Below are positions 1 through 64,000 of a DNA stretch of 64,000 bases, one piece after another. Made by a program: the position numbers and the translations under genes. The DNA comes from Candidatus Poribacteria bacterium (lineage in GTDB: Bacteria > Poribacteria > WGA-4E > UBA9662): assembly GCA_036339735.1 (NCBI GenBank), contig JAYZAL010000019.1, forward strand, positions 42,859 through 106,858. The letters are read 5' to 3'. Numbering within the stretch: position 1 is the first letter of the stretch; every line of letters starts with the position of its first letter. A model generated the notes under the pieces. It worked only from the letters and a program-made list of their open reading frames with translations. It searched no databases and was not told where the DNA came from.

Positions 1-330
1 CTGGAAGATATGTACTTCATTAACGGAACTACGGGGTGGGCTGTTGGTGAGAACGGCGTTATTTTCACCACTACCGATGGTAATAGTTGGAAAGCTTTGG
101 ATAGTGGAAGTGAGGAAAAGCTAAGAAGCGTTCGCTTTGTCTCTGCTAATACCGGTTGGGCTGTTGGTGGAGATATGGGGGTGAATGTCATATTACAGAC
201 TGAGGATGGAGGAACGACCTGGACTGAACAAAGTAGTGGTAAATTATTCGCTTACGACGTTTTTTCTCTTGACGCTAACAACGTATGGATTGCTGGACAA
301 AATGCCATCATCATGAAATATACTAAATAG
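1..330 (+). CDS. YCF48/BNR-repeat beta-propeller protein, 3' part (5' end outside window)
   Basis: Frame is open from base 1; repeats GWAVGxxGxIxxTxDGGxxW. Confidence 0.85.
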   Translation: MEDMYFINGTTGWAVGENGVIFTTTDGNSWKALDSGSEEKLRSVRFVSANTGWAVGGDMGVNVILQTEDGGTTWTEQSSGKLFAYDVFSLDANNVWIAGQNAIIMKYTK

Positions 331-341
331 AACTTGATATA

Positions 342-1505
342 ATGGTTTTTGCAACACGAATGGATCAGTTGGGAACAGAATCAGCTTTTGAAGTTCTCGC
401 AAGAGCTAAAGCATTAGAAGCTGAAGGACGAGATGTTGTTCATTTAGAGATAGGGCAACCCGATTTTTCCACACCTGATAATATCTGCCGGGCTGCCTAT
501 GAAGCCATGAAACAGGGACATACTGGATATGCTCCTTCTGCTGGCTTAGACGAACTAAGAAATACTGTCGCTGATCATATAACCCAAACACGTGGCGTTC
601 TAGTTAATGCATCAGAAGTTACCATAACGCCTGGCGCAAAACCCATTATTCTCTTTACGATGCTAGCGTGTGTCAATGCTGGTGATGAGGTAATATACCC
701 AGATCCTGGTTTCCCCATTTACCGCTCTCTTGTTGATTTTTTGTCTGCAGTACCCCGGCCTTTACCACTAAGAGAGTCAGTTGACTTTCGATTCCGAATC
801 GAAGACTTAGTAGACCTAGCATCTGATCGTACGAAACTCCTGATTATTAACTCTCCACAAAATCCCACCGGCGGTGTTCTAACAAGGGAAGACTTAGAAA
901 TTATTGCTGAGCTAGCCAACCGTCACGATTTTTATGTTCTGAGCGATGAAATCTATGCAAACTTGGTTTATGAAGGGCAACACGAAAGTATACTATCAGT
1001 GCCTGGTATGAAGGAGCGAACCATTTTACTAGATGGCCACTCCAAAACTTATGCTATGACTGGCTGGCGATTGGGCTATAGCGTGTCAACTTCAGAAATG
1101 TCGGAGAAAATAACTCGACTAATGATTAACTCCAATTCTTGTACAGCAACCTTCACACAAATAGCAGGTGTAGAAGCACTGAAGAACTCTTCTGATTTTG
1201 TAGATCTGATGTTTGGCGAATTCCAGCGTCGTCGTGAAGTAATTGTTGATGGCCTTAATTCTATTGAAGGCATTAGCTGTATCCGACCACAGGGTGCTTT
1301 TTATGCATTTCCTAATGTTAAAAACTTACCTTTACCTTGTAGTGAACTTTCTAATTACCTTCTCAATGATGCTGGCGTGGCTGTTTTATCGGGCGATTCT
1401 TTTGGAGAGATGGGAGATGGATACTTGAGAGTATCCTATGCTAACTCAATAGAAAATATTCAAATTGCCTTAGATCGAATACAGGAATCTTTAGCAAAGT
1501 TGTAG
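342..1505 (+). CDS. PLP-dependent aminotransferase class I/II (aspartate aminotransferase-like)
   Basis: GQPDF, NSPQNPTG, SDEIY and SKTYAMTGWRLG motifs. Confidence 0.93.
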   Translation: MVFATRMDQLGTESAFEVLARAKALEAEGRDVVHLEIGQPDFSTPDNICRAAYEAMKQGHTGYAPSAGLDELRNTVADHITQTRGVLVNASEVTITPGAKPIILFTMLACVNAGDEVIYPDPGFPIYRSLVDFLSAVPRPLPLRESVDFRFRIEDLVDLASDRTKLLIINSPQNPTGGVLTREDLEIIAELANRHDFYVLSDEIYANLVYEGQHESILSVPGMKERTILLDGHSKTYAMTGWRLGYSVSTSEMSEKITRLMINSNSCTATFTQIAGVEALKNSSDFVDLMFGEFQRRREVIVDGLNSIEGISCIRPQGAFYAFPNVKNLPLPCSELSNYLLNDAGVAVLSGDSFGEMGDGYLRVSYANSIENIQIALDRIQESLAKL

Positions 1506-1506
1506 T

Positions 1507-2481
1507 ATGGCAGAAATCTACCTGTCGGCCACAGCGAAAATTCCGGCCAGTACAACTAATCTGGGTCCTGGTTTCGATGTATTAGGGATTGGTTTATCAC
1601 TATATAGTCAGGTTATCTTGGAAGAGAAAGCTAGTGAGACTAAAATCATCTGTCTAGGTAAAGATTCAGAAAAAATTCCTATAACTCCAGATAACATTGC
1701 GTATCAGGCTGTGATGAAAATTTTCGATCATTTCGACTATCATCCGCCAGGTATTCAACTCACTATTAATAATGGAATCCCTGCAATTCGAGGCTTAGGT
1801 GGAAGTGGTACAGCCATTCTTGGTGGTTTACTAACGGCAAACTTGATTTGTCATAAAAGACTTGGAACTGAATCACTGAGTAATTCAGAAATTTTGTCTT
1901 TTGCCACTGAGTTTGAGGGGCATCCCGATAACGTGGCTGCGTCTTTATTTGGTGGAGTCGTCGTTTCTGCAATGGAACATTCAAATAAAGATCGTCTTCC
2001 ATCAATCAAGAGTATCAAGTTACTGCCCCCATCCGATTTACGTCTAATAATAGCTATTCCTGACTTCACACTCCCAACCCAAAAAGCTCGTAACATACTA
2101 CCGAATTCGGTTAACTTCTCGGATGCGGTTTTCAATATTGGTCGATCATCTCTACTAGTAGCAGCATTAGCGACTGGTAACTTAGATCTACTAGCAACAG
2201 CTATGCAAGATCAGTTGCATCAGCCATACCGTGCAAAGCTTATTCCTGGTTTTAACGAAGTTATTGAGGCAGCTATGTCCGCAGGAGCTTTAAGTGTTTC
2301 TTTGAGTGGTGCAGGACCGACAATGATCGCATATGCACGTTCTTCATCAAATACTAACGAAATCTCTGAAAAGATGGCATATGCATTTAAAAATAACGGT
2401 CTAAGCAGCCAAACACAAATACTTTGTGTGGATACGAATGGTGCAGAGGTAGGTTCACCTTCTATAAAATCCAGTCGTTGA
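1507..2481 (+). CDS. thrB: Homoserine kinase
   Basis: PASTTNLGPGFDVLG, GHMP loop PAIRGLGGSG, EGHPDNVAA, LHQPYR, LSGAGPT. Confidence 0.93.
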   Translation: MAEIYLSATAKIPASTTNLGPGFDVLGIGLSLYSQVILEEKASETKIICLGKDSEKIPITPDNIAYQAVMKIFDHFDYHPPGIQLTINNGIPAIRGLGGSGTAILGGLLTANLICHKRLGTESLSNSEILSFATEFEGHPDNVAASLFGGVVVSAMEHSNKDRLPSIKSIKLLPPSDLRLIIAIPDFTLPTQKARNILPNSVNFSDAVFNIGRSSLLVAALATGNLDLLATAMQDQLHQPYRAKLIPGFNEVIEAAMSAGALSVSLSGAGPTMIAYARSSSNTNEISEKMAYAFKNNGLSSQTQILCVDTNGAEVGSPSIKSSR

Positions 2482-2543
2482 TTTCTGTACAAACAAGTAA
2501 CAAATCCACTCATCTTCTAAGCTTTTGCTATATTTAATTTAAA

Positions 2544-5360
2544 TTGCGATCTGATATGATAGACTGGTCTACAAAGACAATCCCTAATCTCCTACATGAT
2601 TTAGATACAGACATAGACAGGGGGCTGTCTGCCGACGAAGCGGCGAAAAGACTTATACAAAATGGCAAAAATAGCCCAGTTGGTAAATCCTTTATTGGTG
2701 AAAGTTTTTTTAGTTGGTGTGTGAATCAACTCCCACTTTTATTACTTTACTCAGGGGCACTTTTCCTTCTTATTATTCCTCATTTTTTGGCAAAATCAGA
2801 ACAATTATCTTTAGAAGTCATCTCGAGTACTATTTTTATTAGTATTGTCTTTTTTGTAAAAATCTCACTTCGAATTTATCAAAGACAAAAAATAATATCA
2901 AATAGACAAAAAATATGGTCAGCCTCCGAAGTTCAGGTGCCTGTGATGCGAGATGGAACAATTGTTTGGTTACTACCCCATCTGGTCGTTCAAGGTGATT
3001 TACTATTGCTATTTCCCGGTGGATATGTCGCAGCAGACGCGCGAATTGTTGAAACTGAAGAAATGGTCTCAGATGAAAGTCCGATTTTTCGTCGATCGGT
3101 ATTTAGCACTAAAACAGCTGATGTTTTAGAACAGAGTAAACCTTTGACGGAACAAAGAAACATTTTATTCGGTGGAACTTATGTGATCGATGGACAAGGA
3201 CGAGCCATAGTAGTAGAAACTGGTAAGAACCTGCAAATCAATCAAAGACATCAGCAATCTAACTTGGAAAACGATGAATTAGAATCAGATGCTGAAAATA
3301 CTGGCAATTTCTTGACAAACAGCTTCACTATAATAGGCGTACTGATCTCATTGTTCTTTTTTGCCCTTTACTATTTTGCTCAACCATTTAGTTTTTGGTC
3401 TAGCCAAAGTCTATCGGAAATATTGATCAAATTGGCCCCAGTTTATAGCATTCTGTTAGTAGTAGTTCCGTTTGATCTTAAGCATTTGATTAATACAGGT
3501 TTAAACGAATCTGCTTACCGAATTTTTAAACATGGGGCTTCAATCCGAAAGTTGATTGATGTTGAACGACTGAGCAATTTGACAAGTCTTTGTATACAGC
3601 AAGCTACCAACTTTACTATGAATACCTTTTCAGTTTCTCATATCATAGTTGAGGGCCAATATATCGGCAAGTCAATTTGGAAACAGTTGAATTTAACAGA
3701 ACAAGAAATTACCAATTTAGAAGAAATAGAAAATGAGACAGTTATTAAACCAATGAATGAAGAAATACCTTCAACATTTCCTTGGTTATTATGGGGGGCT
3801 AGCCAGTGTATTAAACACACTACTCACCCAATTTTATCTCAAGATGGGACTGTTTTCCCAGAGATTGATGACTCCTTGACTTTACTACTAGAAGACTCTA
3901 TTCGAACAAATGAAATTGACCTGACGGAGTATGAGAACACCTACGAGCGCGTGGCACAAATTCCACAAACTGAAGACCATCCCTACACTTCATTACTATT
4001 CATGGCTAATACAACAGATAACGCACCTGCGGGGCAATTTTTACAACTCTCGTTCGGACCAATAGATGAAATTCTACATGCGAGCTGGGATATTCAGTTA
4101 AATCAAGGGATAAACCAGTTGACGGCTGACCAAAAGTTATATTTGTCGCAGCTATCCCGACAATTTTCCGTTGAAGAGAATGGACTTCCAAAACCATCTT
4201 ACACCCTAGGTTTTGGCTTCAGAAGCTTCGCAAACCGGCCCACACAAGAAGACATGTGGTCGGACTTGACATTCTTGGGAGCAATTGCTTTTCGCCAACC
4301 TAATTATATGGGTATTGAATCATCAATTAGCGAATGTTTATCATCAGGCATGAAAGTTATTATGATGTCAGACCAACCACCAGACCAAGCATCTGATGTT
4401 GCACATGAATTAGGTCTAATCCATGATTCGAACGCTGTCACAAGCGGCGAAGATTTGACAGCCATGGACGAAACCCAATACGATTCCATGGTTGAATTGT
4501 TATTAGTCTATTCCCAAACTTCAGCTGAGCAACGAAGGAACATTGTTCAGCATTTAAGAAGGCGAGGACATAATATCGGTTTTTGGGGGCAAAGCAACGA
4601 AGATTTGAGGACAATGAGAACCGCTAATATTAGCTTCGTTAGCGCAAACAATGTACCACATTTACTACAACGCAATTCAGGTGTGGTCGTTAATCAATTA
4701 GGCTTCGATGTCATAGTGAAAACTTTGCTAAAGGCTAGACAAGCATATGCGAACCTCAGGAATTGGGTACGTTGGTACCTATCTTGCGTTGTAGCTCAGT
4801 CTTTGACACTTGTGGCAGGATTAAGTATACATATCTTTGATCCTAACCGTTTCCCTTTGGTATTAGACCTTCCCCATTTATTCTGGATCAACCTATTAGT
4901 TATTGCTTTTCCATGCTTAGCGATTATTTACAAAAAAGATCATGGTAGCTTGATAAAAGACAAACCTGAAAAAACACCACCATTTCTGGTTAAGAATGTA
5001 TATTCTGACTTTGTTATGCGGGGCATAATTATTTCACTGATATCATTAGTCAGTTACGCATTCTCTGTCAATAGTAAGGGTGATTCAATTCAAACGGTTA
5101 CTTGTACTACGTTGATTTTCAGTCAGTTATTCTCTGTGTTCCAGTGTTTTCGGCACAAAGATGACAGATTGATCGAAGTTCTTCAGTCAAATATCTGGGT
5201 GCTGATGACTATATTGTTTAGTGTCATCCTACACATAACTATTATCAGCTTTCCATATCTACAAACGGCTATTGGCTTTACCAATATAACACACGAATGG
5301 CAGTGGATTATTCCCTTATCCATCTTGATGTTTCTACCTTTAAATCTTACGTCGCGATAG
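2544..5360 (+). CDS. P-type (P2A/Ca2+-like) ATPase homologue with degenerate catalytic motifs (probable pseudoenzyme)
   Basis: GLSxxEAxxRLxxxGxN start, A-domain, NILFGGT and WINL TM segment match the fold; DKTGT, TGES and GDGVND are replaced. Confidence 0.8.
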   Translation: MRSDMIDWSTKTIPNLLHDLDTDIDRGLSADEAAKRLIQNGKNSPVGKSFIGESFFSWCVNQLPLLLLYSGALFLLIIPHFLAKSEQLSLEVISSTIFISIVFFVKISLRIYQRQKIISNRQKIWSASEVQVPVMRDGTIVWLLPHLVVQGDLLLLFPGGYVAADARIVETEEMVSDESPIFRRSVFSTKTADVLEQSKPLTEQRNILFGGTYVIDGQGRAIVVETGKNLQINQRHQQSNLENDELESDAENTGNFLTNSFTIIGVLISLFFFALYYFAQPFSFWSSQSLSEILIKLAPVYSILLVVVPFDLKHLINTGLNESAYRIFKHGASIRKLIDVERLSNLTSLCIQQATNFTMNTFSVSHIIVEGQYIGKSIWKQLNLTEQEITNLEEIENETVIKPMNEEIPSTFPWLLWGASQCIKHTTHPILSQDGTVFPEIDDSLTLLLEDSIRTNEIDLTEYENTYERVAQIPQTEDHPYTSLLFMANTTDNAPAGQFLQLSFGPIDEILHASWDIQLNQGINQLTADQKLYLSQLSRQFSVEENGLPKPSYTLGFGFRSFANRPTQEDMWSDLTFLGAIAFRQPNYMGIESSISECLSSGMKVIMMSDQPPDQASDVAHELGLIHDSNAVTSGEDLTAMDETQYDSMVELLLVYSQTSAEQRRNIVQHLRRRGHNIGFWGQSNEDLRTMRTANISFVSANNVPHLLQRNSGVVVNQLGFDVIVKTLLKARQAYANLRNWVRWYLSCVVAQSLTLVAGLSIHIFDPNRFPLVLDLPHLFWINLLVIAFPCLAIIYKKDHGSLIKDKPEKTPPFLVKNVYSDFVMRGIIISLISLVSYAFSVNSKGDSIQTVTCTTLIFSQLFSVFQCFRHKDDRLIEVLQSNIWVLMTILFSVILHITIISFPYLQTAIGFTNITHEWQWIIPLSILMFLPLNLTSR

Positions 5361-5555
5361 CTGTCAATCTTATTCCAATAGAATCCAATAGGACTGATTA
5401 GAGACTAAATTAGATCTTGTTAGTCTAAATAAACATACGCGTATTTTGATTTGTTTTTACACACTTCAATATTTCTTGGTTAATTTATTTAGTTATAATG
5501 CCGGAAAGCATCAAAACTTTATTTCTCATATTTCATAAGCATCAAGGAGAAAGTT

Positions 5556-6314
5556 TTGACAATAACACCAACTACATTTAACATCCACCAACACTCTGAA
5601 CTCCGGTCAAAAATTACATCTGAGCAGTCATTAGGAATGGTTAAAATCCCCTCTGGCCACTTCGATATGGGGAGTCTAGAAAAAGATAATGAAGAACCAA
5701 TTCACAAAGTTGAAATTAGTTCTTTTTTAATAGATATAAGACCTGTTACTGTAGGTGAATTTCGCAAGTTTGTTGAAGCTACTCAGCGTAAACCACCTAG
5801 CTGGGACCATATTCTGATAGATTCTCCAACGGACGACCATCCTATCATTTATATAAGCTGGCGGGATGCCATGTCCTATGCAGAATGGGTGGGTAAACGT
5901 TTACCCACTGAAGCCGAATGGGAATATGCCGCTGGTGGTGGAATCAGTCAGTTAGATTTTAATTCGTTGGACAATATCAATTTCTATGGTCAAAAACGGA
6001 TGACCAATGTCGCTGGTGAGTATCCACCCAACGGCTATGGTTTATATGACATGCGAGGGAATGTATGGGAATGGTGCCTAGACGCTTATATCAAGAACGC
6101 ATATAATGATTGCAAGCGTCTAAACCCAATTATCTTGCCAAAAAGTGAGTTGGATAGAAAAGAATTAATGTTTACTAGCCTGTCAAGAGTGATCAGAGGT
6201 GGAAGTTGGAATAACTACGCGTTAGCAACTAGAATATCTTTTCGTGCTCATCAATCTCCACAACAATTCTATGATTACAACGGATTTCGCTGTGTCATGG
6301 ATACTGACAGCTAA
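5556..6314 (+). CDS. FGE-sulfatase (SUMF1/EgtB/PvdO) domain protein
   Basis: FDMGS, RLPTEAEWEYAA, GLYDMRGNVWEW, RVIRGGSW, GFRC; lacks the FGE catalytic Cys pair; AAGGAG upstream of TTG. Confidence 0.9.
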   Translation: MTITPTTFNIHQHSELRSKITSEQSLGMVKIPSGHFDMGSLEKDNEEPIHKVEISSFLIDIRPVTVGEFRKFVEATQRKPPSWDHILIDSPTDDHPIIYISWRDAMSYAEWVGKRLPTEAEWEYAAGGGISQLDFNSLDNINFYGQKRMTNVAGEYPPNGYGLYDMRGNVWEWCLDAYIKNAYNDCKRLNPIILPKSELDRKELMFTSLSRVIRGGSWNNYALATRISFRAHQSPQQFYDYNGFRCVMDTDS

Positions 6315-6324
6315 GGAAAAAACG

Positions 6325-7059
6325 ATGCTAACAAATAAGCAAATTGCTTCTTTTAAAGATGATGGTTTTTTAATTTTGGAAAATGCCATTGATCAGGATC
6401 TTCTCTCTAGTTGGCAAACAGAATTTTGGTATACTCTGGGTGGTAAATTTGAAGATGATGAAACTTGGCCTATAGACCAAACTTTCATCAGTAGATGGAG
6501 ATTTACACCACCTTATCCAAATATAGCTACAATACCAGCTGTTCAAGCGGCAGCTTATGATTTGGGTGGTGAGAATTTCTTTGGTGGCGGTGGTGCCCCC
6601 ATAATTAAATGGCCTTCTCAAAAGGCTAATTGGTCTATGCCTATGAGTAGCCATATTGATGGCTATGGAGGACCAGCACAACATCCTGCTGGCGGATTAA
6701 CCTTAGGCGCAACCATGTATCTCCATGACGTTGAAGAGAAAGGTGGTGGATTTATCTACTGGCCGGGTACTCACTTGAATGTACATGATTACTTTCGTGA
6801 GCGCCCAGAACATATTGATGGTAGTTTTCTAGATGCTGATGATTGGAACCACACTAAATTTTCTCATGGATCCAAACCAGTTGAGTTTGTAGCAGCAGCA
6901 GGAACAGTATTACTTTGGCATGGATTTTTATCCCATAATGGTTCAACTAATGTTCAAAATACTCCTCGGATTGGAATTTTTGGTCGGTGGCATTACACCA
7001 AATTGCAAGAGATGCGGTACGACATATTAGATGATTTGTGGAAACACTGGTCGATCTAG
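6325..7059 (+). CDS. PhyH-family 2-oxoglutarate/Fe(II) dioxygenase
   Basis: MLTxxQIxxFxxDGFL start, HID...H triad, WPGTH; ATG 6325 follows AAGGA. Confidence 0.85.
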   Translation: MLTNKQIASFKDDGFLILENAIDQDLLSSWQTEFWYTLGGKFEDDETWPIDQTFISRWRFTPPYPNIATIPAVQAAAYDLGGENFFGGGGAPIIKWPSQKANWSMPMSSHIDGYGGPAQHPAGGLTLGATMYLHDVEEKGGGFIYWPGTHLNVHDYFRERPEHIDGSFLDADDWNHTKFSHGSKPVEFVAAAGTVLLWHGFLSHNGSTNVQNTPRIGIFGRWHYTKLQEMRYDILDDLWKHWSI

Positions 7060-7085
7060 CTGATGGTCTGTTTGAGTTTTGTTTG

Positions 7086-7114
7086 TTGACAAGATTTTAA
7101 CATTGAAATATAAT
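7086..7114 (+). promoter_or_regulatory. Sigma70 consensus promoter
   Basis: TTGACA-17nt-TATAAT, perfect consensus, upstream of the LamG gene. Confidence 0.85.
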
Positions 7115-7152
7115 ACCACCCCTAAATTTATTATTTAAAATCAGGAGATTGC

Positions 7153-7956
7153 ATGAAAACATTCAGGTTTATTATTGTTGCTCTAGCTGTTTTGTTCGTG
7201 ATCGCACCACTGCTTCACCTCGCACAAGCTAAATCAACAGGGGGTCCTGAACCTTCTCTGATACTCTATTTACCTTTCGATGAAGGCGAAGGAAATATTG
7301 CTGGAGATTCCTCAAGGTATGGTAATCATGGTAACCTACAAGGAATGAAACCAAATTTGCCTAATTGGGTCGATGGTAAATTCGGTAAAGCCCTCGAATT
7401 CAACGGTCAAAATAATTGGGTTGAAGTTCCACATAAAGATATTCTATCTGTTGACAAGGCCGTCACAGTTATGGCTTGGATTAAGGCAAAACGCCATACA
7501 GGCGGATCAACCAAAGCTCAATGGGCCGGTGTTGTTACCAAAGGTAATAATCCAAGATCCTACAGTTTATATACTACAACAGATGGTGGTGGTGCCTTAC
7601 ACTTTAGCTCGATGGGCGGTTCTACCAGTGCATTGACAGTTGAGTTGAATAAATGGCAACACGTGGTCGCACAACACACTGGCAAATCACACATCTACTA
7701 CGTAAATGGTGAGCTAGCAGGTGAATTTGATGGTAAAGCAGCACTACCTGGTCTAAAAGACGATGCTAGTGTGATGATTGCTCGAAGCCACGAAGGTTCA
7801 CGTGAATTTGAAGGCATCATTGATGAAGTCAAGATTTGGAATCGTGTTTTAAGCGAAAAAGAAGTCAATCACCATATGAGCGTGGGTAAAGGTCAAGTCT
7901 CAGTTGAGCCGGAAGGTAAATTAGCAACAACTTGGAGCCAACTAAAACGCCTATAA
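7153..7956 (+). CDS. Secreted LamG/concanavalin A-like domain protein with C-terminal KLxxxW tail
   Basis: Signal peptide; LYLPFDEG, GKFGKALEF, WQHV, IDEVKIWNRVL; ends VEPEGKLATTWSQLKRL. Confidence 0.88.
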   Translation: MKTFRFIIVALAVLFVIAPLLHLAQAKSTGGPEPSLILYLPFDEGEGNIAGDSSRYGNHGNLQGMKPNLPNWVDGKFGKALEFNGQNNWVEVPHKDILSVDKAVTVMAWIKAKRHTGGSTKAQWAGVVTKGNNPRSYSLYTTTDGGGALHFSSMGGSTSALTVELNKWQHVVAQHTGKSHIYYVNGELAGEFDGKAALPGLKDDASVMIARSHEGSREFEGIIDEVKIWNRVLSEKEVNHHMSVGKGQVSVEPEGKLATTWSQLKRL

Positions 7957-7970
7957 ACTAAAACCTACTC

Positions 7971-8001
7971 AAAACGCGGCTCATCTGAGTCGCGTTTTTT
8001 T
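7971..8001 (+). terminator. Intrinsic terminator hairpin
   Basis: aaaacgcggctca-tc-tgagtcgcgtttt followed by T-run. Confidence 0.75.
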
Positions 8002-8012
8002 ATGGGAGGAAA

Positions 8013-8792
8013 ATGAAAAGTAAAATCTTTATCTTATTTTTGTTGGTAATGATCGTTTTTGTATCTAATTTTGCTCTAGCTGCTGAGTTAGAGAAAAATT
8101 TAGTCCTCTATTTGTCCTTCGATGAACTAGATGGGAAAAAAGTTGAAGACCATTCGATTCATGGTAATCATGGCGAAATTGCTGGCAAGCCCACATTAGT
8201 TGACGGAAAATTTGGTAAAGCCCTAAAATTAAATGGTAAAACGGACTGGGTCACGGTCGCACATGATAATAGCTTATGCGTCAGTAAAGCCGTTACAGTC
8301 ATGGCTTGGATCAATGCTGAATCACATAAAGGGGCAGGAACAGCCCAATGGGCTGGCATTTTAGCCAAAAGCAATAACCCGCGTTCCTACAGTTTCTACA
8401 CTACAACCGATGGCGGTGGAGCCTTACACTTTAGTTCCATGGGTGGATCTGTGTCCAATAAACCTGTAGAGCTAAAAAAGTGGCAACACGTAGTTGCACA
8501 AATGACTGAAAAGAAGGCTCATCGATACTATATAAACGGTGAATTAGCCGGTGAATTTGCTGGTAAAGGGGCTTTACCGGGCAAGGTCGATAATGCTGAT
8601 GTTTTTGTCGGAAAAACACATGAGGGTAATCGACAATTCGTTGGCACCATCGACGAGGTAAGAATTTGGAATCGTGAACTCAGCGCAAAGGAAGTCAAAG
8701 AACAAATGGAGTCGGGTCGACTGAAATTGTTGGGGGTGGATCCTCAACAGAAATTAACTTCGACATGGGGATTATTGAAGAAGGAAAAATAA
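8013..8792 (+). CDS. Secreted LamG domain protein, tandem paralogue of 7153-7956
   Basis: Signal peptide; shares NNPRSYSxYTTTDGGGALHFSSMGGS; ends VDPQQKLTSTWGLLKKEK. Confidence 0.88.
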   Translation: MKSKIFILFLLVMIVFVSNFALAAELEKNLVLYLSFDELDGKKVEDHSIHGNHGEIAGKPTLVDGKFGKALKLNGKTDWVTVAHDNSLCVSKAVTVMAWINAESHKGAGTAQWAGILAKSNNPRSYSFYTTTDGGGALHFSSMGGSVSNKPVELKKWQHVVAQMTEKKAHRYYINGELAGEFAGKGALPGKVDNADVFVGKTHEGNRQFVGTIDEVRIWNRELSAKEVKEQMESGRLKLLGVDPQQKLTSTWGLLKKEK

Positions 8793-8819
8793 CAGAAAAA
8801 GTTTCTCGCTTCGAAAGCA

Positions 8820-8854
8820 AAAAGGCCGTCTATATCTAGAATAGGTGGCCTTTT
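8820..8854. terminator. Probable bidirectional terminator
   Basis: aaaaggccgtctat...ataggtggcctttt between convergent genes. Confidence 0.7.
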
Positions 8855-8870
8855 CAATATGCACACACGA

Positions 8871-11480
8871 TTAATCTTCTATAGAAAATAGTACGTCTCC
8901 CCCGCCTGCTTTTTGATTGTAGATCTGCTTTAAAATAGTCAACGAAGACAAAATCCAAATTGTTTTACTGGTTCTATCGGTTTCCCATTTGCGTCGACTA
9001 GAAAACCCTTTTTCTACATTGGAATCAGAATTCAGCATTTTCCTTAATCTTTTACTGAATTCTTTGAAGTCGCCTGTCCACTGATGATTTTGATCAGTTT
9101 TCTTAAGATAATCTCTGTACGAATTATAAACAAACTCTGTATCTATAATTTCAGTTCCTTCTTTCCTGATTCGGATACTAGTACCAAACAAATCACTAGG
9201 TCCTGCAATCTCTTCCTTCTCAATACATTGTTCAAACCAACCTACCATTGGGTCACTTTCTCGTAATTGTTCATAATAAGTCAAAGTTATGACACGTTCC
9301 TTCGGAAAATCAAATCCATCTATATCCCTTCGCATCATTAGTTCGAAAAAAGCTTCTTTGCCTCCATTATTCCACTCATCGTCTATGGACTGAAAAAAAT
9401 GGCTTTTTCTATCCGCTTGTTCCTTATTACGAATGTTTTCGGTCGCAAATTCTTCACTTACGTCAATAAATTGCCATCTACGGTCGCTCTCGGTTAAATA
9501 CACAACCCAACTGTCATTAGAGGCACAAATTACCCTCGAATAATTTGCATACTGAGTGGCATCAACAAATTTTTCCTCTACCGTTCGTTCACGTTCAGTG
9601 ATCAACGATTTCATTTTTCCTACATCATTTCGATTACCACCCCAAACAGCTTCATCAGAAAATATCAGTAGGTTATCTCTCATCCAAGCATTAAATTTAC
9701 CAGTTAATTTGTCAGCATCACCTGTTAAATGGAAATAGTGGGGACGAAATAACTTTCCTAACGTATCATTTATGAATTTCCCTTTACCTGTGCCTTCTTT
9801 ACTCCGTAGTACAATACTACACACACGTGAGTGTTTCGCCGGATTTTGAAACGCATCTGCTATCCAATTTAACAACCAGTCATATAACTTGTCGACTTTA
9901 TGTGTATCTGTCTGATAAAAAGGTTCCCCACTGGTATCTGAACCAACACGTTTTTTCTGATTTCCACAAATGACTTGTCGGATTAACTGCAAGTAGTTTT
10001 TACAATTATACTCAAGCTGTTGATTTGACAACCCTCTCATTCTTTGATAAATCTTAGGATTTAATTGCTTTACAAAACCACTCTTATCAGGATCCCCTCG
10101 CCAGTTATTATCTGGCGTTGCAGTTGACCAATCATCCCACAAATTCCACTTATCTGAATTATTAGGGTTTTTCCTACCCGAAGGATCAAAAATGAGCCCC
10201 TGATAAGTTCGTCTTCCTTCCCAATCTAGCCACAAACTCGCCAATTTAGCTTTTCGGTTCTTATGTCTGACAGATTGTGGATTTAATAATTTAAAGTCTG
10301 ACGGACGCATACCAACTCTTGGTACATGTGTTTGTTGAAGGTCATCATATTCTGTATGCATGATGCCAACTTTGCTACCTTGTTTTAAAACAGCATACTT
10401 ATGATTCAACAATTGAAGTTGTTCTAAAACAATATCATCATATTCAGTTTCGTTAGATGATTGCGTTACATCTCTATTTTTAATACCAAAATTTTGGCAT
10501 AACTCATCTATAACATCTGGTAAAGACATATTGCTATTTTTCGCAATAAAGTCCATGGCATCTAGCACCTTACCGTGGCTACAACCAGAATGACACTTCC
10601 ACTTATAAGTATCCATATTTATGTTTAAGGAAGGACGACTGGAACCTCGTCTTTCACCGTGTAAGGGACAAAACGTCACCATCCAATTACTACTGGTTAT
10701 ATTACCTCTCTCTACACCTTCAAAGATGTCTTCAAACTCTAGATTAGATATCAAATTTTGATATCTCCATCCTTTTTGATAAGAGGATACTTGAAACTGA
10801 GTTATCTTTGGTGAGTTTGGTGATATTTTTTTCTGGTGTGATTGGCTTGGTAAAATAGGTAATCGGTTATGTACATAATCCAAAATGGATTTACCTGATT
10901 GGTGAAAAATTTGGGCTTCAGTGATTTGATAACCAACTTCAGGAAAATCACCTGTAAAAATCCTAGCTAGATCTGTAGCATTTGTATCAAACCGTGAAAT
11001 TCCATCCGGTCGACAATAGGATCCTACAATAGTTTGTATTGATTGTTGATATTTATTTGGATCAGTTAACTCTTTTTGTAAGGGAAAATAAACATGAAAC
11101 TTAGGTCTTGCAACACGTATACCTGAGTTACTACGCTTGTTTTTATTATGATTTTTTGATTCAACAATCCAAAACTCGTAATCTGAAAAATCTGTTTGAA
11201 ATTGTTGAATAGTTGTCCAATCTTCAGGTTCATCCCATGCAGATGTTGGTTGACCATCGTTGTCTATATCTAGTGCAATGACATCTGCACTTAGCCAATT
11301 ATCAGTAGCACGTTCTTGGTTGTGGTAATGTCCCATCGCATGTACATAACGTACCGTTTCAATAAATTGTTCCTTTGTTTCTACTTGTTGTCGAACCGGC
11401 AATTGTCTTATATGCACAATATCGGTTTCATTTGCACGACAGAGATTAAAGGGAGTTATTGGCTTTGGGCTTGGAATCAT
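8871..11480 (-). CDS. Primase-polymerase / Zn-finger / SF3 helicase (DUF5906, NrS-1/P4-like) fusion
   Basis: AEP-like LDIDND and RPKFHVYFPL; CPLH..CHSGC Zn ribbon; Walker A SKEGTGKG, Walker B IFSDEA, CASN, DRRW. Confidence 0.8.
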   Translation of the reverse strand: MIPSPKPITPFNLCRANETDIVHIRQLPVRQQVETKEQFIETVRYVHAMGHYHNQERATDNWLSADVIALDIDNDGQPTSAWDEPEDWTTIQQFQTDFSDYEFWIVESKNHNKNKRSNSGIRVARPKFHVYFPLQKELTDPNKYQQSIQTIVGSYCRPDGISRFDTNATDLARIFTGDFPEVGYQITEAQIFHQSGKSILDYVHNRLPILPSQSHQKKISPNSPKITQFQVSSYQKGWRYQNLISNLEFEDIFEGVERGNITSSNWMVTFCPLHGERRGSSRPSLNINMDTYKWKCHSGCSHGKVLDAMDFIAKNSNMSLPDVIDELCQNFGIKNRDVTQSSNETEYDDIVLEQLQLLNHKYAVLKQGSKVGIMHTEYDDLQQTHVPRVGMRPSDFKLLNPQSVRHKNRKAKLASLWLDWEGRRTYQGLIFDPSGRKNPNNSDKWNLWDDWSTATPDNNWRGDPDKSGFVKQLNPKIYQRMRGLSNQQLEYNCKNYLQLIRQVICGNQKKRVGSDTSGEPFYQTDTHKVDKLYDWLLNWIADAFQNPAKHSRVCSIVLRSKEGTGKGKFINDTLGKLFRPHYFHLTGDADKLTGKFNAWMRDNLLIFSDEAVWGGNRNDVGKMKSLITERERTVEEKFVDATQYANYSRVICASNDSWVVYLTESDRRWQFIDVSEEFATENIRNKEQADRKSHFFQSIDDEWNNGGKEAFFELMMRRDIDGFDFPKERVITLTYYEQLRESDPMVGWFEQCIEKEEIAGPSDLFGTSIRIRKEGTEIIDTEFVYNSYRDYLKKTDQNHQWTGDFKEFSKRLRKMLNSDSNVEKGFSSRRKWETDRTSKTIWILSSLTILKQIYNQKAGGGDVLFSIED

Positions 11481-11691
11481 ATCCTTTCTTTCTCGTTATC
11501 CGAGGTTTTTTCAAAATCAGATTTTGGTGTGATATATAAGGATGAAAAAATCCGTCATTTTGTTTTAGGTCGTGGAGTGAAATTTTGCTAGTCGAACAAA
11601 ACAACACTACATCGAATAACACTTTTCGGGATGTTAATTGGAAGGTTCTGTTTCTTTTCCGGGTCTGGCTCGTCTGTTTCTTTTGATGTCA

Positions 11692-11876
11692 ATTTAAACA
11701 AAATTGAGCCTTGAAGTCAAGGTTAAAAAAGAGCTCGGGTGATATTTGGAAGGTCGATTTGGTTATTTAAAAGTTATCTAACCAGATTCTACAAGGGGAT
11801 TTAAACAAAGTTGGGCTTTGAAGTCAAGGCAAAAAAATTCGCTTGCTCTATATGGAGGGTCGGTTTGGCTATTTTA
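11692..11876. repeat. Two ~78-bp imperfect direct repeats 107 bp apart, each with a CCTTGA-AG-TCAAGG-type palindrome
   Basis: atttaaacaaaattgagccttgaagtcaagg...tggaaggtcgatttggttattt versus atttaaacaaagttgggctttgaagtcaagg...tggagggtcggtttggctattt. Confidence 0.8.
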
Positions 11877-11954
11877 TTCTGTCACCTTACATCACAAACA
11901 GTTTTTGTTTTTTTTGTTTTCTTTAACCTTTTTTCGTAATAAAAATACGAAAAT

Positions 11955-11981
11955 TGATTGTGATGATTGTGATGATTGTGG
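11955..11981. repeat. Three tandem 9-mers TGATTGTGA (iteron-like)
   Basis: tgattgtga tgattgtga tgattgtgg. Confidence 0.85.
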
Positions 11982-12011
11982 TCAGACCAGTAATATTGAG
12001 AAAAAGTTTAT

Positions 12012-12659
12012 CTACTGTAAAAGTATTCTACTAATTTGACTAGGGTTAAACTTATTTCCTTTTCCATTTGTATATCCCTTTTCTTCTAATAAATCGGCAA
12101 TTTTCCTCAGTGAAAAGCTCTTCTTTCTTAAACACTTAACTTTTTCAACAAGTACCGTATCTATTTCTTTATAAGACTTTCTACCACCAACTTTCCCTCT
12201 TCCACGTAGATCTAAATTACCTTCCGTAACACTTTTCCTACGTCTACGTCTACGTCCAGTTTCCAGTTTTAGCCCAGGTTTTTGGTAGATGCTAATAATT
12301 TGCAAAAGTTGCTGAGTTTCTATATCTAGTTGGTCCTCACCAGTAGCGTAAATTAAAAAAAGCCCGTATTCTCTCAAAAGATTGGTAGCTAGTCCACGCT
12401 CTAAGGGATTTGGACAGAAAACCTTTGGGCTATGACAGACTATTGTTGAAATGTTCTTTTCTTCGGTGAGTTGTAGTAAGTTACGAAATGTCTTTCTCTG
12501 TACTACAGCAACATTTTCCGCATCACGATCGATAAGATGTTTTCCTTGGGAAGTCCAACCGTGTTGCCTAAGGAATTTGTTAATCTGACGTTTTTGATCA
12601 AGTGGAATTTCGTTTCCTTGTGCTAAGGGATGGTAAACGATAACTTGTTTATTAGCCAT
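12012..12659 (-). CDS. Serine recombinase/resolvase-like protein lacking catalytic residues
   Basis: Resolvase-like spacing (VIVY..Q..I..F...G...D...R..F..LL); GGRK hinge; C-terminal SLRKIADLLEEKGY..F..SQISRIL; ATG 12659 has AAGGA upstream. Confidence 0.65.
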   Translation of the reverse strand: MANKQVIVYHPLAQGNEIPLDQKRQINKFLRQHGWTSQGKHLIDRDAENVAVVQRKTFRNLLQLTEEKNISTIVCHSPKVFCPNPLERGLATNLLREYGLFLIYATGEDQLDIETQQLLQIISIYQKPGLKLETGRRRRRRKSVTEGNLDLRGRGKVGGRKSYKEIDTVLVEKVKCLRKKSFSLRKIADLLEEKGYTNGKGNKFNPSQISRILLQ

Positions 12660-12741
12660 GTTGAATCTATCCTTACGGTTTTCTACCGACATATGGATAC
12701 GACAACAACAAGTAAAAGGTTTCAGAAAAAGTTTCATATAT

Positions 12742-12780
12742 AAAAAAAGGCCAATCTAGTTACTTTTAGATTGACCTTTC
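12742..12780 (-). terminator. Intrinsic terminator of the Gfo/Idh/MocA gene
   Basis: aaaggccaatcta...tagattgaccttt with the T-run on the minus strand. Confidence 0.65.
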
Positions 12781-12817
12781 CAAACTCTGACCGAAATCAA
12801 ATTTTTGTTTTAGCTCA

Positions 12818-13819
12818 TTACAAATCCGATATTAGAATTTCACGTCCTTCTTTAGCACTCAGAACAGCAGCAAAAACCATAGACATAGACTTTAGATTAT
12901 CTGCAGCATTACATTCAGGTTCTCGGTCCTCTTTAATCGCGCGAACAAATTCGTTAAGAACGGGATTTGGACCATCAATATCATCTAGATCGACTTGTTT
13001 GCGTATTGTTGGGTTTTGTCGATGATTAAGTGTCTGATAAAGATCAAATCCTTCCCAAGTCAAAGTACCTTTTGGTCCTTCATATCGCCATTCACCGTTA
13101 TGTCCAGCAGGAACATGTCCCATTGTACACCCAATACCTCGATGGGTTGCAAATACACCATTTTCGAATTTAAAAAGAATTATCTGACAAGCATCGCCCT
13201 GATGCCAACCCCAAGGCAAATTCCAAGTGATGGCTTGGGCACTAATTGGATCAACTCCTAATGTATATCTCATCATATCAAAATGATGAATTCCCATATC
13301 TGTCAGGAACATGTATGGTTCTGTCACATAATGGCTTCCTGGGCTATCAGCCCAATTTACATATAGTGAGACATCTAATTGTGCGATTTCACCAATTTTA
13401 TGATCTTCTATTAATCTTCGGGTTGTACGAGGTAGAGCGTTGAACCGGTAGTTTTGAGTAATCATGTGTTTGACATTAGCACTTTCGCCTGCAGATACAA
13501 TACGTTTAGCTGCATCAAAATCATCACTCAAAGGTTTTTCACCAAGTAAGTGCAAACCTAGATCAAAAGATTTCATTGCAATAGCTTCATGTACAGATGG
13601 CGGAGTAACATCAACAACGAAATCAGCCCCAAAACTCTGGGGTACATCGTTCAGATCTGCGAAAATTTTATTTTCTGGTATTCCCCTTTGATCAATAGCT
13701 CTTTGACGATTTTTCTCCGATGCTTCCACGTAGGCAACAAGTTCCACTTCCTTATGATCTTCACAAGCCGATAACCAGTGGTAGCCTCGACCGCCAAGTC
13801 CGACAAGGATTGCTTTCAT
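12818..13819 (-). CDS. Gfo/Idh/MocA oxidoreductase
   Basis: GLGGRG, EKPL, QNYRF, DMGIHHFD. Confidence 0.92.
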   Translation of the reverse strand: MKAILVGLGGRGYHWLSACEDHKEVELVAYVEASEKNRQRAIDQRGIPENKIFADLNDVPQSFGADFVVDVTPPSVHEAIAMKSFDLGLHLLGEKPLSDDFDAAKRIVSAGESANVKHMITQNYRFNALPRTTRRLIEDHKIGEIAQLDVSLYVNWADSPGSHYVTEPYMFLTDMGIHHFDMMRYTLGVDPISAQAITWNLPWGWHQGDACQIILFKFENGVFATHRGIGCTMGHVPAGHNGEWRYEGPKGTLTWEGFDLYQTLNHRQNPTIRKQVDLDDIDGPNPVLNEFVRAIKEDREPECNAADNLKSMSMVFAAVLSAKEGREILISDL

Positions 13820-14005
13820 AGTAACTCCTAAGTCCTAAGATCCATTTAAACAGTCAGCGATTATAACATCGATTCAAGCAACCAACAACAGCGAATTTAA
13901 GTAGAAAAGCTGGCAAATGTTTAAAAAAATCGTTATATTTCATTGGGTCTATTTTAGAGAGTCAGCCATAGACATTTGTCTGCCTAAACACAAGAAGAAA
14001 AAATT

Positions 14006-16300
14006 TTGATTAGTGTAAAAAATAAAAGATTATTTATCATATTTCTACTGTCATCAGTGATTGCCCTTGAAACCTATTCTAGTGAAATAAGGGGGAGAGT
14101 TCTTCGCCAAGGTTCACAAGAACTGGTTAGTGGAGTAATTGTGAAAGTTTTGGGAACGGATCAAAAATTTATAACCGATGATCAGGGAGAATTTGAAATA
14201 ACTGAACTACCAACTGGAACTTATCAATTAACCTTGACAAGATTCCGTTTTCGTTCAAAAACAATTGAAGTCTTGGTACTTGACGATCAACCCCTCGATT
14301 TAGACGTTCGGCTAGAAAGAATCGATTTCATCTTCGACGAAATAGTTGTGAGGGGGCAGCTTTTAACCGAATCGGTCAGTCGTCAAAGTGTGACTGGATT
14401 AGAAATAAAGCGTATACCGGGTGCTGGTGGAGATGCGTTGAGAGCTATCCAAGCTTTACCAGGTATCAAGGCTGGTGCAGATTTCGGAGGTCAACTTTAT
14501 GTCCGTGGTGGTGGACCAGAAGATAATCAGATCTATTTTGATCGTTATCCCTTGGCTAATGCTTATCATTTCGGAGGTTTAGTTTCAACTGTAAGTTCTG
14601 AAATTCTACAACGGATTGATATCTATGCTGGTGGATTTGGAGCTGAATATGGTCAGGATTCGCAGGCAATAATAGATATTTATTCGCGACCTGGTAATCG
14701 TAAGAACTTCAGTGGCAAAGTGAATTTAAATATTCTTTATGCTGAAGGACTGATAGAAGGTCCACTAGGGGAATCAGGGTCTTGGTATTTTGCAGGTCGT
14801 CGTAGTTATTTTGACCTTTTTCCGTTAGAAAGAGTAATAACGGTTATAACAGCATTCCCTAGATTCTGGGATTATCAAACACGATTTAACTACGAAATAA
14901 ACGAGAAATACCAAATAGATTTTACAGCATTTGCAGCTGATGATTTTGCAGAATTGGCTTTTACAGAAGAACAGCAAGATGAAGAAGAACTAAGAGGTGC
15001 CTTATACATAAAGAATTCGGCACATGTTCAAGGCTTCCACCTCCGTGCTTTGCTTACCCCACGCCTAACCTACGATTTTAATCTTTCTCACAACAAACAA
15101 TTAGTAAATTTCAAGATTGGTCAAGGATTCTTCCTTCGTATACAACCTGACGTGTATGATGTTAGACATGATGTAGTATATGAAATTTCGCCCAATGTAC
15201 GTTTAGAAACAGGTTTGTTAAATTCAATTGGTGACGTTGTCGTTCAGCTGTTTTTTCCTAATCCTCCGGAAGAGGGAGATCCGAATTACGATTTTTTAGA
15301 AGCCGAAAAGAATAGAGTTGATACACAACAGGAAGATTATCAAGTGGAAGGCTACGTTCAAACACGTTTTACTCTTGGGGAATACCTATCCTTTGCATTA
15401 GGAACTCGAGTCGATTATTCTGCAGATTTAACAGCTCAGCCAACGCCTCAACCACGTTTAAGTTTTAATTTAACAATGCCAGGATTACCACAATTAAGAT
15501 TAGCTTACGGCCGTTATATGCAAACACCGCAGCCACCTCAGTTTTTTGAACCTGGGGGGAATCCAGAACTTGAGGAAAGTCTCTCAGACCATTTTATCCT
15601 AGAAATCGAAAGAGCTTTTGAAAATGGTACAGTGCTCAAGGCTGCTGGTTATCGTAAGCAGTTGGATAAACAGATTGAACCTGATCCTGAGGAAAATCCA
15701 GTAAAAAATAAGAATTACCTCAATATTGGAGAAGGTTACGCACAAGGTGTCGAATTCTTACTCCAATATCGTCAAGGAGATCGATTTTTCGGTTGGTTGA
15801 GTTATGCAAGGTCTGTTTCCAAAAGAAGGGACGATCCAGATCAAGATTACCGATTTTATTCCTATGACCAAACACATATTGCAACTATCATCGCCAGCTA
15901 CAAATTTACCAAGACATTTGAGATTGGAGGAAGATGGCAGTATGCCACGGGAAACCCCTACACACCATTAACCTGTGAAGAAAATATTAGCAATCCATGT
16001 TACGAAAATATTATCAGTCCGAGAGATGGAAAAACTAGAAAAGTACCTCTCTATGGATCAATAAATTCTTTCCGTGTAGAACCATTTCATCGTCTCGATG
16101 TGAGAATCAGCAAAAATTTTGTTTTTGATACTTGGCAAATTGGAACCTACCTAGAATTAATAAATGCCTATAATCGAAAAAATGTCCTTCAGTTTAGCTA
16201 TGACGACGAGTATGAACGCGACAAGGATGGAGAAGTGAAGAAAGACATAGTAGGACAGTTACCATTGCTACCTTATTTCGGAGTAATCATTGAGTTTTAA
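14006..16300 (+). CDS. TonB-dependent receptor with N-terminal carboxypeptidase-regulatory-like domain
   Basis: Signal peptide; TDxxGxFxIxxLPxGxY; plug LPGI..LYVRGG..YHFGG..GGFGAEYG; RLDVR..YLELINAYN; C-terminal Phe. Confidence 0.9.
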   Translation: MISVKNKRLFIIFLLSSVIALETYSSEIRGRVLRQGSQELVSGVIVKVLGTDQKFITDDQGEFEITELPTGTYQLTLTRFRFRSKTIEVLVLDDQPLDLDVRLERIDFIFDEIVVRGQLLTESVSRQSVTGLEIKRIPGAGGDALRAIQALPGIKAGADFGGQLYVRGGGPEDNQIYFDRYPLANAYHFGGLVSTVSSEILQRIDIYAGGFGAEYGQDSQAIIDIYSRPGNRKNFSGKVNLNILYAEGLIEGPLGESGSWYFAGRRSYFDLFPLERVITVITAFPRFWDYQTRFNYEINEKYQIDFTAFAADDFAELAFTEEQQDEEELRGALYIKNSAHVQGFHLRALLTPRLTYDFNLSHNKQLVNFKIGQGFFLRIQPDVYDVRHDVVYEISPNVRLETGLLNSIGDVVVQLFFPNPPEEGDPNYDFLEAEKNRVDTQQEDYQVEGYVQTRFTLGEYLSFALGTRVDYSADLTAQPTPQPRLSFNLTMPGLPQLRLAYGRYMQTPQPPQFFEPGGNPELEESLSDHFILEIERAFENGTVLKAAGYRKQLDKQIEPDPEENPVKNKNYLNIGEGYAQGVEFLLQYRQGDRFFGWLSYARSVSKRRDDPDQDYRFYSYDQTHIATIIASYKFTKTFEIGGRWQYATGNPYTPLTCEENISNPCYENIISPRDGKTRKVPLYGSINSFRVEPFHRLDVRISKNFVFDTWQIGTYLELINAYNRKNVLQFSYDDEYERDKDGEVKKDIVGQLPLLPYFGVIIEF

Positions 16301-16704
16301 TGGCTAAATTAACGTCGAGCAGACTAGTTTCCCGAATAACCTTTCTTTTTCTTTCATTTCAAATTTTTTGTTTGCTCTCCTGTTCTGTGTTTGGTGGAAA
16401 TTCATGTGGGGGGTTAGAAGATTTGGGTCAGTCTGCCCCAAATGATTGCTGCCCTTATCATACATCCAATTCCACAGAAAAGTGTTGTTGGAAAACTGTA
16501 GTTATTACAGATCAAAAAAAGCCTCTTAAAATCTCTACGTCTGGTAACCAAAAAGGGTCTACATTTTTAGCATCTAGTCAAAGTGTGTTGGAGAGACAAA
16601 AGCTTGAGGGTCAAATTTGTTTTGTTTTTGTTTTGATTCCTCATATTTCTTCAAAAGAATCACTATCCTTACCAAATCGATCGCCTCCTATCTCCATAAT
16701 TTGA
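16300..16704 (+). CDS. Cys-rich leader protein with C-terminal RSPP (DUF2946/CruR-like putative arrest peptide)
   Basis: TAATG coupling to the receptor; hydrophobic N-terminus; CLLSC, SC, CCPYH, KCC; ends NRSPPISII. Confidence 0.7.
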   Translation: MAKLTSSRLVSRITFLFLSFQIFCLLSCSVFGGNSCGGLEDLGQSAPNDCCPYHTSNSTEKCCWKTVVITDQKKPLKISTSGNQKGSTFLASSQSVLERQKLEGQICFVFVLIPHISSKESLSLPNRSPPISII

Positions 16705-16763
16705 GTTTTGTTGATGAGTAAAATGAAAATTATGAAAAAACGACCTAAGCTATTATGGAGATA
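16689..16763 (+). promoter_or_regulatory. Anti-SD/SD stem (translational attenuator)
   Basis: TATCTCCATAAT (16689-16700) is the exact reverse complement of ATTATGGAGATA (16752-16763), which contains the GGAG SD of ATG 16768. Confidence 0.72.
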
Positions 16764-16767
16764 ATAA

Positions 16768-17823
16768 ATGAAAGATAGAAAAAAGTGGATCTTGTTGGCA
16801 ATATTGTTTTTTATTTTAAATTCGATACCATATGTCATTGCTCAAGATGCTTGAGGTGCCTGAAGTAACCCCATAATCCCTGAAATGGGGCCGAGCCGTG
16901 AGCTCGATATAGAAACGAAGAAAAAATTTCGATTCACTTTTAACGTCACACGTTCTTTCAATGCAGAAGGTGGACATAGTGAAACAGGCGGATTGACAAC
17001 CGATGGTCGACTAATCGAAATTGGAAACCATTGGCATCACGTGTCTATGTCAATGAGCCGTTTTAATTTAGGACTGCATTACCAATTAAATCCTCGAACT
17101 AAGCTAGCACTAGTCTTACCATATAGTATTAAAAATCAGTCAGCTGAAATTGAATGGGAAGCCTCAAACCCAAGTGTGAGTGACCAGGATGCAGCTATCC
17201 GGAATGGTTATATCCATCATAGAGATGAAACATATCGTGGGTTTGAAGATCTGAATTTAACGACTAACTACCACTGGAATGGGTTTACATCTATAAAAAA
17301 CGACAGAATTACTCTGTCTGCTGGGTTGTCTATACCAACGGGTAAAATTGAACCTGATCCATATAAGCTCGGCGACGTAGGAAAAAAACATTTACATCTG
17401 CAGTTTGGTACAGGAACACTAACTCCAAGTTTCCAAGTTATCTACATATTGCCAGTAAACGATTTGCTGTCGGTACAATCTCGGTTATCATTTCGACGTC
17501 CCTTCTACGAAAACAAGTATAGTTTTCTGTCTCCTCCAGAAACAAGTACCTATTTTGGTATAGCATTAAAAGTCTCGAATATCCTGAGATTACATGGGTC
17601 TTGGATGGTATTTAGGCAAGGATTTGGGTATTGGGATGGAAATAGAGATCGAAATACTGGTATGCAAATGCATGCTTTACAATTGGGAACAAACACAACA
17701 ATTGGTCGAAAAACCCCTTTAAATATTAGCGTAATTGTACCTATCCATCAACAAATGCTTAGTACGGGGGATACATTCGAGCATGGTATTCTATTGTCGT
17801 CTAGTGTTTCTCATGTCTTTTAA
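16768..17823 (+). CDS. Putative selenoprotein (UxxU) outer-membrane beta-barrel channel, COG4313/MetA-pathway-like, His-rich
   Basis: GGAG+ATG 16768; MKDRKKWILLAILFFILNSIPYVIAQDA-TGA(16852)-G-A-TGA(16861)-SNPIIPE in frame with the 16885 ORF; GLSIPTG..LQFGTG; terminal Phe. Confidence 0.75.
16869..16906 (+). promoter_or_regulatory. Candidate bacterial SECIS hairpin(s)
   Basis: CCCCAT-10nt-ATGGGG (16869-16890) and CGAGC-CGTGA-GCTCG (16892-16906) directly 3' of the two UGAs. Confidence 0.5.
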
Positions 17824-17834
17824 AACTAACTAAA

Positions 17835-17864
17835 TTGACAGTCAGAGGTCTGAATTGTTAGAAT
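17835..17864 (+). promoter_or_regulatory. Sigma70-type promoter
   Basis: TTGACA-18nt-TAGAAT with extended -10 TG. Confidence 0.65.
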
Positions 17865-17926
17865 GGGATAGTTTATGGGAAGCCATTTGGCAGTTTAGGT
17901 CAGGCAATGAAAATTAAGGAGTTTCT

Positions 17927-18934
17927 ATGGCAGATGTTATTCGTGGTGGAGTGATAGGATATGGTGGTGCTTTTAATATGGGGCGTAGCCATGCTGGGAG
18001 TATGCAAAACACTGAAGGTATAGAATGCGTGGCAATTTGCGACATTGACCCAGAACGTACTAAAGCCGCTAAAGAAGATTTTCCACAAGTTCGTACTTAC
18101 AACGACAGTGATGATTTTTTTGCTGACGAAAGCATTGATTTAGTAACTATTGTTCTGCCTCACAATTTACATGCTCCTGTGGCTATTCAAGCACTTAATG
18201 CTGGTAAGCATGCAATAACTGAAAAACCGATGTGCATTACAGTATCAGAAGCGACTTCGATGATTGAGTCAGCAAAATCTAATGGAAAAATGTTATCGGT
18301 TTATCACAATCGGCGTTGGGATCAAGATTTTTGGACATTAAAGGGTATAATAGAGAGTGGTGTTATTGGTAGACCGCACACGATTGAAATGCGTGCTAGT
18401 GGTTATGGTCGGCCGAACCCAGATTGGTGGAGAAGTGTAAAGTCTGTTTCGGGTGGTATCATATATGACTGGGGGGCACACTATATCGACTGGCTACTAA
18501 ACGTAGTTGATAATAAAATGATCAGTGTAACCGGATTTTATATTGATAATGAAGTCTGGACAGATATTAGTAATGAAGATCATGCACGTGCGTTCATTCG
18601 ATTTGACGGAGACTTAGTAGCTGACGTGGAATTTTCCCAGATCGCTAAAATTGGAGGAGATCGATGGAAGATCTTAGGTACCCATGGGGCAATTCAATCC
18701 GCAGATGGCCATTTCAAAGTGTGGTCAGAAATCGAAAATCAGCAAAGTGAACAAGAAATCTCATATCAAGGTCGCCCAGGCCATAGTTTCTATCAAAATA
18801 TTGTAGCTCACCTCAGAGAGAATGAACCATTAATAGTTACACCAGAGTCTGCTCGACGGGTAATTGCTGTAATGGATTTGGCTGAGAGGTCAGCGAAGTC
18901 GCATCAAGCTGAAACCGTACCTTACGAATTTTAA
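17927..18934 (+). CDS. Gfo/Idh/MocA oxidoreductase
   Basis: GYGGAFNMG, EKPM, HNRRWD, YDWGAHYID. Confidence 0.92.
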   Translation: MADVIRGGVIGYGGAFNMGRSHAGSMQNTEGIECVAICDIDPERTKAAKEDFPQVRTYNDSDDFFADESIDLVTIVLPHNLHAPVAIQALNAGKHAITEKPMCITVSEATSMIESAKSNGKMLSVYHNRRWDQDFWTLKGIIESGVIGRPHTIEMRASGYGRPNPDWWRSVKSVSGGIIYDWGAHYIDWLLNVVDNKMISVTGFYIDNEVWTDISNEDHARAFIRFDGDLVADVEFSQIAKIGGDRWKILGTHGAIQSADGHFKVWSEIENQQSEQEISYQGRPGHSFYQNIVAHLRENEPLIVTPESARRVIAVMDLAERSAKSHQAETVPYEF

Positions 18935-18946
18935 AGTTTTAAAAAA

Positions 18947-18996
18947 TCGACATTGGGGTTCTGCCTGATATAATCTAAGCAGAACCCCAATGTCGA
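18947..18996. terminator. 18-bp perfect inverted repeat between convergent genes
   Basis: tcgacattggggttctgc...gcagaaccccaatgtcga. Confidence 0.7.
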
Positions 18997-19030
18997 CTCT
19001 GCCCCTCTATCAAAAAGATTTCCAACCTTT

Positions 19031-20719
19031 TCAAATGTTCCCTGTTCCTCGGTGTTGACTAAGCCGGTTAACAGCGTAAGTTCCAATTGAAACTATAATA
19101 ATAGCAATTACCCCTAAGCTCGCGCTTGGTCCTCTACCTGTAGTTTCTTGCATATACAAATATATGCCGTAAGAAATAGGGGCCATTTCATTTCTTGGTA
19201 CGAGCATTAAAGTCGAACTTAATTCGACTGAAGAGCTAATGAAGGCCATGATTCCACCTGCTACAATACCTGGTAACATTAGGGGTAAAACGATTTTAGT
19301 AAAGGTAGATAGAGTATTTGCACCTAGATTTTTTGAGGCTTCTTCTAGAGATATGTGAATTTGTTGCAACGTAGCATAGCAAGATCGAACTGTGTATGGT
19401 AATCTGCGAACCGCGTAGACAATTACTAGGATCAACCAAGTCTCAGTCAGTGGTTTACCAATGACAGGCAAATCTATCGTGTGGAATATTCTTAGGTAGC
19501 CAATTGCCAAAACTACACCTGGGACTGCTAAAGGTAATGTGGCAATGAAATCCAAAATTGTTCGGCCTAGCATCTTTCCTCTAAGCAGTATGAAAGAAAT
19601 TATGGCTCCTAGAAATATATCAATCAGAGCCGCCAATGCAGCGTATACAATAGTATTAAGTATCATTTTTGGGGCATCGGCAAAAACTCTGGTGAAATTG
19701 GTAGTGGTATAGATTTTGGGCAGAACTGTAAAGTTCCAAGATTTAGCAATAGACATTAGAAAAATACCTATGTGTGGCAGTAAGCAAAAAGTTAACAAAA
19801 TTATACAGAAACCACTAATCGTCCAACCTTTCCAACCAAAAATTTGCAGTCTAGAAATGGAACTACCTGACTTTTGTTGTACATATTCCGATTGCTTAAG
19901 ATAGTGCAGTGCAAGAACCAATGAGAAGAGAGATAACACAACCAGAATTACAGAAATAACATATCCCATTGTACTATTGCCATTAATAGCGGTAATTTGT
20001 TGATAAGCTAGAGGTGCTAACAAATTATGATAACCAAGCATCAGGGGAGTACCGAGATCGTCTATACTTTTGATAAAAACAATTAGTGCACCAGCCATAT
20101 ACCCTGGTTGCATCAGTGGAAATGTGATTTGGCGAAACAGTTTCCATCCGGAAGCTCCTAGGTTTCTTCCAGCTTCTTCCAGGGAGAGGTCTGCGTTTTC
20201 TAAGGCTGATACAGAATTAAGTAAAATAAAGGGAAAGTAGTGTAATGTTTGAACTAAAACAACACCGGTTAATCCGTCCATGAAAGGAATGGTCGTACCA
20301 AAAAACATCCGGATAATTTGATTGATCATACCACTTCGCCCCAAAATTGTTTGTAGAGCAATAGCGCTAACAAAAGCTGGCATGACCAATGGTAAAACGC
20401 CCAGTGTTTGAACGATCAATCGACCTTTGAAGTTATAACGGGTGGTAAATAAAGCCAAAGGTAAGCTAATAATACTGCTAAAGAAAACTACGATAACACC
20501 TACCCATAAACTTCGCCACAAAGCCTCGTTTAGCGAAGGCTGCTTGAAAAAATTGACAAAGTGGGTTAGTGTTAGGCGACCATTTTCAGTAAATGCGACG
20601 TAAATCACTTGCAAAATTGGGAGTAGGATGAAAAAAGATAAGAGTACCAATAAGCAAATGAAAAGAAGGAATTGGCCAGGGGTTGATGAACCCCGTATTC
20701 GTCTGAAAAGTTCTTTCAT
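19031..20719 (-). CDS. Fe3+/thiamine-type ABC transporter permease (FbpB-like, two TM modules)
   Basis: Two EAA loops (LEEAGRNLGAS, LEEASKNLGAN); DDLGTP; multiple TMs. Confidence 0.9.
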   Translation of the reverse strand: MKELFRRIRGSSTPGQFLLFICLLVLLSFFILLPILQVIYVAFTENGRLTLTHFVNFFKQPSLNEALWRSLWVGVIVVFFSSIISLPLALFTTRYNFKGRLIVQTLGVLPLVMPAFVSAIALQTILGRSGMINQIIRMFFGTTIPFMDGLTGVVLVQTLHYFPFILLNSVSALENADLSLEEAGRNLGASGWKLFRQITFPLMQPGYMAGALIVFIKSIDDLGTPLMLGYHNLLAPLAYQQITAINGNSTMGYVISVILVVLSLFSLVLALHYLKQSEYVQQKSGSSISRLQIFGWKGWTISGFCIILLTFCLLPHIGIFLMSIAKSWNFTVLPKIYTTTNFTRVFADAPKMILNTIVYAALAALIDIFLGAIISFILLRGKMLGRTILDFIATLPLAVPGVVLAIGYLRIFHTIDLPVIGKPLTETWLILVIVYAVRRLPYTVRSCYATLQQIHISLEEASKNLGANTLSTFTKIVLPLMLPGIVAGGIMAFISSSVELSSTLMLVPRNEMAPISYGIYLYMQETTGRGPSASLGVIAIIIVSIGTYAVNRLSQHRGTGNI

Positions 20720-20837
20720 TGTCTATGATGATACCATTTGTTTCTGGATTTAGTCAGGTTTGAATGATGAAAATAGTATTTAGAAAGTTGAGCATTTTCT
20801 GTTCGTAAACAAGTGTTACAAAAACTTAGGTAGGTTG

Positions 20838-22424
20838 ATGGAAACAATTAATGGAGACTATGCCATCGCTTGGGGAGCTATAGAGGCTGGGGTATCAGTG
20901 GTAACTGGTTACCCCGGTTCTCCTGGAACTGGGACATTTAACGTTTTATCGGAAACTAAGCTGAAGTTTGGACATCAAACTCAATGGTGTCTTAATGAAC
21001 GAATAGCTCTTGATATTGCAGCTGGTGTATCTCAGGGAGGTAAGCGCTCCTTAGTTTGCCTTAAAAGTGTTGGTATGAACGTCGCTCTAGATACTCTAAT
21101 GGTCTTGAATATGACAGGCATTCATTCGGGATTGGTTATTCTTGTTGGTGATGATCCTGGTGCTTGGGGGTCTCAAAATGAGCAAGATACTAGGTTTATT
21201 GCTCAGATGGCTGAATTACCCATGTTAGAACCCTCCACATTACAAGAGGGTCGAGAAATGGTCAAGTGGGCCTTCGAATATTCAGAAGAGCTGAAAACAA
21301 TAGTAATCATTCGGATAACTCGTAGTTTCACGACCCGACAGGAAATGGTACCTCCCTTACAACCTCCTAGTTATCACCCAGCTCAGCATCCAGACCGATC
21401 TCCGATGCGATGGATTGCTGCCTTGGATAAAACAACTAGCGATCACAAGATACTGCACCAAAAGAATGAACAATCGACTCTAGATTTTAGTCAACTACCT
21501 TTCAACAGTATAGAGGGTAATTCTCAAAAATCGAAGGGCATTATTGCAACAGGTTTTGTGTATACGAAGTTGCAAGAAGCACTAGATGGATATAATTCTA
21601 GTGTAAAACTGATGAAGATGAATTCGCTTTATCCTTTACCTAAAAAACTAGTGATACAATTTCTCAGTCAATGCGAAGAAATTTTGGTTTTTGAGGAAGT
21701 AGATCCTTACTTGGAAGATTCTCTAAAATCTATTGGTTACGACAGTGGGCATTGCCCCAAGCTTTATGGAAAAAGAACGGGCCATGTTAACTGGGTCGGT
21801 GAGTTATTTCGATGGCATATTCAACAATCTTTGAGAAAATTTTTACCCGATTTTAGACCAAAGAAAAAGTATCTAGAAGCCAATTGGGAACAAGAGAAAC
21901 CCTTTCGTAAATCTTATTGTGCCGGCTGTCCATATATTGAGATTTTGACAAGTCTTAGAGAAGAAGCAGAGAAACTAGACCAGAACCCATTTTTAATAGG
22001 CGATCCAGGCTGTGTTATCATGGCAGGTAAACTTTTGGATGCTAAACTGTGCATGGGTTCATCCATAGGTGTAGCAATTGGTCATCAGTCCGCAGATATA
22101 GGGCAAAAGTCGGTAGCCGTATTTGGTGACTCAGCATTTTACCATAGTGGAATAAATGCCCTAATACAAGCAAGATTTAGTAATAAAACTCTACTGGCTA
22201 TTATTTTAGATAATGGTGGAGCTGTAACTACAGGAAATCAACCTACTCCAGACAAAAATGGTGTGCCAATCGTAGACTTGATACAAACTTGCCAAGTCGA
22301 TAAAATGTGGATAATTGAAGAGTGTGATGATGAAGCAACAATGCGATCCATCTTTTATCAGGCACTTAGCTCACCAGATGGGTTATACGCAATTGTAATT
22401 CGGAAGAAATGTAGACCAGTATAG
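20838..22424 (+). CDS. iorA: Indolepyruvate ferredoxin oxidoreductase alpha-like (IorA), no C-terminal ferredoxin domain
   Basis: GYPGSP, NE, KSVGMNVA, DDPG..SQNEQD, CAGCP, GDPGC, GDSAFYHSG, LDN..TGNQP. Confidence 0.75.
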   Translation: METINGDYAIAWGAIEAGVSVVTGYPGSPGTGTFNVLSETKLKFGHQTQWCLNERIALDIAAGVSQGGKRSLVCLKSVGMNVALDTLMVLNMTGIHSGLVILVGDDPGAWGSQNEQDTRFIAQMAELPMLEPSTLQEGREMVKWAFEYSEELKTIVIIRITRSFTTRQEMVPPLQPPSYHPAQHPDRSPMRWIAALDKTTSDHKILHQKNEQSTLDFSQLPFNSIEGNSQKSKGIIATGFVYTKLQEALDGYNSSVKLMKMNSLYPLPKKLVIQFLSQCEEILVFEEVDPYLEDSLKSIGYDSGHCPKLYGKRTGHVNWVGELFRWHIQQSLRKFLPDFRPKKKYLEANWEQEKPFRKSYCAGCPYIEILTSLREEAEKLDQNPFLIGDPGCVIMAGKLLDAKLCMGSSIGVAIGHQSADIGQKSVAVFGDSAFYHSGINALIQARFSNKTLLAIILDNGGAVTTGNQPTPDKNGVPIVDLIQTCQVDKMWIIEECDDEATMRSIFYQALSSPDGLYAIVIRKKCRPV

Positions 22425-22441
22425 GTATTTAGAATTAGTTT

Positions 22442-23206
22442 ATGTCAAAGAAATACAAATTAACAAATTCTGAGAAAAAACAATTAGACCAAAAGGGTTA
22501 CATAGTTATACCGGATGTACTATCTTTGGCCGAAATTGACCATTACCGATCGCGATTATTGCAGTTAGCAGAGATTGAACAGGATAAAGGTATTGCCTTG
22601 TCTCACTCAGATGGTAAAGGCCAATTAGTCCGATGGTTAGTGAATAAAGGAAAATCTTTTGAACGGTTGGTTGCTCACCCAAGAGTCGTACCATATTTCG
22701 AATACATGTTGGGGGAAGACTATATTCTTAGTACACTAACTTCCAATATTATTAGGCCGGGAGCAAAAGATAGTAATTACCATATAGACCACACACTAAG
22801 CCAGATGCCGGAACCCTTACCAAGTTTTCCCGTCTTTGTTAATTCTTTGTGGTTATTAGACGATTTCAGCGCAGAAAACGGTGGCACCCGATTTGTTCCC
22901 GAAAGTCACCTCCGTCTTAAAAAACCGCCTCCTAATTTATCCACTGATTCAGGTGAAAAACGACTTCATGCACCTAAGGGGTCCGTTTTTCTGTTCAATG
23001 GTGCAATTTGGCATGCAGCTGGTGCTAATGTAACCGAAAGTGACCGTATTGCTTTAATATGTTTTTGTGGCCGATCTTTTATGAAACCCCAGTTTGATTT
23101 TGTCAACCATTTGAAAGAAGAAGTCTATCAACGCTCTACACCAGAGATGCTTCGTATCTATGGATTTGACTCACAACCTAGAAAACCAGACGAGTATTAT
23201 CAATGA
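22442..23206 (+). CDS. PhyH-family dioxygenase
   Basis: HID, LDDF..ENGGT..VPESH, WHAAG.N. Confidence 0.9.
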   Translation: MSKKYKLTNSEKKQLDQKGYIVIPDVLSLAEIDHYRSRLLQLAEIEQDKGIALSHSDGKGQLVRWLVNKGKSFERLVAHPRVVPYFEYMLGEDYILSTLTSNIIRPGAKDSNYHIDHTLSQMPEPLPSFPVFVNSLWLLDDFSAENGGTRFVPESHLRLKKPPPNLSTDSGEKRLHAPKGSVFLFNGAIWHAAGANVTESDRIALICFCGRSFMKPQFDFVNHLKEEVYQRSTPEMLRIYGFDSQPRKPDEYYQ

Positions 23207-23407
23207 TTATCATTATGATCAACGGATCAAAGCGTACTAAATCAGTTGAAGGTGCTACTTGATCAGAAAAAATTGCACCATATCGATAGAGATTCGAAAT
23301 TCAATCATATCCAAATAAATCAACCTTAGTAATGGTAGAGATACCAGAAATTTGTGGTCTATTATAATCGACTAAGGCCAACTTTAACTGACAATTAATC
23401 CATATTC

Positions 23408-24733
23408 ATGCCTAATATCCTGTTAATTTTGACGGACCAACAGAGTGCAACAATGATGAGTTGCGCTGGTAATCAGTATTTTCAGACACCAGCTATGGAC
23501 AGTATAGCTCAGAGAGGACAACGATTTGAAAAGGCTTATTGCACATTCCCTGTTTGCTTGGCTTCTCGGTTTAGCTTAATGACAGGCCGGATGCCTAGTG
23601 AAATTGGTCTGCATCCTCCCATAAGTGTAAATCCACCAATTTCGCCAAAAATCATCAAAAAAACAATTGGAAATTTACTTAATAACGCTGGATATGAGAC
23701 CTACTTTGCAGGGAAACATCACTTTCCGAATGCTAGTGCTGAGGACTGTGGCTTTTCCGTTCTTACAACTGATCAAAGGAATGAATGTGCTGATGTCTGC
23801 GCTAAATTCCTGACTCAAAGGGATAGAAAAAAGCCATTTTTTTTGGTGGCGTCTTTTATCAATCCACATGATATATGCTATATGGCTATCCGCTCAGCTT
23901 TACCGAAAATCAGTTCCTATCAAGACGAAGCATATAAATTAGTAGATAACGGAAAAATTGAAATTAGTACGTTGGATCGAGCATTAGAAAAACCACCTAA
24001 TATTAGTGAAGACTTATTTTGGCATAAGTTATGCCCCGAACTGCCAATCAATCATCAGCCTTGGAATGATGAACCTTCAATGGTAAACAAAATATTGAGG
24101 CAACGTCAGTTTCGCTCTATCGTGAGAAAAAATTGGACTGACCAAGATTGGCGTTTGCATAGATGGGCTTATGGTCGGTTAACAGAGATGGTAGATGAGC
24201 AGATTGGTCGTGTTCTTCGCGCCTTAAGACAGTCTGGTTTAGAACAGGATACAGTTATCATTTTCACTAGCGATCATGGAGATCATGATGGAGCAAGGAA
24301 GATGGAGCATAAAACTTTTCCTTATGAAGAAGCCACACGAATTCCGTTAATTATTTCTTTTTTGGGTGAAAGTAAAGAAGGGAGTGTCGACAAAACACAT
24401 CTGGTTTCTAATGGGCTGGATTTGTTGCCTACATTATGTGATTATGCTGAAATTGATATACCAAATGAACTGAATGGTAGAAGTCTTCGTCCTTTAACGT
24501 TAGCTCAAAGTGATTCCAAATGGAGACGAAATTTGTTGATTGAAAGTACCAATAGCCGAGCGATTCAAGATAACCGTTACAAGTATATTTTGTATAATCA
24601 AGGCAACAATCGTGAACAATTTTTTGATCTTCAGACTGATCCAAATGAAATGGTAAATCTGATCAATGAACTAGAGTATATAGCTCCTTTTGAAGCCTTG
24701 AAATCTAAGCTTATTAAATCAATGGAGGTGTAA
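23408..24733 (+). CDS. Sulfatase (S1, Cys-type)
   Basis: PNILLILTDQ, CLASRFSLMTG, GKHH, NPHD, FTSDHG, DLLPT. Confidence 0.92.
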   Translation: MPNILLILTDQQSATMMSCAGNQYFQTPAMDSIAQRGQRFEKAYCTFPVCLASRFSLMTGRMPSEIGLHPPISVNPPISPKIIKKTIGNLLNNAGYETYFAGKHHFPNASAEDCGFSVLTTDQRNECADVCAKFLTQRDRKKPFFLVASFINPHDICYMAIRSALPKISSYQDEAYKLVDNGKIEISTLDRALEKPPNISEDLFWHKLCPELPINHQPWNDEPSMVNKILRQRQFRSIVRKNWTDQDWRLHRWAYGRLTEMVDEQIGRVLRALRQSGLEQDTVIIFTSDHGDHDGARKMEHKTFPYEEATRIPLIISFLGESKEGSVDKTHLVSNGLDLLPTLCDYAEIDIPNELNGRSLRPLTLAQSDSKWRRNLLIESTNSRAIQDNRYKYILYNQGNNREQFFDLQTDPNEMVNLINELEYIAPFEALKSKLIKSMEV

Positions 24734-24738
24734 ATGTT

Positions 24739-25530
24739 ATGCCATTTCGCGTTTTAATGATCATTTTAGTTTTCTGTGTTCTTTCAATTGATGCTCAGGT
24801 GAATAAAAAAGGGTTGATCATCCACTATAGTTTTGATAAGAAAACCATCACCGGAAAGGAAATTAAGGATCTATCTGGTAACAAAAACCACGGTGTTATA
24901 AAGGGTAGTCAAAAGACTGTCAAAGGTAAAGTTGGACAAGCTATGGAATTTAAAGGGGCAGCACCTGACTATATTTCGGTTCGGAACCATCACTATTCCA
25001 AAGCTAATATTGAAGAATTTTCTATTATGGCTTGGGTTAGGGCTCCGAGTCGTGGGATGATCGCCTCTTGGGACCGAAGTGAATTTTTTCGTTTTGGTGT
25101 TGGAGATGATCAACTGGGAAATAATGATTTTATTGCGTTTGATACCTGTTGTGGAATACATGATTGGCATGGGAAAAAGAAAATTACCGATGATAAATGG
25201 CATCATGTGCTCGCGACCTATGATGGGAAAAATAAGCGGATTTATGTGGATGGAAAGCTTGATGCAGAAACAGCTGTACCACATAAGGTTATGGGGAAAG
25301 CTATCACTCGATATGGGTTCATCGGAATAGGATCGGAAGCTGGTGCTTTCGATGGTCCAACTGGTCCAAATTGGGCTTTCAAAGGCTTAATGGACGAGTT
25401 TCTTCTTTATCACAGAGCCCTAAATGATAAAGAAGCTAAATACCTTTCTACAGGACCAGTAAATCCGTTTGCTGTTGATCCCCAAATCAAATTAGCAACA
25501 AATTGGGGCCATCTTAAGGTAAATCAATAA
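24739..25530 (+). CDS. Secreted LamG domain protein with C-terminal KLxxxW tail
   Basis: Signal peptide; HYSFD, WHHVLATYDG, IYVDG, MDEF; ends VDPQIKLATNWGHLKVNQ. Confidence 0.88.
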   Translation: MPFRVLMIILVFCVLSIDAQVNKKGLIIHYSFDKKTITGKEIKDLSGNKNHGVIKGSQKTVKGKVGQAMEFKGAAPDYISVRNHHYSKANIEEFSIMAWVRAPSRGMIASWDRSEFFRFGVGDDQLGNNDFIAFDTCCGIHDWHGKKKITDDKWHHVLATYDGKNKRIYVDGKLDAETAVPHKVMGKAITRYGFIGIGSEAGAFDGPTGPNWAFKGLMDEFLLYHRALNDKEAKYLSTGPVNPFAVDPQIKLATNWGHLKVNQ

Positions 25531-25599
25531 TCATTCCAAAACCTGAATTTTTGGAAGTAAAGCTATCAGGTTTTCTTGGTAAAGCAAGCAAATTTATTA

Positions 25600-27234
25600 A
25601 TGAATACAATACAGGCTATAACTAAAATTCTAAAAGCTGAAGGGGTGAATTTCATCACTTGTTTCCCCTCGAATCCTCTAATCGAAGAATTAGCTAAAGC
25701 AAATATTCGTCCTGTTATGTTTCGCCAAGAGCGCGGTGCATTAATGGCTGCAGATGGATTTAGCAGAATTAGCGACCGAAAGAGTTTTGGCGTAGCCTTA
25801 ACTCAAAGTGGTCCAGGAGCAGAAAATTCGATGGGGGGGGTGGCCCAAGCTTTTAGTGATAACGTACCTATTCTTTATTTACCGGCAGGACCTCGACTGA
25901 GTGAATATGCTGTCCGTCCTAATTTCTCTGCTGTGAAAACTTTTGAAACTGTTACTACCCACGCTGAAGTGATTACGAATGCGGATCAAACAGTCAATGT
26001 TATGAGAAGGGCATTTCATCATCTTAGGAATGGTCGGCCTGGTCCAGTAATTATCGAAATTCCTGCTGATGTTGGTAGTCAAAAATTATCTTATAAAAGC
26101 ATTAATTATATCCCACCTAAACGATACGCACAGCGTCCAGATTCGACTGACGTTAAACAAGCAATCGATTTGTTATTGGATGCAGAAAAACCCGTTATTT
26201 GGGCTGGAATGGGCGTACTATTAGCTGGTGGAAGTCGGGTGCTGAAGAGTTTCGCTGAAGCAACAGGTATACCTGTTTTTTGTACTATGGGTGGGAAATC
26301 AGCATTTGACGAACGGCATCCTCAATCTCTTGGATCTGGTAGTGGGGCTACTACTTTGCCGGGATATCGGTGGATTCAGGAATCAGATGTTCTATTAGCT
26401 TTAGGTTCCAGTCTGACACGTACACCTTACGGACAATCAATTCCTGATAATAAAGATATTATTCATAACACTGAAAGTCCGGAAGACATCAATAAGGACT
26501 ACTCAGTCAAAATTGGCCTAGCTGGTGATGCTAAATTGACTTTAGAATCTCTTTTGGACGAATTTCAATCTAGATCGGTCCAACCCATAGATGCAACCAA
26601 GGAAATTAGCCGGTTGAAACACGAATGGATGAACCAATGGAAACCGTTATTGACATCCAATGAGGTGCCATTGAATACTTATCGAGTTATTTATGAAATT
26701 ATACAAAATCTGAATTTAGAAAATAGTATCATTACTCATGACGCTGGAGCACCTAGAGATTGTATCGTTCCCTTCTACCCAGCCACCGTTCCTCATAGTT
26801 ACATCGGTTGGGGTAAGACAACTCATCTTGGCTTTAGTATCCCACTGATGATTGGAGCCAAGCTGGCACAACCCAGTAAGTTTTGCCTAAACCTTATGGG
26901 GGATGCGGCTTTTGGGATGTCTGGATTAGATTTAGAAACTGCTGTTCGTTGCCAAACGCCGATTACGACTGTTGTTCTGAATAATAGTGGAATGGCTACG
27001 TATCCCATCGGGACGTCCTTACACATGCCTGTTGCTTACCAACGTTTTGGTGCGACAAAAATGAAAGGTGATTATGCCCAAATGGCTCAAGGGATGGGTG
27101 CTACTGGTTTAGTAGTTAAACAACCACATGAAATGGCGGAAGCTTTGAAAGAGGCGCAGCAGCTAAACTTTGATGGGAAAACTGTTTTAATTGATGTTCA
27201 TTCGAACATGGAGGCTCAACGATCTCGTCCGTAG
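25600..27234 (+). CDS. Thiamine pyrophosphate-requiring enzyme (acetolactate synthase-like)
   Basis: RQER..MADG, GPGAEN, RPGPV..P.D, GDAAFGM..LNN. Confidence 0.9.
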   Translation: MNTIQAITKILKAEGVNFITCFPSNPLIEELAKANIRPVMFRQERGALMAADGFSRISDRKSFGVALTQSGPGAENSMGGVAQAFSDNVPILYLPAGPRLSEYAVRPNFSAVKTFETVTTHAEVITNADQTVNVMRRAFHHLRNGRPGPVIIEIPADVGSQKLSYKSINYIPPKRYAQRPDSTDVKQAIDLLLDAEKPVIWAGMGVLLAGGSRVLKSFAEATGIPVFCTMGGKSAFDERHPQSLGSGSGATTLPGYRWIQESDVLLALGSSLTRTPYGQSIPDNKDIIHNTESPEDINKDYSVKIGLAGDAKLTLESLLDEFQSRSVQPIDATKEISRLKHEWMNQWKPLLTSNEVPLNTYRVIYEIIQNLNLENSIITHDAGAPRDCIVPFYPATVPHSYIGWGKTTHLGFSIPLMIGAKLAQPSKFCLNLMGDAAFGMSGLDLETAVRCQTPITTVVLNNSGMATYPIGTSLHMPVAYQRFGATKMKGDYAQMAQGMGATGLVVKQPHEMAEALKEAQQLNFDGKTVLIDVHSNMEAQRSRP

Positions 27235-27258
27235 CGTGAAAATCGCTGATAAGTCTAA

Positions 27259-28365
27259 ATGTCAAATATGATGTCAGGTTCTTCGTCTTTAGATCATAGA
27301 TCAATATTCAATCACGATGGCTATTTAGTTATAGAAAATCTACTTAATTGGCAGAATGATATCTTACCACTTGTATTTGAATATCAGAAACTCATCGACG
27401 CACTTGCTGAAATTTTTCTGATCGAAGCAAAGGGTGTTGATAAAAGCCAATTAGACTCTTTATTAGGTAACTATCCTGAATTAGATTTTCCTGACCGTTT
27501 TGCTACCTTGATAGGTGCTAGTGGTGGAAGAGCCTTGCACCACTTAGATCCTGTCTTGAACATTTATTCACCTGATTATCAATACCGTAGAGATCTACCT
27601 TCTGCTCAGATACCCCCACTATTTGATTTTGTTCGGCACACCAAGTTGTTAGATGTAATTGAAGAACTTATTGGCAGCGAAGTTTATGCTTCGCCTATTT
27701 ATCATCTCAATATCAAGTTATCTAACCCGCATTTGATGAAAGCAGAAAATATAGCAAAAATTACTCGACAAAGATCTCCTGCCGAAGATGTGTTTTACAA
27801 TTTTCAAGTAGGGCAAACGAATTGGCATATGGATGCTGTCGCCGGTTTAAGCGATTCGCTGGATAGTAGGATCGTAAATGCTTGGATACCGATAACTCAA
27901 GCTCATCAAGAAAATGGTTGTTTGATGGTAGTTCCAGAGTCGCATCAATTAGGTTTAATGAAAGAAATTCCACCGAGTATAGTTGAGAAGTCAATTAAAT
28001 TAGAGGTTAAACCTGGTGATGTAGTGTTTTTAGATAATAAGGTACTTCATGCTTCATCCCCAAATAATAGTCAAGACGAATATCGTTGGGCTTTTAATTT
28101 TCGATATTTGCCACCGAAACAATCATGTGGTCGTCCTTTTCTTCCTGGTTTTATTGCACGTAGCCGCGAATCACCTGAAACTGAACTTTGTAATTCTTAC
28201 TTGTGGTCATCTATGTGGGATCGAGCACTAGCTTATGTGACCAATAATGGTGTACCTTATACTTACGCAGATCTGGGAGAAATCACGTACCATCAAGCAA
28301 AATCTTTCACAGAAGACTGGTGGAGATTAACACCCAATCATAATAGTTGGCTCAACTTACATTAA
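27259..28365 (+). CDS. PhyH-family dioxygenase
   Basis: WHMD, NAWIP..ENGCL..VPESH, LHAS..N, RW.FNFRY. Confidence 0.88.
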   Translation: MSNMMSGSSSLDHRSIFNHDGYLVIENLLNWQNDILPLVFEYQKLIDALAEIFLIEAKGVDKSQLDSLLGNYPELDFPDRFATLIGASGGRALHHLDPVLNIYSPDYQYRRDLPSAQIPPLFDFVRHTKLLDVIEELIGSEVYASPIYHLNIKLSNPHLMKAENIAKITRQRSPAEDVFYNFQVGQTNWHMDAVAGLSDSLDSRIVNAWIPITQAHQENGCLMVVPESHQLGLMKEIPPSIVEKSIKLEVKPGDVVFLDNKVLHASSPNNSQDEYRWAFNFRYLPPKQSCGRPFLPGFIARSRESPETELCNSYLWSSMWDRALAYVTNNGVPYTYADLGEITYHQAKSFTEDWWRLTPNHNSWLNLH

Positions 28366-28388
28366 ATAAAAATCAGTTAAGGTGAAGA

Positions 28389-29291
28389 TTGAACATGTAT
28401 GAAAAAATCGGAATTGTCACCAATATCTGGGCCCAAAGAATGGATCAAGGAGACTCATTTATTGATTTAGCACAACAATTTGGCCAGAATGGTTTTACCC
28501 AATTTGAAGTGCGGGACGGTGATTATTTACGTCAATCAATGTTTGGTGACTTGTTGGAAAAATTGAAAGATGTTATGAGAAATTATAACACGGAAGAGTG
28601 GGAAGAAATCTGCAGAAGCATTTGGCAATCAACTGAAAAAAAAGAATTTGTCGTCGAACATCAACAACTATTCCAACAATTTGGAGATTTCGTCGCAAAA
28701 ATTTTCCCTTTTCGGTTTAGTTATGCGATTTCTCACCCTTGGCTATCTCAACCAGATGATTTATTAGCTGATAATAATTTTATTAAACAGGCAAAACGGC
28801 TATCTTACCTATTTTGTCCACAATCACCTAGGTTACGGCTAGTAGACTTGACAAGTCCTATTTCTGTAGATTTTGAAACGGCGAAAAGTAATATCAACCG
28901 CTACCTAAATTTGTCCCCCCCAACGATTTTTGCTGTCGAAAATGCTGTTCAGCCAGCTACTGACTTAATTAAGCTAATTGAACATACTCCAGTAGTTTTG
29001 ACTTATGATGAAGCTAATTCGTATCAACCTGATGGATCTGTAAAAGACGATTTATCTGCATTCTGGAGAAGCATTCAGATGAAGGATCTAACTTCTGTTC
29101 ACTTTAAACAAAAGACAACTGATGGGGTGCTAACTGAGTTAGAAGATGGTTGGGTTGATTTAAGGTCTATTATACGGAAACTTAATCAGAGTAATTATCA
29201 AGGGGATCTTCTACTAGAAAATACGCCTTCTAACGATCCATTAACCGATGCGATAAATAGTCGTCATTATTTGTTGGATTGTCTTGATTAG
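28389..29291 (+). CDS. Xylose isomerase-like TIM-barrel protein
   Basis: AVEN, TYDEAN, VHFKQ, YQGDLLLE. Confidence 0.65.
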   Translation: MNMYEKIGIVTNIWAQRMDQGDSFIDLAQQFGQNGFTQFEVRDGDYLRQSMFGDLLEKLKDVMRNYNTEEWEEICRSIWQSTEKKEFVVEHQQLFQQFGDFVAKIFPFRFSYAISHPWLSQPDDLLADNNFIKQAKRLSYLFCPQSPRLRLVDLTSPISVDFETAKSNINRYLNLSPPTIFAVENAVQPATDLIKLIEHTPVVLTYDEANSYQPDGSVKDDLSAFWRSIQMKDLTSVHFKQKTTDGVLTELEDGWVDLRSIIRKLNQSNYQGDLLLENTPSNDPLTDAINSRHYLLDCLD

Positions 29292-29295
29292 TTGT

Positions 29296-30288
29296 CTAAG
29301 ATAAGTGGCAACGGGAAAAATTGCCGGGAGAAATTTCTCGTAAATCCGGTCGCTCGACTCGACAACGTTCTTCAACTTTCGAGCAGCGAGGATGAAACAC
29401 GCAACCAGTTGGTAAGTTGGATGGGTCAGCTACTTCCCCCGATAAAAGCTGACGATCGGGTTTAATTATAGGATCTGGCATTGGGACCGCTTCCAAGAGA
29501 GCTTCAGTATAAGGGTGATTGGGTTTTGTCATGATTTCTCTGGCAGAACCTAATTCTACTAAACGACCAGCATACATGACAGCAATTCGATCTGATATGT
29601 GTCCTACAACACTTAAATCATGAGCGATAAACAAATAAGTTAATTTAAAGGCACTTTGCAAATCTTGTAGTAGGTTCAAGACTTGGGCTTGGACGGAGAC
29701 ATCAAGAGCAGAAACAGGTTCATCAGCAACTATTAGTTTTGGTTTCAATGCTAATGCTCTAGCAATACCGATACGTTGTCTTTGTCCACCACTGAACGCA
29801 TGAGGATATCGGCGTAAATGCTCAGTTTTGAGGCCCACTTGCTCAAGTAAATCGCAAATAATATTTTCTCGTTCGGAGTTGTTAACCATTCCGTTAACCA
29901 ATAATGGTTCGCCAATAATTTCAGCAACTGTCATACGAGGATTAAGAGATGAATAGGGGTCTTGAAAAATCATTTGCATGTATCGCCTTAGTGGTCGTAA
30001 TTCGTGGGTCTCGAGACTAGCTAAATCATAACTTTTTCCATTAATTTGAAAAATCACCTCACCGGCTGTTGGCTTTAGGGCACGTAATATAGTTCGACCC
30101 ACGGTTGTTTTCCCTGAACCACTTTCTCCTACTAATCCAAGGCATTCGCCTGAGTACAATTCGAAGCTAACGCCATCTACTGCTTTTATTTGTCCGACTA
30201 CTTTATTAAAAAACCCTTTTTTAATAGGGAAATGTTTTTTCACCCCCCGAACTTCTAGTAATGGAAATTTGGCAGTTTCTTTATTCAC
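29296..30288 (-). CDS. Oligopeptide/dipeptide ABC ATPase (OppF/DppF)
   Basis: [36 protein letters not shown]. Confidence 0.95.
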
Positions 30289-31306
30289 TTTTCTGGTTCT
30301 TAATAATCTTGAATAGTGGTTGTCTTTTAACGCAGGCGGCTTGGTGATTTTTTTTAATAGTTGTTAATGGTGGAGGATGACCCGTGTTACAATCTCCGGA
30401 TATAAACTCCTCACAGCGAGGATGAAATGGACAACCATCAATTTTTTCAAAAGGACTAGGAACAGTTCCAGTTATAGCACGAAGTTTGGTTTTTGGTGCC
30501 TTATCTGGTCTTGGAATAGAATTCAGTAAAGCTTTAGTGTAAGGATGCTGAGGGTATTGAAAAATCTCGCTAACTTGTGCTTGTTCGACTATACGCCCTG
30601 AGTACATGACAGCAACATAGTCAGCCATTTCAGCCACGACACCAAGATCATGTGTAATTAACAAAATCGACATTGACAGATCTTTTTGCAAATCTCGCAT
30701 CAGTTGTAAAATTTGAGCTTGGATAGTCACATCTAAGGCGGTAGTAGGTTCATCGGCAATAAGAAGTTTAGGTTGACAAGAAAGAGCCATGGCGATCACA
30801 GCCCTTTGCCTGAGACCACCACTCATTTGATGAGGATACTGATTAAAACGCTCTGTTGGGTTTGGAATACCCACTCGGCCCATAATGTCGATCACTTTTT
30901 TTTTCGCTGAATTTTTGTTGGTTTTCATGTGGAGCCTAATTGCTTCCATGATCTGATTACCAACAGTATGAACTGGACTCAAAGATGTCATCGGTTCTTG
31001 GAAAATCATGGCAATCTCATGACCTCTGATTGAGCGCATTGTTTTTCCTTCGCTTGGTAAGTTAGTCAATACTAGGTCATTTCGATTATGCCATATGATA
31101 TCTCCACCAACGATACGACCTGGTGGAGATATTAGCTGTAGGATCGAGAAAGCCGTAACGCTTTTTCCTGAACCGCTTTCTCCCACAATAGCCAAGGTTT
31201 GACCGGATGGAATTTCTAAATAAACTCCATTGACTGCTTGAACAACACCTTCATCTAAGAAGAAGTGTGTTTTCAGGTTGTTTATGGTTAAGAGAGGTTT
31301 AGACAT
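30281..31306 (-). CDS. Oligopeptide/dipeptide ABC ATPase (OppD/DppD)
   Basis: [32 protein letters not shown]. Confidence 0.95.
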
Positions 31307-31320
31307 AAAACTCACTAGAT

Positions 31321-32472
31321 TTATCCACGGTCGTAAGGGTCCGCTGCATCACGTAAACCATCCCCCATAAAATTAAAGACTAATACAGTTAGAATTACGA
31401 AAACTGAAGGCGTCAGCAACCACGGATAGAATGCAACGGTTTGAATGTTTTGAGCTTCCTGTAGTAATACTCCCCAACTAGTAATTGGGGGTCTCAACCC
31501 TAATCCCAAAAAGCTGAGCGAGGTTTCACCAATTATCATACCAGGAATAGCTAAAGTTAAACTAACGATAATATGACTCATGAACGAAGGTAGGAGATGG
31601 TATAACATTATACGGATTTGGCTAGCTCCAGCTAACATGGCGGCAGTTGCAAAATCTTCTTCTCTTAGCGATAGAATTTTGCTTCTCACCTGACGTGCAA
31701 GCCCAGTCCAACCGATAATTGAGAGTACTACGGTAATACCGAAATAGATTTGGATGGGAGACCAAGTTGAAGGTAGTACTGCCGACAGTGCCATCCAGAG
31801 AGGAATTTGTGGAAACGAGCGAATGATTTCAATAATACGCTGAATTACGTTATCAACCCATCCTCCATAATAACCTGAGACAACACCTATCAACAATCCT
31901 AACAAAAAGCTCATCCCTACACCAATCAGACCAATTGTTAGCGATACTCTTGCACCATAAATAATCCGGGACAACAGATCACGCCCCATAGAATCAGTAC
32001 CAAGTAGAAACAAAGTCCCACCATCACCAATACCGATCAAATGGATTTTCGTTTCAAATAAACCCCAGAAACGATAAGGATGACCTTGAGTAAATAATTG
32101 AATCGGATATTTGTGATTTTTGTCTTCCTGATAGAATTTCTGCAAAGTTTCAGGGTCACGCTTACCTTTGAGTCCATAGACAAAAGGCCATAAATGTAAT
32201 CCATCATCGGATATAAAGTGGATCTGTTGTGGTGGTGCATAGGCGTATGAAGTGTCTTGAAATGATAAAGGGTAGGGTGCCAAAAACTCACAAAATAAAG
32301 CCATTAAATAAAGGCAAGCTAACATCATCATTGACCATACAGCAATACGATGCCGACGGAATTTCCACCACATTAACTGCCATTGAGAAGCTGTGGAAAA
32401 ACTGTTTCTCAAATCATTATCTAGAGTTTCATCCTTCGTGTTTTTAGATGAACTAGTAGTTAAAGTCGACAC
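31321..32472 (-). CDS. Oligopeptide ABC permease (OppC/DppC)
   Basis: LGTDSMGRD, GARVSL, LSFLGLG, SWG, GDGLRDAADP. Confidence 0.95.
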   Translation of the reverse strand: MSTLTTSSSKNTKDETLDNDLRNSFSTASQWQLMWWKFRRHRIAVWSMMMLACLYLMALFCEFLAPYPLSFQDTSYAYAPPQQIHFISDDGLHLWPFVYGLKGKRDPETLQKFYQEDKNHKYPIQLFTQGHPYRFWGLFETKIHLIGIGDGGTLFLLGTDSMGRDLLSRIIYGARVSLTIGLIGVGMSFLLGLLIGVVSGYYGGWVDNVIQRIIEIIRSFPQIPLWMALSAVLPSTWSPIQIYFGITVVLSIIGWTGLARQVRSKILSLREEDFATAAMLAGASQIRIMLYHLLPSFMSHIIVSLTLAIPGMIIGETSLSFLGLGLRPPITSWGVLLQEAQNIQTVAFYPWLLTPSVFVILTVLVFNFMGDGLRDAADPYDRG

Positions 32473-32777
32473 TGACGGAATCTCATTTTTTAGCCTTATA
32501 TTATTTTGTGCCTATAATTCTACGATAAAAGTAACAAAATTTCACTAAATTGTAACAATAAACACCCCAAATTAACGGGCAACACCAACAACTTTGAAAT
32601 TGATTGATTTAATAACAAAAATAATTATGTTAAACTTTATTTGACTGACAGGTCTATTTAGAAGAACACATCAACCCTAACAGAGATGAAATTTTACTAT
32701 CTTTTTACTGTCTTTAGGATCTATATTGGTAAATAATAAATGTTAAAACTTAATTCTTTTATTAATCGAATATTAAG

Positions 32778-33419
32778 ATGGATTTTCTGAGCCAATTTTA
32801 TTTAGCTTTCACTATTTTTTCGGTGGGTATTACGGTCTTGGATCTGATCGGGGTGTTAGGACAATCAGATGACGATGTAGATGTTTCTTTATCAGATGCA
32901 TCATTATCAAACGATAATCCCGAAACTGATCTGACAATAGTCGACGATGCCGAAACAGATGTTGTGTTGCCAGATAACCCAGATTCACCGTTAAATTCTT
33001 CGGTTCTATCTTTATTATCTTATCTCAGAAGTTTGGTTTATTTTGGATTGGGTTTTGGACCAATGGGCGTATTTTCTTGGGCGACTAATAACACTGGTCT
33101 GAACAGCTTGTTTTGGTCAATACCCTCTGGTATTTTGGCTACTATTCTGGCTCGTGTATTTTTTCGTTTTCAAAAAACACAAACTGACTCAACTCTCAAA
33201 CCTCAGGAAATTTTATTCCAACAGGCAAATGTAACTATACCGATTTCTCATGACCAGATGGGAAAAATCCGCATTCAAATTGGTATGAATGTGGCCGAGT
33301 ATTATGCGTTATCCCGAGTAACCGATGATTCTTTCAGGAAGGACGAAGTTGTTTGGATTACTGAAATAACAGACGAATATGTTTTTGTAGAACGAGATTT
33401 ACTCACACATACTGATTAA
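32778..33419 (+). CDS. NfeD-like membrane protein
   Basis: TM segments, acidic linker, C-terminal OB-fold-like region; precedes SPFH genes. Confidence 0.7.
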   Translation: MDFLSQFYLAFTIFSVGITVLDLIGVLGQSDDDVDVSLSDASLSNDNPETDLTIVDDAETDVVLPDNPDSPLNSSVLSLLSYLRSLVYFGLGFGPMGVFSWATNNTGLNSLFWSIPSGILATILARVFFRFQKTQTDSTLKPQEILFQQANVTIPISHDQMGKIRIQIGMNVAEYYALSRVTDDSFRKDEVVWITEITDEYVFVERDLLTHTD

Positions 33420-33437
33420 TTTAGTTAGGAGGTTTTC

Positions 33438-34850
33438 ATGCTAACCTTAGCTGGCACATCAACCAATCCCGTTCTGTTTGGTGGATTAGGTCTTTTGGCC
33501 TTTTTGGCTTTGATTACTATTTTGAAATCGTTTGTTCGTGTTTGCCCAACTAACCAAATCCTAGTAATAACAGGAGCTAAAACTAATGTAGGTGGTAAGC
33601 AATACGGATTCCGTATCCAAAGGGGTGGGTGGACTACGGTGATTCCGTTCATTCAGGGAGTCGAGCGTATTGACTTGGGTATTATACCAATCAATGTTCA
33701 AATCGAAAATGTCAATTCAGCTAATGGAATTACCGTCGGAGCTGATGCAACTGCTTGTGTTTGCGTAGATGATACAGTGGAAACACAATTGTACCAAGCT
33801 ATTCAACAATTGCTGGGTAAAAGTAGAGAACAAATTACAGATCAGATTCAGCAAACTATGGTTGGTAATTTTAGGGCTGCACTTAACAAGACTACACCAC
33901 TTCAAGCTATTGGTATGGTCGAAAGTGCTGATAATATTGGCGAAAAGGAGTTAACGACAACAACTACAATCGATGTTGGAATTAACACCGAATCAACGAC
34001 TGATAGAGACTCGGACGGGGAAAGGGCTTTGTTTCGTAGTGTTTTATTACAGGATTGTAGAGAAGATTTGTCGACTTTTGGTATTGACGTAGTTTCTGTT
34101 TCTTTACAGAGAATTTGGGATACTTCAAACTATATCTCAAATTTAGCAAACAAAACATTATCAAAAAAAAGACAAGATGTTGAAATCGAAGAAACAGGTT
34201 TGAAAGCTAGAGCTGAACAAGCCGAATCTGATTCAGAACGACTGATATCAGTCAGTCAAAGTAAAGCTAATGAAGAGATTTTAGCAATTCAGCAAGACGT
34301 TGACTTATTTACCAAAGAGGCCGAGGCACAGATCAGCCAAGCTGGACTCGAAGCTACGAGTTCAGTAGAAAAATCGGATAGCGAAGGGCAGCGTCGAGTT
34401 CAGGAATTGTTAGTTGAACTGCAAAAACTCAAGAACCAGTCCGAAATCACAATACCGGCTGAGGCCGAGCGTAGAGCAGCTGAAATCACAGCTGAAGGTG
34501 AAGCAAAGTCAGTTGAAATTACCGAGGTGGCTAAAAACGAATTGCTTCAGCAAAAAGCAGAACTTCTAACTCAAGCTGGAGACATCGGTAAAATAGCACT
34601 CTTCTTCACTAAAATCCCATCTCTGTTCGATGCCTACGCAGAAAATGCTAAAGATCTAAAAGTTAACAACTTATTAGTTTTAAATGAAAAAGACGGGTTC
34701 AATAGTGCGGTTAATCGAGGTCCTGCGGCTTTTGTTGATTTTTTATATCAATTTGAAAAGGGGTTTGGTATAAGTGTCCGCCAATTGATGACTCAGAAGA
34801 ACTCACCCCATCCGCGCCGAGATGACAATCAAATTTTGGAGGAAGCATAA
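33438..34850 (+). CDS. Flotillin/SPFH domain protein
   Basis: N-terminal TM, CPTNQILVITG, SPFH domain, AE-rich coiled coil, IPAEAE. Confidence 0.9.
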   Translation: MLTLAGTSTNPVLFGGLGLLAFLALITILKSFVRVCPTNQILVITGAKTNVGGKQYGFRIQRGGWTTVIPFIQGVERIDLGIIPINVQIENVNSANGITVGADATACVCVDDTVETQLYQAIQQLLGKSREQITDQIQQTMVGNFRAALNKTTPLQAIGMVESADNIGEKELTTTTTIDVGINTESTTDRDSDGERALFRSVLLQDCREDLSTFGIDVVSVSLQRIWDTSNYISNLANKTLSKKRQDVEIEETGLKARAEQAESDSERLISVSQSKANEEILAIQQDVDLFTKEAEAQISQAGLEATSSVEKSDSEGQRRVQELLVELQKLKNQSEITIPAEAERRAAEITAEGEAKSVEITEVAKNELLQQKAELLTQAGDIGKIALFFTKIPSLFDAYAENAKDLKVNNLLVLNEKDGFNSAVNRGPAAFVDFLYQFEKGFGISVRQLMTQKNSPHPRRDDNQILEEA

Positions 34851-36253
34851 TGGGTACGATAATATTTTTGATAACTCTTGGCGGTCTGATCTCAATAACT
34901 CTGTTTGTCCAGTTAATTTCTCGTATGAAGTTGGTTCCGCCCAGCGAGCTTGCCGTAGTTCATGGTCGTAATAAGACATATCGAGGCGGTAGAATTTTTG
35001 TGTATCCTCTAATTGAGCGGTTTGATACGATGGACCTGACTCCACAGACGACTAGTGTGGTGGTCGAGTCAGCAATTGCATCAGGAATTGTCCCCCTAAC
35101 AGTAACAGCTACTGTTAGTTACGCAATATCGACCAGTGAAAAGGGTAGGCAAAATGCAATAAAGCGTATTTTAGAAATGACCAAGGGTGAAAAGTCTAAA
35201 CTACAGACTATTGCTAGCTCTATAATCGAAGGTCATTTGAGAGATTCAATTGCAGCAATGACACCAGAAGAAGTAATGCGAGAAAAAGATCAGCTGATTT
35301 CAAACATGATCCAAATCTGTAAATCAGATTTAGAAGGGATTGGTTTAGAAATTACTACTATGAACATCGCCGACGTCGATGACCATAGACTTAGTGGAGT
35401 TGAGGAGAAACATCTATACATTGATCTTCTAAAGCGTGTACAGACAACTAACGCTGACTCTCAATCCCGAGAAGCGAAAGCTAATGCTGAATCTAGTGCT
35501 CGTGAGAAAGAAGAGCAAAGACGAGCGGAAGTAGAAAAAATACGGCTAGAAAATGAACGCCAAAATCTGGAAGCTGAGTTAAAGGTTAAGATTGCACGAG
35601 AGAAACAACGTAGTGCTGTTGGCGCACAGGAGGCATTAAGGAATGCTGAGTCTGAAGTAGCCGGAATTGAAGCCCAGATTGAAGCTGAAAAGCAGAGAAT
35701 TGAGATGGTTAGAGCCAAATGTGAGGCTGAAATATTAATTCCAGCTCAAGCAGAGAGAGATAAGGCGATTGAGTTATCTAGAGCTGAAGCCGCCAAGATT
35801 CGAGGAGAAGCTCAATCGGAGCTAACCCAACTTAAACGTACAATCGACATTTTGGAATCGGCCGGAGACCAAGGATTAAATGCCTACATTATCGAAAAAT
35901 TTGATGAATTAGTAAAACCGTTCGCCCAAACCCTAGATTTGTTTCCAGTAGAAGATTTATCGGTAATTGCAGGGACAACGCCAAATAATGGTCCTATTTC
36001 GTCAATTCACCCTCATTCTGTCGACTTGGAACTTAACCGTAGAGTTGAGGCCATAATCTCTAATCAACAAAAATTGGATCGAGTAGAAATGGACGCCGTC
36101 AATATTCTTCAGGATGCACTAGAACAAGAAAATGAGCAAATTGAAGAAACATCTACTTCACAAGGTAGTAAGAAAAGTAATCGAGATTCACGTCAAGAAC
36201 GGGTGCAACGTTTCAAGAGTCTACGAAAGCAACATGACTCTGACCAAGACTAG
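34850..36253 (+). CDS. Flotillin/SPFH domain protein
   Basis: TM, EGHLRD..MTPEE..DLEGIGL, coiled coil, IPAQAE; TAATG-coupled. Confidence 0.9.
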   Translation: MGTIIFLITLGGLISITLFVQLISRMKLVPPSELAVVHGRNKTYRGGRIFVYPLIERFDTMDLTPQTTSVVVESAIASGIVPLTVTATVSYAISTSEKGRQNAIKRILEMTKGEKSKLQTIASSIIEGHLRDSIAAMTPEEVMREKDQLISNMIQICKSDLEGIGLEITTMNIADVDDHRLSGVEEKHLYIDLLKRVQTTNADSQSREAKANAESSAREKEEQRRAEVEKIRLENERQNLEAELKVKIAREKQRSAVGAQEALRNAESEVAGIEAQIEAEKQRIEMVRAKCEAEILIPAQAERDKAIELSRAEAAKIRGEAQSELTQLKRTIDILESAGDQGLNAYIIEKFDELVKPFAQTLDLFPVEDLSVIAGTTPNNGPISSIHPHSVDLELNRRVEAIISNQQKLDRVEMDAVNILQDALEQENEQIEETSTSQGSKKSNRDSRQERVQRFKSLRKQHDSDQD

Positions 36254-36310
36254 TTGACCTTATCTGCTAAGTGACTGAAAAAATTGATTTATTTAATTCA
36301 AGGAGAATGA

Positions 36311-37444
36311 TTGAAAATAACTAACATCAAAACCTTCATGGTACAAATTAATAACCGATCTCGTGCCTTGATAAAAATTGAAACAAATGAAGGTATTCAT
36401 GGTTGGGGGGAAGCTTATTCAATTGGTCCAGATTTAGCAGCAGAACCCATTGCTAACTACATTTTTGAGTTAATAAAAGGGGAAGATCCTAGACGGATTG
36501 AATATCTCATGTTGAAATTACACCAGCAGTTTCGATTTCCGATTGGTGGTGTAGGCTTGGCAGTAACTTCAGCTGTTGATCATGCATTGTGGGATATTAG
36601 CGGAAAAGCCGCTGGCTTACCTACTTACATGCTCCTGGGCGGTTCAGTTCGAGATCGAGTAGAAGTATACCTTCATTTAGGAGGTCAATCAGGTAAAGAA
36701 GCTGCTGATCAGGCAGGACGGTTGAATGAAAATTGGGGCGTAACGGTTTTTAAAACCAGTCCATATCGTGTTGATATGTTGGCCAACAGATGGGGTATGG
36801 TCTGTGCAACTGCAGCAAGTTTTTTTTCAGATTTGCGTCAGCATACGCCGAGTAATTGGGAATTTGCTTTTGATGCTCACGCAAAAGTTTTCGAGCCAAT
36901 TCGCGCATTACAGCTAGCAAATGCTTTAGCCGATTATGATCCTTATTTTTACGAAGAGCCAATTCGACCGGAACATATTCCGGCTTGGTCTCAGCTAAGA
37001 TCACAAATACAGGTTCCTCTGGCAACTGGCGAATGCTTGTATACTCGTTTTGAATTTCTGGATTTGATCACCCAAAAAGGTGCAGACATAATTCAGCCTG
37101 ATGTATGTGCATGTGGTGGACTTTTAGAAATGAAAAAAATTGCAGCTATTGGTGAAGCCCACTATGTTTCCATTGCGCCGCACAATCCGATGGGACCGCT
37201 AGCGACAGCAGTTAATTTTCACTTCGCTTTATCAACTCCGAATTTCAAGATTTTGGAATACAATCTGCCTGATGCATATCCTTGGGTTGATGAGCCTTAT
37301 TTGCCTAAAGACGGTTACTTAGAAATCCGTGACAGACCTGGCTTGGGAATAGATATAATTGAAGAAGCCATCCCAGAAAAATCTTATCAACATTGGCAAC
37401 GTGACAGCTTGACTAAACCTGATGGTTCAACCGGATACATTTAA
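36311..37444 (+). CDS. Mandelate racemase/galactonate dehydratase-like enolase-superfamily enzyme
   Basis: GWGE, ALWDISGK, DAH, EEP, TGE, QPD, APHNP. Confidence 0.9.
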   Translation: MKITNIKTFMVQINNRSRALIKIETNEGIHGWGEAYSIGPDLAAEPIANYIFELIKGEDPRRIEYLMLKLHQQFRFPIGGVGLAVTSAVDHALWDISGKAAGLPTYMLLGGSVRDRVEVYLHLGGQSGKEAADQAGRLNENWGVTVFKTSPYRVDMLANRWGMVCATAASFFSDLRQHTPSNWEFAFDAHAKVFEPIRALQLANALADYDPYFYEEPIRPEHIPAWSQLRSQIQVPLATGECLYTRFEFLDLITQKGADIIQPDVCACGGLLEMKKIAAIGEAHYVSIAPHNPMGPLATAVNFHFALSTPNFKILEYNLPDAYPWVDEPYLPKDGYLEIRDRPGLGIDIIEEAIPEKSYQHWQRDSLTKPDGSTGYI

Positions 37445-37445
37445 T

Positions 37446-37838
37446 CTAGGCTTTTTGTTCGTTACTATAACTAAAATCTGAAAGTTCAAAGAAGGTGTCT
37501 TCGAAGTTTTCTTCTTCCTGGTGTTGACACGGGAAATCCTTCTCTATCAATAGATGTAGCTGATCATTTTTATTCACTGATAGATGATATTCAATGCTAA
37601 CCTGATCCGAATTAGCCCATTGGGTAACTAATGGCTTCGGTAATTGAACAATAATGTTCCCATTGGTGTAGCTAATTTCTGGTTGGTTAATTGTATTAAG
37701 CGATTGCAGTTGATAAACCAAAGTCTGTCCAGGTCTGAAAGTCACACTCTCATCTATCTGACTTGTTTCTTGTAACTTTTTCAACTCAGACTTGCGTAAC
37801 CGCAATCGTAGGCTATTGTGTACAAAACGTAATTTCAT
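37446..37838 (-). CDS. Conserved hypothetical protein (DUF7009-like)
   Basis: MKLR...NSLRLRL..SE and LLIEKDFPC; AAGGTAG upstream. Confidence 0.7.
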   Translation of the reverse strand: MKLRFVHNSLRLRLRKSELKKLQETSQIDESVTFRPGQTLVYQLQSLNTINQPEISYTNGNIIVQLPKPLVTQWANSDQVSIEYHLSVNKNDQLHLLIEKDFPCQHQEEENFEDTFFELSDFSYSNEQKA

Positions 37839-37870
37839 TTGTCCTACGCTACCTTATGAAATCAATGTCA

Positions 37871-37942
37871 ACTATACTCAGACTGACGCTTAAGTGTCAA
37901 TCCAATCTGCTGATTGACAAACTTACCCTCCAATGCTATGCT
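37871..37942. promoter_or_regulatory. Back-to-back divergent sigma70 promoters
   Basis: Plus strand: TTGACA(37914)-17-TATGCT. Minus strand: TTGACA(37900)-18-TATAGT. Confidence 0.65.
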
Positions 37943-37949
37943 ATCGAGC

Positions 37950-38195
37950 TTTGATTAGCAAAGGTGCTTGGCGTTAAAAATATGCTTCATGTTCCTCCCT
38001 GTGGACAATCGTACTGAGTCGGTTCCATGGTTGTATTGGTTGCTCATTGAGGTTTGTTACTCTCCATAGAAATCGCCACCGAGAGAAGAGGGAAAAGAAA
38101 AATGTTTAATTCCTCTCAGAGATACGCAGGATAAAATTTACATAACAAACTAAAAGGAGCTCAGTGTTCTCCTAACTCTTAAGAGTAGGGAATTC
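37950..38195 (+). ncRNA. Candidate structured RNA (6S-like rod or long 5' leader)
   Basis: ~250 nt without a long ORF after a strong promoter; nested imperfect pairings over 37967-38130. Confidence 0.35.
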
Positions 38196-38201
38196 GACGA
38201 T

Positions 38202-38933
38202 ATGATACCTATGAGACGAATAAAAATTAAAATTGGATACCTATTATTACTCGTTTCCGTTCAGATGAACATCAGTTTTGTTCATGCATATACTGCCGAA
38301 GAAGTTTTTGATCAGTTCAAATTGGCTTATGAAAAGTCAGTGAATTTTGCCGCCGATTTTGAAGAAACTACTATTCGAAACACTAATAAAGGAATAGCTC
38401 GTGGTCGTATATCCTTTAGTAAACCTAATCTGTTACGTCAAGAGTATGTTAGCCAAGAAGACCCAGATAATATTGTCCAGTTAATTATTTTAGATGGAAA
38501 ATTCTCTTGGTCTTATACACCTTTTCTCAATCAGGTTAACCGTATGAAAATTGAGGATCCTAAGCAGAAAGAGCTGATACCTGGAATAGGTATTTCCTTG
38601 GAAGGAACAGAACAAAATTATCAAATCAACCTAGTTTTAGATGAAGCTGCTCAAAAGAAGGATATTTATCAACTCGAGTTGAAACCTAAGCCTCACTTGA
38701 TCGCCAAGAATGATGATGGTTCAAGTGTTAGTGAAGTATTGGAGATATGGATTAGTGCAAAAGACTGGCTTCCAGTCCAGTTCGGTTATCGTTCTTCTAA
38801 TCAACAAGGAGATAAAATGAGCGTCATTGTAGCATTGAAAAATATTCGTCGAAATAAGAACATACCAGCCCAAGCGTTTAGGTTTGAAATGCCAGATGAT
38901 GTCGAACTGGTTGATCTGACCGAAGAGAAATAA
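38202..38933 (+). CDS. lolA: LolA-family lipoprotein carrier protein
   Basis: Signal peptide; FxADFEE, GxxxFxKPxxLR, DGKxxWxYxP..QV, FxFxxPxxVE. Confidence 0.75.
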   Translation: MIPMRRIKIKIGYLLLLVSVQMNISFVHAYTAEEVFDQFKLAYEKSVNFAADFEETTIRNTNKGIARGRISFSKPNLLRQEYVSQEDPDNIVQLIILDGKFSWSYTPFLNQVNRMKIEDPKQKELIPGIGISLEGTEQNYQINLVLDEAAQKKDIYQLELKPKPHLIAKNDDGSSVSEVLEIWISAKDWLPVQFGYRSSNQQGDKMSVIVALKNIRRNKNIPAQAFRFEMPDDVELVDLTEEK

Positions 38934-38969
38934 ATTTGAGTTGATGGTTTCCGGTTAGGTAAATAAATA

Positions 38970-39575
38970 ATGATTGATTTCATAAAAAAGCACATTGCTA
39001 ATGCGTTAACTGTTCTTCGTTTAGTAATGACACCAATCTTTATTTTTATGTTCTTGCATGGTCAACACGTAAACGCTTTAATTATGTTTTCCTTGGCTGC
39101 CATAACCGATTTTTTAGACGGTAAATTAGCCCGAATGTATAATGTGTCAAATTTTGGAAAGATAGCTGATTCTTTAGCTGATAAATTTCTCGTTGGCGGG
39201 GCATTAGTTGTTTTTTCATTATTTCCAAAAGGAGGATTAATTCCGGCTTGGATGGTTATGGTAATCTTGTTTCGAGAGGTGATAGTAACTGTACTGAGAT
39301 CAATTTTTATTGCACGATACGGAAAAGTAGTACCTGCTAATATATGGGGTAAACTCAAGACCAACACACAAATGATTGCTGTAATTATCGTGTTGATAAT
39401 GTTTGCTTTTCGAGAGTTACGACCAGGTGTTGAACAACTAGCCTTACATTTGCAGGGACCATACGGTTCCGTTTTTTTGATGATGTGTATTCCACTGATT
39501 TGCACTGTTGCATCAGGAGGTCAGTTTTTGTGGGCGAATCGACGGGCTTTGTCGGGCTTGTTAGGTTCGAACTAA
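38970..39575 (+). CDS. pgsA: CDP-diacylglycerol--glycerol-3-phosphate 3-phosphatidyltransferase
   Basis: NxLTxxR, TDFLDGKLAR, FGKIADSLADK, RE, GKLKT. Confidence 0.9.
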   Translation: MIDFIKKHIANALTVLRLVMTPIFIFMFLHGQHVNALIMFSLAAITDFLDGKLARMYNVSNFGKIADSLADKFLVGGALVVFSLFPKGGLIPAWMVMVILFREVIVTVLRSIFIARYGKVVPANIWGKLKTNTQMIAVIIVLIMFAFRELRPGVEQLALHLQGPYGSVFLMMCIPLICTVASGGQFLWANRRALSGLLGSN

Positions 39576-40133
39576 ATGGAGTCGGGAAAAATTCGTTGTT
39601 TCGTAGCAATTGAAATACCAATAGATATCAAGTCTCAATTAGCTTCGATTCAAGAGAAAATTCAATGGGATGAATTATCCTGGGTCGAATCAGAAAATAT
39701 GCATCTTACGGTTAAGTTCGTCGGATTTATGCCCCAAGCGGACCAACCTAAAATCGAAAAAAAATTAATAGAAGTTTCTAATCAACAACGGCCTTTTATT
39801 CTCAGGGTTGGGGATTTAGGTGCTTTCCCTAACTTTTTTCAGCCCAAAGTTCTCTGGGCTGGTATAAAAAACGGTAAAGAAGTTTCGGATCTATCGATTC
39901 GAATAAACAAAGCTTTAAAAGTTATTGGCTATTTACCAGAAAAGAGACAGTTTGTACCTCATATAACTTTGGCCAGAGTTCATACCCCAGTTAATCTACA
40001 AAAACTTGCAGACTATCAGCTCCCAAAAGATCTATCGATAGCAGTCAACCATATATCACTAATGCAGAGTCAGCTGTTATCTTCCGGTGCTGTATATGAT
40101 CGCTTATCGTTATTTTCGTTCGCTTCAGCTTAA
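39576..40133 (+). CDS. thpR: RNA 2',3'-cyclic phosphodiesterase (2H family)
   Basis: RCFVAI, HLTVKF, PHITLAR, SQL...GAVY. Confidence 0.9.
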   Translation: MESGKIRCFVAIEIPIDIKSQLASIQEKIQWDELSWVESENMHLTVKFVGFMPQADQPKIEKKLIEVSNQQRPFILRVGDLGAFPNFFQPKVLWAGIKNGKEVSDLSIRINKALKVIGYLPEKRQFVPHITLARVHTPVNLQKLADYQLPKDLSIAVNHISLMQSQLLSSGAVYDRLSLFSFASA

Positions 40134-40168
40134 ATTGCTTAATTAAATTATTAAGGAGAAATATATAA

Positions 40169-41221
40169 ATGAGTGATTCCGAAAAAAGCCGAATTATTGA
40201 CTTGGCAATAGCTCAAATCGAGAAACAACACGGAAAAGGCTCGATTATGCGCTTTAATAGTGATGATATTGTTCCTGTTGAAGCTATCCCAACTGGTTCA
40301 ATTGGTCTTGATATTGCTCTAGGTGTTGGCGGAGTACCTAGGGGCCGAATAGTTGAAATTTACGGCCACGAAGGAAGTGGGAAAACAACCCTTACGCTTC
40401 ATGTAGTAGCTGAAGCCCAGAAGATGGGGGGGGTTGCGGCTTTTATTGATGTTGAACATGCTATTGATCCTCTCTATGCTCGAAACATCGGTGTTGATAT
40501 GGATAGCGTCCTAATCTCACAACCAGATACTGCCGAGCAGGCATTAGAAATTGCAGAAACTTTAATTCGTAGTGGAGCTATTGATGTGGTTGTCGTTGAC
40601 TCTGTAGCAGCACTAGCTCCTTCAGTTGAGATTGAGGGTGAGATGGGAGATGCTCATGTTGGTGTATTACCACGATTAATGTCAAAAGCTTTGCGTAAGC
40701 TAAGTGGGGTAACTAACCGATCGAAAACGACCGTTATTTTTACCAACCAAATTCGACAGAAGATAGGAGTTATGTTTGGAAATCCGGAAACGACACCTGG
40801 TGGATTAGCTCTTAAATTTCATGCTTCTGTTCGATTGGAAGTTCGGCGAGCTGAAGCTCTAAAAGATGGTGGAGAAACGACCGGAAATCGGGTGCGAGTT
40901 AAAGTTGTCAAAAACAAAGTTGCGCCTCCCTTTACTCAGGTCGAGTTTGATATTGACTTTGGTAAAGGTATTTCTAAAGTCGGTGATTTAATTGATGTGG
41001 GAGTCGATAAAGAAATCGTAAGAAAAAGTGGGGCCTGGTTCTACTATGGTGAGCAGCGACTCGGCCAAGGTAAAGAAAACGCTAAGAATTTTCTGCTTGA
41101 GAACAATGAAGTACGAACTTCCATTGACAAAGAAATTAGATCTGCTCTCAATTTTGGCGATGAGCAAGTAGAAGAGGATACGTTAGAAGATGTAGCTGCT
41201 GATCAGCTAGACGAAGTTTAA
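40169..41221 (+). CDS. recA: Recombinase RecA
   Basis: [40 protein letters not shown]. Confidence 0.99.
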
Positions 41222-41227
41222 ACACAA

Positions 41228-41282
41228 AAGAAGTTCGCTCTTCGAGTACATCGGATGAAGCGAACTTCTTGTTTTATTTTTT
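41228..41282. terminator. Terminator after recA (probably bidirectional)
   Basis: aagaagttcgct...agcgaacttctt followed by T-run. Confidence 0.75.
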
Positions 41283-41290
41283 GTTATGCG

Positions 41291-41458
41291 TCAGCGACGT
41301 TTGCTGGGGTCGGATAAGCCTTTCGATGCGGAAGCACTATCTGGCATGCCAAACCCAGCAAAGGGGCCTGATTCGGGCATCTTGTAGAAGAGACCTGCCA
41401 AAACAATAAGTGCTATCAATGCAGCCATCACTACGTAGGCCGCGATTGGTAGTTTCAT
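41291..41458 (-). CDS. 55-aa single-TM small protein (below the ORF track cutoff)
   Basis: AGGAGG SD before ATG; MKLPIAAYVVMAALIALIVLAGLFYKMPESGPFAGFGMPDSASASKGLSDPSKRR. Confidence 0.7.
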   Translation of the reverse strand: MKLPIAAYVVMAALIALIVLAGLFYKMPESGPFAGFGMPDSASASKGLSDPSKRR

Positions 41459-41604
41459 CTTTTCCTCCTAGAGAATTGAGCCTGGTTCCCATTTTAAAGT
41501 CAGGTTTTTTTGCATTGAAACAATGATCTATTACTGCTATTTTAGCATTAAGCCGGTTTCTATGCGAGATTTTTTAAAACAGTATTTCAGGAGCAGGGAA
41601 AAAA

Positions 41605-43497
41605 ATGAATACGCTATTAATTGCAGTTGCTAGCTTTGTTGGTTTCATTGTTGCTTATCATACCTATGGTAGATGGTTAGCAAGTAAAATTTTTGGCTTG
41701 GATTCAGAAGCTGTGGTTCCAAGCCAAGAAATGAGAGACGATATTGATTATGTTCCGACCAAGCGTGAGATTATTTTTGGACATCATTTTACCAGTATTG
41801 CTGGTACTGGGCCAATTGTCGGACCTGCTATTGCTGTGTTTTGGGGGTGGTTACCAGCTCTTTTATGGGTGATCCTAGGCTCGATTTTCATTGGTGCTGT
41901 ACATGATTTTGGTGCTTTGGTGATTTCGATGAGGAATCGTGGGCAGACAGTAGGTGATATTGCAGGGCGAATGATCACACCTAGAGCAAAAATTTTCTTT
42001 TTATTGGTTCTGTTTATGTCTCTGACAATTGTTTTAGCCATTTTTGGATTAGTTATAGCTTTAATTTTTGCGCTCTACCCAGAATCAGTCTTGTCCGTCT
42101 GGATCGAAATCCCATTGGCTATCTCTATTGGTATATGGATTCACAGAAAAGGTAAAAGCTTACTGATACCCTCCGTCTTAGCTTTAGGGGTTATGTACGT
42201 TTCAATGGCAGTTGGGGCTTATATTTTACCGATTGATTTGTCTCGCTTATTTGGTCTTCCGTTGGTAGGGCAAACACTAGCCAATGTGGTAGTTGTTTGG
42301 ACAATGATTCTATTCGTTTATTGTTTCATCGCATCGGTTTTGCCCGTTTGGACTCTTTTGCAACCTAGGGATTATATTAATTCTCATGAATTAATTGTAG
42401 CTCTAGGGTTACTCATTATAGGATTGGTTATAGCAGGTGTAACAGGCAAAGCTGATTTGCTTGTGTCGGCGCCTGCAGTCGCAAATAAAATTCCGATTGA
42501 TGCACCACCAATTATGCCATTTTTGTTTATTACTATCGCTTGTGGCGCTATTAGCGGATTTCATTGTTTAGTTAGTTCAGGTACATCTAGTAAACAGATC
42601 GAAAGTGAAGCAGATGCTCAGTACGTTGGATATGGCGCCATGCTTCTGGAAGGTGGATTGGCTGTGGTTGTAATTTTAGCCTGTTGCGCCGGAATTGGTA
42701 TGGGATTGTTCGAAAAAAGTGGTACTGGTGCTAGTTATGCCTTTACTCCCGTCGTAGACCAATCGACTGGTAAACAGATATCAGGCCGATTAGCTTGGGA
42801 GTCTCGGTATTCGGCAGAAATCAGTCAGATAGATGGAAAGCTAGTCGGGGGATGGAAGAACCACAGCTTGGGTAAAAAGGTGAGTGCCTTTATTGATGGA
42901 GGTGGAAATTTTCTATCTGTCATTGGTATTCCTCTGAAAATGGGCATTACGATAATGGCAGTATTAGTAGCGAGTTTTGCTGCAACCACTTTAGATTCGG
43001 CGACAAGACTTCAGCGCTACGTTATTCAAGAACTTGGTCAGACCCTTAGCTTATCTTTTGTTACCAATCGTTATGTGTCCACCGCAATAGCATTGATTTT
43101 AGGAGGAGCCGTCGCTTTACTACCAGGTCCTAGTGGGCCTGGTAGTGGTGGGATGATCCTATGGCCTTTATTCGGAGCAACTAATCAACTACTGGCAGGT
43201 TTAGCTTTCATGGTGATTCTCTTTTACTTGATTCGCCGCAATAAACCTGTTTGGTTTGTTGCTTTGCCAATGTTGGCTATGATAATAATGCCAACTTGGG
43301 CCATGATGCATAACATATTTAATCCCGAAACAGGTTGGTGGATTAATCAAAAGTACTTGCTAGTCTGCTTTGGCCTTGGAATTCAATTCTTGCAATTTTG
43401 GATACTTGTAGAGGGTTTGACCGCGCTGAAGAATGCAAAAGGTAATTATCCGGAATTGCCTCCGATAGAAAAAAGCCAAGCACAAGTGGTTAGCTAA
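41605..43497 (+). CDS. cstA: Carbon starvation protein A family transporter
   Basis: GHHFTSIAGTGPIVGP, GAVHDF, LLQPRDYI, IACGAISGFH, WPLFGATNQLLA. Confidence 0.95.
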   Translation: MNTLLIAVASFVGFIVAYHTYGRWLASKIFGLDSEAVVPSQEMRDDIDYVPTKREIIFGHHFTSIAGTGPIVGPAIAVFWGWLPALLWVILGSIFIGAVHDFGALVISMRNRGQTVGDIAGRMITPRAKIFFLLVLFMSLTIVLAIFGLVIALIFALYPESVLSVWIEIPLAISIGIWIHRKGKSLLIPSVLALGVMYVSMAVGAYILPIDLSRLFGLPLVGQTLANVVVVWTMILFVYCFIASVLPVWTLLQPRDYINSHELIVALGLLIIGLVIAGVTGKADLLVSAPAVANKIPIDAPPIMPFLFITIACGAISGFHCLVSSGTSSKQIESEADAQYVGYGAMLLEGGLAVVVILACCAGIGMGLFEKSGTGASYAFTPVVDQSTGKQISGRLAWESRYSAEISQIDGKLVGGWKNHSLGKKVSAFIDGGGNFLSVIGIPLKMGITIMAVLVASFAATTLDSATRLQRYVIQELGQTLSLSFVTNRYVSTAIALILGGAVALLPGPSGPGSGGMILWPLFGATNQLLAGLAFMVILFYLIRRNKPVWFVALPMLAMIIMPTWAMMHNIFNPETGWWINQKYLLVCFGLGIQFLQFWILVEGLTALKNAKGNYPELPPIEKSQAQVVS

Positions 43498-43502
43498 CTC
43501 GC

Positions 43503-43531
43503 TTGACGGCTATTGATTTGAATAGTATAAT
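43503..43531 (+). promoter_or_regulatory. Sigma70-type promoter
   Basis: TTGACG-17nt-TATAAT. Confidence 0.75.
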
Positions 43532-43596
43532 TCGCCGAGTTTGGCCTTCGCTCGGAGTGCCGTTTTTAGAAAAAATAGACTAACAGGAAAGATCTG

Positions 43597-45498
43597 GTGT
43601 TAAAAAATCTCAAAAGTATTACCGTATTGGTACTAGTGTTGATTTTAGGTGTGGTATGTTTATCTGCCCAACAGTGGGAAGTGGTAAAAAGTGCCAAATG
43701 GCAGGCCAAGTTCAACGATGTGTTCTTTTTGGATAATTCGACTCAAGTAGGTTGGATTGTTGGTTCTCACTCTACTATTCTGCATACCAAAGACGGCGGA
43801 AAAAATTGGGAACGTCAGCCGAACGTACCATTTCCATCTTCTTTTGATAAGATAGAACTCAATAAAATTCGTTTTATATCTTCAACCATGGGATGGGTTT
43901 GTGGTGATAATGGAACGGTTCTAAAAACGATAGATGGCGGAAAAACTTGGGATAAGCTGAACACCGGTACCAATACCGTACTAGTTGCCATTACTTTCGC
44001 CGACGAAAATAATGGCTGGGCTGGTGGTGATGGTGGTTATGTTACTCATACCAACGACGGTGGTCGAAGTTGGAATGCTCAAGATACAAAAACTAACAAC
44101 GTAATTATGGGTATATCTTTCAAAAGTCCAACCGTGGGTTGGGCTGTTGGTGGAGGCGGAACGGTTCTCGGTACTGTTGATGGTGGGCAAACCTGGAAGT
44201 CACAGAAAAGTGGAACAGCATCAACTTTGGACGCACTGTTTATGTTGACCGATCAGGTCGGCTGGGCTTCGGGTGGTAATGGAGCTCTTATACATACTGC
44301 TGACGGAGGAAAAACTTGGGAAAGTCAGGAAAGTAAGGTGCCAAATACCAATGGTATGCCAGAGCCAATTTGGGGTATACACTTTGCTGATGAAAACCAT
44401 GGTTACGGTGCAGCTGAGTTTGGTGTTATCTTGGCGACCGTTGATGGTGGTAAAACTTGGACTACTAGACCTCAGGTAGAACGTCCGGTACAGAAAAAGC
44501 TAAATTCAGTTCACTTAGTAAGTCCGAAAGAGGCTTGGATCGTCGGTGATTTCAGCACTGTTTTGCATACGACTGACGGTGGTAAAAACTGGGAAGTTGT
44601 ATCGAGTAATAGCGATCTGACTCGAGTATCTTTCTACGAAAATCAAGGCTGGGCGATCGGTTTGGCCGGTGCTGTTATGCACAGTTCTGACGAGGGGCAA
44701 ACTTGGAAGGACCAGATTAGTGGTAATGCTTTCGAGCTGTTTGGTGTTGGATTTACCTCTGAACAACGGGGTTACATCGTTGGTAGCAATGCAACCTTAC
44801 TGGAAACAAAAAATGCGGGTTCGAAGTGGCATATGGTTAATGACCCTAGAGATGAAGGACATGGAACTGCTACGCGGATCGTATTTGATGATCCAATGAC
44901 CAGTTGGAAAAGTGCTTTGGGCTTCTACAATTTGCATTTCCCCACATCCACTCACGGTTGGGGGGTTGGTGAAATGGGCAAAATTGCGGTTACTACGGAT
45001 GGTGGCGAAAATTGGTATGGTCAATCGACGAACAATCCTCAGATAGACTTCAATAACTTATTTGGAGTACATTTTGTAAGTGAAACAACGGGATGGGTTG
45101 TTGGTGCGGGGGGATCCGTAGCAAAGACAATAGATGCAGGTAAGACTTGGTTCGCACAATACTCAGGGCCCGAAGAATTGCGGGCCGTTTTCGCGGTTGA
45201 TGTCAATACTGGTTGGATCGTTGGATCAGATGGCGCTATTTATCACACCGCTGATGGTGGAAGTAGTTGGTCAAGGCAAGTTGCTCCTGTAAAAGCGACA
45301 CTTACTGGTGTTGTCTTTTCTGATTCAAAAATGGGTTGGATCTCGGGTGATGATGGAACACTCTTGCATACTCAGGATGGAGGTGTAACTTGGTTGCAAC
45401 AAGAAAGTCCAACTACTAATAACCTCGCGGACATAACACTTTCTAAATCTGGTAATGTTTGGGCTGTTGGTGAATCTGGAACAATCCTTCGCTACTAA
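43597..45498 (+). CDS. Secreted YCF48/BNR-repeat double beta-propeller protein
   Basis: Signal peptide; many GWxxGxxGxxxxTxDGGxxW repeats. Confidence 0.9.
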   Translation: MLKNLKSITVLVLVLILGVVCLSAQQWEVVKSAKWQAKFNDVFFLDNSTQVGWIVGSHSTILHTKDGGKNWERQPNVPFPSSFDKIELNKIRFISSTMGWVCGDNGTVLKTIDGGKTWDKLNTGTNTVLVAITFADENNGWAGGDGGYVTHTNDGGRSWNAQDTKTNNVIMGISFKSPTVGWAVGGGGTVLGTVDGGQTWKSQKSGTASTLDALFMLTDQVGWASGGNGALIHTADGGKTWESQESKVPNTNGMPEPIWGIHFADENHGYGAAEFGVILATVDGGKTWTTRPQVERPVQKKLNSVHLVSPKEAWIVGDFSTVLHTTDGGKNWEVVSSNSDLTRVSFYENQGWAIGLAGAVMHSSDEGQTWKDQISGNAFELFGVGFTSEQRGYIVGSNATLLETKNAGSKWHMVNDPRDEGHGTATRIVFDDPMTSWKSALGFYNLHFPTSTHGWGVGEMGKIAVTTDGGENWYGQSTNNPQIDFNNLFGVHFVSETTGWVVGAGGSVAKTIDAGKTWFAQYSGPEELRAVFAVDVNTGWIVGSDGAIYHTADGGSSWSRQVAPVKATLTGVVFSDSKMGWISGDDGTLLHTQDGGVTWLQQESPTTNNLADITLSKSGNVWAVGESGTILRY

Positions 45499-45548
45499 TA
45501 GGATTTGTTTGCTTGACAATTGATTTAGTAGCCCACTACTTGGAGATG

Positions 45549-45585
45549 AGTGCCGTAGTCAATAACACACGGCACTTTGTTTTTT
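45549..45585 (+). terminator. Intrinsic terminator hairpin
   Basis: agtgccgt...acggcact followed by T-run. Confidence 0.65.
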
Positions 45586-45613
45586 GCTTCCTGCTAGATA
45601 CCTTCATTTCGTA

Positions 45614-47089
45614 ATGATTAAGAAAGAGCCCAGGTATTTTTATTATCTATTAACTTTCTTGGTTTACTATTGCCTTTCGTCTTATATCATTTCATTAGCA
45701 ACCAGCCAAGAAAAAAATGAGCCACTTGTTTTTACCTTGATCGATAGTGTTGATCATGCACACAAGCATAACCTGAAAATTCAGAGCTTGATTGATAAAC
45801 TCAATTTGCGCAAAAAGCAGCTCCGAGTAGCCCGTCCAATTGGATTACCACAGGTAAACCTAAATTCAAATTACACATATGCTAGGGATTTACCCAAATC
45901 CATTATCGACTTTGGGGGAAATTCGCCGTTTCCTGATTTTCAATCACCAATGCAACCGTTGGCTTCGCAACAGGTCGAAGAGAAAACTAATGAACTACAA
46001 CCTCCAATTTTATCTGAAGATGTAGAAGGAAAATCCAGCATTACAGAAATGGAGTTCGGTGCACACCATACTTTTCAAGGTGGGTTGTCTTTGGTTCAAC
46101 CGCTGTTTTCTTGGGGACGTTATTACTACACTTATCGTAGTGCAAAGGCCACACTGTCAGCCAGTAAATCAGAATTAGCAGAAGCTTACAATCAACTCAA
46201 CTTAGACGTGGCGACTGCATTTTACCGCCTTTTGCTGAGTATGGAGTTTGTGAAAGTTTCAAAGCAAACTGTGGAGTTTTCTAATCGGCAACTTGAGATT
46301 GCTCAAGATCTTCTTGCATCTGGAGCCTCAACTAACTTTGATGTTATTCGTGCTAAAGTGCAAGTGGCTAACTCTAGATCGACTTACATTCGATCGAAAA
46401 ACGCGGTCAATTTAGCCAAGGACGCCTTCAAGAATGTGCTAAACTTGGATTTTGATCAAGATATACAAGTTAGCGGAGATTTCCGCTATGAGCGGATCGA
46501 CTGGCTTCTTGATGACTTAATTGAATGGTCTCTTATAAATCGATCAGATTTACAGCAGGTAGAACAATTAAAACAAGCTGCTCAAGAAATGGTCAAGGTT
46601 ACACAAGCGGCGACTCGACCCAGTTTATCTTTTTTAGCTGACTATAGGATAGATGACAACGAAAAATTAACTGAGATGAACAAGGTGTGGAATGTCGGTT
46701 TGGCTCTTAGTTTCCCGATTTTTGACGGTTTAATGACTTATTATCGTGTACAAGAAGCAAAATCAGCGGTTTCCCAGTTGGCCGTTCAACATTCACAGTT
46801 AGAAGACGGAATTCAACAGGAAGTAAGAGCTGCTTACCTACAAATTTTGGAAGCCCAATCGCTGATGGATGTACAGAAGGAAACAGTTGAGCAAGCTAAC
46901 GAAGGTCTCCGGTTGGCTGATCTGCAGTACAAAAATGGTTTGATTACTAGTGTTGAATTAACCGACGCCCAGTTAGCACTGACACAAAGCGAAGTAAACC
47001 GGATTCAGGCTCAGCATGATTATTCAGTAGCACTAGTTCGTCTAGAAAAGGCAATAGGACAATCACTTTCAACATTAAAGAAAAAATAA
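45614..47089 (+). CDS. TolC-family outer-membrane protein
   Basis: LPQVNL, QPLFSWG, VATAFY, FPIFDG, GLITSVEL, LEKAIG. Confidence 0.9.
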   Translation: MIKKEPRYFYYLLTFLVYYCLSSYIISLATSQEKNEPLVFTLIDSVDHAHKHNLKIQSLIDKLNLRKKQLRVARPIGLPQVNLNSNYTYARDLPKSIIDFGGNSPFPDFQSPMQPLASQQVEEKTNELQPPILSEDVEGKSSITEMEFGAHHTFQGGLSLVQPLFSWGRYYYTYRSAKATLSASKSELAEAYNQLNLDVATAFYRLLLSMEFVKVSKQTVEFSNRQLEIAQDLLASGASTNFDVIRAKVQVANSRSTYIRSKNAVNLAKDAFKNVLNLDFDQDIQVSGDFRYERIDWLLDDLIEWSLINRSDLQQVEQLKQAAQEMVKVTQAATRPSLSFLADYRIDDNEKLTEMNKVWNVGLALSFPIFDGLMTYYRVQEAKSAVSQLAVQHSQLEDGIQQEVRAAYLQILEAQSLMDVQKETVEQANEGLRLADLQYKNGLITSVELTDAQLALTQSEVNRIQAQHDYSVALVRLEKAIGQSLSTLKKK

Positions 47090-47097
47090 ATAGATAA

Positions 47098-48747
47098 ATG
47101 ATGTTCATAAAACGTTTTCCTTCATTCTTGACTTCTTTGATTTCCTTACTGGGAGCAATATTATTTTTAGGAGCGGCTGCTTGTCAACCATCGAAACAGA
47201 GTGAACGGATCACGGAACAAAAATCTGAACAGTTGGGCACCCAAGGTTTAGCAAAAACTAGCAAACCCGTAGAAGTAGCGGTTGCTAAAACTGATGAAAT
47301 CCGCTCTGAGCTAAATCTCTCAGGAACCATTATGCCTAATGCAAAAGTCTCCATATTTTCTAAAATGGCGGGACAGATTGTGAAAATGCCAGTAGAAGTC
47401 GGTCAACAGGTCAATAAAGGAGACCTTTTAGCAGTAATCGAACACGAAGAATTATTGCTTAATAAGCGTCAAGCGCAAGCTGCCTATAGGTCTGCTGAGG
47501 CTGCGTATAACCAAGTTCAAAAATTGGCACGTATCCAAATCGAAGGTCAAGTTGCACAGGCACAAGCTAGCGTGTCTGCTGCTGAGACATCATTACAACA
47601 GGTAAAAGATTTATCTGAAACTAGAGCAAAATCTCAAATCCAACAGGCTGAATCTGGTTTGGCTTCACTCCAAGCAAACTTGGAAAAGATCAAGCGTGGT
47701 GCTCGGGCTGAAGACCGTCAACAAGCTCAAGCGGCTGTTGACCAAGCTAAAGCTAGTTTATCAAACGCAAAAAGCAATTTTGAACGTTTGCAACAATTGT
47801 TCGAAGATGGTGCTATTAGTCTTCAGTCTTTCGAGAGTTCACAGACGCAACTTGATATTTCTAAAGCACAATACCAGATGGCACTTGAGCAGCAAAAGCT
47901 GATTGAGAAAGGAGCTCAAGTAGAAGATATTCAATCAATGGAGGCCCAAGTGGAGCAAGCCAAGGCTGCACTGAGTTTGGCCCAAGTATCTAGTCAGACC
48001 AAATCATGGGAGAAAGATATTGCTTTGTCAAAGTCACAGGTTGAAGCAGCAAAAGCTGGCCTTCGAACAGCCCAGTCATCTTTAGAGGCTAAGAGTTGGG
48101 AAGTAGAAATCATAGCAGCTGAAACACAAATGATACGAGCTCAAACTACTTTGAATTTAGTGAATAAGCAACTGAGTGATTCATCGATCGAGGCTACGAT
48201 TACAGGGGTAATTTCTGCTCGCAATTTTGATTTAGGTAGTATGGCAGTACCAAATGTTGCATTATTTGAAATTGTTCAAATGGAACAGCTAAAGGTTATC
48301 ATCAACGTAATAGAATCGGATCTGGCTAAAATATCACTGGGCCGTGAAGTCACAATTAATGTTGATGTTTCTAATACAGATATTTTTGGAGAAATTATCC
48401 GAATTAGCCCAACACTCGATTTAGTCAGCCGGTCAGCTAGAGTAGAGATCAAAGTCGATAATACGATTGGCCAACTTAAGCCTGGTATGTTTGCCAAGGT
48501 GAATATTCCGGTCGAGGTGCGAGAAAATGTTGTATTAATTCCGCGTTCAGCGCTGATTGGAAGTCAAAAGGAACAATCTTCCGTTTTCGTCGTTGATGAA
48601 AATAATACGGGACAGCGTCGCCAAGTAAAACTGGGTTTAAGTCAGGGAGATATCGTGGAAGTAGATGGTATCGATGATGGTGATCGTGTCATTGTTGCTG
48701 GCCAATTTTCTTTAAAAAGTGGAGATTTGGTTAGAGTCGTAGATTAA
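47098..48747 (+). CDS. Periplasmic adaptor (membrane fusion protein) with long alpha-hairpin, probable lipoprotein
   Basis: AAAC lipobox-like; G.I....VEVGQ.V..GD; long coiled coil; LKPGMFA; IPRSA; GDRVIVAG. Confidence 0.9.
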   Translation: MMFIKRFPSFLTSLISLLGAILFLGAAACQPSKQSERITEQKSEQLGTQGLAKTSKPVEVAVAKTDEIRSELNLSGTIMPNAKVSIFSKMAGQIVKMPVEVGQQVNKGDLLAVIEHEELLLNKRQAQAAYRSAEAAYNQVQKLARIQIEGQVAQAQASVSAAETSLQQVKDLSETRAKSQIQQAESGLASLQANLEKIKRGARAEDRQQAQAAVDQAKASLSNAKSNFERLQQLFEDGAISLQSFESSQTQLDISKAQYQMALEQQKLIEKGAQVEDIQSMEAQVEQAKAALSLAQVSSQTKSWEKDIALSKSQVEAAKAGLRTAQSSLEAKSWEVEIIAAETQMIRAQTTLNLVNKQLSDSSIEATITGVISARNFDLGSMAVPNVALFEIVQMEQLKVIINVIESDLAKISLGREVTINVDVSNTDIFGEIIRISPTLDLVSRSARVEIKVDNTIGQLKPGMFAKVNIPVEVRENVVLIPRSALIGSQKEQSSVFVVDENNTGQRRQVKLGLSQGDIVEVDGIDDGDRVIVAGQFSLKSGDLVRVVD

Positions 48748-48759
48748 AATAACTTTCTT

Positions 48760-50748
48760 ATGGTCAAAAACGAGTCAGCTCAAAGGTCAACTTCCTATTC
48801 AGACTCAAGTCACGTTGGGACGACTGTAACTTGGCGTTCTATTTTTATTGCCTTCCTGCTGATTCCTCCGAATGTGTTTTGGGTTGTTGAAACCGAATGT
48901 ATTTGGCATAGTGGCCATCCAACAACAATTTCTCTTTTTTGGAACGTCGTCCTCAATCTATTTTTTCTCATCTTAATCAACCTAGGTATAAAGCGAGTTT
49001 CTCCCAAGTCAGCTTTATCCCAAGCCGAGTTCATCACTATTTATGTAATGCTATCGATTGCCAGCGGTCTGGCAGGACATGATACTCTAGCATTAACAAT
49101 TCCAGCCTTGCCACACGCTTTCTGGTTTGCGACTCCGGAAAACGATTGGGCAGACCTAATACAAACACACATTCCCAAGTTTTTAGTAGTAACTGACCGA
49201 GAAATCCTCAGAGGAATTTACGAGGGAGAAACACCGTTCTACAATCAACAGATAATGGGTGCTTGGATCCAACCAACTCTCTGGTGGACAACCTTCATAG
49301 TTGCTGTCAGTGCCATTATGATTAGCTTGAACGTGATCGTTCGTAAACAATGGACTGAACATGAAAAATTAGCATACCCTATTATTCAGTTGCCAATGGC
49401 TATTACCGAACGAGGTGGTGCTGCTAGCTTTTTCCGTAATCAACTTCTATGGTATGGTTTTATTGTTGCAGCACTCATTAATATCTGGCATGGATTGGCT
49501 TATTTCTTCCCATCTTTACCTGATTTTTCGGTTCGCCATAATGCCCGAGACTGGGGGAAATTTTTTACCGATCGCCCGTGGAATGCTATGGGTGGAATTC
49601 CAGTTCCGCTCTATCCATTCGTTATTGCACTAGGGTTCTTCTTGCCTTTAGATATGTCTTTTTCTCTTTGGTTCTTTTATATTTTCAGTAAAATACAAAG
49701 AGTAATTGGTAGTGCTGTGGGCATACCTGGTCCATTTCCTTATTTATCTGAGCAGTCCATCGGTGGTTGGTTAGCCATATTTATAATGGCTGTTATTGTG
49801 ACTCGTCGTCATTTAGCCAATGTCTGGAGAACTATCTGGGGGCAGGATAGTGGTATTGACGAAAGTAAAGAACCTATCAATTATCGTTCGGCTCTATTGT
49901 TGATTATTTGTGCTGGGCTATATATTCTTTGGTTTTGTTTAAAAGCGGGTATGACTGTCTGGATTATTATTCCCTATTTTCTATTTTTCTATGCCCTTTC
50001 AGTTGGAATTACTCGAGTGAGAGCAGAAATTGGACCACCCGCTCATGAAATGGCTGGAATGTGCAATGGTCAGCAGTTTTTGATCAATATTTTGGGCTCT
50101 CGACCTTTAGGAGGTCGAAATCTTGGCTTTATCACCTTGAACTGGTGGATGTCTGGGCGTGGTTATCGAGAACACATCATGCCACATCAGCTAGAAGCTC
50201 TCAAAATGGCTGAGCGTGCCAGCATGAACACAAAGAAGTTGGTTTTCGCTATGCTATTAGCTGTAGTGTGGGGTTCATTAGTTACTTTTTGGGCTACACT
50301 ATCAGAGCTTTACCGATTAGGTGGCGCAGTAACTGGTGCTGGAGGTGGGGGGATGGGCCCATCAATTGCGCATATTGGGCAATTTAACTGGTTAGCAGGT
50401 CTGCTAAGTTTTCCAAAAGAGCCAGATGTTCCAGCAATTACTGCTATGGCTGGTGGAATGGGATTTACTTTTTTTCTGATGATTCTGCGTTCTCGTTTCA
50501 TGTGGTTCCCATTGCACCCAGCGGGCTATGCTATTTCGATGACTAATGGGGTGGGTTATTTTTGGTCATGTCTGGTGATTGCTACTTTTCTAAAGTGGGT
50601 GACGTTGCAGTTTGGTGGTGCTGGAACTTACCGAAAAGCAATGGTATTGATGTTTGGTATAATGTTAGGTGAGTATGTAGTTGGTGCTTTTTGGAGTGTA
50701 TTGAGTGTAGTGATTCAGCAACCGATCTATGATTTTGCCCCAGGCTAA
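48760..50748 (+). CDS. Polytopic membrane protein, DUF6785/DUF6784-like (putative peptide-transporter relative)
   Basis: Many TMs; RKQW..HEKL.YP, RVRAE.G, WFPLHP.GY motifs recalled from this family. Confidence 0.65.
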   Translation: MVKNESAQRSTSYSDSSHVGTTVTWRSIFIAFLLIPPNVFWVVETECIWHSGHPTTISLFWNVVLNLFFLILINLGIKRVSPKSALSQAEFITIYVMLSIASGLAGHDTLALTIPALPHAFWFATPENDWADLIQTHIPKFLVVTDREILRGIYEGETPFYNQQIMGAWIQPTLWWTTFIVAVSAIMISLNVIVRKQWTEHEKLAYPIIQLPMAITERGGAASFFRNQLLWYGFIVAALINIWHGLAYFFPSLPDFSVRHNARDWGKFFTDRPWNAMGGIPVPLYPFVIALGFFLPLDMSFSLWFFYIFSKIQRVIGSAVGIPGPFPYLSEQSIGGWLAIFIMAVIVTRRHLANVWRTIWGQDSGIDESKEPINYRSALLLIICAGLYILWFCLKAGMTVWIIIPYFLFFYALSVGITRVRAEIGPPAHEMAGMCNGQQFLINILGSRPLGGRNLGFITLNWWMSGRGYREHIMPHQLEALKMAERASMNTKKLVFAMLLAVVWGSLVTFWATLSELYRLGGAVTGAGGGGMGPSIAHIGQFNWLAGLLSFPKEPDVPAITAMAGGMGFTFFLMILRSRFMWFPLHPAGYAISMTNGVGYFWSCLVIATFLKWVTLQFGGAGTYRKAMVLMFGIMLGEYVVGAFWSVLSVVIQQPIYDFAPG

Positions 50749-51379
50749 ACTAAATTTTCGTATTTAACATCCAAAAATGATCTATTAACAAGACATGAAA
50801 GTTATAGATTGTTTCTACTTCATGATCTTCTAGCAATCCAGATCTAAAATACCAGCGATTCAAACAATAAAGACCTCGCAATAGTTAAATAATCTCTTTT
50901 CCACTACTTCTGATCTCTATTGGATTACGTGTAACAACCACTCGTTTGGTATTGATTCTTTGTCTTTCAAACCTGACAATTAGGTTTTTCTGTCTTTGTT
51001 ATACTATTTTGTCATCTTTTTTAATTTGTACTTGGGCAATCTATTGGTAGTGTTTAGCCTGCAGAACGTCTCAACCATTTCTTACCGTTTTTCAATTGGG
51101 CTCAGAAGCCAATTGTCTGTTCCCAACAGACAATAAACATCAGAAATCGCCGCTTATTCTCGTTGTTTCAACCCAAGTAAAATAACCAGCTCAATCTCAA
51201 TTTTAGTATCCTGTTTCTACGTTTAATTGATCACATTTTCCTTGTTCATGTAACTTTTCGATCTAACAATATATTGTGTTAAAATCAGAGCGAGAAGTTG
51301 ATCTAACTTTAAGTAAATCAAACTACGACTAATCTTAACTATTCTTGTCTAATTCTTGATTATTCTTAGAGGAAAAAGT

Positions 51380-52222
51380 ATGAAACCTGCACTAACACCA
51401 GAACAGCATGATTCTTATCAACGAGATGGATTTCTAATACTCGAAAATTTCTTTGCCCCTTCTGAATTGGAAATTCTTTATGCTGATTTTAATGGCGTAA
51501 TTGAAAATTGGGCGAATATTTACTATAAGCAAGGTAGGTTGACGGACTTGTTTGCTAATCACCCCTTTGAACGTCGCCTCTTCTCAATTCACCAAGCTAT
51601 GGAAGGTGAATGCCACGAACTGTTAGCAGATGTCTCGGGTAAGCGAAAAACTGCGGCGATGTTTCATGTGATGACTATGCCCGAAATTCTTGATCTTGTG
51701 GAGTTCTTTATTGGTCCTGAGATCTTGGTTCATCCTCAATTTAACTCTCGTGCCAAGTTACCTGATCGAAAATCAGTTGTATCTTGGCATCAGGATCTTG
51801 GATATCTAGATAAAAGCGCTGAAGAGACATTTATGGTTAATCTTTGGCTACCACTAGTCGATGCCAACATCGAGAATGGTTGCCTAGAAGTCATCCGTGG
51901 AAGCCATAATCACGGTCTTTTACCCTATAATAGTGGTGGGCCAGAGGACTTAGTTCCAGAATTGATACCGGAGGGAGATGTGGTCTCTTGTCCTCTTCAG
52001 GTTGGTGGTTTACTGATGCTTCAACATAAAACGGTTCACCGTTCTACTCCTAATTTTTCTGATCATATTCGTTGGAGTTTAGATATCCGTTATAGTAATC
52101 CAGATCTGCCCACAGGTCGAGACCATGTACCTGGATTTTTAGCCCGTTCTCATGCACAACCGAACCAAGTGGCCAGAGATCATTATGATTGGTTAAAAAT
52201 GTTTGCTGAAAATAGAAATTGA
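51380..52222 (+). CDS. PhyH-family dioxygenase
   Basis: WHQD, NLWLPL.DA..ENGCL...GSH, HRS.PN, RWSLDIRY. Confidence 0.9.
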   Translation: MKPALTPEQHDSYQRDGFLILENFFAPSELEILYADFNGVIENWANIYYKQGRLTDLFANHPFERRLFSIHQAMEGECHELLADVSGKRKTAAMFHVMTMPEILDLVEFFIGPEILVHPQFNSRAKLPDRKSVVSWHQDLGYLDKSAEETFMVNLWLPLVDANIENGCLEVIRGSHNHGLLPYNSGGPEDLVPELIPEGDVVSCPLQVGGLLMLQHKTVHRSTPNFSDHIRWSLDIRYSNPDLPTGRDHVPGFLARSHAQPNQVARDHYDWLKMFAENRN

Positions 52223-52256
52223 TGGTGTCCTTCTGTCTTTTATTAATCTTACTAGG

Positions 52257-53030
52257 CTAGAATAACCCGTTCTTAATAGACTGATAGATAAGTCTAGTTG
52301 CTAATAATATTAGCATCGTATTGAAGGCTAGGCGAAAAAGTTTTTCCGATATTTTAGTCAAGATACTTTTGCCAACCCATGTCCCTGTAGTACCCAATAT
52401 AATCATGATTACCATCAATGGTAGATAGGGTGCAAAAGTAAACCCTAGGAGGCCGAAGGTCAGAATTTTCACTCCATGTTGACATGACATAAAAGCGGCG
52501 TGGGTAGCCACAGTCATTCGGCGTTCATTAGTAGTAGCCTTAACAAATGGCGCTACTAGCAAACCCGTACCACCAACAAACATAGTGGCAAAGGATGAAA
52601 CAACTCCGATCCCAATAAAAATTATCCATGAAGATTTGAGAGCCTTGATGGAGGGAGTCCAAAGCGAATAGAGTATAAATAAACCGATAATACCTTGGAA
52701 TAGGTTCCTCGGAATAGCAAAGACTATTTGGCTGGCTAGAGAGACACCAACTATGCTACCGATAACAAATGGTAGAGCCCAGACGAATTTGATATGAGCT
52801 CGTAACATTATGGATCTGACTAAGTTTGAATTGATTTGAATTACACCATGGATAGGTATGGTAGCTATAGGGTTAAGCAATGATGCCATTATAGCTACTA
52901 GCATTGTTCCACCGCCAAGTCCAAAAGTCGCTGAGACTAAAGAGGTAAAAAAGCTAACCAAACACAGACTAATAAAAGCCCAACTGGAAAGCTCTGGAAC
53001 ACTACAAATAATTTCAGATATAGTATCCAT
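52257..53030 (-). CDS. TauE/SafE sulfite exporter family protein
   Basis: GLGGG, PIHG..Q..SN, GGTG, ATHAA; about 8 TMs. Confidence 0.85.
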   Translation of the reverse strand: MDTISEIICSVPELSSWAFISLCLVSFFTSLVSATFGLGGGTMLVAIMASLLNPIATIPIHGVIQINSNLVRSIMLRAHIKFVWALPFVIGSIVGVSLASQIVFAIPRNLFQGIIGLFILYSLWTPSIKALKSSWIIFIGIGVVSSFATMFVGGTGLLVAPFVKATTNERRMTVATHAAFMSCQHGVKILTFGLLGFTFAPYLPLMVIMIILGTTGTWVGKSILTKISEKLFRLAFNTMLILLATRLIYQSIKNGLF

Positions 53031-53282
53031 TAAATCAGACGCAAACCTAAGAATGCAAAACAGGGATTTCTGCTTATGAAGAAGTCGATTTAATTTTAAA
53101 ACAAGCTTATTATCAAATAGGCGATTTGATTAAAGATTCAACGATAAATTGACAAACCGTATATCGATATCAAGCCATGGGCTAGGATGCTGTGGAAACC
53201 GAATCCTAGTAAAGTATTATATAGAACTCGCCGGCTTTATAAATTAACAACCATTAAATTTATTGCCAATAGTTAAGGTTAC

Positions 53283-53768
53283 TCATAATAACAATTTTTC
53301 GTCAATTGCAATAAATTTAGAAGATGAATCTATCAGGGACTTAGCCGTTAATTTTCTAACACCATAAACCTCAGCTAAAACGTTATAGTCTTGGCGTATT
53401 TTGTACAGGAGTAAATCAAAATCTCCATCTCCTGAGGCCAACACTACAACATCTGATTTTGTAGCATATTCCATTATGTCCAGTGTGATTCCGACATCCC
53501 AATCGCCTTTAGTTGAACCATCCCGTCTTTGAATAAATGGCTTCAGTCTAACTTCAAATCCAATAGCTCTCAATATGCGTTGGAAATGTTTTTGCTTCTC
53601 GTCTCCTCGATCTATAGCATAAGCAATGGCAACAACTAATTGTCGGTCTACAGTTACCTGCTTCCAAAATGCATTGTAGTCAAAGTTAGAGTTAAAACCT
53701 TGCTTAGTGGTATAATAAATATTTTGTACATCTACAAATATAGAAACCCGTTTCATCAATCTATTCAC
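53283..53768 (-). CDS. NYN domain protein (LabA/DUF88)
   Basis: FVDVQNIYY, KGDWDVGITLD, SGDGDF. Confidence 0.92.
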   Translation of the reverse strand: MNRLMKRVSIFVDVQNIYYTTKQGFNSNFDYNAFWKQVTVDRQLVVAIAYAIDRGDEKQKHFQRILRAIGFEVRLKPFIQRRDGSTKGDWDVGITLDIMEYATKSDVVVLASGDGDFDLLLYKIRQDYNVLAEVYGVRKLTAKSLIDSSSKFIAIDEKLLL

Positions 53769-53845
53769 CTAACAACATTTTAATATTTGACTAAGATGTT
53801 AATCTGGGTATGTGGACTGATCAGCAAAAAAGAAGGTGAGCCAGA

Positions 53846-54232
53846 GGAGTTGACTCACCTTACAGAAGGAAGTTTTGAAGATACTAAGTATTGTCGTCAG
53901 TTTTTATTCATCCTTTACAAAAAAGTCAGCCTTACTGTTTGTCTTGATCATTTCCCCTTTAACTTCTTGTCAGGTGAGTTAACTGCTTTCCTATAAGCTT
54001 TATTTTAGGTTATTAAAAAAACACGAAAATCTGGTGCTGATCGATGTGAAATATGAAAACAGATCCATAGTATGTCAGAAGGGGTTGATTTGAAAATAGC
54101 ACAGAATCCTCCTTGGTGGCGCCTAATTTCTTTGGATTCATCCCATTCGGTACTAAATAATCCTCTGGTCTCCTTTGCCGCCGATTTGGCTCCACAAAAC
54201 CTACGTAACCTACACATAACCCCAGCTGTCAT
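53846..54232 (-). pseudogene. Decayed fragment(s), possibly of a TolB/PD40-like propeller gene
   Basis: Broken frames with NGMNPKKL, HQIFV and KQLTHL-like words. Confidence 0.3.
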
Positions 54233-54817
54233 TCAGGTGCCACTCACATAAATTCACTAGCAGTTTTTTGGCTTTTCAGGAATGTTGACAGCTTTCAGCC
54301 AAACAACGAGCCACTGAAGATTCGATGATTTAATGCAGGATGAAGCCATACGATATAACCTAGGCAGAAGGAAAGGCCGATCTTTCTAAATTCAGTACGC
54401 CTCCCTGATGGGAGCCAGAAGTTTCGGAAAGAAATCCGAACAGTATCATGGTAGTATTAGTAGCCAACGCCAATGTATTACTAAACCCATCAAACTTCAA
54501 ATTTATTTCTCGAAGGTCCATTTTTAGAGAACATGCAGGATTAGTTGTTAAACATTTCTCTAGTTTTCGACGGGGGAGAAATACATTGTCGGAGGTTATT
54601 ATTGATTCGAATCTGAAATGGATGGAGGTCTATCTTTCCTCTAGTATCTGGTTCGAAATATCGAAGGAGCCCCCTTGAAAAAGTGTGGCATATGAAACGT
54701 GTCCGTCATCAAGTAGTAAGCGGAACAATGACAGATGTAAGCAGACTGATAGAAACAGATCAATATTGATCAAAAGGTGAATCATATCAGAAAACCAAAA
54801 TAGGAGACATCAAGTAG

Positions 54818-55456
54818 ATGAGTAATTCAATGAAAGGCTATTGGATCAATCATGTTATCGATATCAAGGATCCCGATCGTTTCAACGCATATGCTGAGGC
54901 GAGTATGCCAATGTTCCAAGGCGACAACCAATATGGTGCTAGAATCTTACTGTTTGGTCCCGTTGCGAAGACTATTTTAGGGGATGCTGTACAGTATGCG
55001 GCTGTTGCCGAGTTCAATAATGTTCAGGCTTCCATTGAGTTTTGGGACGATCCCGATTATGCTGCCGCCCGATCAATAATGGGTCCACTAAACGATGAGA
55101 GTGCTGTGGTTGATCGGCGCGTTTGCTGCATTGAAGGTGAACCACTGACCGTCAGCCAAGACCAAAGTTTCTGGTTGAACCACGTGCATAAAATCATCGA
55201 TGAATCAGCATTCTGGCGTTATGCCGAGTCTAGCATGCAACATTTCACTAGCACTACCTTTGGGAAAGTCGTACATCAGCATGCGGGTGCTCAAAGTATC
55301 CAACTCGCAGCCGCACTCGGTTTTGATAATACGAGTAAGGCGATGAATATTTACCACTCCCCCGAATACGGGGTTGCATTGGCTGCTGGTGGCATGAAAG
55401 ATAACGAAAACCACGTCGTTCAGCGTACCATATGTGCAATCGAGGGTTCACAGTAG
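54818..55456 (+). CDS. Tandem DUF1330-domain protein
   Basis: Two copies of WxNHVxxIxDxxxFxxYAE...F...A......PxY...R.....EG; AGGAG SD. Confidence 0.8.
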   Translation: MSNSMKGYWINHVIDIKDPDRFNAYAEASMPMFQGDNQYGARILLFGPVAKTILGDAVQYAAVAEFNNVQASIEFWDDPDYAAARSIMGPLNDESAVVDRRVCCIEGEPLTVSQDQSFWLNHVHKIIDESAFWRYAESSMQHFTSTTFGKVVHQHAGAQSIQLAAALGFDNTSKAMNIYHSPEYGVALAAGGMKDNENHVVQRTICAIEGSQ

Positions 55457-55661
55457 AGAAAATTCCGTTGATCCGAAATTACAAATAATTTTATTAACCA
55501 CGTAACGTGCGGCGGTAATCATCTCTGATCCCTTCTTCGAGTAGGCAACGTATACCATTTACTCACTAACCTCTAAATCGACCGAAAATAAATTTTTGTT
55601 TTTGGTCGATTGGTCTTTTTGTTTTGTTATCTTTTACTTTCTCTCAGAAATGAATACATCA

Positions 55662-56822
55662 CTAGGCTATTGGCTCAAGCCCCAATGCAATCCGACCACT
55701 GAAAGTATACTGCTTGCGTTCTTGCAATGGATGGAAGCGTGCTCCTTGTATATCTCGGAAGCATCTCTCCAACCCGACTTGGCGATAGAAGGACATACCA
55801 CCAACTACTTCCATAGCTTTCTCTACTGTACGAATCGATGACTTGGTGACAATGGTTTTGTACCGATAGGTCAGATTGGAATTCTCTGTGCTCGGTGTGA
55901 ACTCGGGTCCTACGAGCCCAACGAGACATTCCAATGCTGTCTGAGCACAGAGTAGATTAGTATCCATCTCTCCGACTATCTCCTGCACAATCTGATCATC
56001 TTTTTTCTTTTTCGCTTCAGCGATTGCAATCTCCCTCGCTGTCTCTGCTACACCAAGGTATGCTGACATAACCAACGACCATGCAATCGGTGATATAACG
56101 TCGAAGAACGTCATCCACTTGCCGGAAGGTCTACTCAAAGAAATAGAATCTTCCGGAACGAAAACCTCTTTCAATATCACCGAGTTAGATCCTGTGCCAC
56201 GCATACCCATTGTGTCCCAGTCTTCTACGATAGTAACGCCTTCACCTTTCAGGCTGATGGAAAAATGGAGCACAGTGGGACCAACTTGTGGGTCATCGTA
56301 GACGCCGGTTGTCACGATCAAATCTCCGCCGGAAGAACCACTGCTGAAAAACTTTCGCCCACTGATCTTATATCCGCCATCCACCTTCTCTGCGGTACCC
56401 GATCCATTAAGCCAGTCTCGACCACCTGTGCTGACTAATATCAATTCCTCGTCGGCAATTTTCCTCAAGATTGGCTCTACAGAAGGAGTAAGTCCCTGCT
56501 CATAGCGCCATACCAGAGCTGCCAGCAAGTGCGAGTGCATCGAAAAGGTCAGCGCAGTTGATCCATCGTAATGTGCCATTTCCCGGATTGTTTCACACAT
56601 TTCCTGATGACTACAATTACTTCCTCCAAGTTCAATAGGAATTCTGGCCGAGAATAGTTTGTGACGCCGCATTTCATCGTAGTTTTCGTGGACGAAGGAT
56701 CCTTCTTGATCGTGTTGAGCAGACCTTTCTGCAAAATCAGGGCCTATTTTTTTGACAACTTCAACCCAATTCCGTTGTTTCATTCTTGACTCCGCACTGT
56801 TTACAGAGGTTAGAGAATCCAT
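55662..56822 (-). CDS. Acyl-CoA dehydrogenase-family / flavin-dependent monooxygenase
   Basis: P.ELGG, MHSH, GRKFFSSG, WDTMGMRGTGS, YLGVAE, LER.FRD; AAGGAGG before ATG 56822. Confidence 0.88.
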   Translation of the reverse strand: MDSLTSVNSAESRMKQRNWVEVVKKIGPDFAERSAQHDQEGSFVHENYDEMRRHKLFSARIPIELGGSNCSHQEMCETIREMAHYDGSTALTFSMHSHLLAALVWRYEQGLTPSVEPILRKIADEELILVSTGGRDWLNGSGTAEKVDGGYKISGRKFFSSGSSGGDLIVTTGVYDDPQVGPTVLHFSISLKGEGVTIVEDWDTMGMRGTGSNSVILKEVFVPEDSISLSRPSGKWMTFFDVISPIAWSLVMSAYLGVAETAREIAIAEAKKKKDDQIVQEIVGEMDTNLLCAQTALECLVGLVGPEFTPSTENSNLTYRYKTIVTKSSIRTVEKAMEVVGGMSFYRQVGLERCFRDIQGARFHPLQERKQYTFSGRIALGLEPIA

Positions 56823-57028
56823 TTTACCTCCTTGATTTTGGAAGAGTGCCAACTAGTGTTGCAACTCTTCGGTTTTGATCGCCTTTGCTAACCGCATCTA
56901 ACTATCTCAAATCTAAAGCATCGGAAGACGGGACTGACCTGGGGAAAAAATATACAGAGTCTTGAGTTAGCAATAATAGCTGAGACCTTCGGTACAACCC
57001 AAACACCTGTTTACTAGATTATTCTAAA

Positions 57029-57328
57029 TTAGTACGACTTTTCTATTTTGGAAAAACTAAAGATGGGCTCACTATCCATAAATTCCTCAGCTTTCTTCAT
57101 TACACCTGTTTCTACACGCCATTGAAGATATACATCGTACGTTTCTTTACTATCCCACATACTGAAGAATTCCCATTTATTTTTGTCTTTAATGTTAGTT
57201 GTACTATATAACCAGTGACATCCGTCATAAGAACGTGTGCCGGGTAAGATCCGGTTGAAAAAATTGACGTTTTGCTCTCTTTTTTCTGGTTGATTGGAAT
57301 GTTTTAGATTTACGATTATTGCAATGAT
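57029..57328 (-). CDS. Antibiotic biosynthesis monooxygenase (ABM) domain protein, ATC start or start-mutated
   Basis: 99 open codons (I/M)IAIIVNL..ILPGTRSYDGC..WDSKETYDVYLQWRVETG..; AGGGAG 5 nt before ATC. Confidence 0.7.
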   Translation of the reverse strand: MIAIIVNLKHSNQPEKREQNVNFFNRILPGTRSYDGCHWLYSTTNIKDKNKWEFFSMWDSKETYDVYLQWRVETGVMKKAEEFMDSEPIFSFSKIEKSY

Positions 57329-58069
57329 AAAAACTCCCTATTCAGTAGATTGATAGCTGTTACAGATTAGTTATATTTCAGAAATCCTAAAGAGTCAACT
57401 GCACTCGTTATTCTGGAATGGAAAGACCATTATCTAACGTTTTGTATTTTCAGTCAATCTGTGATTTTAAATGCTTGTTTAATACCTAGATGAACAAAAG
57501 CATTTAAATGCATAACGGATCTAGGATTTTACCAATAATGCTTCAAAGTGAAATTCAGATAGATAAAAAATCCAACCTCTGGTTTCCATTGAATCTGTGA
57601 AAGTAATACCTCTCTGCCAAAATTATCGGATATTTATTTTGGGGCTTTGGGTCTAAAAAATGGCAGCCTTGGTACTGGGAGTTGTGGCTGGAGGCTGCCA
57701 GTTGGGAGGAAAACGTCTGATAATGAGGATTCTCAGACATTATTGCAAAGTGTGGAGGGGTAAAGGGTTATTAAGGCGATCTTAGCACGGACCTATCAAC
57801 CGGAGGGCCGTAGTAGGCACAATTCGCCAGCCATTGATATAGTGAGTCAATAACCACCCCGTAACACCTTATATTTTTGATCACTGTCAGACCAATCTTG
57901 ACACCATTCCCACACTAAAGATAATACTTTCTAGAGTCTTATTTATAAGTTTCTAAATCTTGAGAAATCTAAAAATAATATAATCTTCAGGTTGTGTCAT
58001 TAGACCTACCTTTAACTAACTTAATTCCTTTCTCATCCAAATTCATCATTAGAATTGAGTATTACAAGA

Positions 58070-58870
58070 CTATTTTTCCACACTACTTTTCATTTGAATC
58101 CACTGTTTAGTACCAACTTCAATAATTTGGTCATCAGTCCATTTTTCCATGTAGTTATAACTAGGATGACCGGGCAGGTCATTACATAAGTTGTGTTTAG
58201 TATTGTAACAGCCAATCAACAACCAACGTGGTTCATTACTATTATTAGGGTCTGAGCTATGTAAAAGGTTAGAATGAAAAAAAAGGGCATCACCCCGTTT
58301 CATTTCACAATAAACACATTCAAGATTCTCTAAAAGTAGGTCAACTCGTTTGGGGTCAGCACCAGTTTGATCTCCAAAACGACCGTGTTCAATTCTTCCA
58401 CATTTATGAGAACCTTTTATGACTTGCAGACAACCATTTGATTTATTGGCATCATCAACAGAGATAACTACACTACCCATATCCGGATAGAGACAATGGT
58501 TATGATACCAATAACCATAATCCTGATGCCATTCCCAACGACCACCGACCTTAGCTTCTTTTACCATCATCTTATAATGATAAAGATAAATTTCATTACC
58601 CAGTAATTTCTCCATAGTTTCAGATACCCGATGACATCGAACAAACGCATTGTAAATATCTTTACGTGGTTCACTCGTCAGCCATGTTTTACTTTCACGT
58701 CCTTCTGTATCTTTAAATGAATCAATCTGATCCTTTTTTTCGTTATCTGATTTGGAGATTTGAAGTAGTAAATTCATTTCTTCAACTGAGAAAAGATCCC
58801 GGACTATTAAAAAACCGTCTGTATCAAACTTTCTGATTTGTTGTTTTGAAACACTAAATTTTCTCATCAT
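58070..58870 (-). CDS. PhyH-family dioxygenase
   Basis: KMMVKE...GG.WEWHQDYGYW, NGCLQV..GSH, LLHSS..N. Confidence 0.92.
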   Translation of the reverse strand: MMRKFSVSKQQIRKFDTDGFLIVRDLFSVEEMNLLLQISKSDNEKKDQIDSFKDTEGRESKTWLTSEPRKDIYNAFVRCHRVSETMEKLLGNEIYLYHYKMMVKEAKVGGRWEWHQDYGYWYHNHCLYPDMGSVVISVDDANKSNGCLQVIKGSHKCGRIEHGRFGDQTGADPKRVDLLLENLECVYCEMKRGDALFFHSNLLHSSDPNNSNEPRWLLIGCYNTKHNLCNDLPGHPSYNYMEKWTDDQIIEVGTKQWIQMKSSVEK

Positions 58871-59037
58871 TTATTCTTTACCACCTGAGATTATTTAAAA
58901 CTTTAGTTGGCAGAGGGTTTCCTACCTCTGACCCAAAACTGTGGGATCGCTGTTATTAATAATAGTTTTAAAGAATAAAAGGTCTGGATTTACTGATCAA
59001 TCAGGTCTTAATTACGTCGCAGTACAGTGCTCTCGGA

Positions 59038-59072
59038 CTGATTAAAAAAGGCTGCCTGCCTTTTCTAATCAG
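59038..59072. terminator. Terminator hairpin
   Basis: ctgattaaaaaaggc-tgcct-gccttttctaatcag. Confidence 0.65.
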
Positions 59073-59100
59073 TTTTTTAAAGCGACCGATAATTTTGTAT

Positions 59101-59772
59101 TTAATTCGCTTGTTTCAGCTTTCCCCAAGTGGTAGTCAGTTTAGCCTGATGTTCAACTGGACTGGTAGCTATTCCAGGACCATTGATCTCAACATAATCA
59201 TATAATACCGTTGAATCCCTTCCGCCAAGACCGGGACGACCGTCTTTATAAGTCTTATCTTTTGTTTCTACTTGCAGATTGCCGTCTATATAAGTTTTGA
59301 TAACTTCACCTTTGACCTCGAAGGTTATAGTGTAAGCGTCTCCTCCTTTCGTGTCTGTGGAATCTGGACGTTTGGGCCGGTCTCCACCGGTAATTTCTAT
59401 ACCGGTTCCCCCATCAAATCGAAAGATACTGTTGGTGTTTGAGTTATAGCTGATTTCTATAAAGTAGAAATCCTGAGTTGGTTTCTGCACTCGAGTAAAA
59501 AGGTGAAAGTACGGGCCAGCTACTTTACGGGCTTTGACCTCCATTTTGTAATCGGTCCATTTGGGGTCGCCAAAAAAAATACCCGAGTTCTGTCCCCCGA
59601 CCTTCAACTCGAGTTGACCGTTGGAGACCTCGGCCGTGGCACCTGGTCCAAGTTCCCAATCCTTGATATCTTTTGGGTCATCGAATTCGATTCTTAGAGC
59701 AAATACAAAGTATGGACTCAAGAGTAATATCAAAAAAACCAAGGCAGCAAATTTCCAAAAGTTATTCATCAA
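59101..59772 (-). CDS. Secreted DUF1080/ConA-like jelly-roll protein with C-terminal KLxxxW tail
   Basis: Signal peptide; W.DY..EV, EVKG..I..YIDG, D.TY..G..GL; ends VEHQAKLTTTWGKLKQAN. Confidence 0.8.
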   Translation of the reverse strand: MMNNFWKFAALVFLILLLSPYFVFALRIEFDDPKDIKDWELGPGATAEVSNGQLELKVGGQNSGIFFGDPKWTDYKMEVKARKVAGPYFHLFTRVQKPTQDFYFIEISYNSNTNSIFRFDGGTGIEITGGDRPKRPDSTDTKGGDAYTITFEVKGEVIKTYIDGNLQVETKDKTYKDGRPGLGGRDSTVLYDYVEINGPGIATSPVEHQAKLTTTWGKLKQAN

Positions 59773-59934
59773 TGACTTCTCCTTGTAAAATTCTTTTCAG
59801 TTTGAATTATAAGGGATCGAACATAACTATCTTCACAAACGAATTCCAAAAACTCATCCTTAATTCACTTGATATAGAATCAACACATAAGCTTTATGAT
59901 TCTATCGCTTCACACCTACCATTTCGGATGATAG

Positions 59935-59964
59935 AAACCGGCTAAACCAAGGTCCAGCCGGTTT
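59935..59964. terminator. Hairpin downstream of the malectin gene
   Basis: aaaccggct...agccggttt. Confidence 0.55.
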
Positions 59965-59994
59965 GGTATTTTTTTCTAAAACTTCAGAAAAACC

Positions 59995-60663
59995 CTAGTT
60001 CTTCTTGATTTCCGCCCAAACACTTGCCAGTTTAGCCTTAGGGTTTACGGCTGTTCCTTTTCCTACTGGAATTACCTCAATACCACTAAAGGTCGCATTG
60101 AGATCTCCTTTTCCTGTTTCCTTATTACCAGCAAAATTCAGATTGAGTACTCCATCCGTGACCGATACATTTTTGAAAATTTTGATATCGATCTCATCTG
60201 CGCCAGGTGCTACATACAATGGTGCGACATTTTCATCCTCGATCAAGATATCAAATCCACGGTTATCAGGTGACCAATGCTCACCCACCAAATAGGTGAC
60301 ATCGAAAACACCATTTCCGGTCCTGAGTCCCATTTGAACAATATCAGGATATTTTGCCCAGCTGACAGTATGAAAGATAGCATGATCATAACCGGCCTTA
60401 TCTGCTTGGGCTTTAGCCGCATCGGTCAGCTTTTTGACTTCCGCTGTTTGGGGCTCTGTTCCAATCCAGCCTCCCCAAGAGTCGTCATCTTTGATATTAA
60501 ACTTCTGCAGACCACCAAACCAGATTCGACCTTGGCTATCCTTGTAGTCGTCTACCTTACCACCAATCACCCGGATCACTGGTTTCTCCGTAGTTTTTGC
60601 TAAAACAGAAACAGAACACACTACGAAAAGTATTCCTGTTAATAAAAAGAAAAGTTTTCTCAT
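59995..60663 (-). CDS. Secreted malectin-domain protein with C-terminal KLxxxW tail
   Basis: AGGAG + ATG 60663; Y.DSQG..W, NG.FDV....E, R.FDI.I, VTDG.L.L.F, SGIEV; ends VNPKAKLASVWAEIKKN. Confidence 0.8.
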   Translation of the reverse strand: MRKLFFLLTGILFVVCSVSVLAKTTEKPVIRVIGGKVDDYKDSQGRIWFGGLQKFNIKDDDSWGGWIGTEPQTAEVKKLTDAAKAQADKAGYDHAIFHTVSWAKYPDIVQMGLRTGNGVFDVTYLVGEHWSPDNRGFDILIEDENVAPLYVAPGADEIDIKIFKNVSVTDGVLNLNFAGNKETGKGDLNATFSGIEVIPVGKGTAVNPKAKLASVWAEIKKN

Positions 60664-60832
60664 AAATAAACTCCTTAAAATAGAATGAATATCATTCTTG
60701 AATTCTTTTACGATCGGGACTTTATCAAAGTAATTGATATTAATCAAGGAGCAACGATCTTGATTTAGGTGTTATCAGTACACGTTTGATAGTTGATCTT
60801 GTCCTATTATTCGGTCAATATTGTCCTCTTAG

Positions 60833-61063
60833 AGTCTAAAATATTCTACCCGTTGGACCAAACGTATTGATCAGGCTCTCGGTAGTCTCTTTGGTTTTCT
60901 GGTCATTGCTGTCGTCTGGGAGTTGCTCGGCCCACTCAGCCTAGGTACCCTGAGTGATCCTTGGGTTCGTATTTCTTTAACTATTATTACGCTGCTTTTC
61001 CTATTCTTCACCTATCTAACTCAAGACTCTCTACCCAATCATCGACTGATCCAAGGTTTATAA
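60833..61063 (+). pseudogene. Startless 3' fragment of a membrane-protein gene
   Basis: Open frame with two hydrophobic stretches (LGSLFGFLVIAVVW; ISLTIITLLFLFF); in-frame TAG immediately upstream. Confidence 0.35.
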
Positions 61064-61260
61064 AGTCAGGATAGTGAAGTGAATATCACTATTTATAGGC
61101 CAACCCATTCTCAGCTAGAACCAGGAATGTAAATGCAGGGCCAGCAGCTTACTAGGATGGTAGGACTGCGAACGGGGAATCGGTGACCAGTGGTACTTAC
61201 TTCTGTCGGTTGCAAGCTGGTGATTACCTAGAAACTAAGAAGACGGTGATTCTGAAGTAG
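61064..61260 (+). pseudogene. Remnant of an FlgD-Ig / T9SS type-A-like C-terminal domain
   Basis: AAY*DGRTANGESVTSGTYFCRLQAGDYLETKKTVILK*; the conserved Trp of WDG is TAG. Confidence 0.8.
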
Positions 61261-61273
61261 TTGATTAAAGCTA

Positions 61274-61302
61274 TTGCATTAATAAAATTACTGACTTAGA
61301 AT
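61274..61302 (+). promoter_or_regulatory. Sigma70-type promoter
   Basis: TTGCAT-17nt-TAGAAT. Confidence 0.55.
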
Positions 61303-61421
61303 AAGGGCCAATGGAGGATCGGCGGGGATCAGTACCAGTTGGTACTCTTTTCTGTCTTTATCTTCTTTAGTTAACTAATCTGTTCACCTCCATGAAAATT
61401 ATCTAAAGCGGAGGGAATTCT

Positions 61422-62336
61422 TTGCACTATCGTCCTCTAGGCCAAACTGGTATCAAAGTTTCCGAAGTCGGTCTGGGCTGTAACCGCCTCGGCCAAGATC
61501 ACCAACCACAAGATTTCTGGATCGACCTAGTCCGCCAAGCAGCTGACCTGGGCGTTACCATCTACGACACCGCTGAAGCCTATGAATGGGGGGGAAGCGA
61601 GGAAGTTTTGGGGCTGGCCTTGGGTAACCGAGACGACGTTTACATCGCTACCAAGATGTCTCGGATTCGAAAAACCAATGCTAGGGATTACTCCGCTAAC
61701 CGCATGCGAGAAACCGCTGAGGACAGCTTACGCCGTCTAGGTCGCGAGTGTATCGACATTTACCAACTTCATAGCCCCGGCCGGGACGACATGGAACGCG
61801 ACGACTGGGTCTCAGGTATGGACTCTCTCAAAGCTGAGGGTAAGATCCGCTATGCCGCCGTCGCCGTCAACAGCGTCGCTGACGGTATTTGGCTCATCGA
61901 ACAAGATACGGTTGATGTACTCCAATGCACTTATAACATTTTCAATACGAATGCTGAAGACGGTCTCTTTGCTTTAGCGAAAGAAAAAGGGATTGGCCTG
62001 CTGATCCGACTTCCGCTGGCCCAGGGCATCCTCAGCGGAAAATTCAGCCCTGGTAACAAAGTACCGGCAGGCCACCGTGCCCACTTAGCTGGCGTCCAGA
62101 TGCAAGATCGAATCCACAAGGCATTGGACCTACGCCCACTTGGCAACGTGTACTCAGGCGGCATGACGCGCTTAGCCCACCACTTTAGCCTAAAGCCACA
62201 GGCGGTTTCAGCCATCATCCCCGGTGCACAGAGCATAGACCAGCTCAAGGAGAACGTGGCAGCTTCCAACCGAATCGGTCTCACCGACGAAATGCGCCAA
62301 CAAGTCGATGCTATTCGCGCTAAATGGGAAGATTAA
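61422..62336 (+). CDS. Aldo/keto reductase
   Basis: LGQTG..VSEVGLG, DTA..Y..G.SE, IATK, SLRRL....ID.YQLH, IPGA....QL.EN. Confidence 0.93.
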   Translation: MHYRPLGQTGIKVSEVGLGCNRLGQDHQPQDFWIDLVRQAADLGVTIYDTAEAYEWGGSEEVLGLALGNRDDVYIATKMSRIRKTNARDYSANRMRETAEDSLRRLGRECIDIYQLHSPGRDDMERDDWVSGMDSLKAEGKIRYAAVAVNSVADGIWLIEQDTVDVLQCTYNIFNTNAEDGLFALAKEKGIGLLIRLPLAQGILSGKFSPGNKVPAGHRAHLAGVQMQDRIHKALDLRPLGNVYSGGMTRLAHHFSLKPQAVSAIIPGAQSIDQLKENVAASNRIGLTDEMRQQVDAIRAKWED

Positions 62337-62643
62337 CGTATTTAATTAGGACTTAAGGATATGCTCACGGGTCTTAGCGTCGAAAGATTTACAATCACCT
62401 GAAGTAAACCAGTACTGTTTGGCACCCAAGTTAATGTCGCCAAAGATACCATGATTGTAGCTAAACCAGAAAACTAGTCATACTTGATTAAACCCCAACC
62501 AAGATATCAATCATAATTAGCCCTGTTGTGTCAAATCAATCGGATTTTCGTCAAATGGAACGGTCTTGGCCATATCGTCATTAGAAGTCCAATAAATTTC
62601 ATGTTCGGCAGTCTTTATTATCAATCAGTGGAGTGAGGTTGAG

Positions 62644-63396
62644 ATGAAAGCTAACCAATTAACAAACGGGTTGATTGACGTTTTCCAGTTAGAGGGCGTT
62701 GTCAAAATCCCACAAGTAATCACTAAGCCTGAGGCTGAACGGTTTCGACAGTCAGCCATGCAGGTTCTGAACCAGATGCAAACCGAAGCGCCCAATAACT
62801 ATGCAGGAAAAGCCTTTCATCAAAAAATCAATATTTGGTGTCAGGATGAAATCATGCGAGAACTGACATTTCACCCTAATTTGACAGCCATAGCCACCCG
62901 ATTGGCCGGTACTAAGTTGCGAGTCTGGCATGATCATATCTTAGCGAAGATGCCAGAGCTTTCGGCGCCAACAGCCTTCCATCAGGATTTGGTCAAGTGG
63001 CCTTATGATCGGAAAAGTATGGCTCTTTCGGCTTGGGTTGCCTTACAAGACACGACGATCGAAATGGGTTGTATGTCTTTTCTACCCGGTTCCCATAAGT
63101 TGATGAATATGCGTGATATTCATACTTCAGATCAAGAAGGTTGGAAGAAGGAAATGCCAGATTTGCAATGGTGGCCGCGTTTAGCCATACCTCTGCAAGT
63201 TGGAGACTGTACATTTCATCATGGTCTGACTTTTCATTCTGCCGGGGCCAACCTCTCAGAACAGTGGCGGGTTGCTCACGTGGTAATCTTCGTTGACGCT
63301 AATGCTACTTACAACGGTCAAGGTCACATAGTAACGGACCCATTGGATTTACCAGTTGGCACTTTACCACCAGATAATATTTGTCCACCTGTTTAG
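62644..63396 (+). CDS. PhyH-family dioxygenase
   Basis: HQD..WP, WVALQD....GCM.F.PGSH, FHHG...HSAGAN. Confidence 0.92.
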   Translation: MKANQLTNGLIDVFQLEGVVKIPQVITKPEAERFRQSAMQVLNQMQTEAPNNYAGKAFHQKINIWCQDEIMRELTFHPNLTAIATRLAGTKLRVWHDHILAKMPELSAPTAFHQDLVKWPYDRKSMALSAWVALQDTTIEMGCMSFLPGSHKLMNMRDIHTSDQEGWKKEMPDLQWWPRLAIPLQVGDCTFHHGLTFHSAGANLSEQWRVAHVVIFVDANATYNGQGHIVTDPLDLPVGTLPPDNICPPV

Positions 63397-63857
63397 TTTC
63401 AGTGTTGTAAAGTTGAGTCCTGAAGGTAAAAAGTTTGGAATGGAAACTAGTCTAAGTCTGTCCAAAGTCCAAAGACATATTCGGGGCAATGATTTTAAAA
63501 TTACTGGTACTATCAATTCGATTTCAATTAAGATAAAAGGAATACAGTGGGGACAGTTAAATTTCTAATTCCTTGAGAGTCGAATTCGTGTTAAAGATGT
63601 AGCATTCGATAGGCATCTCAATCTGTAAAGGGGTCTAGAAGTTTCCCCGCCTTTTCATCGGTGAGCAAATGGCGAAGCCAAGATTGTAGGAACCATCAAT
63701 AATGGCAGAAGCTCGGCTATCTAAAGCTGAGCACGAATAATCTAACCAGAAGTAGAACTAACGATTGGTATGAAGGAAAAGTGTGATCTATAAAGTAGTA
63801 TGGACAGTTCTCTTTTCGCTATTCTTTTTTACGAATTTATGGGGGGAGGAGAATAGG

Positions 63858-64000
63858 ATGACACGAGAGAAAGTGATCGATAGGATGCAGCCATACGATG
63901 GTGGGCATGTTAAGGGTGTCGATACAGACACCCTCATTGGCAAGGTGATGTGCGGATATCAGGGCTGGTTCGCTACGGAAGGTGATGGATCAGGCAGAGG
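63858..64000 (+). CDS. GH99/GH71-like 'xylosidase/arabinosidase' protein, 5' part (runs off window)
   Basis: GGAGGAG SD; MTREKV...TLIGKVMCGYQGWFATEGDG. Confidence 0.7.
   Translation, partial: MTREKVIDRMQPYDGGHVKGVDTDTLIGKVMCGYQGWFATEGDGSGR

What the first reader, a model, noticed from the sequence alone, without database searches (positions are those of the whole stretch)
14006..17823. Candidate new system: TonB receptor + Cys-rich RSPP arrest peptide + UxxU selenoprotein outer-membrane channel
Seen: three co-oriented genes. The receptor is TAATG-coupled to a Cys-rich leader ending RSPP. An anti-SD stem links the leader to the next gene, a signal-peptide-bearing, His-rich barrel with TGA-x-x-TGA at its mature N-terminus. 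Known: DUF2946/CruR/CutF-type leaders with Cys motifs and a terminal RAPP-like motif control downstream metal-handling genes by ribosome stalling. Inference: a metal- or redox-sensing uptake operon in which ribosome arrest gates synthesis of a di-selenocysteine channel, stacking two recoding layers in about 200 nt. I do not know of this combination being described.
Basis: partly seen in the sequence, partly recalled or inferred. Interest (0 to 1): 0.92.

Follow-up and report, generated by a model that had tools for sequence, protein, structure and literature searches.

The report
Arrest-peptide-led diselenocysteine outer-membrane channel operon
A marine Poribacteria operon encodes an outer-membrane barrel that starts with two selenocysteines and sits behind a cysteine-rich stalling leader of the kind that senses copper, a pairing apparently not described before.

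Summary
Window 14006-17823 carries three co-oriented genes. The first is a TonB-receptor-like protein. It overlaps (TAATG) a 134-aa exported Cys-rich ORF ending RSPPISII. The third is a signal-peptide barrel with in-frame TGA at codons 29 and 32.

The barrel is a real selenoprotein family, with no Pfam or NCBIfam model. In 81 Poribacteria genes the motif is UGAU (61) or CxAU (20). Homologues elsewhere have CxxC at the same place. Two covarying hairpins follow the TGAs. selA, selB and selD are present; tRNA-Sec was not found in this 92%-complete assembly but is in 20 of 20 relatives.

The fold is a 12-strand FapF/COG4313-like channel with invariant histidines. Some homologues are fused to HMA or thioredoxin domains.

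The leader belongs to a new CutF/CruR-like family that the DUF2946 model does not recognise. It has CC..CC, about 63 residues, then R[SAGP]PP and usually 4 residues. It precedes the barrel in 24 of 81 loci, often ahead of Cus-like copper efflux genes. A paralogue in the same genome heads a multicopper-oxidase operon.

A 12-bp helix masks the barrel's Shine-Dalgarno exactly where a stalled ribosome would sit. That helix is clear only in this window and weaker in a few relatives. Everything is comparative; nothing has been tested at the bench.

The parts
14006..16300 (+). TonB-dependent-receptor-like outer-membrane protein, 764 aa. It has an N-terminal CarboxypepD_reg domain and a Plug domain, and its last residue is Phe.
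   Evidence: The barrel part matches no Pfam TBDT model, and PDB sequence search finds no relatives.
16300..16704 (+). Cys-rich exported leader, 134 aa: CLLSC, C, CC, CC, then 63 residues, then RSPP, then ISII and stop. Its start overlaps the receptor's stop (TAATG).
   Evidence: A family of 24 co-oriented ORFs lies upstream of barrel genes.
16678..16689 (+). RSPP codons (CGA TCG CCT CCT). This is the predicted arrest site, with Pro 16684-16686 in the P site and Pro 16687-16689 in the A site.
   Evidence: The sequence itself. R and PP are invariant in alignment A3. The arrest geometry is taken from PMC12992588 passages.
16689..16700 (+). 5' arm of the anti-Shine-Dalgarno helix (UAUCUCCAUAAU), inside the last leader codons.
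16752..16763 (+). 3' arm of the helix (AUUAUGGAGAUA), containing the GGAG Shine-Dalgarno (16757-16760) of the barrel gene.
   Evidence: P(unpaired) of the SD is 0.01 in the free mRNA and 0.49 with a stalled-ribosome footprint.
16768..17823 (+). Outer-membrane 12-strand beta-barrel selenoprotein, 351 aa. It has a signal peptide, a mature N-terminus QDA-U-GA-U-SNPIIP, invariant His residues, and a C-terminal Phe.
16768..16842 (+). Signal peptide (residues 1-25, ending V-I-A).
   Evidence: Sequence and alignment A1. The cleavage site is inferred by inspection.
16852..16854 (+). First in-frame TGA (codon 29). It is Sec in 61 of 81 related genes and Cys in 20.
16861..16863 (+). Second in-frame TGA (codon 32). 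It is Sec in 81 of 81 related Poribacteria genes and Cys in homologues elsewhere.
16869..16890 (+). Hairpin 1 (CCCCAU / AUGGGG), the first SECIS candidate. It starts 5 nt after TGA2 and 14 nt after TGA1.
16892..16906 (+). Hairpin 2 (CGAGC / GCUCG), at the position of the second conserved hairpin of the family.

Best explanation
This is a three-gene envelope operon of a pelagic Candidatus Poribacteria bacterium that handles a metal, most likely copper.

The last gene encodes a 12-strand outer-membrane channel. Its periplasmic mature N-terminus carries a Sec-Gly-Ala-Sec motif in place of the CxxC of its homologues. Both UGAs are read as selenocysteine, with the help of hairpins just downstream. 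I infer that this motif captures a thiophilic metal and passes it to, or takes it from, a lumen lined with invariant histidines.

The middle gene is not a structural partner but a sensor-leader that works like CutF, CruR or SecM. It is exported co-translationally. When the ribosome reaches Arg-Ser-Pro-Pro, the second Cys-Cys pair lies about 63 residues back, which I infer is roughly where the chain leaves the translocon. Whether those cysteines are metal-bound or oxidised would then set how long the ribosome stays arrested.

An arrested ribosome covers 16689-16700. That frees the Shine-Dalgarno at 16757-16760 and lets the selenoprotein be translated.

Shown by computation: gene anatomy, Sec/Cys conservation, hairpin covariation, the fold, leader family features, the helix, and the copper-gene neighbourhoods.

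Inferred: that arrest occurs, the identity of the metal, whether the metal prolongs or relieves arrest, and the direction of transport.
For: **Selenoprotein**
- 40 of 48 matched places in 41 related genomes have two in-frame TGAs, and 5 have one.
- The motif is UGAU in 61 and CxAU in 20 of 81 genes.
- 15 of 17 fetched full-length or N-terminal homologues have CxxC-x-NP at the same site.
- The two hairpins are 92% paired, against at most 51% when the partner is slid. Covarying pairs are 27-55 (UA 41 / CG 22), 31-45 (GC 44 / AU 21) and 66-72 (CG 54 / UA 23).
- selD, selB and selA score over their cut-offs.
- tRNA-Sec scores over its cut-off in 20 of 20 relatives.
- TGA ends 404 of 1838 long ORFs, so the code is standard.

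**Fold**
- pLDDT is 80. The top Foldseek hits are FapF 5o67 and the COG4313 channel 4rl8.
- The C-terminal residue is F or L.

**Leader**
- 24 co-oriented upstream ORFs have invariant CC, CC, R and PP.
- The spacing is 63 residues in 16 of 24. The tail is 4 residues in 18 of 24.
- RAPP, RGPP and RSPP occur 1, 0 and 2 times in 3145 own ORFs, against about 8 expected each. Both RSPP are C-terminal in Cys-rich ORFs.

**Copper link**
- Nine loci run leader, barrel, YHS protein, two OEP genes and a CusB-like protein with HMBD.
- The paralogous leader in the same genome heads a DUF3347 lipoprotein, an OEP and a Tat multicopper oxidase.
- One barrel homologue is fused to an HMA domain and four to thioredoxin domains.

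**Helix**
-.

**RNA**
- RNA-library contigs from two studies bridge leader to barrel with both TGAs unchanged.

**Published mechanism**
- CutF and CruR: abstract and passages.
- RxPP arrest, including partial activity of RSPP: passages.
Against: - Nothing was measured: no arrest, no Sec insertion, no metal binding.
- The anti-SD duplex is significant only in the window. It is marginal in L038, L045, L088 and L113, and no better than controls in the other 19 of 24 loci. Their spacers run from 43 to 425 nt. In the paralogue it is also not significant.
- 57 of the 62 UGAU barrel genes (61 in relatives plus the window's own) have no leader, so the channel does not depend on this control.
- RSPP arrests only partially in the systems tested.
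- The DUF2946 HMM does not match the leader.
- tRNA-Sec was not found in this assembly: best score 45.2 against a cut-off of 47, and that hit is a tRNA-Ser.
- Hairpin 1 starts only 5 nt after the second UGA, and hairpin 2 lies about 32 nt after it. How the second Sec is inserted is unexplained.
- Fifteen loci put the barrel beside a peptide/nickel-type ABC importer rather than copper genes.
- RNA-library contigs can contain DNA.
Confidence: 0.6

Rival explanations
1. The leader regulates as CruR does, not as CutF does. Arrest at RxPP keeps the ribosome on the mRNA and blocks Rho-dependent or intrinsic termination in the spacer. Metal binding releases the arrest and switches the downstream genes off.
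For: - Most loci have long spacers of 179-425 nt with no anti-SD pairing, as in cruR-bfrG with its 162 nt.
- In nine RGPP loci a conserved hairpin starts at the last leader codons. A second G+C hairpin followed by a U-rich run lies about 30 nt before the barrel start.
Against: - In this window the spacer is 63 nt and holds a perfect 12-bp SD-masking helix. No terminator-like site is found on the + strand.
- Rho dependence cannot be read from sequence.
Confidence: 0.2
2. The Cys-rich ORF is an ordinary exported metal-binding or redox protein that works with the barrel or receptor. Its RxPP is a structural or sorting feature without a regulatory arrest.
For: - It is 124-172 aa with conserved Cys pairs and is translationally coupled to the receptor.
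- Anti-SD pairing is absent in most loci.
- RSPP is only a partial arrest motif.
Against: - Apart from the hydrophobic N-terminus, only the Cys, R and PP positions are invariant, at 14-35% identity to the window's leader.
- The CC-to-R spacing and the 4-residue tail are fixed.
- R[AGS]PP is depleted about 4- to 8-fold or more in the genome, and its two RSPP both sit at these C-termini.
- The paralogue has the cutF-cutO arrangement.
Confidence: 0.15
3. The TGAs are true stops, or are read as Trp or Gly. The real product would then be the 312-aa ORF from 16885, or the gene is a pseudogene.
For: - Database gene calls start after the TGAs. Most of the top 150 representatives begin at profile position 35 or later.
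- The window's own entry is 312 aa.
- Two database entries read W at these codons.
- tRNA-Sec is not in the assembly.
Against: - The signal peptide and the AQ[DE]S-U/C-x-A-U-SNP block upstream of Met39 are conserved in frame in 81 of 81 genes.
- Cys replaces Sec in relatives.
- The product from 16885 would lack any signal peptide.
- TGA ends 22% of long ORFs, and the leader itself.
- selA, selB and selD are present, and selD itself carries an in-frame TGA.
Confidence: 0.04

Closest known systems
CutF of Rhodobacter capsulatus (cutFOG; DUF2946)
   Same: - Small Sec-exported protein with a Cys motif and a C-terminal proline stalling motif.
- A stem-loop masks the Shine-Dalgarno of the next gene, and a stalled ribosome melts it.
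- It heads copper-detoxification genes (abstract and passages).
- The paralogue here heads a multicopper oxidase operon.
   Different: - No PF11162 match.
- The Cys signature is CC..CC, with a variable CxxxC in the signal region, rather than a single mature CxxxC.
- The stall motif is RxPP rather than a PPP-type motif.
- The regulated gene here is an outer-membrane selenoprotein.
CruR of Bordetella pertussis (bp2923-bfrG)
   Same: - Exported, with a Cys motif at a fixed distance from a C-terminal RAPP 3 residues before the end.
- Linked to a TonB-dependent transporter and to copper (passages).
- Arrests with Pro-Pro in the P and A sites (passages).
   Different: - Spacing is 45 residues in CruR against about 63 here.
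- CruR lies upstream of the transporter and acts through Rho. Here the receptor is upstream of the leader and a 12-bp SD helix is present.
- No HMM membership.
RAPP/RGPP small upstream ORFs surveyed in PMC12992588; SecM, ApdA, ApdP
   Same: - C-terminal R[AGSP]PP in small exported proteins upstream of co-oriented genes.
- 'TonB-related' and 'Cu-related' downstream classes are reported across phyla (passages).
   Different: That survey is general. I saw no mention of Poribacteria, of this CC..CC family, or of a selenoprotein target in the passages read. Its supplements were not available.
COG4313 channel (4rl8) and FapF (5o67), 12-strand outer-membrane barrels
   Same: Best structural matches, with E 1e-12 to 3e-13 and TM-score 0.69-0.76 on the target. 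They share the N-terminal extension ahead of the barrel.
   Different: - 11-13% identity.
- No Pfam match at E <= 0.1, PF13557 included, and no PDB sequence match.
- The UxxU/CxxC-x-NP motif and the invariant HxH, HHR and HxHxQxG blocks are specific to this family.
Known UxxU and outer-membrane selenoproteins: NF041115 UxxU metal-binding protein, FCYXU-type TonB receptor NF049945, GSU2204/MtrB-PioB barrel NF041027
   Same: Sec used as a likely metal ligand, Sec in outer-membrane proteins, and two Sec three residues apart (review table passages).
   Different: None of these NCBIfam models matches the barrel. It is a different fold family with Sec at the mature N-terminus.

Membership tests
Bacterial selenoprotein (SelB/SECIS-dependent) | In-frame UGA conserved among orthologues | tested here: met
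   81 of 81 genes keep the second UGA and 61 of 81 keep the first. 40 of 48 places have 2 TGA.
Bacterial selenoprotein (SelB/SECIS-dependent) | Cys-containing homologues aligned at the Sec position | tested here: met
   20 of 81 have CxAU. 15 of 17 fetched homologues have CxxC.
Bacterial selenoprotein (SelB/SECIS-dependent) | Stem-loop just downstream of the UGA at SelB-compatible spacing | tested here: inconclusive
   Two covarying hairpins are present. Hairpin 1 is 14 nt from UGA1 but only 5 nt from UGA2, and hairpin 2 is about 32 nt from UGA2. In CPAU genes hairpin 1 is shifted downstream.
Bacterial selenoprotein (SelB/SECIS-dependent) | selA, selB, selC and selD in the genome | tested here: inconclusive
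   selD, selB and selA score over their cut-offs. selC was not found in this 92%-complete assembly but is present in 20 of 20 relatives, including both genomes of the same genus.
DUF2946 / CruR / CutF (PF11162) | Match to the PF11162 profile | tested here: not met
   No match for the window's leader at E <= 10. None in the whole genome. 2 of 24 family members reach a best E of 0.11.
DUF2946 / CruR / CutF (PF11162) | N-terminal export signal or Nin-Cout anchor | tested here: met
   Basic residues followed by a hydrophobic stretch of about 18 residues in all 24. Judged by inspection only; no signal-peptide predictor was run.
DUF2946 / CruR / CutF (PF11162) | Conserved Cys metal-binding motif (CXXC or CxxxC) | tested here: inconclusive
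   The invariant Cys form CC and CC dipeptides. A CxxxC lies in the signal region of most members but not all. The motif type differs.
DUF2946 / CruR / CutF (PF11162) | C-terminal RAPP-like or proline stalling motif a few residues before the stop, at a fixed distance from the Cys motif | tested here: met
   R and PP are invariant. The tail is 4 aa in 18 of 24. The spacing is 63 in 16 of 24, range 55-64. The value differs from CruR's 45.
DUF2946 / CruR / CutF (PF11162) | Heads co-oriented copper-homeostasis or TonB-transporter genes | tested here: met
   Cus-like genes in 9 loci and YtkA-like genes in 5. The paralogue heads a multicopper-oxidase operon.
DUF2946 / CruR / CutF (PF11162) | Ribosome arrest that controls the downstream gene | not testable with these tools
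   Only the RNA geometry could be modelled.
12-strand outer-membrane channel (COG4313 / FapF-like) | Signal peptide, 12 antiparallel strands, C-terminal aromatic beta-signal | tested here: met
   AF2 model at pLDDT 80 with about 14 DSSP strand segments, and Foldseek top hits 5o67 and 4rl8. The last residue is F or L. The strand number is taken from the matched folds, not counted on coordinates.
12-strand outer-membrane channel (COG4313 / FapF-like) | Sequence membership (Pfam Phenol_MetA_deg or FapF models) | tested here: not met
   No Pfam or NCBIfam family at E <= 0.1. No PDB sequence hit.
TonB-dependent receptor | Plug domain plus a 22-strand barrel | tested here: inconclusive
   The Plug domain matches at E 5e-9, and TIGR01783 matches weakly, below its cut-off. 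No barrel-domain model matched, and the structure was not predicted.

The most novel reading that the evidence does not exclude
Poribacteria make an outer-membrane metal channel whose periplasmic 'hook' is a diselenolate (Sec-Gly-Ala-Sec). In some lineages its synthesis is gated by a periplasm-sensing arrest peptide of a family unrelated in sequence to DUF2946. One short stretch of mRNA would then combine copper (or another thiophilic metal) status, read by nascent-chain arrest, with selenium supply, read by two UGA recodings. It would be the first arrest-peptide-controlled selenoprotein, and the founding member of a widespread uncharacterised CxxC/UxxU barrel family for metal transfer across the outer membrane.
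Probability: 0.35. Interest if true: 0.82.

Novelty: new variant of a known kind. Interest (0 to 1): 0.68.

Why it matters
- It adds a selenoprotein family that current gene callers truncate: database entries start after the TGAs. It would be a rare outer-membrane protein with two Sec.
- Through its Cys homologues it points to an uncharacterised, multi-phylum family of histidine-lined 12-strand barrels tied to HMA, thioredoxin and Cus genes. That would be a candidate missing route for copper or other soft metals across the outer membrane.
- It shows that the CutF/CruR logic (exported Cys sensor plus RxPP arrest) has a second, sequence-unrelated family outside Proteobacteria. Its different but equally fixed sensor-to-arrest distance bears on how nascent-chain sensing works.
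- It gives a compact natural construct of about 250 nt for testing arrest-controlled initiation followed by double Sec insertion.

Tried and rejected
- **Alternative genetic code.** Rejected: TGA ends 404 of 1838 long ORFs.
- **Known families for barrel and leader.** None found in Pfam or NCBIfam, in Rfam for the region, or in PDB by sequence.
- **tRNA-Sec in the own genome.** ARAGORN found none among 34 tRNAs. The best RF01852 hits are tRNA-Ser and tRNA-Leu.
- **Anti-SD pairing as a family rule.** Not supported in 19 of 24 loci, nor in the paralogue.
- **Names for homologues.** Only 'hypothetical protein', plus one 'thiol-disulfide isomerase/thioredoxin' for a fusion.
- **Genomic context of the Cys-form homologues in other phyla.** Not obtained. 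The 12-sequence alignment was too diverse for the scan, and two scans of metagenome contigs with a narrower alignment got no answer from the machine.
- **The search of earlier findings.** Closed.
- **Protein atlas.** It did not accept the read-through protein, and I sent nothing else there.
- **Literature.** No paper listed in the searches describes this barrel, a Poribacteria selenoprotein of this kind, or an arrest peptide upstream of a selenoprotein. In the listing no paper held both 'arrest peptide' and 'selenocysteine'. Supplements of the CruR, CutF and RAPP papers, which list family members, could not be seen.
- **RNA contigs.** Parts of the stretch without RNA-contig cover (for example 16338-16478) say nothing.

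Full report
**1. What is in the window**

Three co-oriented genes fill 14006-17823.

- Gene 1 (14006-16300, 764 aa) has CarboxypepD_reg and Plug domains and ends in Phe. It looks like a TonB-dependent receptor, although no barrel-domain model matched.
- Its TAA overlaps the ATG of gene 2 (16300-16704, 134 aa). Gene 2 has basic residues, a hydrophobic segment, eight cysteines, and the C-terminus ...LPNRSPPISII.
- Sixty-three bases further on, after a GGAG, gene 3 starts at 16768. It reads MKDRKKWILLAILFFILNSIPYVIA-QDA-TGA-GA-TGA-SNPIIP..., in frame with the 312-aa ORF that table 11 begins at 16885.
- A strong promoter-like site at 17835-17864 precedes the next gene, so gene 3 probably ends the unit.

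**2. Organism**

Related loci come from MAGs titled Candidatus Poribacteria. The nearest is 77% identical. The assembly has 4.32 Mb in 107 contigs, 40.6% G+C, and is 92% complete.

**3. Gene 3 is a selenoprotein**

- *Conservation of the TGAs.* A read-through search found homologues in 32 of 41 related genomes. Of 48 matched places, 40 hold two in-frame TGAs, 5 hold one, and 3 short partial matches hold none.
- *The motif.* In 20 loci the block AQ[DE]S-U-G-A-U-SNP follows a signal peptide. Two loci have C-x-A-U instead. In 80 further loci from the species-representative collection (81 genes) the motif is UGAU in 61, CPAU in 16, CGAU in 2, CSAU in 1 and CAAU in 1. The second Sec never varies.
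- *Wider family.* A profile search of 1.8 billion representatives gave 478 relatives at E <= 0.001. Most of the best 150 begin after the TGAs, that is, they are truncated gene calls. Of 17 I fetched that cover the N-terminus, 15 have CxxC-[SRGTQ]-NP at the same place. Two read W, or C and W, there.
- *Genetic code.* TGA is a normal stop in this genome, ending 404 of 1838 ORFs of 300 codons or more. It also ends gene 2.
- *Sec machinery.* selD (itself with an in-frame TGA), selB and selA are present above their cut-offs. tRNA-Sec was not found here. It is present above cut-off in all 20 relatives searched, including both genomes of the same genus. An assembly gap is therefore the likelier reason.

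**4. RNA after the TGAs**

Every one of 81 distinct sequences folds into a hairpin that starts 5 nt after the second TGA. Nearly all have a second 7-bp hairpin further on.

For 13 pairs counted on the alignment, 92% of cells pair, against 22-51% when the partner is slid. Compensatory changes occur at 27-55 (UA 41, CG 22), 31-45 (GC 44, AU 21), 63-75 and 66-72 (CG 54, UA 23). The sequences are related, so these counts overstate independence.

The encoded residues change along with the stem (Ile..Met-Gly, Thr..Gly-Gly, Ala..Gly-Gly, Val..Thr-Gly). This argues that the RNA, not the peptide, is under constraint there.

In CPAU genes, which have one UGA, hairpin 1 is rebuilt further downstream. That fits a SECIS tuned to the UGA it serves.

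How the second UGA of UGAU genes is decoded remains unexplained. Hairpin 1 lies 5 nt away from it and hairpin 2 about 32 nt away.

**5. Fold and chemistry of the barrel**

With the 19-sequence alignment, AlphaFold2 gave pLDDT 80 and pTM 0.77, an all-beta barrel. Residues 21-50, which include the Sec motif, have low confidence.

Foldseek's best PDB matches are FapF (5o67) and the COG4313 channel (4rl8), both 12-strand outer-membrane barrels, followed by FadL/TodX.

Invariant residues include H70, H88, H90, H150-H151-R152 and H208-L-H210-x-Q-F-G. Most recur in the Cys-form alignment.

One homologue carries a C-terminal HMA domain. Four carry a His/Asp-rich linker and a thioredoxin domain.

There is no Pfam, NCBIfam or PDB sequence relative. 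Sources call members 'hypothetical protein'.

**6. Gene 2 is a CutF/CruR-like leader of a new family**

- *Occurrence.* Scanning own plus 80 loci for Cys-rich ORFs ending R-x-P-P plus 10 or fewer residues gave 27 ORFs. Of these, 24 lie directly upstream of and co-oriented with the barrel gene. The other three (L056, L073, L100 minus strand) were dropped as downstream or antisense.
- *Sequence features.* The 24 align with only the hydrophobic N-terminus, one Cys, two CC dipeptides, R and PP conserved, at 14-35% identity to the window's.
- *Stall motifs.* RGPP in 15, RAPP in 5, RSPP in 2, RPPP in 2.
- *Spacing.* The last CC lies 63 residues before R in 16 of 24 (range 55-64). Four residues follow PP in 18 of 24.
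- *Which barrels have leaders.* All 16 CPAU genes have a leader, but only 5 of the 62 UGAU genes (own included) do.
- *Motif rarity.* In the own genome RAPP, RGPP and RSPP occur 1, 0 and 2 times in 3145 ORFs of 120 aa or more, against about 8 expected each. Both RSPP are near the C-terminus of Cys-rich ORFs: this leader and a paralogue on contig C38.
- *The paralogue.* It matches the family profile at hhalign probability 86% (E 5e-6) over the N-terminal 71 columns. It heads a DUF3347 lipoprotein, an OEP and a twin-arginine multicopper oxidase, which is the cutF-cutO arrangement.
- *Neighbours in relatives.* The leader and barrel are followed by a YHS protein, two OEP genes and a CusB-like protein with heavy-metal-binding domains in 9 loci. 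In 5 loci a YtkA-like protein follows.
- *Family membership.* PF11162 (DUF2946) does not match the window's leader or anything else in the genome. It reaches only E 0.11 in 2 of 24 members.

**7. The switch**

The MFE fold pairs 16689-16700 with 16752-16763 as 12 perfect pairs that bury GGAG. The duplex (-17.0 kcal/mol) beats 49 of 49 windows taken from the leader ORF and 199 of 200 shuffles.

A ribosome arrested with Pro codons 16684-16686 and 16687-16689 in the P and A sites (the geometry shown for CruR) would cover the 5' arm. I forced a footprint of -12 to +15 to be single-stranded. This raises the probability that the SD is unpaired from 0.01 to 0.49. In the nearest relative, L038, it rises from 0.00 to 0.20.

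Elsewhere the pairing is marginal (L038, L045, L088, L113) or absent, and spacers reach 425 nt. Nine RGPP loci instead share a hairpin starting at the last leader codons, plus a second hairpin with a U-rich tail before the barrel start. The read-out may therefore differ between lineages, as it does between CutF and CruR.

**8. Expression**

Contigs from four marine metatranscriptome libraries (four studies) match the stretch at 99% or more in 21 of 22 pieces. One contig spans 16545-16861 and another 16680-16985. Together they bridge the leader end, the spacer, the barrel start and both TGAs, with no differences at the TGAs. Contigs cannot prove a single transcript, and RNA libraries can hold DNA.

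**9. Comparison with what is known**

- CutF: Cu-induced stalling at a C-terminal proline motif melts a stem-loop over the cutO SD (abstract; passages).
- CruR: CXXC and RAPP 45 residues apart, with arrest relieved by Cu and followed by Rho termination (passages).
- RxPP with x = G, A, S or P arrests. RSPP does so only partially. RAPP/RGPP small ORFs lie upstream of TonB- and Cu-related genes in many phyla (passages).
- A 2026 review lists 119 prokaryotic selenoprotein families. They include UxxU metal-binding proteins, an FCYXU TonB receptor and an MtrB/PioB barrel. In the passages I searched by keyword, no family like this one appears.

The principle of each layer is therefore known. What appears new is the barrel family as a selenoprotein, the leader family, and the placing of one behind the other.

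**10. Limits**

- All evidence is comparative or predicted.
- The metal is inferred from neighbours and fusions. Fifteen leaderless loci put the barrel next to a peptide/nickel-type ABC importer, so the substrate and direction are open.
- The receptor is linked only in own, L038 and L039.
- Contexts of Cys-form homologues outside Poribacteria could not be fetched.
- That DUF3347 is associated with HMA domains is recalled, not tested.

Noticed in passing
G000 contig C38 (L122:1879-5943, minus strand): A second CC..CC..RSPP leader (140 aa, RSPP plus 5 residues) heads a DUF3347 lipoprotein, an OEP and a Tat-signal multicopper oxidase. This is a cutF-cutO-like copper operon in the same genome. Its leader-to-SD pairing was not better than controls.
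   Followed up: partly
L001 (G000:C70:27515-28441): selD of this genome itself carries one in-frame TGA, so it is probably a selenoprotein.
   Followed up: no
whole genome G000: tRNA-Sec was not found although selA, selB and selD are present. All 20 relatives searched have it at 68-79 bits. This is probably an assembly gap (34 tRNAs found, 107 contigs).
   Followed up: partly
L045:6028 and L045:8599: One genome has two barrel paralogues about 2.5 kb apart. The first is CAAU, behind an RAPP leader. The second is UGAU, without one.
   Followed up: no
L048, L054, L060, L073, L075, L079, L087, L089, L091, L092, L099, L111, L114, L116, L117: In 15 loci the leaderless UGAU barrel lies between an aldo/keto reductase and a family-5 solute-binding protein. 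An ABC permease-like gene follows, then a 145-aa membrane protein and often an aquaporin-like gene. Only the reductase and the binding protein were checked with Pfam.
   Followed up: partly
L081, L082, L090, L093, L095, L096, L100, L104, L109 (leader stop to barrel start): The 179-202 nt spacer is conserved. One hairpin starts at the last leader codons. A G+C-rich hairpin plus a U-rich run lies about 30 nt before the barrel start, which may be an attenuator.
   Followed up: partly
P0044, P0045 (database proteins): Two database entries read the Sec codons as W (..CSLWSNP, ..WGAWSNP). This suggests a gene caller applied a TGA=Trp code to these contigs.
   Followed up: no
window 17835-17864: A near-consensus sigma-70-like promoter (TTGACA, 18 nt spacer, TAGAAT, with TG) sits just after the barrel gene and before the Gfo/Idh/MocA gene at 17927.
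   Followed up: no
window 12818-13819 (-) and 17927-18934 (+): The three-gene cassette sits between two Gfo/Idh/MocA oxidoreductase genes. The same flanks occur in L038 and L039.
   Followed up: no

Follow-up and report, generated by a model that had tools for sequence, protein, structure and literature searches.

An open reading frame (ORF) of 134 aa at positions 16300–16704 of the window, on the + strand, probably encodes a co-translationally exported, Cys-rich sensor peptide with a RAPP-type arrest motif, such that a ribosome stalled at this motif would expose the next gene's Shine–Dalgarno (SD) sequence; we give this reading a probability of about 0.7. Very probably, the locus belongs with the known copper-sensor switches, in which a stall operates translation. 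The evidence comprises the anatomy of the sequence, a predicted SD-masking stem, invariant Cys–Cys and R-x-P-P motifs, fixed spacings, and pairing of the stall zone with the SD in four lineages. The stall, the export, and the ligand we infer, and likewise the direction in which control runs.

The window—the whole stretch of 64,000 nt analyzed here—belongs to a marine Poribacteria genome, a draft that is 92% complete. The first gene of the putative operon encodes a TonB-dependent receptor (14006–16300, + strand, from the ORF list; Pfam CarboxypepD_reg-like and Plug domains), and its TAA stop (16298–16300) shares one base with the ATG of the sensor ORF, as TAATG. A preliminary description had called the sensor ORF a leader; with 134 aa and in second place behind the receptor gene, it lies mid-operon and is not a 5′ leader. 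The spacer to the next gene is 63 nt long, A/T-rich, and scarce in C, and no terminator-like site was found on the + strand between 13700 and 18100. Contigs from two RNA libraries of separate studies bridge the junction between the sensor ORF and the next gene (16545–16861 and 16680–16985), which lends weak support to an operon, since such contigs do not prove a single transcript and such libraries can contain DNA.

Within the ORF, a basic and hydrophobic N-terminus is followed by two Cys pairs, R-S-P-P, four further codons, and TGA. The hydrophobic segment (approximately residues 13–33, ITFLFLSFQIFCLLSCSVFGG; 16336–16398, + strand), read from the translation, is likely an export signal or anchor; read by eye from translations, the basic and hydrophobic N-terminus aligns throughout the family described below. 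The first Cys pair lies in CCPYH (16447–16461, + strand; Cys50 and Cys51, codons 16447–16452, with His54), and its Cys50 is nearly invariant in the family alignment. The second, Cys62–Cys63 (CCWK; 16483–16488, + strand), is invariant in 19/19 members, with Cys62 placed 65 residues before Arg127. The hydrophobic N-terminus and the CC/CCxxH clusters are thus as the preliminary description had them.

The ORF belongs to a small Poribacteria family whose profile matches 131/159 genomes of the order. Across 19 aligned members, which share 11–37% identity with the window's ORF, only C62, C63, R127, P129, and P130 are invariant. Family proteins are 134–180 aa long and carry their cysteines as CC-x(10–25)-CC, with the second pair alone invariant; among 40 short proteins with both motifs, the last CC precedes the R by exactly 65 residues in 24 and by 64–67 in 30. 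The genes downstream of family members encode an outer-membrane β-barrel selenoprotein, a lipoprotein, or an ECF-sigma-like protein. Related loci were collected with the neighboring β-barrel protein as the query. A word-based homolog search with the 134-aa ORF returned only two proteins, both near-identical, and a metagenome scan with the sensor-ORF protein found no relative, whereas a second scan with the β-barrel alignment gave 13 loci. A 19-sequence profile search of 1.84 billion proteins yielded only 50 at E ≤ 0.001. Small ORFs of the window's genome with a hydrophobic N-terminus, CC, and R[AGSP]PP near the C-terminus comprise only the window ORF and one paralog, which also carries RSPP.

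Database models placed the ORF in no described family. Pfam and NCBIfam searches gave no match for the sensor ORF, nor did Rfam for 16200–17100 at E up to 1. Pfam PF11162 (DUF2946) gave no hit to the window ORF with E allowed to reach 10, and the best of eight family members reached E = 0.11, short of the cut-off. DUF6769 (PF20558) scored E = 0.22 against the window ORF (12.5 bits vs. a cut-off of 27), and a search of the genome for it at E ≤ 1 found nothing. DUF6769 clusters were also the nearest in an Atlas feature search (0.95, 141 shared features), which serves as a lead only.

The R-S-P-P motif is encoded by CGA TCG CCT CCT at 16678–16689 (+ strand), in the frame of the ORF and as previously described; its R, P, and P are invariant, and the codons ATC TCC ATA ATT TGA follow. 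RSPP reads as the version that the RAPP/RGPP arrest motif takes here. R.PP occurs in 42/49 short family proteins (RAPP 25, RGPP 12, RSPP 3, RPPP 2), and exactly four residues lie C-terminal of it in 32 of the 42. Among the genome's 2665 ORFs of at least 200 aa, RSPP is depleted (0 observed vs. 8.0 expected), as are RGPP (0 vs. 7.8) and RAPP (1 vs. 7.3); the comparison motif KSPP occurs 5 times vs. 8.1 expected. The accessible text of PMC12992588 describes RSPP as an arrest-permissive variant of ApdA/ApdP, though only "partially permissive"; it reports RSPP among motifs recovered from random-library stall screens and proteomes depleted of RSPP, and states that arrest by RAPP-like motifs requires a suitable upstream sequence. 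By analogy with RAPP as presented in part of PMC10951233, a ribosome stalled at R-S-P-P would hold codon 16684–16686 in the P site and codon 16687–16689 in the A site.

The codons at this point form one arm of a predicted stem. The 5′ arm (anti-SD, TATCTCCATAAT; 16689–16700, + strand) includes CTCC (16692–16695) within the last four sense codons of the ORF, and the 3′ arm (ATTATGGAGATA; 16752–16763, + strand) contains the SD GGAG (16757–16760), 7 nt upstream of the ATG at 16768. The two arms are 100% complementary over 12 nt with 51 nt between them; the inverted-repeat listing bears out the 12/12 pairing over the GGAG claimed earlier. RNA folding, a check named in the preliminary description and run on 16670–16790, places the helix in both the minimum-free-energy and centroid structures (−20.9 kcal/mol, z = −2.99), with 1/200 shuffles as stable, and the partition function gives P = 1.00 for the SD paired with the stall zone (R to stop+6). 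The stall-zone window pairs with the ribosome-binding-site (RBS) window at −16.1 kcal/mol; the runner-up among 421 ORF windows reaches −9.5, and only 6/10630 windows across the 64 kb attain −16.1. Perfect 12-nt inverted repeats 3–150 nt apart number five in the window, whereas 20 block shuffles average 0.8, and SD-like motifs precede 32% of long ORFs vs. 5% in a control zone. A weaker hairpin (16686–16709/16720–16743, 71%) and an alternative partner of the SD arm (16866–16877, 83% match) do not compete in the partition function. We rejected a terminator role for the stem, which has no T-run behind it; the + strand shows no terminator-like site in 13700–18100.

The simplest alternative is plain translational coupling, in which the stem silences the downstream gene until the ORF is read and R-x-P-P acts at most as a brief EF-P-dependent pause or as a motif of the mature protein, with no sensing. 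The 5′ arm lies entirely in the ORF's final codons, so that each translating ribosome would open the stem and provide some coupling without a stall; the sensor ORF is, moreover, itself coupled to the receptor gene via TAATG. Coupling leaves unexplained, however, why R, P, P, and the Cys pair alone persist in 19 such divergent sequences, why the 65-residue and 4-codon spacings are fixed, and why the proteome is depleted of RSPP, RGPP, and RAPP. We regard it as unlikely.

Pairing of the stall zone with the SD recurs in the family of the sensor ORF, in four short-spacer lineages including the window's own and via three different sequences. All 8/8 genus-level sequences show it (P = 0.70–1.00 for the SD paired with the stall zone), with a register that shifts within the genus and depends on G–U pairs. 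In a second family-level clade, CATTCACCTC immediately 3′ of RAPP pairs with GAGGTGAATG. In a lipoprotein-linked paralog group, the motif codons themselves are the anti-SD: GCA CCT CCG TTT (A-P-P-F) complements AAACGGAGGTG, and the A-P-P-F synonymous sites are constant, whereas the Arg codon varies (CGT/CGC/CGG/CGA/AGA). P is at least 0.94 in 15/16 loci of this group, to be read against zone-shuffle controls whose mean P is still 0.02–0.54 because the zone is pyrimidine-rich.

The cognate stall zone–SD duplex is better than the non-cognate mean in the short-spacer lineages. Members with long spacers (180–425 nt) lack the pairing. Compared across orthologs, as the preliminary description had proposed, the arms pair in the four short-spacer lineages, in different sequences. 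The RPPP lineages L165–L169 reach P = 0.02–0.09 only. Among 24 duplexes, the cognate one ranks 24th in L169, 18th in L138, and 11th–17th in the long-spacer RRGPP loci L106, L115, L139, L150, and L152 and the RAPP locus L085. Other ORF sites rival the stall zone as RBS partner in L078 (13/278 windows better) and L089 (21/331). Comparative tests across these sequences support the reading that the preliminary description had offered.

A second alternative is suggested by CruR (Bp2923) of Bordetella pertussis, a DUF2946 protein with CXXC at 90–93, RAPP at 139–142, and conserved spacing, encoded beside a TonB-dependent transporter; it is the first gene of its operon, exerts control by Rho-dependent termination over a spacer of 162 nt, and has a dispensable signal peptide, all according to the accessible portions of PMC9426467. 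The window ORF resembles CruR as a small protein, here of predicted export, with a Cys motif, R-x-P-P three or four residues from the stop, conserved spacing, and linkage to a TonB-dependent transporter. It differs in lying mid-operon, whereas CruR heads its operon and works by Rho-dependent termination, and in its Cys-to-R distance, 65 residues here vs. 49 in CruR (C90 to R139). Were the window's gene pair controlled in the same way, the stalled ribosome would shield the mRNA from Rho, the stall would decide transcription of the downstream gene, and the stem would be secondary. This is the mode described for CruR, a relative linked to a TonB-dependent transporter (PMC9426467, in the same portions), and the members with 180–425-nt spacers and no direct anti-SD pairing may use it. 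In the window, by contrast, the spacer is just 63 nt, A/T-rich, and poor in C, the SD is sequestered with P = 1.00, and RNA-library contigs, if weakly, cross the junction; we consider such control improbable. Coincidence—a Cys-rich metal-binding protein of the ordinary kind, periplasmic or lipid-anchored, whose C-terminal motif and inverted repeat have no regulatory role—draws on the size of the proteins (134–180 aa is large for leader peptides), on the roughly 0.8 perfect 12-nt repeats that shuffles yield per 64 kb, and on the ready resemblance of pyrimidine-rich Pro/Ser codons to an anti-SD, yet the repeat links precisely the post-stall codons with the SD, lineages arrive independently at the same pairing through different sequences, and the A-P-P-F synonymous sites are fixed where they form the anti-SD, which leaves it highly improbable.

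For the arrest-sensor reading, the closest parallel in design is CutF of Rhodobacter capsulatus, for which the available parts of PMC9973294 and bioRxiv 10.1101/2025.02.05.636593 describe a Cu-binding Cys motif, a proline-rich stall, and a stem-loop shielding the cutO SD. The effect of Cu is opposite in the two known systems, as these sources and the accessible text of PMC9426467 present it: The stall is prolonged in CutF and relieved in CruR. The rules given for CutF-like proteins in the available part of PMC9973294 are a length below 150 aa, PP among the final 15 residues, a signal at the N-terminus, and a neighbor on the same strand less than 1000 nt away; the window ORF has 134 aa, PP at residues 129–130 of 134, and the 63-nt spacer. 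Shared with CutF–cutO are a small Sec-exported Cys-motif protein, a C-terminal proline stall motif, and an SD-shielding stem opened by the stall, with export and stall predicted from sequence here. Homology is not detectable (PF11162 is not matched), and the CXXC or CxxxC metal-binding motif of DUF2946/CutF-like proteins is not present in the sensor-ORF family. The Cys motif is CC…CC rather than CxxxC, the stall motif R-S-P-P rather than a proline-rich PPP tail, and the target an outer-membrane selenoprotein rather than a multicopper oxidase; in addition, the anti-SD lies within coding sequence, the ORF is second behind a TonB-dependent receptor gene, and the phylum is Poribacteria.

ApdA, ApdP, and the RQH peptides share with the ORF a C-terminal R-[A/G]-P-P-like core, an N-terminal localization signal (in the ORF a likely one), small size, a position upstream of the regulated gene, and a core preceded by variable sequence, as set out in the accessible portions of PMC7897499, PMC10987492, PMC10951233, and PMC12992588. 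The conserved C-terminal R-x-P-P core of this class is found in 19/19 aligned members of the Poribacteria family, and the natural core in the window's genus is RSPP. The class was defined upstream of secA, secDF, or yidC, whereas the window's target is not a protein-localization factor. The preliminary description had likened the geometry to SecM–secA of Escherichia coli and MifM–yidC2 of Bacillus subtilis, for which the accessible accounts describe a stalled ribosome that breaks an SD-sequestering stem and an export force that ends the stall. The likeness is one of logic and geometry; it does not extend to homology, and by its sequence the sensor ORF is not a SecM/MifM homolog. It lacks the SecM arrest sequence FxxxxWIxxxxGIRAGP, its target is no part of the export machinery, and its Cys motifs suggest a ligand input.

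In the proposed mechanism, codons 130–133 (16689–16700) of free mRNA would base-pair with the next gene's SD region and prevent its initiation. A stalled ribosome would enclose the 5′ arm, preventing the stem and freeing GGAG, so that the outer-membrane selenoprotein gene could be translated. Stall length would be set by the fate of that portion of the nascent chain which has been exported. With the ribosome stalled, 65 residues would separate the invariant Cys pair from the peptidyl-transferase centre, and the pair would lie near the Sec channel's outer mouth. A ligand bound there, for which a thiophilic metal, copper for example, is the likeliest candidate, might either retain the chain and prolong the stall or pull on it and end the stall.

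A more specific version, which we advance tentatively and think possible rather than probable, is that Poribacteria have an arrest-peptide sensor family of their own, unrelated in sequence to DUF2946, in which a fixed 65-residue ruler brings the invariant Cys pair to the Sec channel's outer mouth during the R-x-P-P stall, the stall-motif or adjoining codons serve as anti-SD, and the window's target is an outer-membrane channel with a diselenide-capable N-terminal Sec-x-x-Sec. If true, this would be the first arrest-peptide-controlled selenoprotein and would tie the sensing of metal or chalcogen in the envelope to an outer-membrane function that depends on selenium. The main reading would already add a family of natural RSPP/RAPP/RGPP arrest peptides, drawn from an uncultured phylum. 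The design is very clean—conservation is confined to the Cys pair and R-x-P-P, at fixed spacings of 65 residues and four codons, and in one paralog group the proline codons would also act as anti-SD—and could offer a compact system in which to test how a stall within the ribosome is tuned by a ligand bound outside the membrane, and what distance is required between Cys motif and peptidyl-transferase centre.

The putative regulated gene (16768–17823, + strand) encodes a signal peptide, U-G-A-U, and a predicted 12-strand outer-membrane β-barrel ending in …HVF. Two TGA codons lie in frame (16852–16854 and 16861–16863), and a candidate SECIS of two hairpins (16869–16874/16885–16890 and 16892–16896/16902–16906; overall 16869–16906, + strand) follows the second. 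The second TGA is kept in 30/30, 80/80, and 13/13 loci, and the first Sec position is TGA or TGC/TGT across loci. The post-TGA hairpin covaries among relatives; RNAalifold missed the first hairpin because clades differ in its register under a codon-locked alignment, and this hairpin was judged from single-sequence folds. selB, selA, and selD are present above cut-offs, and neither Aragorn nor RF01852 found a tRNA-Sec in the draft, a negative of little weight with 92% completeness and only 34 assembled tRNAs. A conserved in-frame TGA, exchange for Cys in some orthologs, a downstream hairpin, and Sec machinery—the features of a bacterial selenoprotein—accordingly coincide at this gene. Pfam and NCBIfam gave no match to the β-barrel, even with TGA read as Sec, and the product is a predicted, unannotated outer-membrane β-barrel with an N-terminal Sec-x-x-Sec motif. 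Standard annotation would split members of such a Sec-x-x-Sec outer-membrane family into two genes or truncate them.

The proposed arrest ORF (the sensor ORF; 16300-16704, + strand, 134 aa) ends in R-S-P-P-I-S-I-I-stop (16678-16704, +; CGA TCG CCT CCT ATC TCC ATA ATT TGA), and sequence and reading frame both bear out the R-S-P-P that the preliminary description had placed at 16678-16689. The perfect pairing claimed there between the post-stall codons and the next gene's ribosome-binding site was recovered by an inverted-repeat search: The 5' arm TATCTCCATAAT (16689-16700, +) is 12/12 complementary to the 3' arm ATTATGGAGATA (16752-16763, +), 51 nt separate the two, and the latter carries the GGAG Shine-Dalgarno (SD) sequence of the regulated gene (16757-16760, +; 7 nt upstream of the ATG at 16768). 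The helix is present in the MFE and centroid folds of 16670-16790 (-20.9 kcal/mol, z = -2.99; equally good in 1 of 200 shuffles), and the partition function gives P = 1.00 for pairing of the SD with a zone that begins at the Arg codon and extends 6 nt beyond the stop. The stall zone (R-S-P-P and the following codons) scores -16.1 kcal/mol against the RBS window, a value equalled by only 6 of 10630 windows across the 64 kb; the runner-up among 421 sensor-ORF windows reaches -9.5. The window contains five perfect 12-nt inverted repeats with 3-150 nt between the arms, versus a mean of 0.8 in 20 block shuffles. Fold, partition function, duplex scan, and repeat count therefore establish the pairing as real and in excess of chance.

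Transferred by analogy from the RAPP-type stall, the P-site codon would be 16684-16686 and the A-site codon 16687-16689. Counted from the first base of the assigned P-site codon, CTCC (16692-16695) is 8-11 nt further 3'; since ribosome footprints and toeprints extend about 12-15 nt, CTCC would fall inside the mRNA channel. A stalled ribosome would cover CTCC, and the SD would stay accessible until the stall ends. According to PMC12992588, RSPP permits arrest when substituted into ApdA/ApdP, was recovered from random screens for stalling, and is underrepresented in proteomes. Among 2665 ORFs of at least 200 aa in the window's own genome, RSPP occurs 0 times (8.0 expected), RGPP 0 times (7.8 expected), and RAPP once (7.3 expected); KSPP occurs 5 times (8.1 expected).

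Conservation of the two arms across relatives, as expected under the proposed switch, held in part. Pairing recurs in short-spacer members in three sequence solutions, whereas RPPP and long-spacer members lack it. At genus level, 8/8 loci (the window's own, one metagenome copy 99% identical to it, and six relatives at 76-80%) give a probability of 0.70-1.00 for pairing between the SD and the stall zone, with register shifts and, in some members, a G-U-rich helix. In a ..PRAPPHSP.. clade from another family of the order, the post-Pro CATTCACCTC pairs with GAGGTGAATG at the start, although the pairing is lost in one member (L138). In lipoprotein-linked paralogues from two families, GCA CCT CCG TTT (A-P-P-F) complements AAACGGAGGTG or AAAACGGAGGT without a mismatch; these four codons are fixed, and the Arg codon varies (CGT, CGC, CGG, CGA, AGA). 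A start was located in 16 of 17 such loci; 15 of them have P of at least 0.94, and the remaining one has 0.38; zone shuffles give mean P of 0.02-0.54. Cognate duplexes outscore the non-cognate mean in the short-spacer pairing lineages, and the window's own (-17.4 vs. -9.4) ranks 1st of 24.

In RPPP lineages, P is 0.02-0.09 and the SD is held in a different local hairpin, and in the cognate/non-cognate comparison no pairing preference emerges for the long-spacer members (L085 and 5/6 RRGPP loci; spacers 180-358 nt). Judged by sequence comparison, the stem is therefore a trait of short-spacer members rather than of the whole family. Several relatives contain further sensor-ORF sites that pair with the RBS about equally well, and the paralogue in the window's own genome has a discontinuous helix whose duplex energy is only average. 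In four metagenome relatives with 194-204-nt spacers (L165-L168), CTATCC directly after R-P-P-P closes a large structured spacer by pairing with GGATAG, which immediately precedes a separate RBS-holding hairpin; this closure may be an indirect form of the switch. The window's stem loop also contains a 16-codon mini-ORF (MSKMKIMKKRPKLLWR; 16714-16764, +) whose final codons overlap the SD; it is probably nonfunctional, because its start codon is missing in an 80%-related locus (L002).

The sensor ORF belongs to a protein family. An eight-sequence profile finds matches in 131 of 159 genomes of the order (E up to 0.01), and HMMER, run in full against 1.84 billion representatives, returned just 50 proteins at E up to 0.001. 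In a 19-sequence alignment, whose members are 11-37% identical to the window's sensor ORF, the sole invariant columns are C62, C63, R127, P129, and P130; C24 and C50 are nearly invariant. Among 49 family proteins of at most 300 aa, 42 contain R.PP (RAPP 25, RGPP 12, RSPP 3, RPPP 2; one RAPP copy lies far from the C-terminus) and 7 contain none. Exactly 4 residues separate motif and stop in 32 of the 42. Counted from the leading Cys of the final CC pair, the Arg is exactly 65 residues away in 24, and 64-67 in 30, of the 40 proteins having both; the window's protein has 65 and 4. A fixed ruler of 65 residues from CC to R-x-P-P and 4 from motif to stop is thus seen across the family proteins (P0001-P0051). 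Read against tunnel and translocon lengths, the 65-residue spacing suggests that the Cys pair would have just emerged from the Sec channel when arrest occurs.

The own-genome paralogue is a 140-aa ORF (contig C38, - strand), also ending ..CSPRSPPFSYLS, upstream of a lipoprotein gene. Together with related loci L057-L077, it places sensor paralogues upstream of either a ~270-aa lipoprotein gene, whose product has a conserved H-P-A motif past the lipobox, or an ECF-sigma-like gene. Upstream of its beta-barrel gene, another related genome (locus L015, about 411-1133) has a ~186-nt unit repeated four times in tandem, and each copy is an open frame with ..FMGFRRAYKARLPLGA at its end.

The design is that of CutF-cutO, which, as presented in PMC9973294 and bioRxiv 10.1101/2025.02.05.636593, likewise combines an exported peptide that has a Cys motif and a proline stall with a stem shielding the SD. 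By this analogy the sensor ORF would work in a CutF-like mode, yet it has no detectable DUF2946 membership; PF11162 gave no match to it at E up to 10 and reached E = 0.11, short of the cut-off, in one of eight relatives. CruR, according to PMC9426467, shares the Cys motif, an R-x-P-P a few residues from the stop, conserved spacing, and a TonB-dependent transporter link, but operates through Rho. By features, the nearest Atlas clusters are DUF6769 (0.95, 141 shared features), a lead only, and DUF6769 identity was set aside at E = 0.22 with no match in the genome. The SecM/MifM comparison in the preliminary description does not extend to homology, which was rejected; the gene that follows the ORF is neither a sec gene nor yidC. 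Within the literature collection searched, no paper mentions both Poribacteria and an arrest peptide, and published supplementary lists of CutF-like and RAPP/RGPP ORFs may include such sequences.

Upstream lies a TonB-dependent receptor gene (14006-16300, +; 764 aa, CarboxypepD_reg-like and Plug domains), whose TAA shares a base with the sensor-ORF ATG as TAATG. No terminator-like site was found on the + strand within 13700-18100, and the best promoter-like site (11/12; 17835-17864) is downstream of the regulated gene. Two RNA libraries, each from a different study, have contigs that span the junction (16545-16861 and 16680-16985) and leave both stem arms unchanged, which weakly hints at cotranscription. 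SD-like 4-mers occur at -18 to -5 in 32% of 2194 long ORFs versus 5% in a control zone; the window's genome therefore uses SD-led initiation.

The regulated gene (16768-17823, +) opens at ATG 16768, encodes a signal peptide first, and stays in frame through TGA 16852-16854 and TGA 16861-16863, reading ..AQDA-U-G-A-U-SNPIIP.. into a 312-aa ORF that ends at 17823; this would place Sec-Gly-Ala-Sec at the mature N-terminus. The second TGA is kept in 30/30, 80/80 (the best 80 loci), and 13/13 related loci, and the first codon is TGA in 26/30, 64/80, and 13/13, otherwise TGC or TGT. Directly 3' of the second TGA, two hairpins (16869-16906, +) are candidate SECIS elements that would serve a pair of UGA codons spaced by 9 nt. 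The second hairpin covaries, with double changes in 11/42 and 19/42 sequences at two pairs, and the first keeps its pairing with differing sequences and registers; 62 of 77 distinct 54-nt segments have z below -2.

An AlphaFold2 model (pLDDT 83.5, pTM 0.80) is a beta-barrel closest to FapF and a COG4313 channel (TM 0.62-0.64), and the gene is accordingly predicted to encode an unannotated outer-membrane beta-barrel of FapF/COG4313-like fold. No Pfam or NCBIfam model matches the protein, even with U read as C. The accessible part of a 2026 selenoproteome review covers further UxxU families, along with a single outer-membrane barrel that belongs to another family, and the present family does not appear there. 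No tRNA-Sec was found in the 92%-complete draft genome; selB, selA, and selD exceed their cut-offs. The selD gene (contig C70, 27515-28441) itself probably encodes a selenoprotein form of selenophosphate synthetase, because it contains one in-frame TGA.

Follow-up and report, generated by a model that had tools for sequence, protein, structure and literature searches.

A predicted outer-membrane beta-barrel protein of Candidatus Poribacteria with two in-frame UGA codons that probably encode selenocysteine

Proteins with two or three selenocysteine (Sec) residues form a small subset of the 119 families in the 2026 selenoprotein catalogue, as far as the sections drawn on here describe them (PMC13188914). 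Those of the UxxU type (PMC13188914, Table 1; PMC13582414) carry a Sec pair in place of a CxxC, have Cys homologues and are followed by stem-loops; the ones treated in the relevant parts of both papers have other folds than the protein described below and are cytoplasmic or soluble. Selenium has also been reported in outer-membrane beta-barrels, namely the GSU2204-family MtrB/PioB-like barrel (NF041027) and a TonB-dependent receptor with an FCYXU motif (NF049945), which, in the catalogue's account of them, have one Sec each and belong to other barrel families (PMC13188914). By fold, the nearest described systems are the COG4313/PF13557 channels, such as Pput2725 (4rl8), and FapF. In Pput2725, the barrel is blocked on its periplasmic side by the ~14 residues at the N-terminus, according to the passages of PMC4493636 on this segment. 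No selenoprotein family with a PF13557/COG4313-type channel domain is listed in the catalogue sections drawn on (PMC13188914), and the only literature link that we found between Poribacteria and selenoproteins is a hydrogenase survey that lists the phylum.

We analyzed a stretch of 64,000 nucleotides from a Candidatus Poribacteria bacterium (contig JAYZAL010000019.1), hereafter called the window. One of its listed open reading frames (ATG 16885, stop 17821-17823) lacks a signal peptide, as the sequence confirms, and the original prediction proposed that its N-terminus lies hidden upstream, behind two in-frame TGA codons read as Sec. The GGAG, the ATG at 16768, the signal peptide ending in VIA/QDA and both TGAs were all found where they had been placed, and the upstream start is in the same frame as the listed one (Table 1). 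The order at the N-terminus is VIA, QDA, TGA, GGT GCC, TGA, after which the U-G-A-U-SNP frame runs into the listed reading frame. The two UGA codons are 9 nt apart, and the Sec pair would sit four residues into the mature N-terminus. There is strong support in the sequence for a mature selenoprotein that would start Q-D-A-Sec-Gly-Ala-Sec-Ser-Asn-Pro. Taking all the evidence below together, we consider it very probable that both UGAs encode Sec in a secreted 12-stranded barrel, that they are recoded by SelA, SelB and SelD with the two downstream hairpins, and that the protein is distant kin of COG4313, PF13557 and FapF.

Table 1. Features of the barrel gene and of the genes directly upstream, in window coordinates.
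Feature	Position	Strand	Basis or remark
TonB-dependent receptor	14006-16300	+	Pfam Plug and CarboxypepD_reg matches; directly upstream
Small Cys-rich putative lipoprotein	16300-16704	+	Lies between the receptor gene and the barrel gene
Shine-Dalgarno-like GGAG	16757-16760	+	7 nt 5' of the start codon; read from the sequence
Full selenoprotein CDS (predicted)	16768-17823	+	ATG 16768, stop 17821-17823; 351 residues, U29 and U32; translated with TGA=U
25-residue signal peptide, basic at its start, with a hydrophobic core and V-I-A at its end	16768-16842	+	Cleavage site inferred
First Sec codon UGA, residue 29	16852-16854	+	TGA in 109/152 distinct homologues
Second Sec codon UGA, residue 32	16861-16863	+	TGA in 135/152 distinct homologues
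Hairpin 1, 6 bp (16869-16874 with 16885-16890)	16869-16890	+	Folding; compensatory changes
Hairpin 2, 5 bp (16892-16896 with 16902-16906), loop CGUGA	16892-16906	+	Folding; compensatory changes
Predicted 12-stranded beta-barrel, residues ~54-350, His-rich loops	16927-17817	+	AlphaFold2 model, Foldseek

The Sec reading of the TGA pair is supported by the homologues, which carry TGA or Cys at these positions, by independent contigs and by the presence of selA, selB and selD. Our homologue set comprised 152 distinct sequences from Candidatus Poribacteria genomes and metagenomes, with GC contents of 0.29-0.72. Within it, the motif is UxxU in 109 sequences, CxxU in 25, CxxC in 17 and GxxU in one. 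The codon at the first position is thus TGA in 109 cases, TGC or TGT in 42 and a Gly codon in one; this Gly, in a single metagenome sequence, is the sole substitute other than Cys. Cysteine occurs at the aligned positions in the CxxC clade of 17 and, at the first position, in the 25 further sequences, while Cys at the second position is confined to the CxxC sequences, which form one clade in the tree of all 152. For the first position, the same tree requires seven or more changes between Sec and Cys. Full-length Cys homologues read CPACSNP, CAGCRNP or CAACSNP at the motif.

In 61 related genomes there were 73 matches, of which 62 have two in-frame TGAs, eight have one and three, all short partial matches, have none. 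An equivalent in-frame N-terminus with a signal peptide lies upstream in all homologous loci inspected, and in the first 30 relatives' loci the frame, the signal peptide and [U/C]-x-A-U-SNP were kept in 30/30. The second position is TGA in each of the 81 distinct Poribacteria sequences. A metagenome scan, which yielded 64 distinct sequences (GC 0.29-0.72), gave 45 UxxU, 14 CxxC, four CxxU and one GxxU. These alignments strongly support what would be a large family with mostly UxxU members, some CxxU and one CxxC clade.

The guess that the listed reading frame encodes a beta-barrel gained support from an AlphaFold2 model (pLDDT 82.4, pTM 0.78), in whose DSSP string we counted 12 predicted strands, and from Foldseek. 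The best solved matches are FapF (5o67, E 9e-13) and the COG4313 channel 4rl8 (E 1e-12, TM 0.74), all of them 12-stranded barrels, at identities of 10-12%. The protein resembles both in its predicted strand number, in its similar size and in having a segment before strand 1; it differs from them in its invariant His-rich loops and in the N-terminal [U/C]xx[U/C]-SNP. Residues 17-45 have a pLDDT below 50, too low for the model to position the N-terminal tail. An outer-membrane location is what such a predicted secreted barrel would suggest, and in this respect the protein would differ from the catalogued UxxU selenoproteins treated in the sources above, since its Sec pair would lie close to the N-terminus of a mature membrane barrel.

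Pfam had no family for the protein at E values up to 1, NCBIfam had no match, and a PDB sequence-profile search returned chance-level matches only (E 0.4 or worse). PF13557 is carried by the nearest ESM Atlas clusters and matches 3/20 distant family members (best E 6.2e-6); as the window's own protein has no Pfam match, we regard it as a distant relative by fold and not as a PF13557 member by model. The NF041027 and NF049945 models did not match the protein or ten diverse relatives, and NF049945 did not match the TonB-dependent receptor of the window either. The HMA-type UxxU model NF041115 found nothing around the UxxU pair in our Pfam and NCBIfam searches; its only match is to an HMA domain fused to the C-terminus of one relative, P0031, and lies outside the barrel. 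The catalogue, in the sections drawn on here, does not include this barrel family among its 119 (PMC13188914).

The family has strikingly constant loops, with the invariant motifs GGH, HxH, IHHRDETY, KHLHLQFGTGT, PFYEN and YWDG..D.NTG, and seven His that are invariant or nearly so. Our preferred reading is an outer-membrane channel lined by His, with a diselenol tail at its N-terminus that may bind a thiophilic metal or act as a redox latch. In COG4313 channels the periplasmic mouth of the barrel holds the segment before strand 1, and the Sec-x-x-Sec tail would, on this analogy, act as a mobile plug. Our model suggests that its diselenol would capture a thiophilic metal, copper being the leading guess, that the metal would pass through a lumen whose lining is formed by the invariant His-rich loops, and that the tail would be held in the reduced state by a thioredoxin-like partner in the periplasm. 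The metal-capturing version of this plug, which draws on one HMA fusion, the His-rich loops and the analogy, is tentative, and we would not put it at even chances.

The same protein could instead use its tail as a redox element, a diselenide/diselenol switch serviced by periplasmic thioredoxin-like proteins that gates the channel or acts on a possibly hydrophobic substrate. The C-terminal fusions in the ten family proteins scanned speak for this, with a thioredoxin or redoxin domain in five vs an HMA domain in one, but a purely redox role leaves the seven conserved loop His unexplained, and no redox partner gene is conserved beside the barrel gene in Poribacteria. Thioredoxins of the TlpA type, moreover, also serve in metal-site assembly. 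Most bacterial UxxC and CxxU selenoproteins are thought to be redox-functional, in the part of the review concerned with them (PMC13188914), and COG4313 channels are implicated in taking up hydrophobic molecules, in the passages used of PMC4493636. On balance, we regard a switch of this kind as possible but doubtful.

We also considered that the barrel might be an outer-membrane enzyme and not a channel, with the His cluster holding a catalytic metal and the Sec pair as its redox-active partner. The loop motifs IHHRDETY, KHLHLQFGTGT, PFYEN and YWDG..D.NTG are unusually invariant for a passive channel, and seven His are conserved. However, we found no described outer-membrane enzyme to which the barrel is similar, the solved structures closest in fold are channels and secretion pores, and the barrel gene has no linked genes for a substrate or pathway, which makes an enzyme improbable. 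The neighbourhood likewise offers no functional clue: among 15 loci compared, no neighbours are conserved outside the genus. The order TonB receptor, small lipoprotein, barrel and Gfo/Idh/MocA is common to three genomes of the genus only, and other Poribacteria have unrelated neighbours, for example parts of a nucleoside-type ABC transporter or WD40 proteins.

Next to the favoured channel with a diselenol tail stands the question of how its UGAs are read. The original prediction had named a lack of tRNA-Sec/SelB as refuting it; the outcome favours Sec, with one gap. The window's genome encodes SelB (362 bits vs a cut-off of 242), SelA (579 bits vs 268) and SelD (359 bits, over the cut-off), and a single in-frame TGA marks the canonical UxxK site of selD, so that SelD is itself Sec-containing. 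In contrast, tRNA-Sec was not found in the window's assembly, which is 92% complete and has only 34 tRNAs: the best RF01852 match, at 45.2 bits vs 47, is a tRNA-Ser, and neither ARAGORN nor blastn with the tRNA-Sec of the same genus gave a match. The syntenic place on contig C49 has no tRNA-Sec. The tRNA is present in 5/5 relatives searched (72.8-78.3 bits), one of which belongs to the same genus.

One or both UGAs might alternatively be read as Cys by a SECIS-dependent tRNA-ReC-like tRNA, or give a mixed product, leaving CxxC or CxxU in vivo. An enrichment of such tRNAs in genomes that encode UXXU-type hydrogenases is reported in the part of PMC13582414 that deals with them, where the decoding of two UGAs 9 nt apart is called an open question. 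Each of the five relatives, however, has a single RF01852 match over the cut-off, the next best reaching about 45 bits or less among the matches listed, and the sub-threshold matches checked in the window's genome are loci with only ordinary tRNAs according to ARAGORN (Ser, Leu, Trp and neighbours). In addition, selA and selD are intact, selD being a selenoprotein gene itself, and the absence of Cys at the second position from all 81 Poribacteria sequences makes reading UGA as Cys hard to explain. We therefore consider Cys insertion very unlikely, and Sec remains our reading of both codons.

Both TGAs are present in an independent DNA contig and in two RNA-library contigs, which answers the concern about an assembly error. 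The DNA contig, from another study, matches 16300-16938 without a difference, and one RNA-library contig matches 16680-16985 equally well; the RNA-library contigs cover the gene only partly, and the libraries may contain DNA. An ordinary TGA stop terminates the barrel gene in nine relatives, and the other genes of the window are open under table 11. In the window's assembly, CCA is the anticodon of tRNA-Trp, and none of the tRNAs found has UCA. The view that the TGAs arose by nonsense mutation or through an assembly error, or are sense codons in a deviant code, for which only the bare presence of two stops and the W calls in P0060 and P0061 speak, was thus rejected as having next to no probability, because in addition both codons recur in more than 100 distinct sequences from many assemblies and the upstream frame and signal peptide are conserved.

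Finally, we analyzed the RNA downstream of the Sec codons, where both short hairpins of the original prediction fold as claimed. The bacterial SECIS consensus, as given in the relevant section of PMC13188914, has a loop of 3-9 nt, a stem of at least 4 bp, a G in the first two loop positions, a distance of 16-37 nt from the UGA and an MFE of -7.5 kcal/mol or lower. Hairpin 2 alone reaches -7.1 kcal/mol, just short of this; its loop starts 33 nt past UGA2 and 42 nt past UGA1 in the window, and 40 nt past UGA2 in most relatives, vs the usual 16-37 nt. Hairpin 1 has an alternative, shorter register (16878-16881 with 16887-16890, 4 bp, loop GAAAU), which lies 27 nt from UGA1 and 18 nt from UGA2; GC-rich relatives have a single long hairpin 1 in place of the two registers. 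An Rfam gathering-threshold scan of the whole window gave no matches.

Taken singly, the sequence of the window's barrel gene does not fold better than chance here (MFE -15.3 kcal/mol, z = -1.45, 18/200 shuffles as good), and its significance comes from the comparison with relatives. There, both hairpins are paired in 88.3% of cells vs 33-55% in slid controls, with double changes at six pairs. Compensatory changes affect columns 18/40, 22/36 and 30/36 of hairpin 1 (alignment A3) and 3/7 pairs of hairpin 2. Hairpin 2 is present in 100/104 UxxU, 22/22 CxxU and 7/14 CxxC sequences, and its loop is of the G[G/U] type in 111/126 Sec-coding sequences (89 UxxU, 22 CxxU) vs 1/14 Cys-only ones; in Cys-only homologues the fold of the hairpin 1 region is weak (median MFE -5.4 vs -12.4 kcal/mol), and, as the CxxC sequences are one clade of mostly low GC, these comparisons amount to a single evolutionary contrast. 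We infer that SelB binds hairpin 2, which has the G[G/U] apical loop, and that hairpin 1 belongs to the same compound element; in the window, CGUGA is the likeliest SelB-binding loop.

We also asked whether UGA1 might be served by hairpin 1 in its outer register and UGA2 by the inner register. The raw medians of outer-helix duplex energy fit this idea (UGAU -13.1, CPAU -5.3, CAAU -3.0 kcal/mol), but seven independent pairs gave no support (same direction 2.3-2.4, opposite 0.3-0.6, no difference 4.1-4.4; sign test p ~0.5), and it stays a conjecture.

Recognition of the barrel family would add a large double-Sec family to the 119-family catalogue and place selenium at the cell envelope of Poribacteria. 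More than 100 natural sequence variants become available for studying how UGAs 9 nt apart are decoded and, if the two-hairpin element serves both, the family would offer the open question of UxxU translation a natural system. Should the tail prove to bind metal or to gate the pore, it would represent a new mode of outer-membrane transport. The fullest version of our model would be the first outer-membrane channel run by selenium chemistry, with a diselenol/diselenide plug (for metal capture or as a redox latch) beside a His-lined lumen, in a family widespread in Poribacteria and many other lineages, and with both UGAs decoded via the compound two-hairpin element; with all these parts combined, it is speculative and rather unlikely.

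Public gene calls cut short almost all Sec forms of the family. The motif region is missing from 149/165 database proteins retrieved, some of which are fragments, and the cluster names checked are all 'hypothetical protein'. Because such calls yield truncated hypothetical proteins without a signal peptide, the location and chemistry of the family have so far been invisible. Two of the database proteins, P0060 and P0061, are called with tryptophan at the TGA positions.

Translation of the gene with TGA read as selenocysteine (Sec, U) gives 351 residues, with U at positions 29 and 32. As the original prediction had it, a Shine-Dalgarno-like sequence and a start codon precede an N-terminus resembling a signal peptide, two in-frame TGA codons follow, and the mechanically listed ORF, which itself lacks a signal peptide, comes only after them. 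RNA folding recovered both hairpins proposed as candidate SECIS elements, and taken by itself their single-sequence fold does not stand out (z = -1.45; 18 of 200 shuffles equally good).

Features of the gene and of two nearby reading frames (window positions)
Feature	Position	Strand	Remarks
ORF with resolvase N-terminal domain	12012-12737	-	E 5e-6
134-aa ORF, lipoprotein-like signal	16300-16704	+	several Cys conserved, two CC pairs among them
Shine-Dalgarno-like GGAG	16757-16760	+	read from sequence
Start codon ATG	16768	+	read from sequence
N-terminus, 25 residues	from 16768	+	basic start, hydrophobic core, V-I-A; then Q-D-A
First TGA (UGA1)	16852-16854	+	then GGT GCC
Second TGA (UGA2)	16861-16863	+	then in-frame S-N-P-I-I-P-E up to Met 16885
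Hairpin 1	16869-16890
Mechanically listed ORF	16885-17823	+	312 aa, no signal peptide
Hairpin 2	16892-16906

Twenty public runs from 14 studies contain this stretch or part of it, and four were compared with it. A DNA contig from another study matches 16300-16938 with zero differences, as does a metatranscriptome-library contig over 16680-16985, which spans the start codon together with the two TGAs and the two hairpins; in a second RNA-library contig (16837-17103) the TGAs are unchanged. With the same letters at both TGAs in independent DNA and RNA-library contigs, an assembly error there is excluded. Transcription of the entire 5' part would fit the RNA-library contigs, which are no proof of expression; DNA content is possible in such libraries.

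The read-through query matched 16 database proteins, all of 288-313 aa and all starting downstream of the motif, without signal peptide. Six-frame searching of 61 related genomes located the gene in 46 of them, and the 73 matches carried two in-frame TGAs (62), one (8) or none (3, short and partial). All 30 loci fetched encode a signal peptide followed immediately by [U/C]-x-A-U-S-N-P, with the residues UGAU in 26 and Cys at the first position in four. An ordinary TGA stop ends the same gene in nine of these 30 loci, so TGA does not serve as a sense codon in general. Scanning confirmed 272 relatives in total, of which the 80 best genome loci were looked at; the pooled Poribacteria loci comprise 81 distinct sequences (62 UGAU, 14 CPAU, 3 CGAU, 1 CSAU, 1 CAAU), with TGA at the second position in all 81. 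Many Poribacteria genomes hold two or three paralogues, some in tandem (e.g. the relatives G045, with copies at C1:6235492-6236517 and 6238057-6239085, G010, G034 and G037), and Cys at the first position (CPAU) marks one paralogue group.

Beyond these genomes, a profile search of 1.84 billion representatives returned 535 relatives at E <= 1e-3. The few full-length proteins have Cys at both positions (e.g. CPACSNP, CAGCRNP, CAACSNP), and the motif region is missing in 149 of the 165 proteins retrieved, some of these 149 being fragments. Two database entries, P0060 and P0061, have W where the TGAs lie; their contigs were evidently called by some pipelines with a TGA=Trp code, which masks the Sec codons in another way. 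For a metagenome scan seeded with distant GC-rich members, the best 80 of 469 confirmed relatives were kept; the distinct sequences number 64, of which 45 are UxxU (mostly UPAUSNP; GC 0.38-0.72), 14 CxxC (GC 0.29-0.51), 4 CxxU and 1 GxxU. The N-terminus was absent at two loci.

In a FastTree phylogeny of 152 distinct proteins, built with the motif itself omitted, CxxC forms a single clade (support 100), and CxxU needs eight changes, at least seven of them forced by well-supported branches. Such recurrent swapping of Sec and Cys at one conserved site, while the reading frame is retained, is what classically marks a selenoprotein. The proposed Sec pair called for homologues with conserved TGA or Cys at both positions, and this is what we observed, one metagenome GxxU sequence being the sole exception.

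The Sec machinery was sought in the window's genome, a 92%-complete assembly of 4.32 Mb in 107 contigs. We found selB (362 bits, cut-off 242), selA (579 bits, cut-off 268) and selD (359 bits; contig C70, locus L017:1441-2520). The selD gene has a single in-frame TGA at the canonical UxxK site and thus itself encodes a selenoprotein, giving this organism at least one of the classical kind. A lack of tRNA-Sec or SelB would have spoken against the prediction; SelB is there, but tRNA-Sec was not found. The best RF01852 match (45.2 bits, cut-off 47) is a tRNA-Ser, ARAGORN reported no tRNA-Sec among 34 tRNAs, a same-genus tRNA-Sec had no blastn match, and the syntenic stretch on contig C49 is without one. 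All five relatives searched, one from the same genus, have tRNA-Sec (72.8-78.3 bits). The ARAGORN set also holds no tRNA for Cys, Glu, Ile or Lys; as tRNA loci are clearly missing from this assembly, we read the absence as assembly incompleteness, though it is still a gap.

Across 30 Poribacteria sequences, 88.3% of cells in the two-hairpin structure are paired, against 33-55% when the 3' partners are slid by 1-3 columns. Double changes occur at six of 14 pairs, including 30/36 (GC 15, AU 6, UG 3), 51/57 (CG 19, UA 7) and 52/56 (GC 13, AU 10), and at 18/40 and 22/36 in the alternative outer register of hairpin 1; third codon positions are among these columns. Among 141 distinct 78-mers, hairpin 2 (counted at 5 bp or more) is present in 100 of 104 UxxU, 22 of 22 CxxU and 7 of 14 CxxC sequences and not in the single GxxU, and its loop is of the G[G/U] type in 89, 22, 1 and 0, respectively. 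Median folds of the hairpin-1 region are -12.4 (UxxU), -12.3 (CxxU) and -5.4 kcal/mol (CxxC). This contrast is effectively a single one, because the Cys-only set is one clade, mostly of low GC.

According to section 5 of a review, the consensus bacterial SECIS has a loop of 3-9 nt, with G within its first two positions, at a distance of 16-37 nt from the UGA (PMC13188914). Hairpin 2 of the window lies 33 nt from UGA2, within this range, and 42 nt from UGA1, outside it. Hairpin 1 in its short register fits either codon, at distances of 18 and 27 nt. The loop of hairpin 2 begins 40 nt past UGA2 in the majority of relatives. A survey of UXXU hydrogenases treats which element decodes which codon as an unresolved question (PMC13582414). 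In five GC-rich UPAU metagenome loci (L153, L178, L182, L190, L196), the predicted MFE fold of the first 72 nt from the first UGA pairs the loop region of hairpin 2 with the 5' segment that holds this UGA and the codons for Pro and Ala. These stretches are mutual reverse complements, and this long-range pairing may be either selected or a by-product of the codons.

Neither Pfam nor NCBIfam matched the window's protein, and NCBIfam left the barrel of 10 diverse relatives unmatched. An AlphaFold2 model from a 35-sequence alignment (pLDDT 82.4, pTM 0.78; residues 17-45 below 50) has 12 strands between residues 54 and 350, counted on its DSSP string. Foldseek matched it best to FapF (E 9e-13) and to Pput2725, a COG4313 channel (E 1e-12, TM 0.74), with FadL and TodX next. 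PF13557 is matched by three of 20 distant relatives and borne by the nearest ESM Atlas clusters. Taken together, the results show, or at least strongly support, that the gene encodes a conserved barrel protein which is secreted and whose mature chain carries a recoded Sec pair after its first few residues, four residues in.

We class it as a bacterial selenoprotein of known type, with Sec/Cys homologues and a putative SECIS. A 2026 review of prokaryotic selenoproteins tabulates 119 families (its Table 1); UxxU appears there only in a Prx-like protein, the HMA-type metal-binding protein NF041115 and an FmdB-family protein, and the outer-membrane entries are a GSU2204-family barrel and an FCYXU TonB receptor (PMC13188914). 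None corresponds to this barrel family, which their models miss. Full-text searches on UxxU, Poribacteria, outer-membrane or PF13557 selenoproteins brought up no description of the family, though supplementary tables of the underlying surveys might list it without a name. Unusual are the tandem Sec pair at the mature N-terminus, the predicted outer-membrane barrel setting and a very wide distribution concealed by gene calling.

In Pput2725, a segment of about 14 residues ahead of strand 1 blocks the periplasmic side of the barrel (PMC4493636). By analogy, the Sec-x-x-Sec-SNP tail may lie at or in the periplasmic mouth. The most conserved motifs (GGH, HxH, IHHRDETY, G.TE.DP..LGD.G.KHLHLQFGTGT, PFYEN, YWDG..D.NTG, GD.F) would, from the modelled strand order, sit in loops opposite the termini. 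We tentatively hypothesize a thiophilic-metal site, with copper our first guess, that would have to be maintained in reduced form. This possibility fits the His-rich loops and the C-terminal fusions seen among the 10 family proteins scanned (HMA in one, thioredoxin/redoxin in five). The fused distant members are P0031, P0092, P0093, P0100, P0129 and P0138; those with thioredoxin also lack the N-terminus in the database. That the Sec pair is purely a redox latch is somewhat less probable, and an outer-membrane metalloenzyme is doubtful. That a tRNA-ReC-like tRNA reads UGA as Cys is very improbable, since each relative searched has a single tRNA-Sec-like gene over cut-off and none of the 81 Poribacteria sequences has Cys at the second position.

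Among 15 loci compared, neighbours are kept only within the genus: upstream a TonB-dependent receptor and a small Cys-rich putative lipoprotein, downstream a Gfo/Idh/MocA oxidoreductase. The 134-aa ORF of this putative lipoprotein lies 64 nt upstream of the selenoprotein gene, and its start overlaps the stop of the TonB-dependent receptor; it had no Pfam or NCBIfam match and is weakly conserved in the genus's two other genomes. The resolvase-domain ORF has a Gfo/Idh/MocA gene on either side and lies a short way upstream of the TonB receptor operon.
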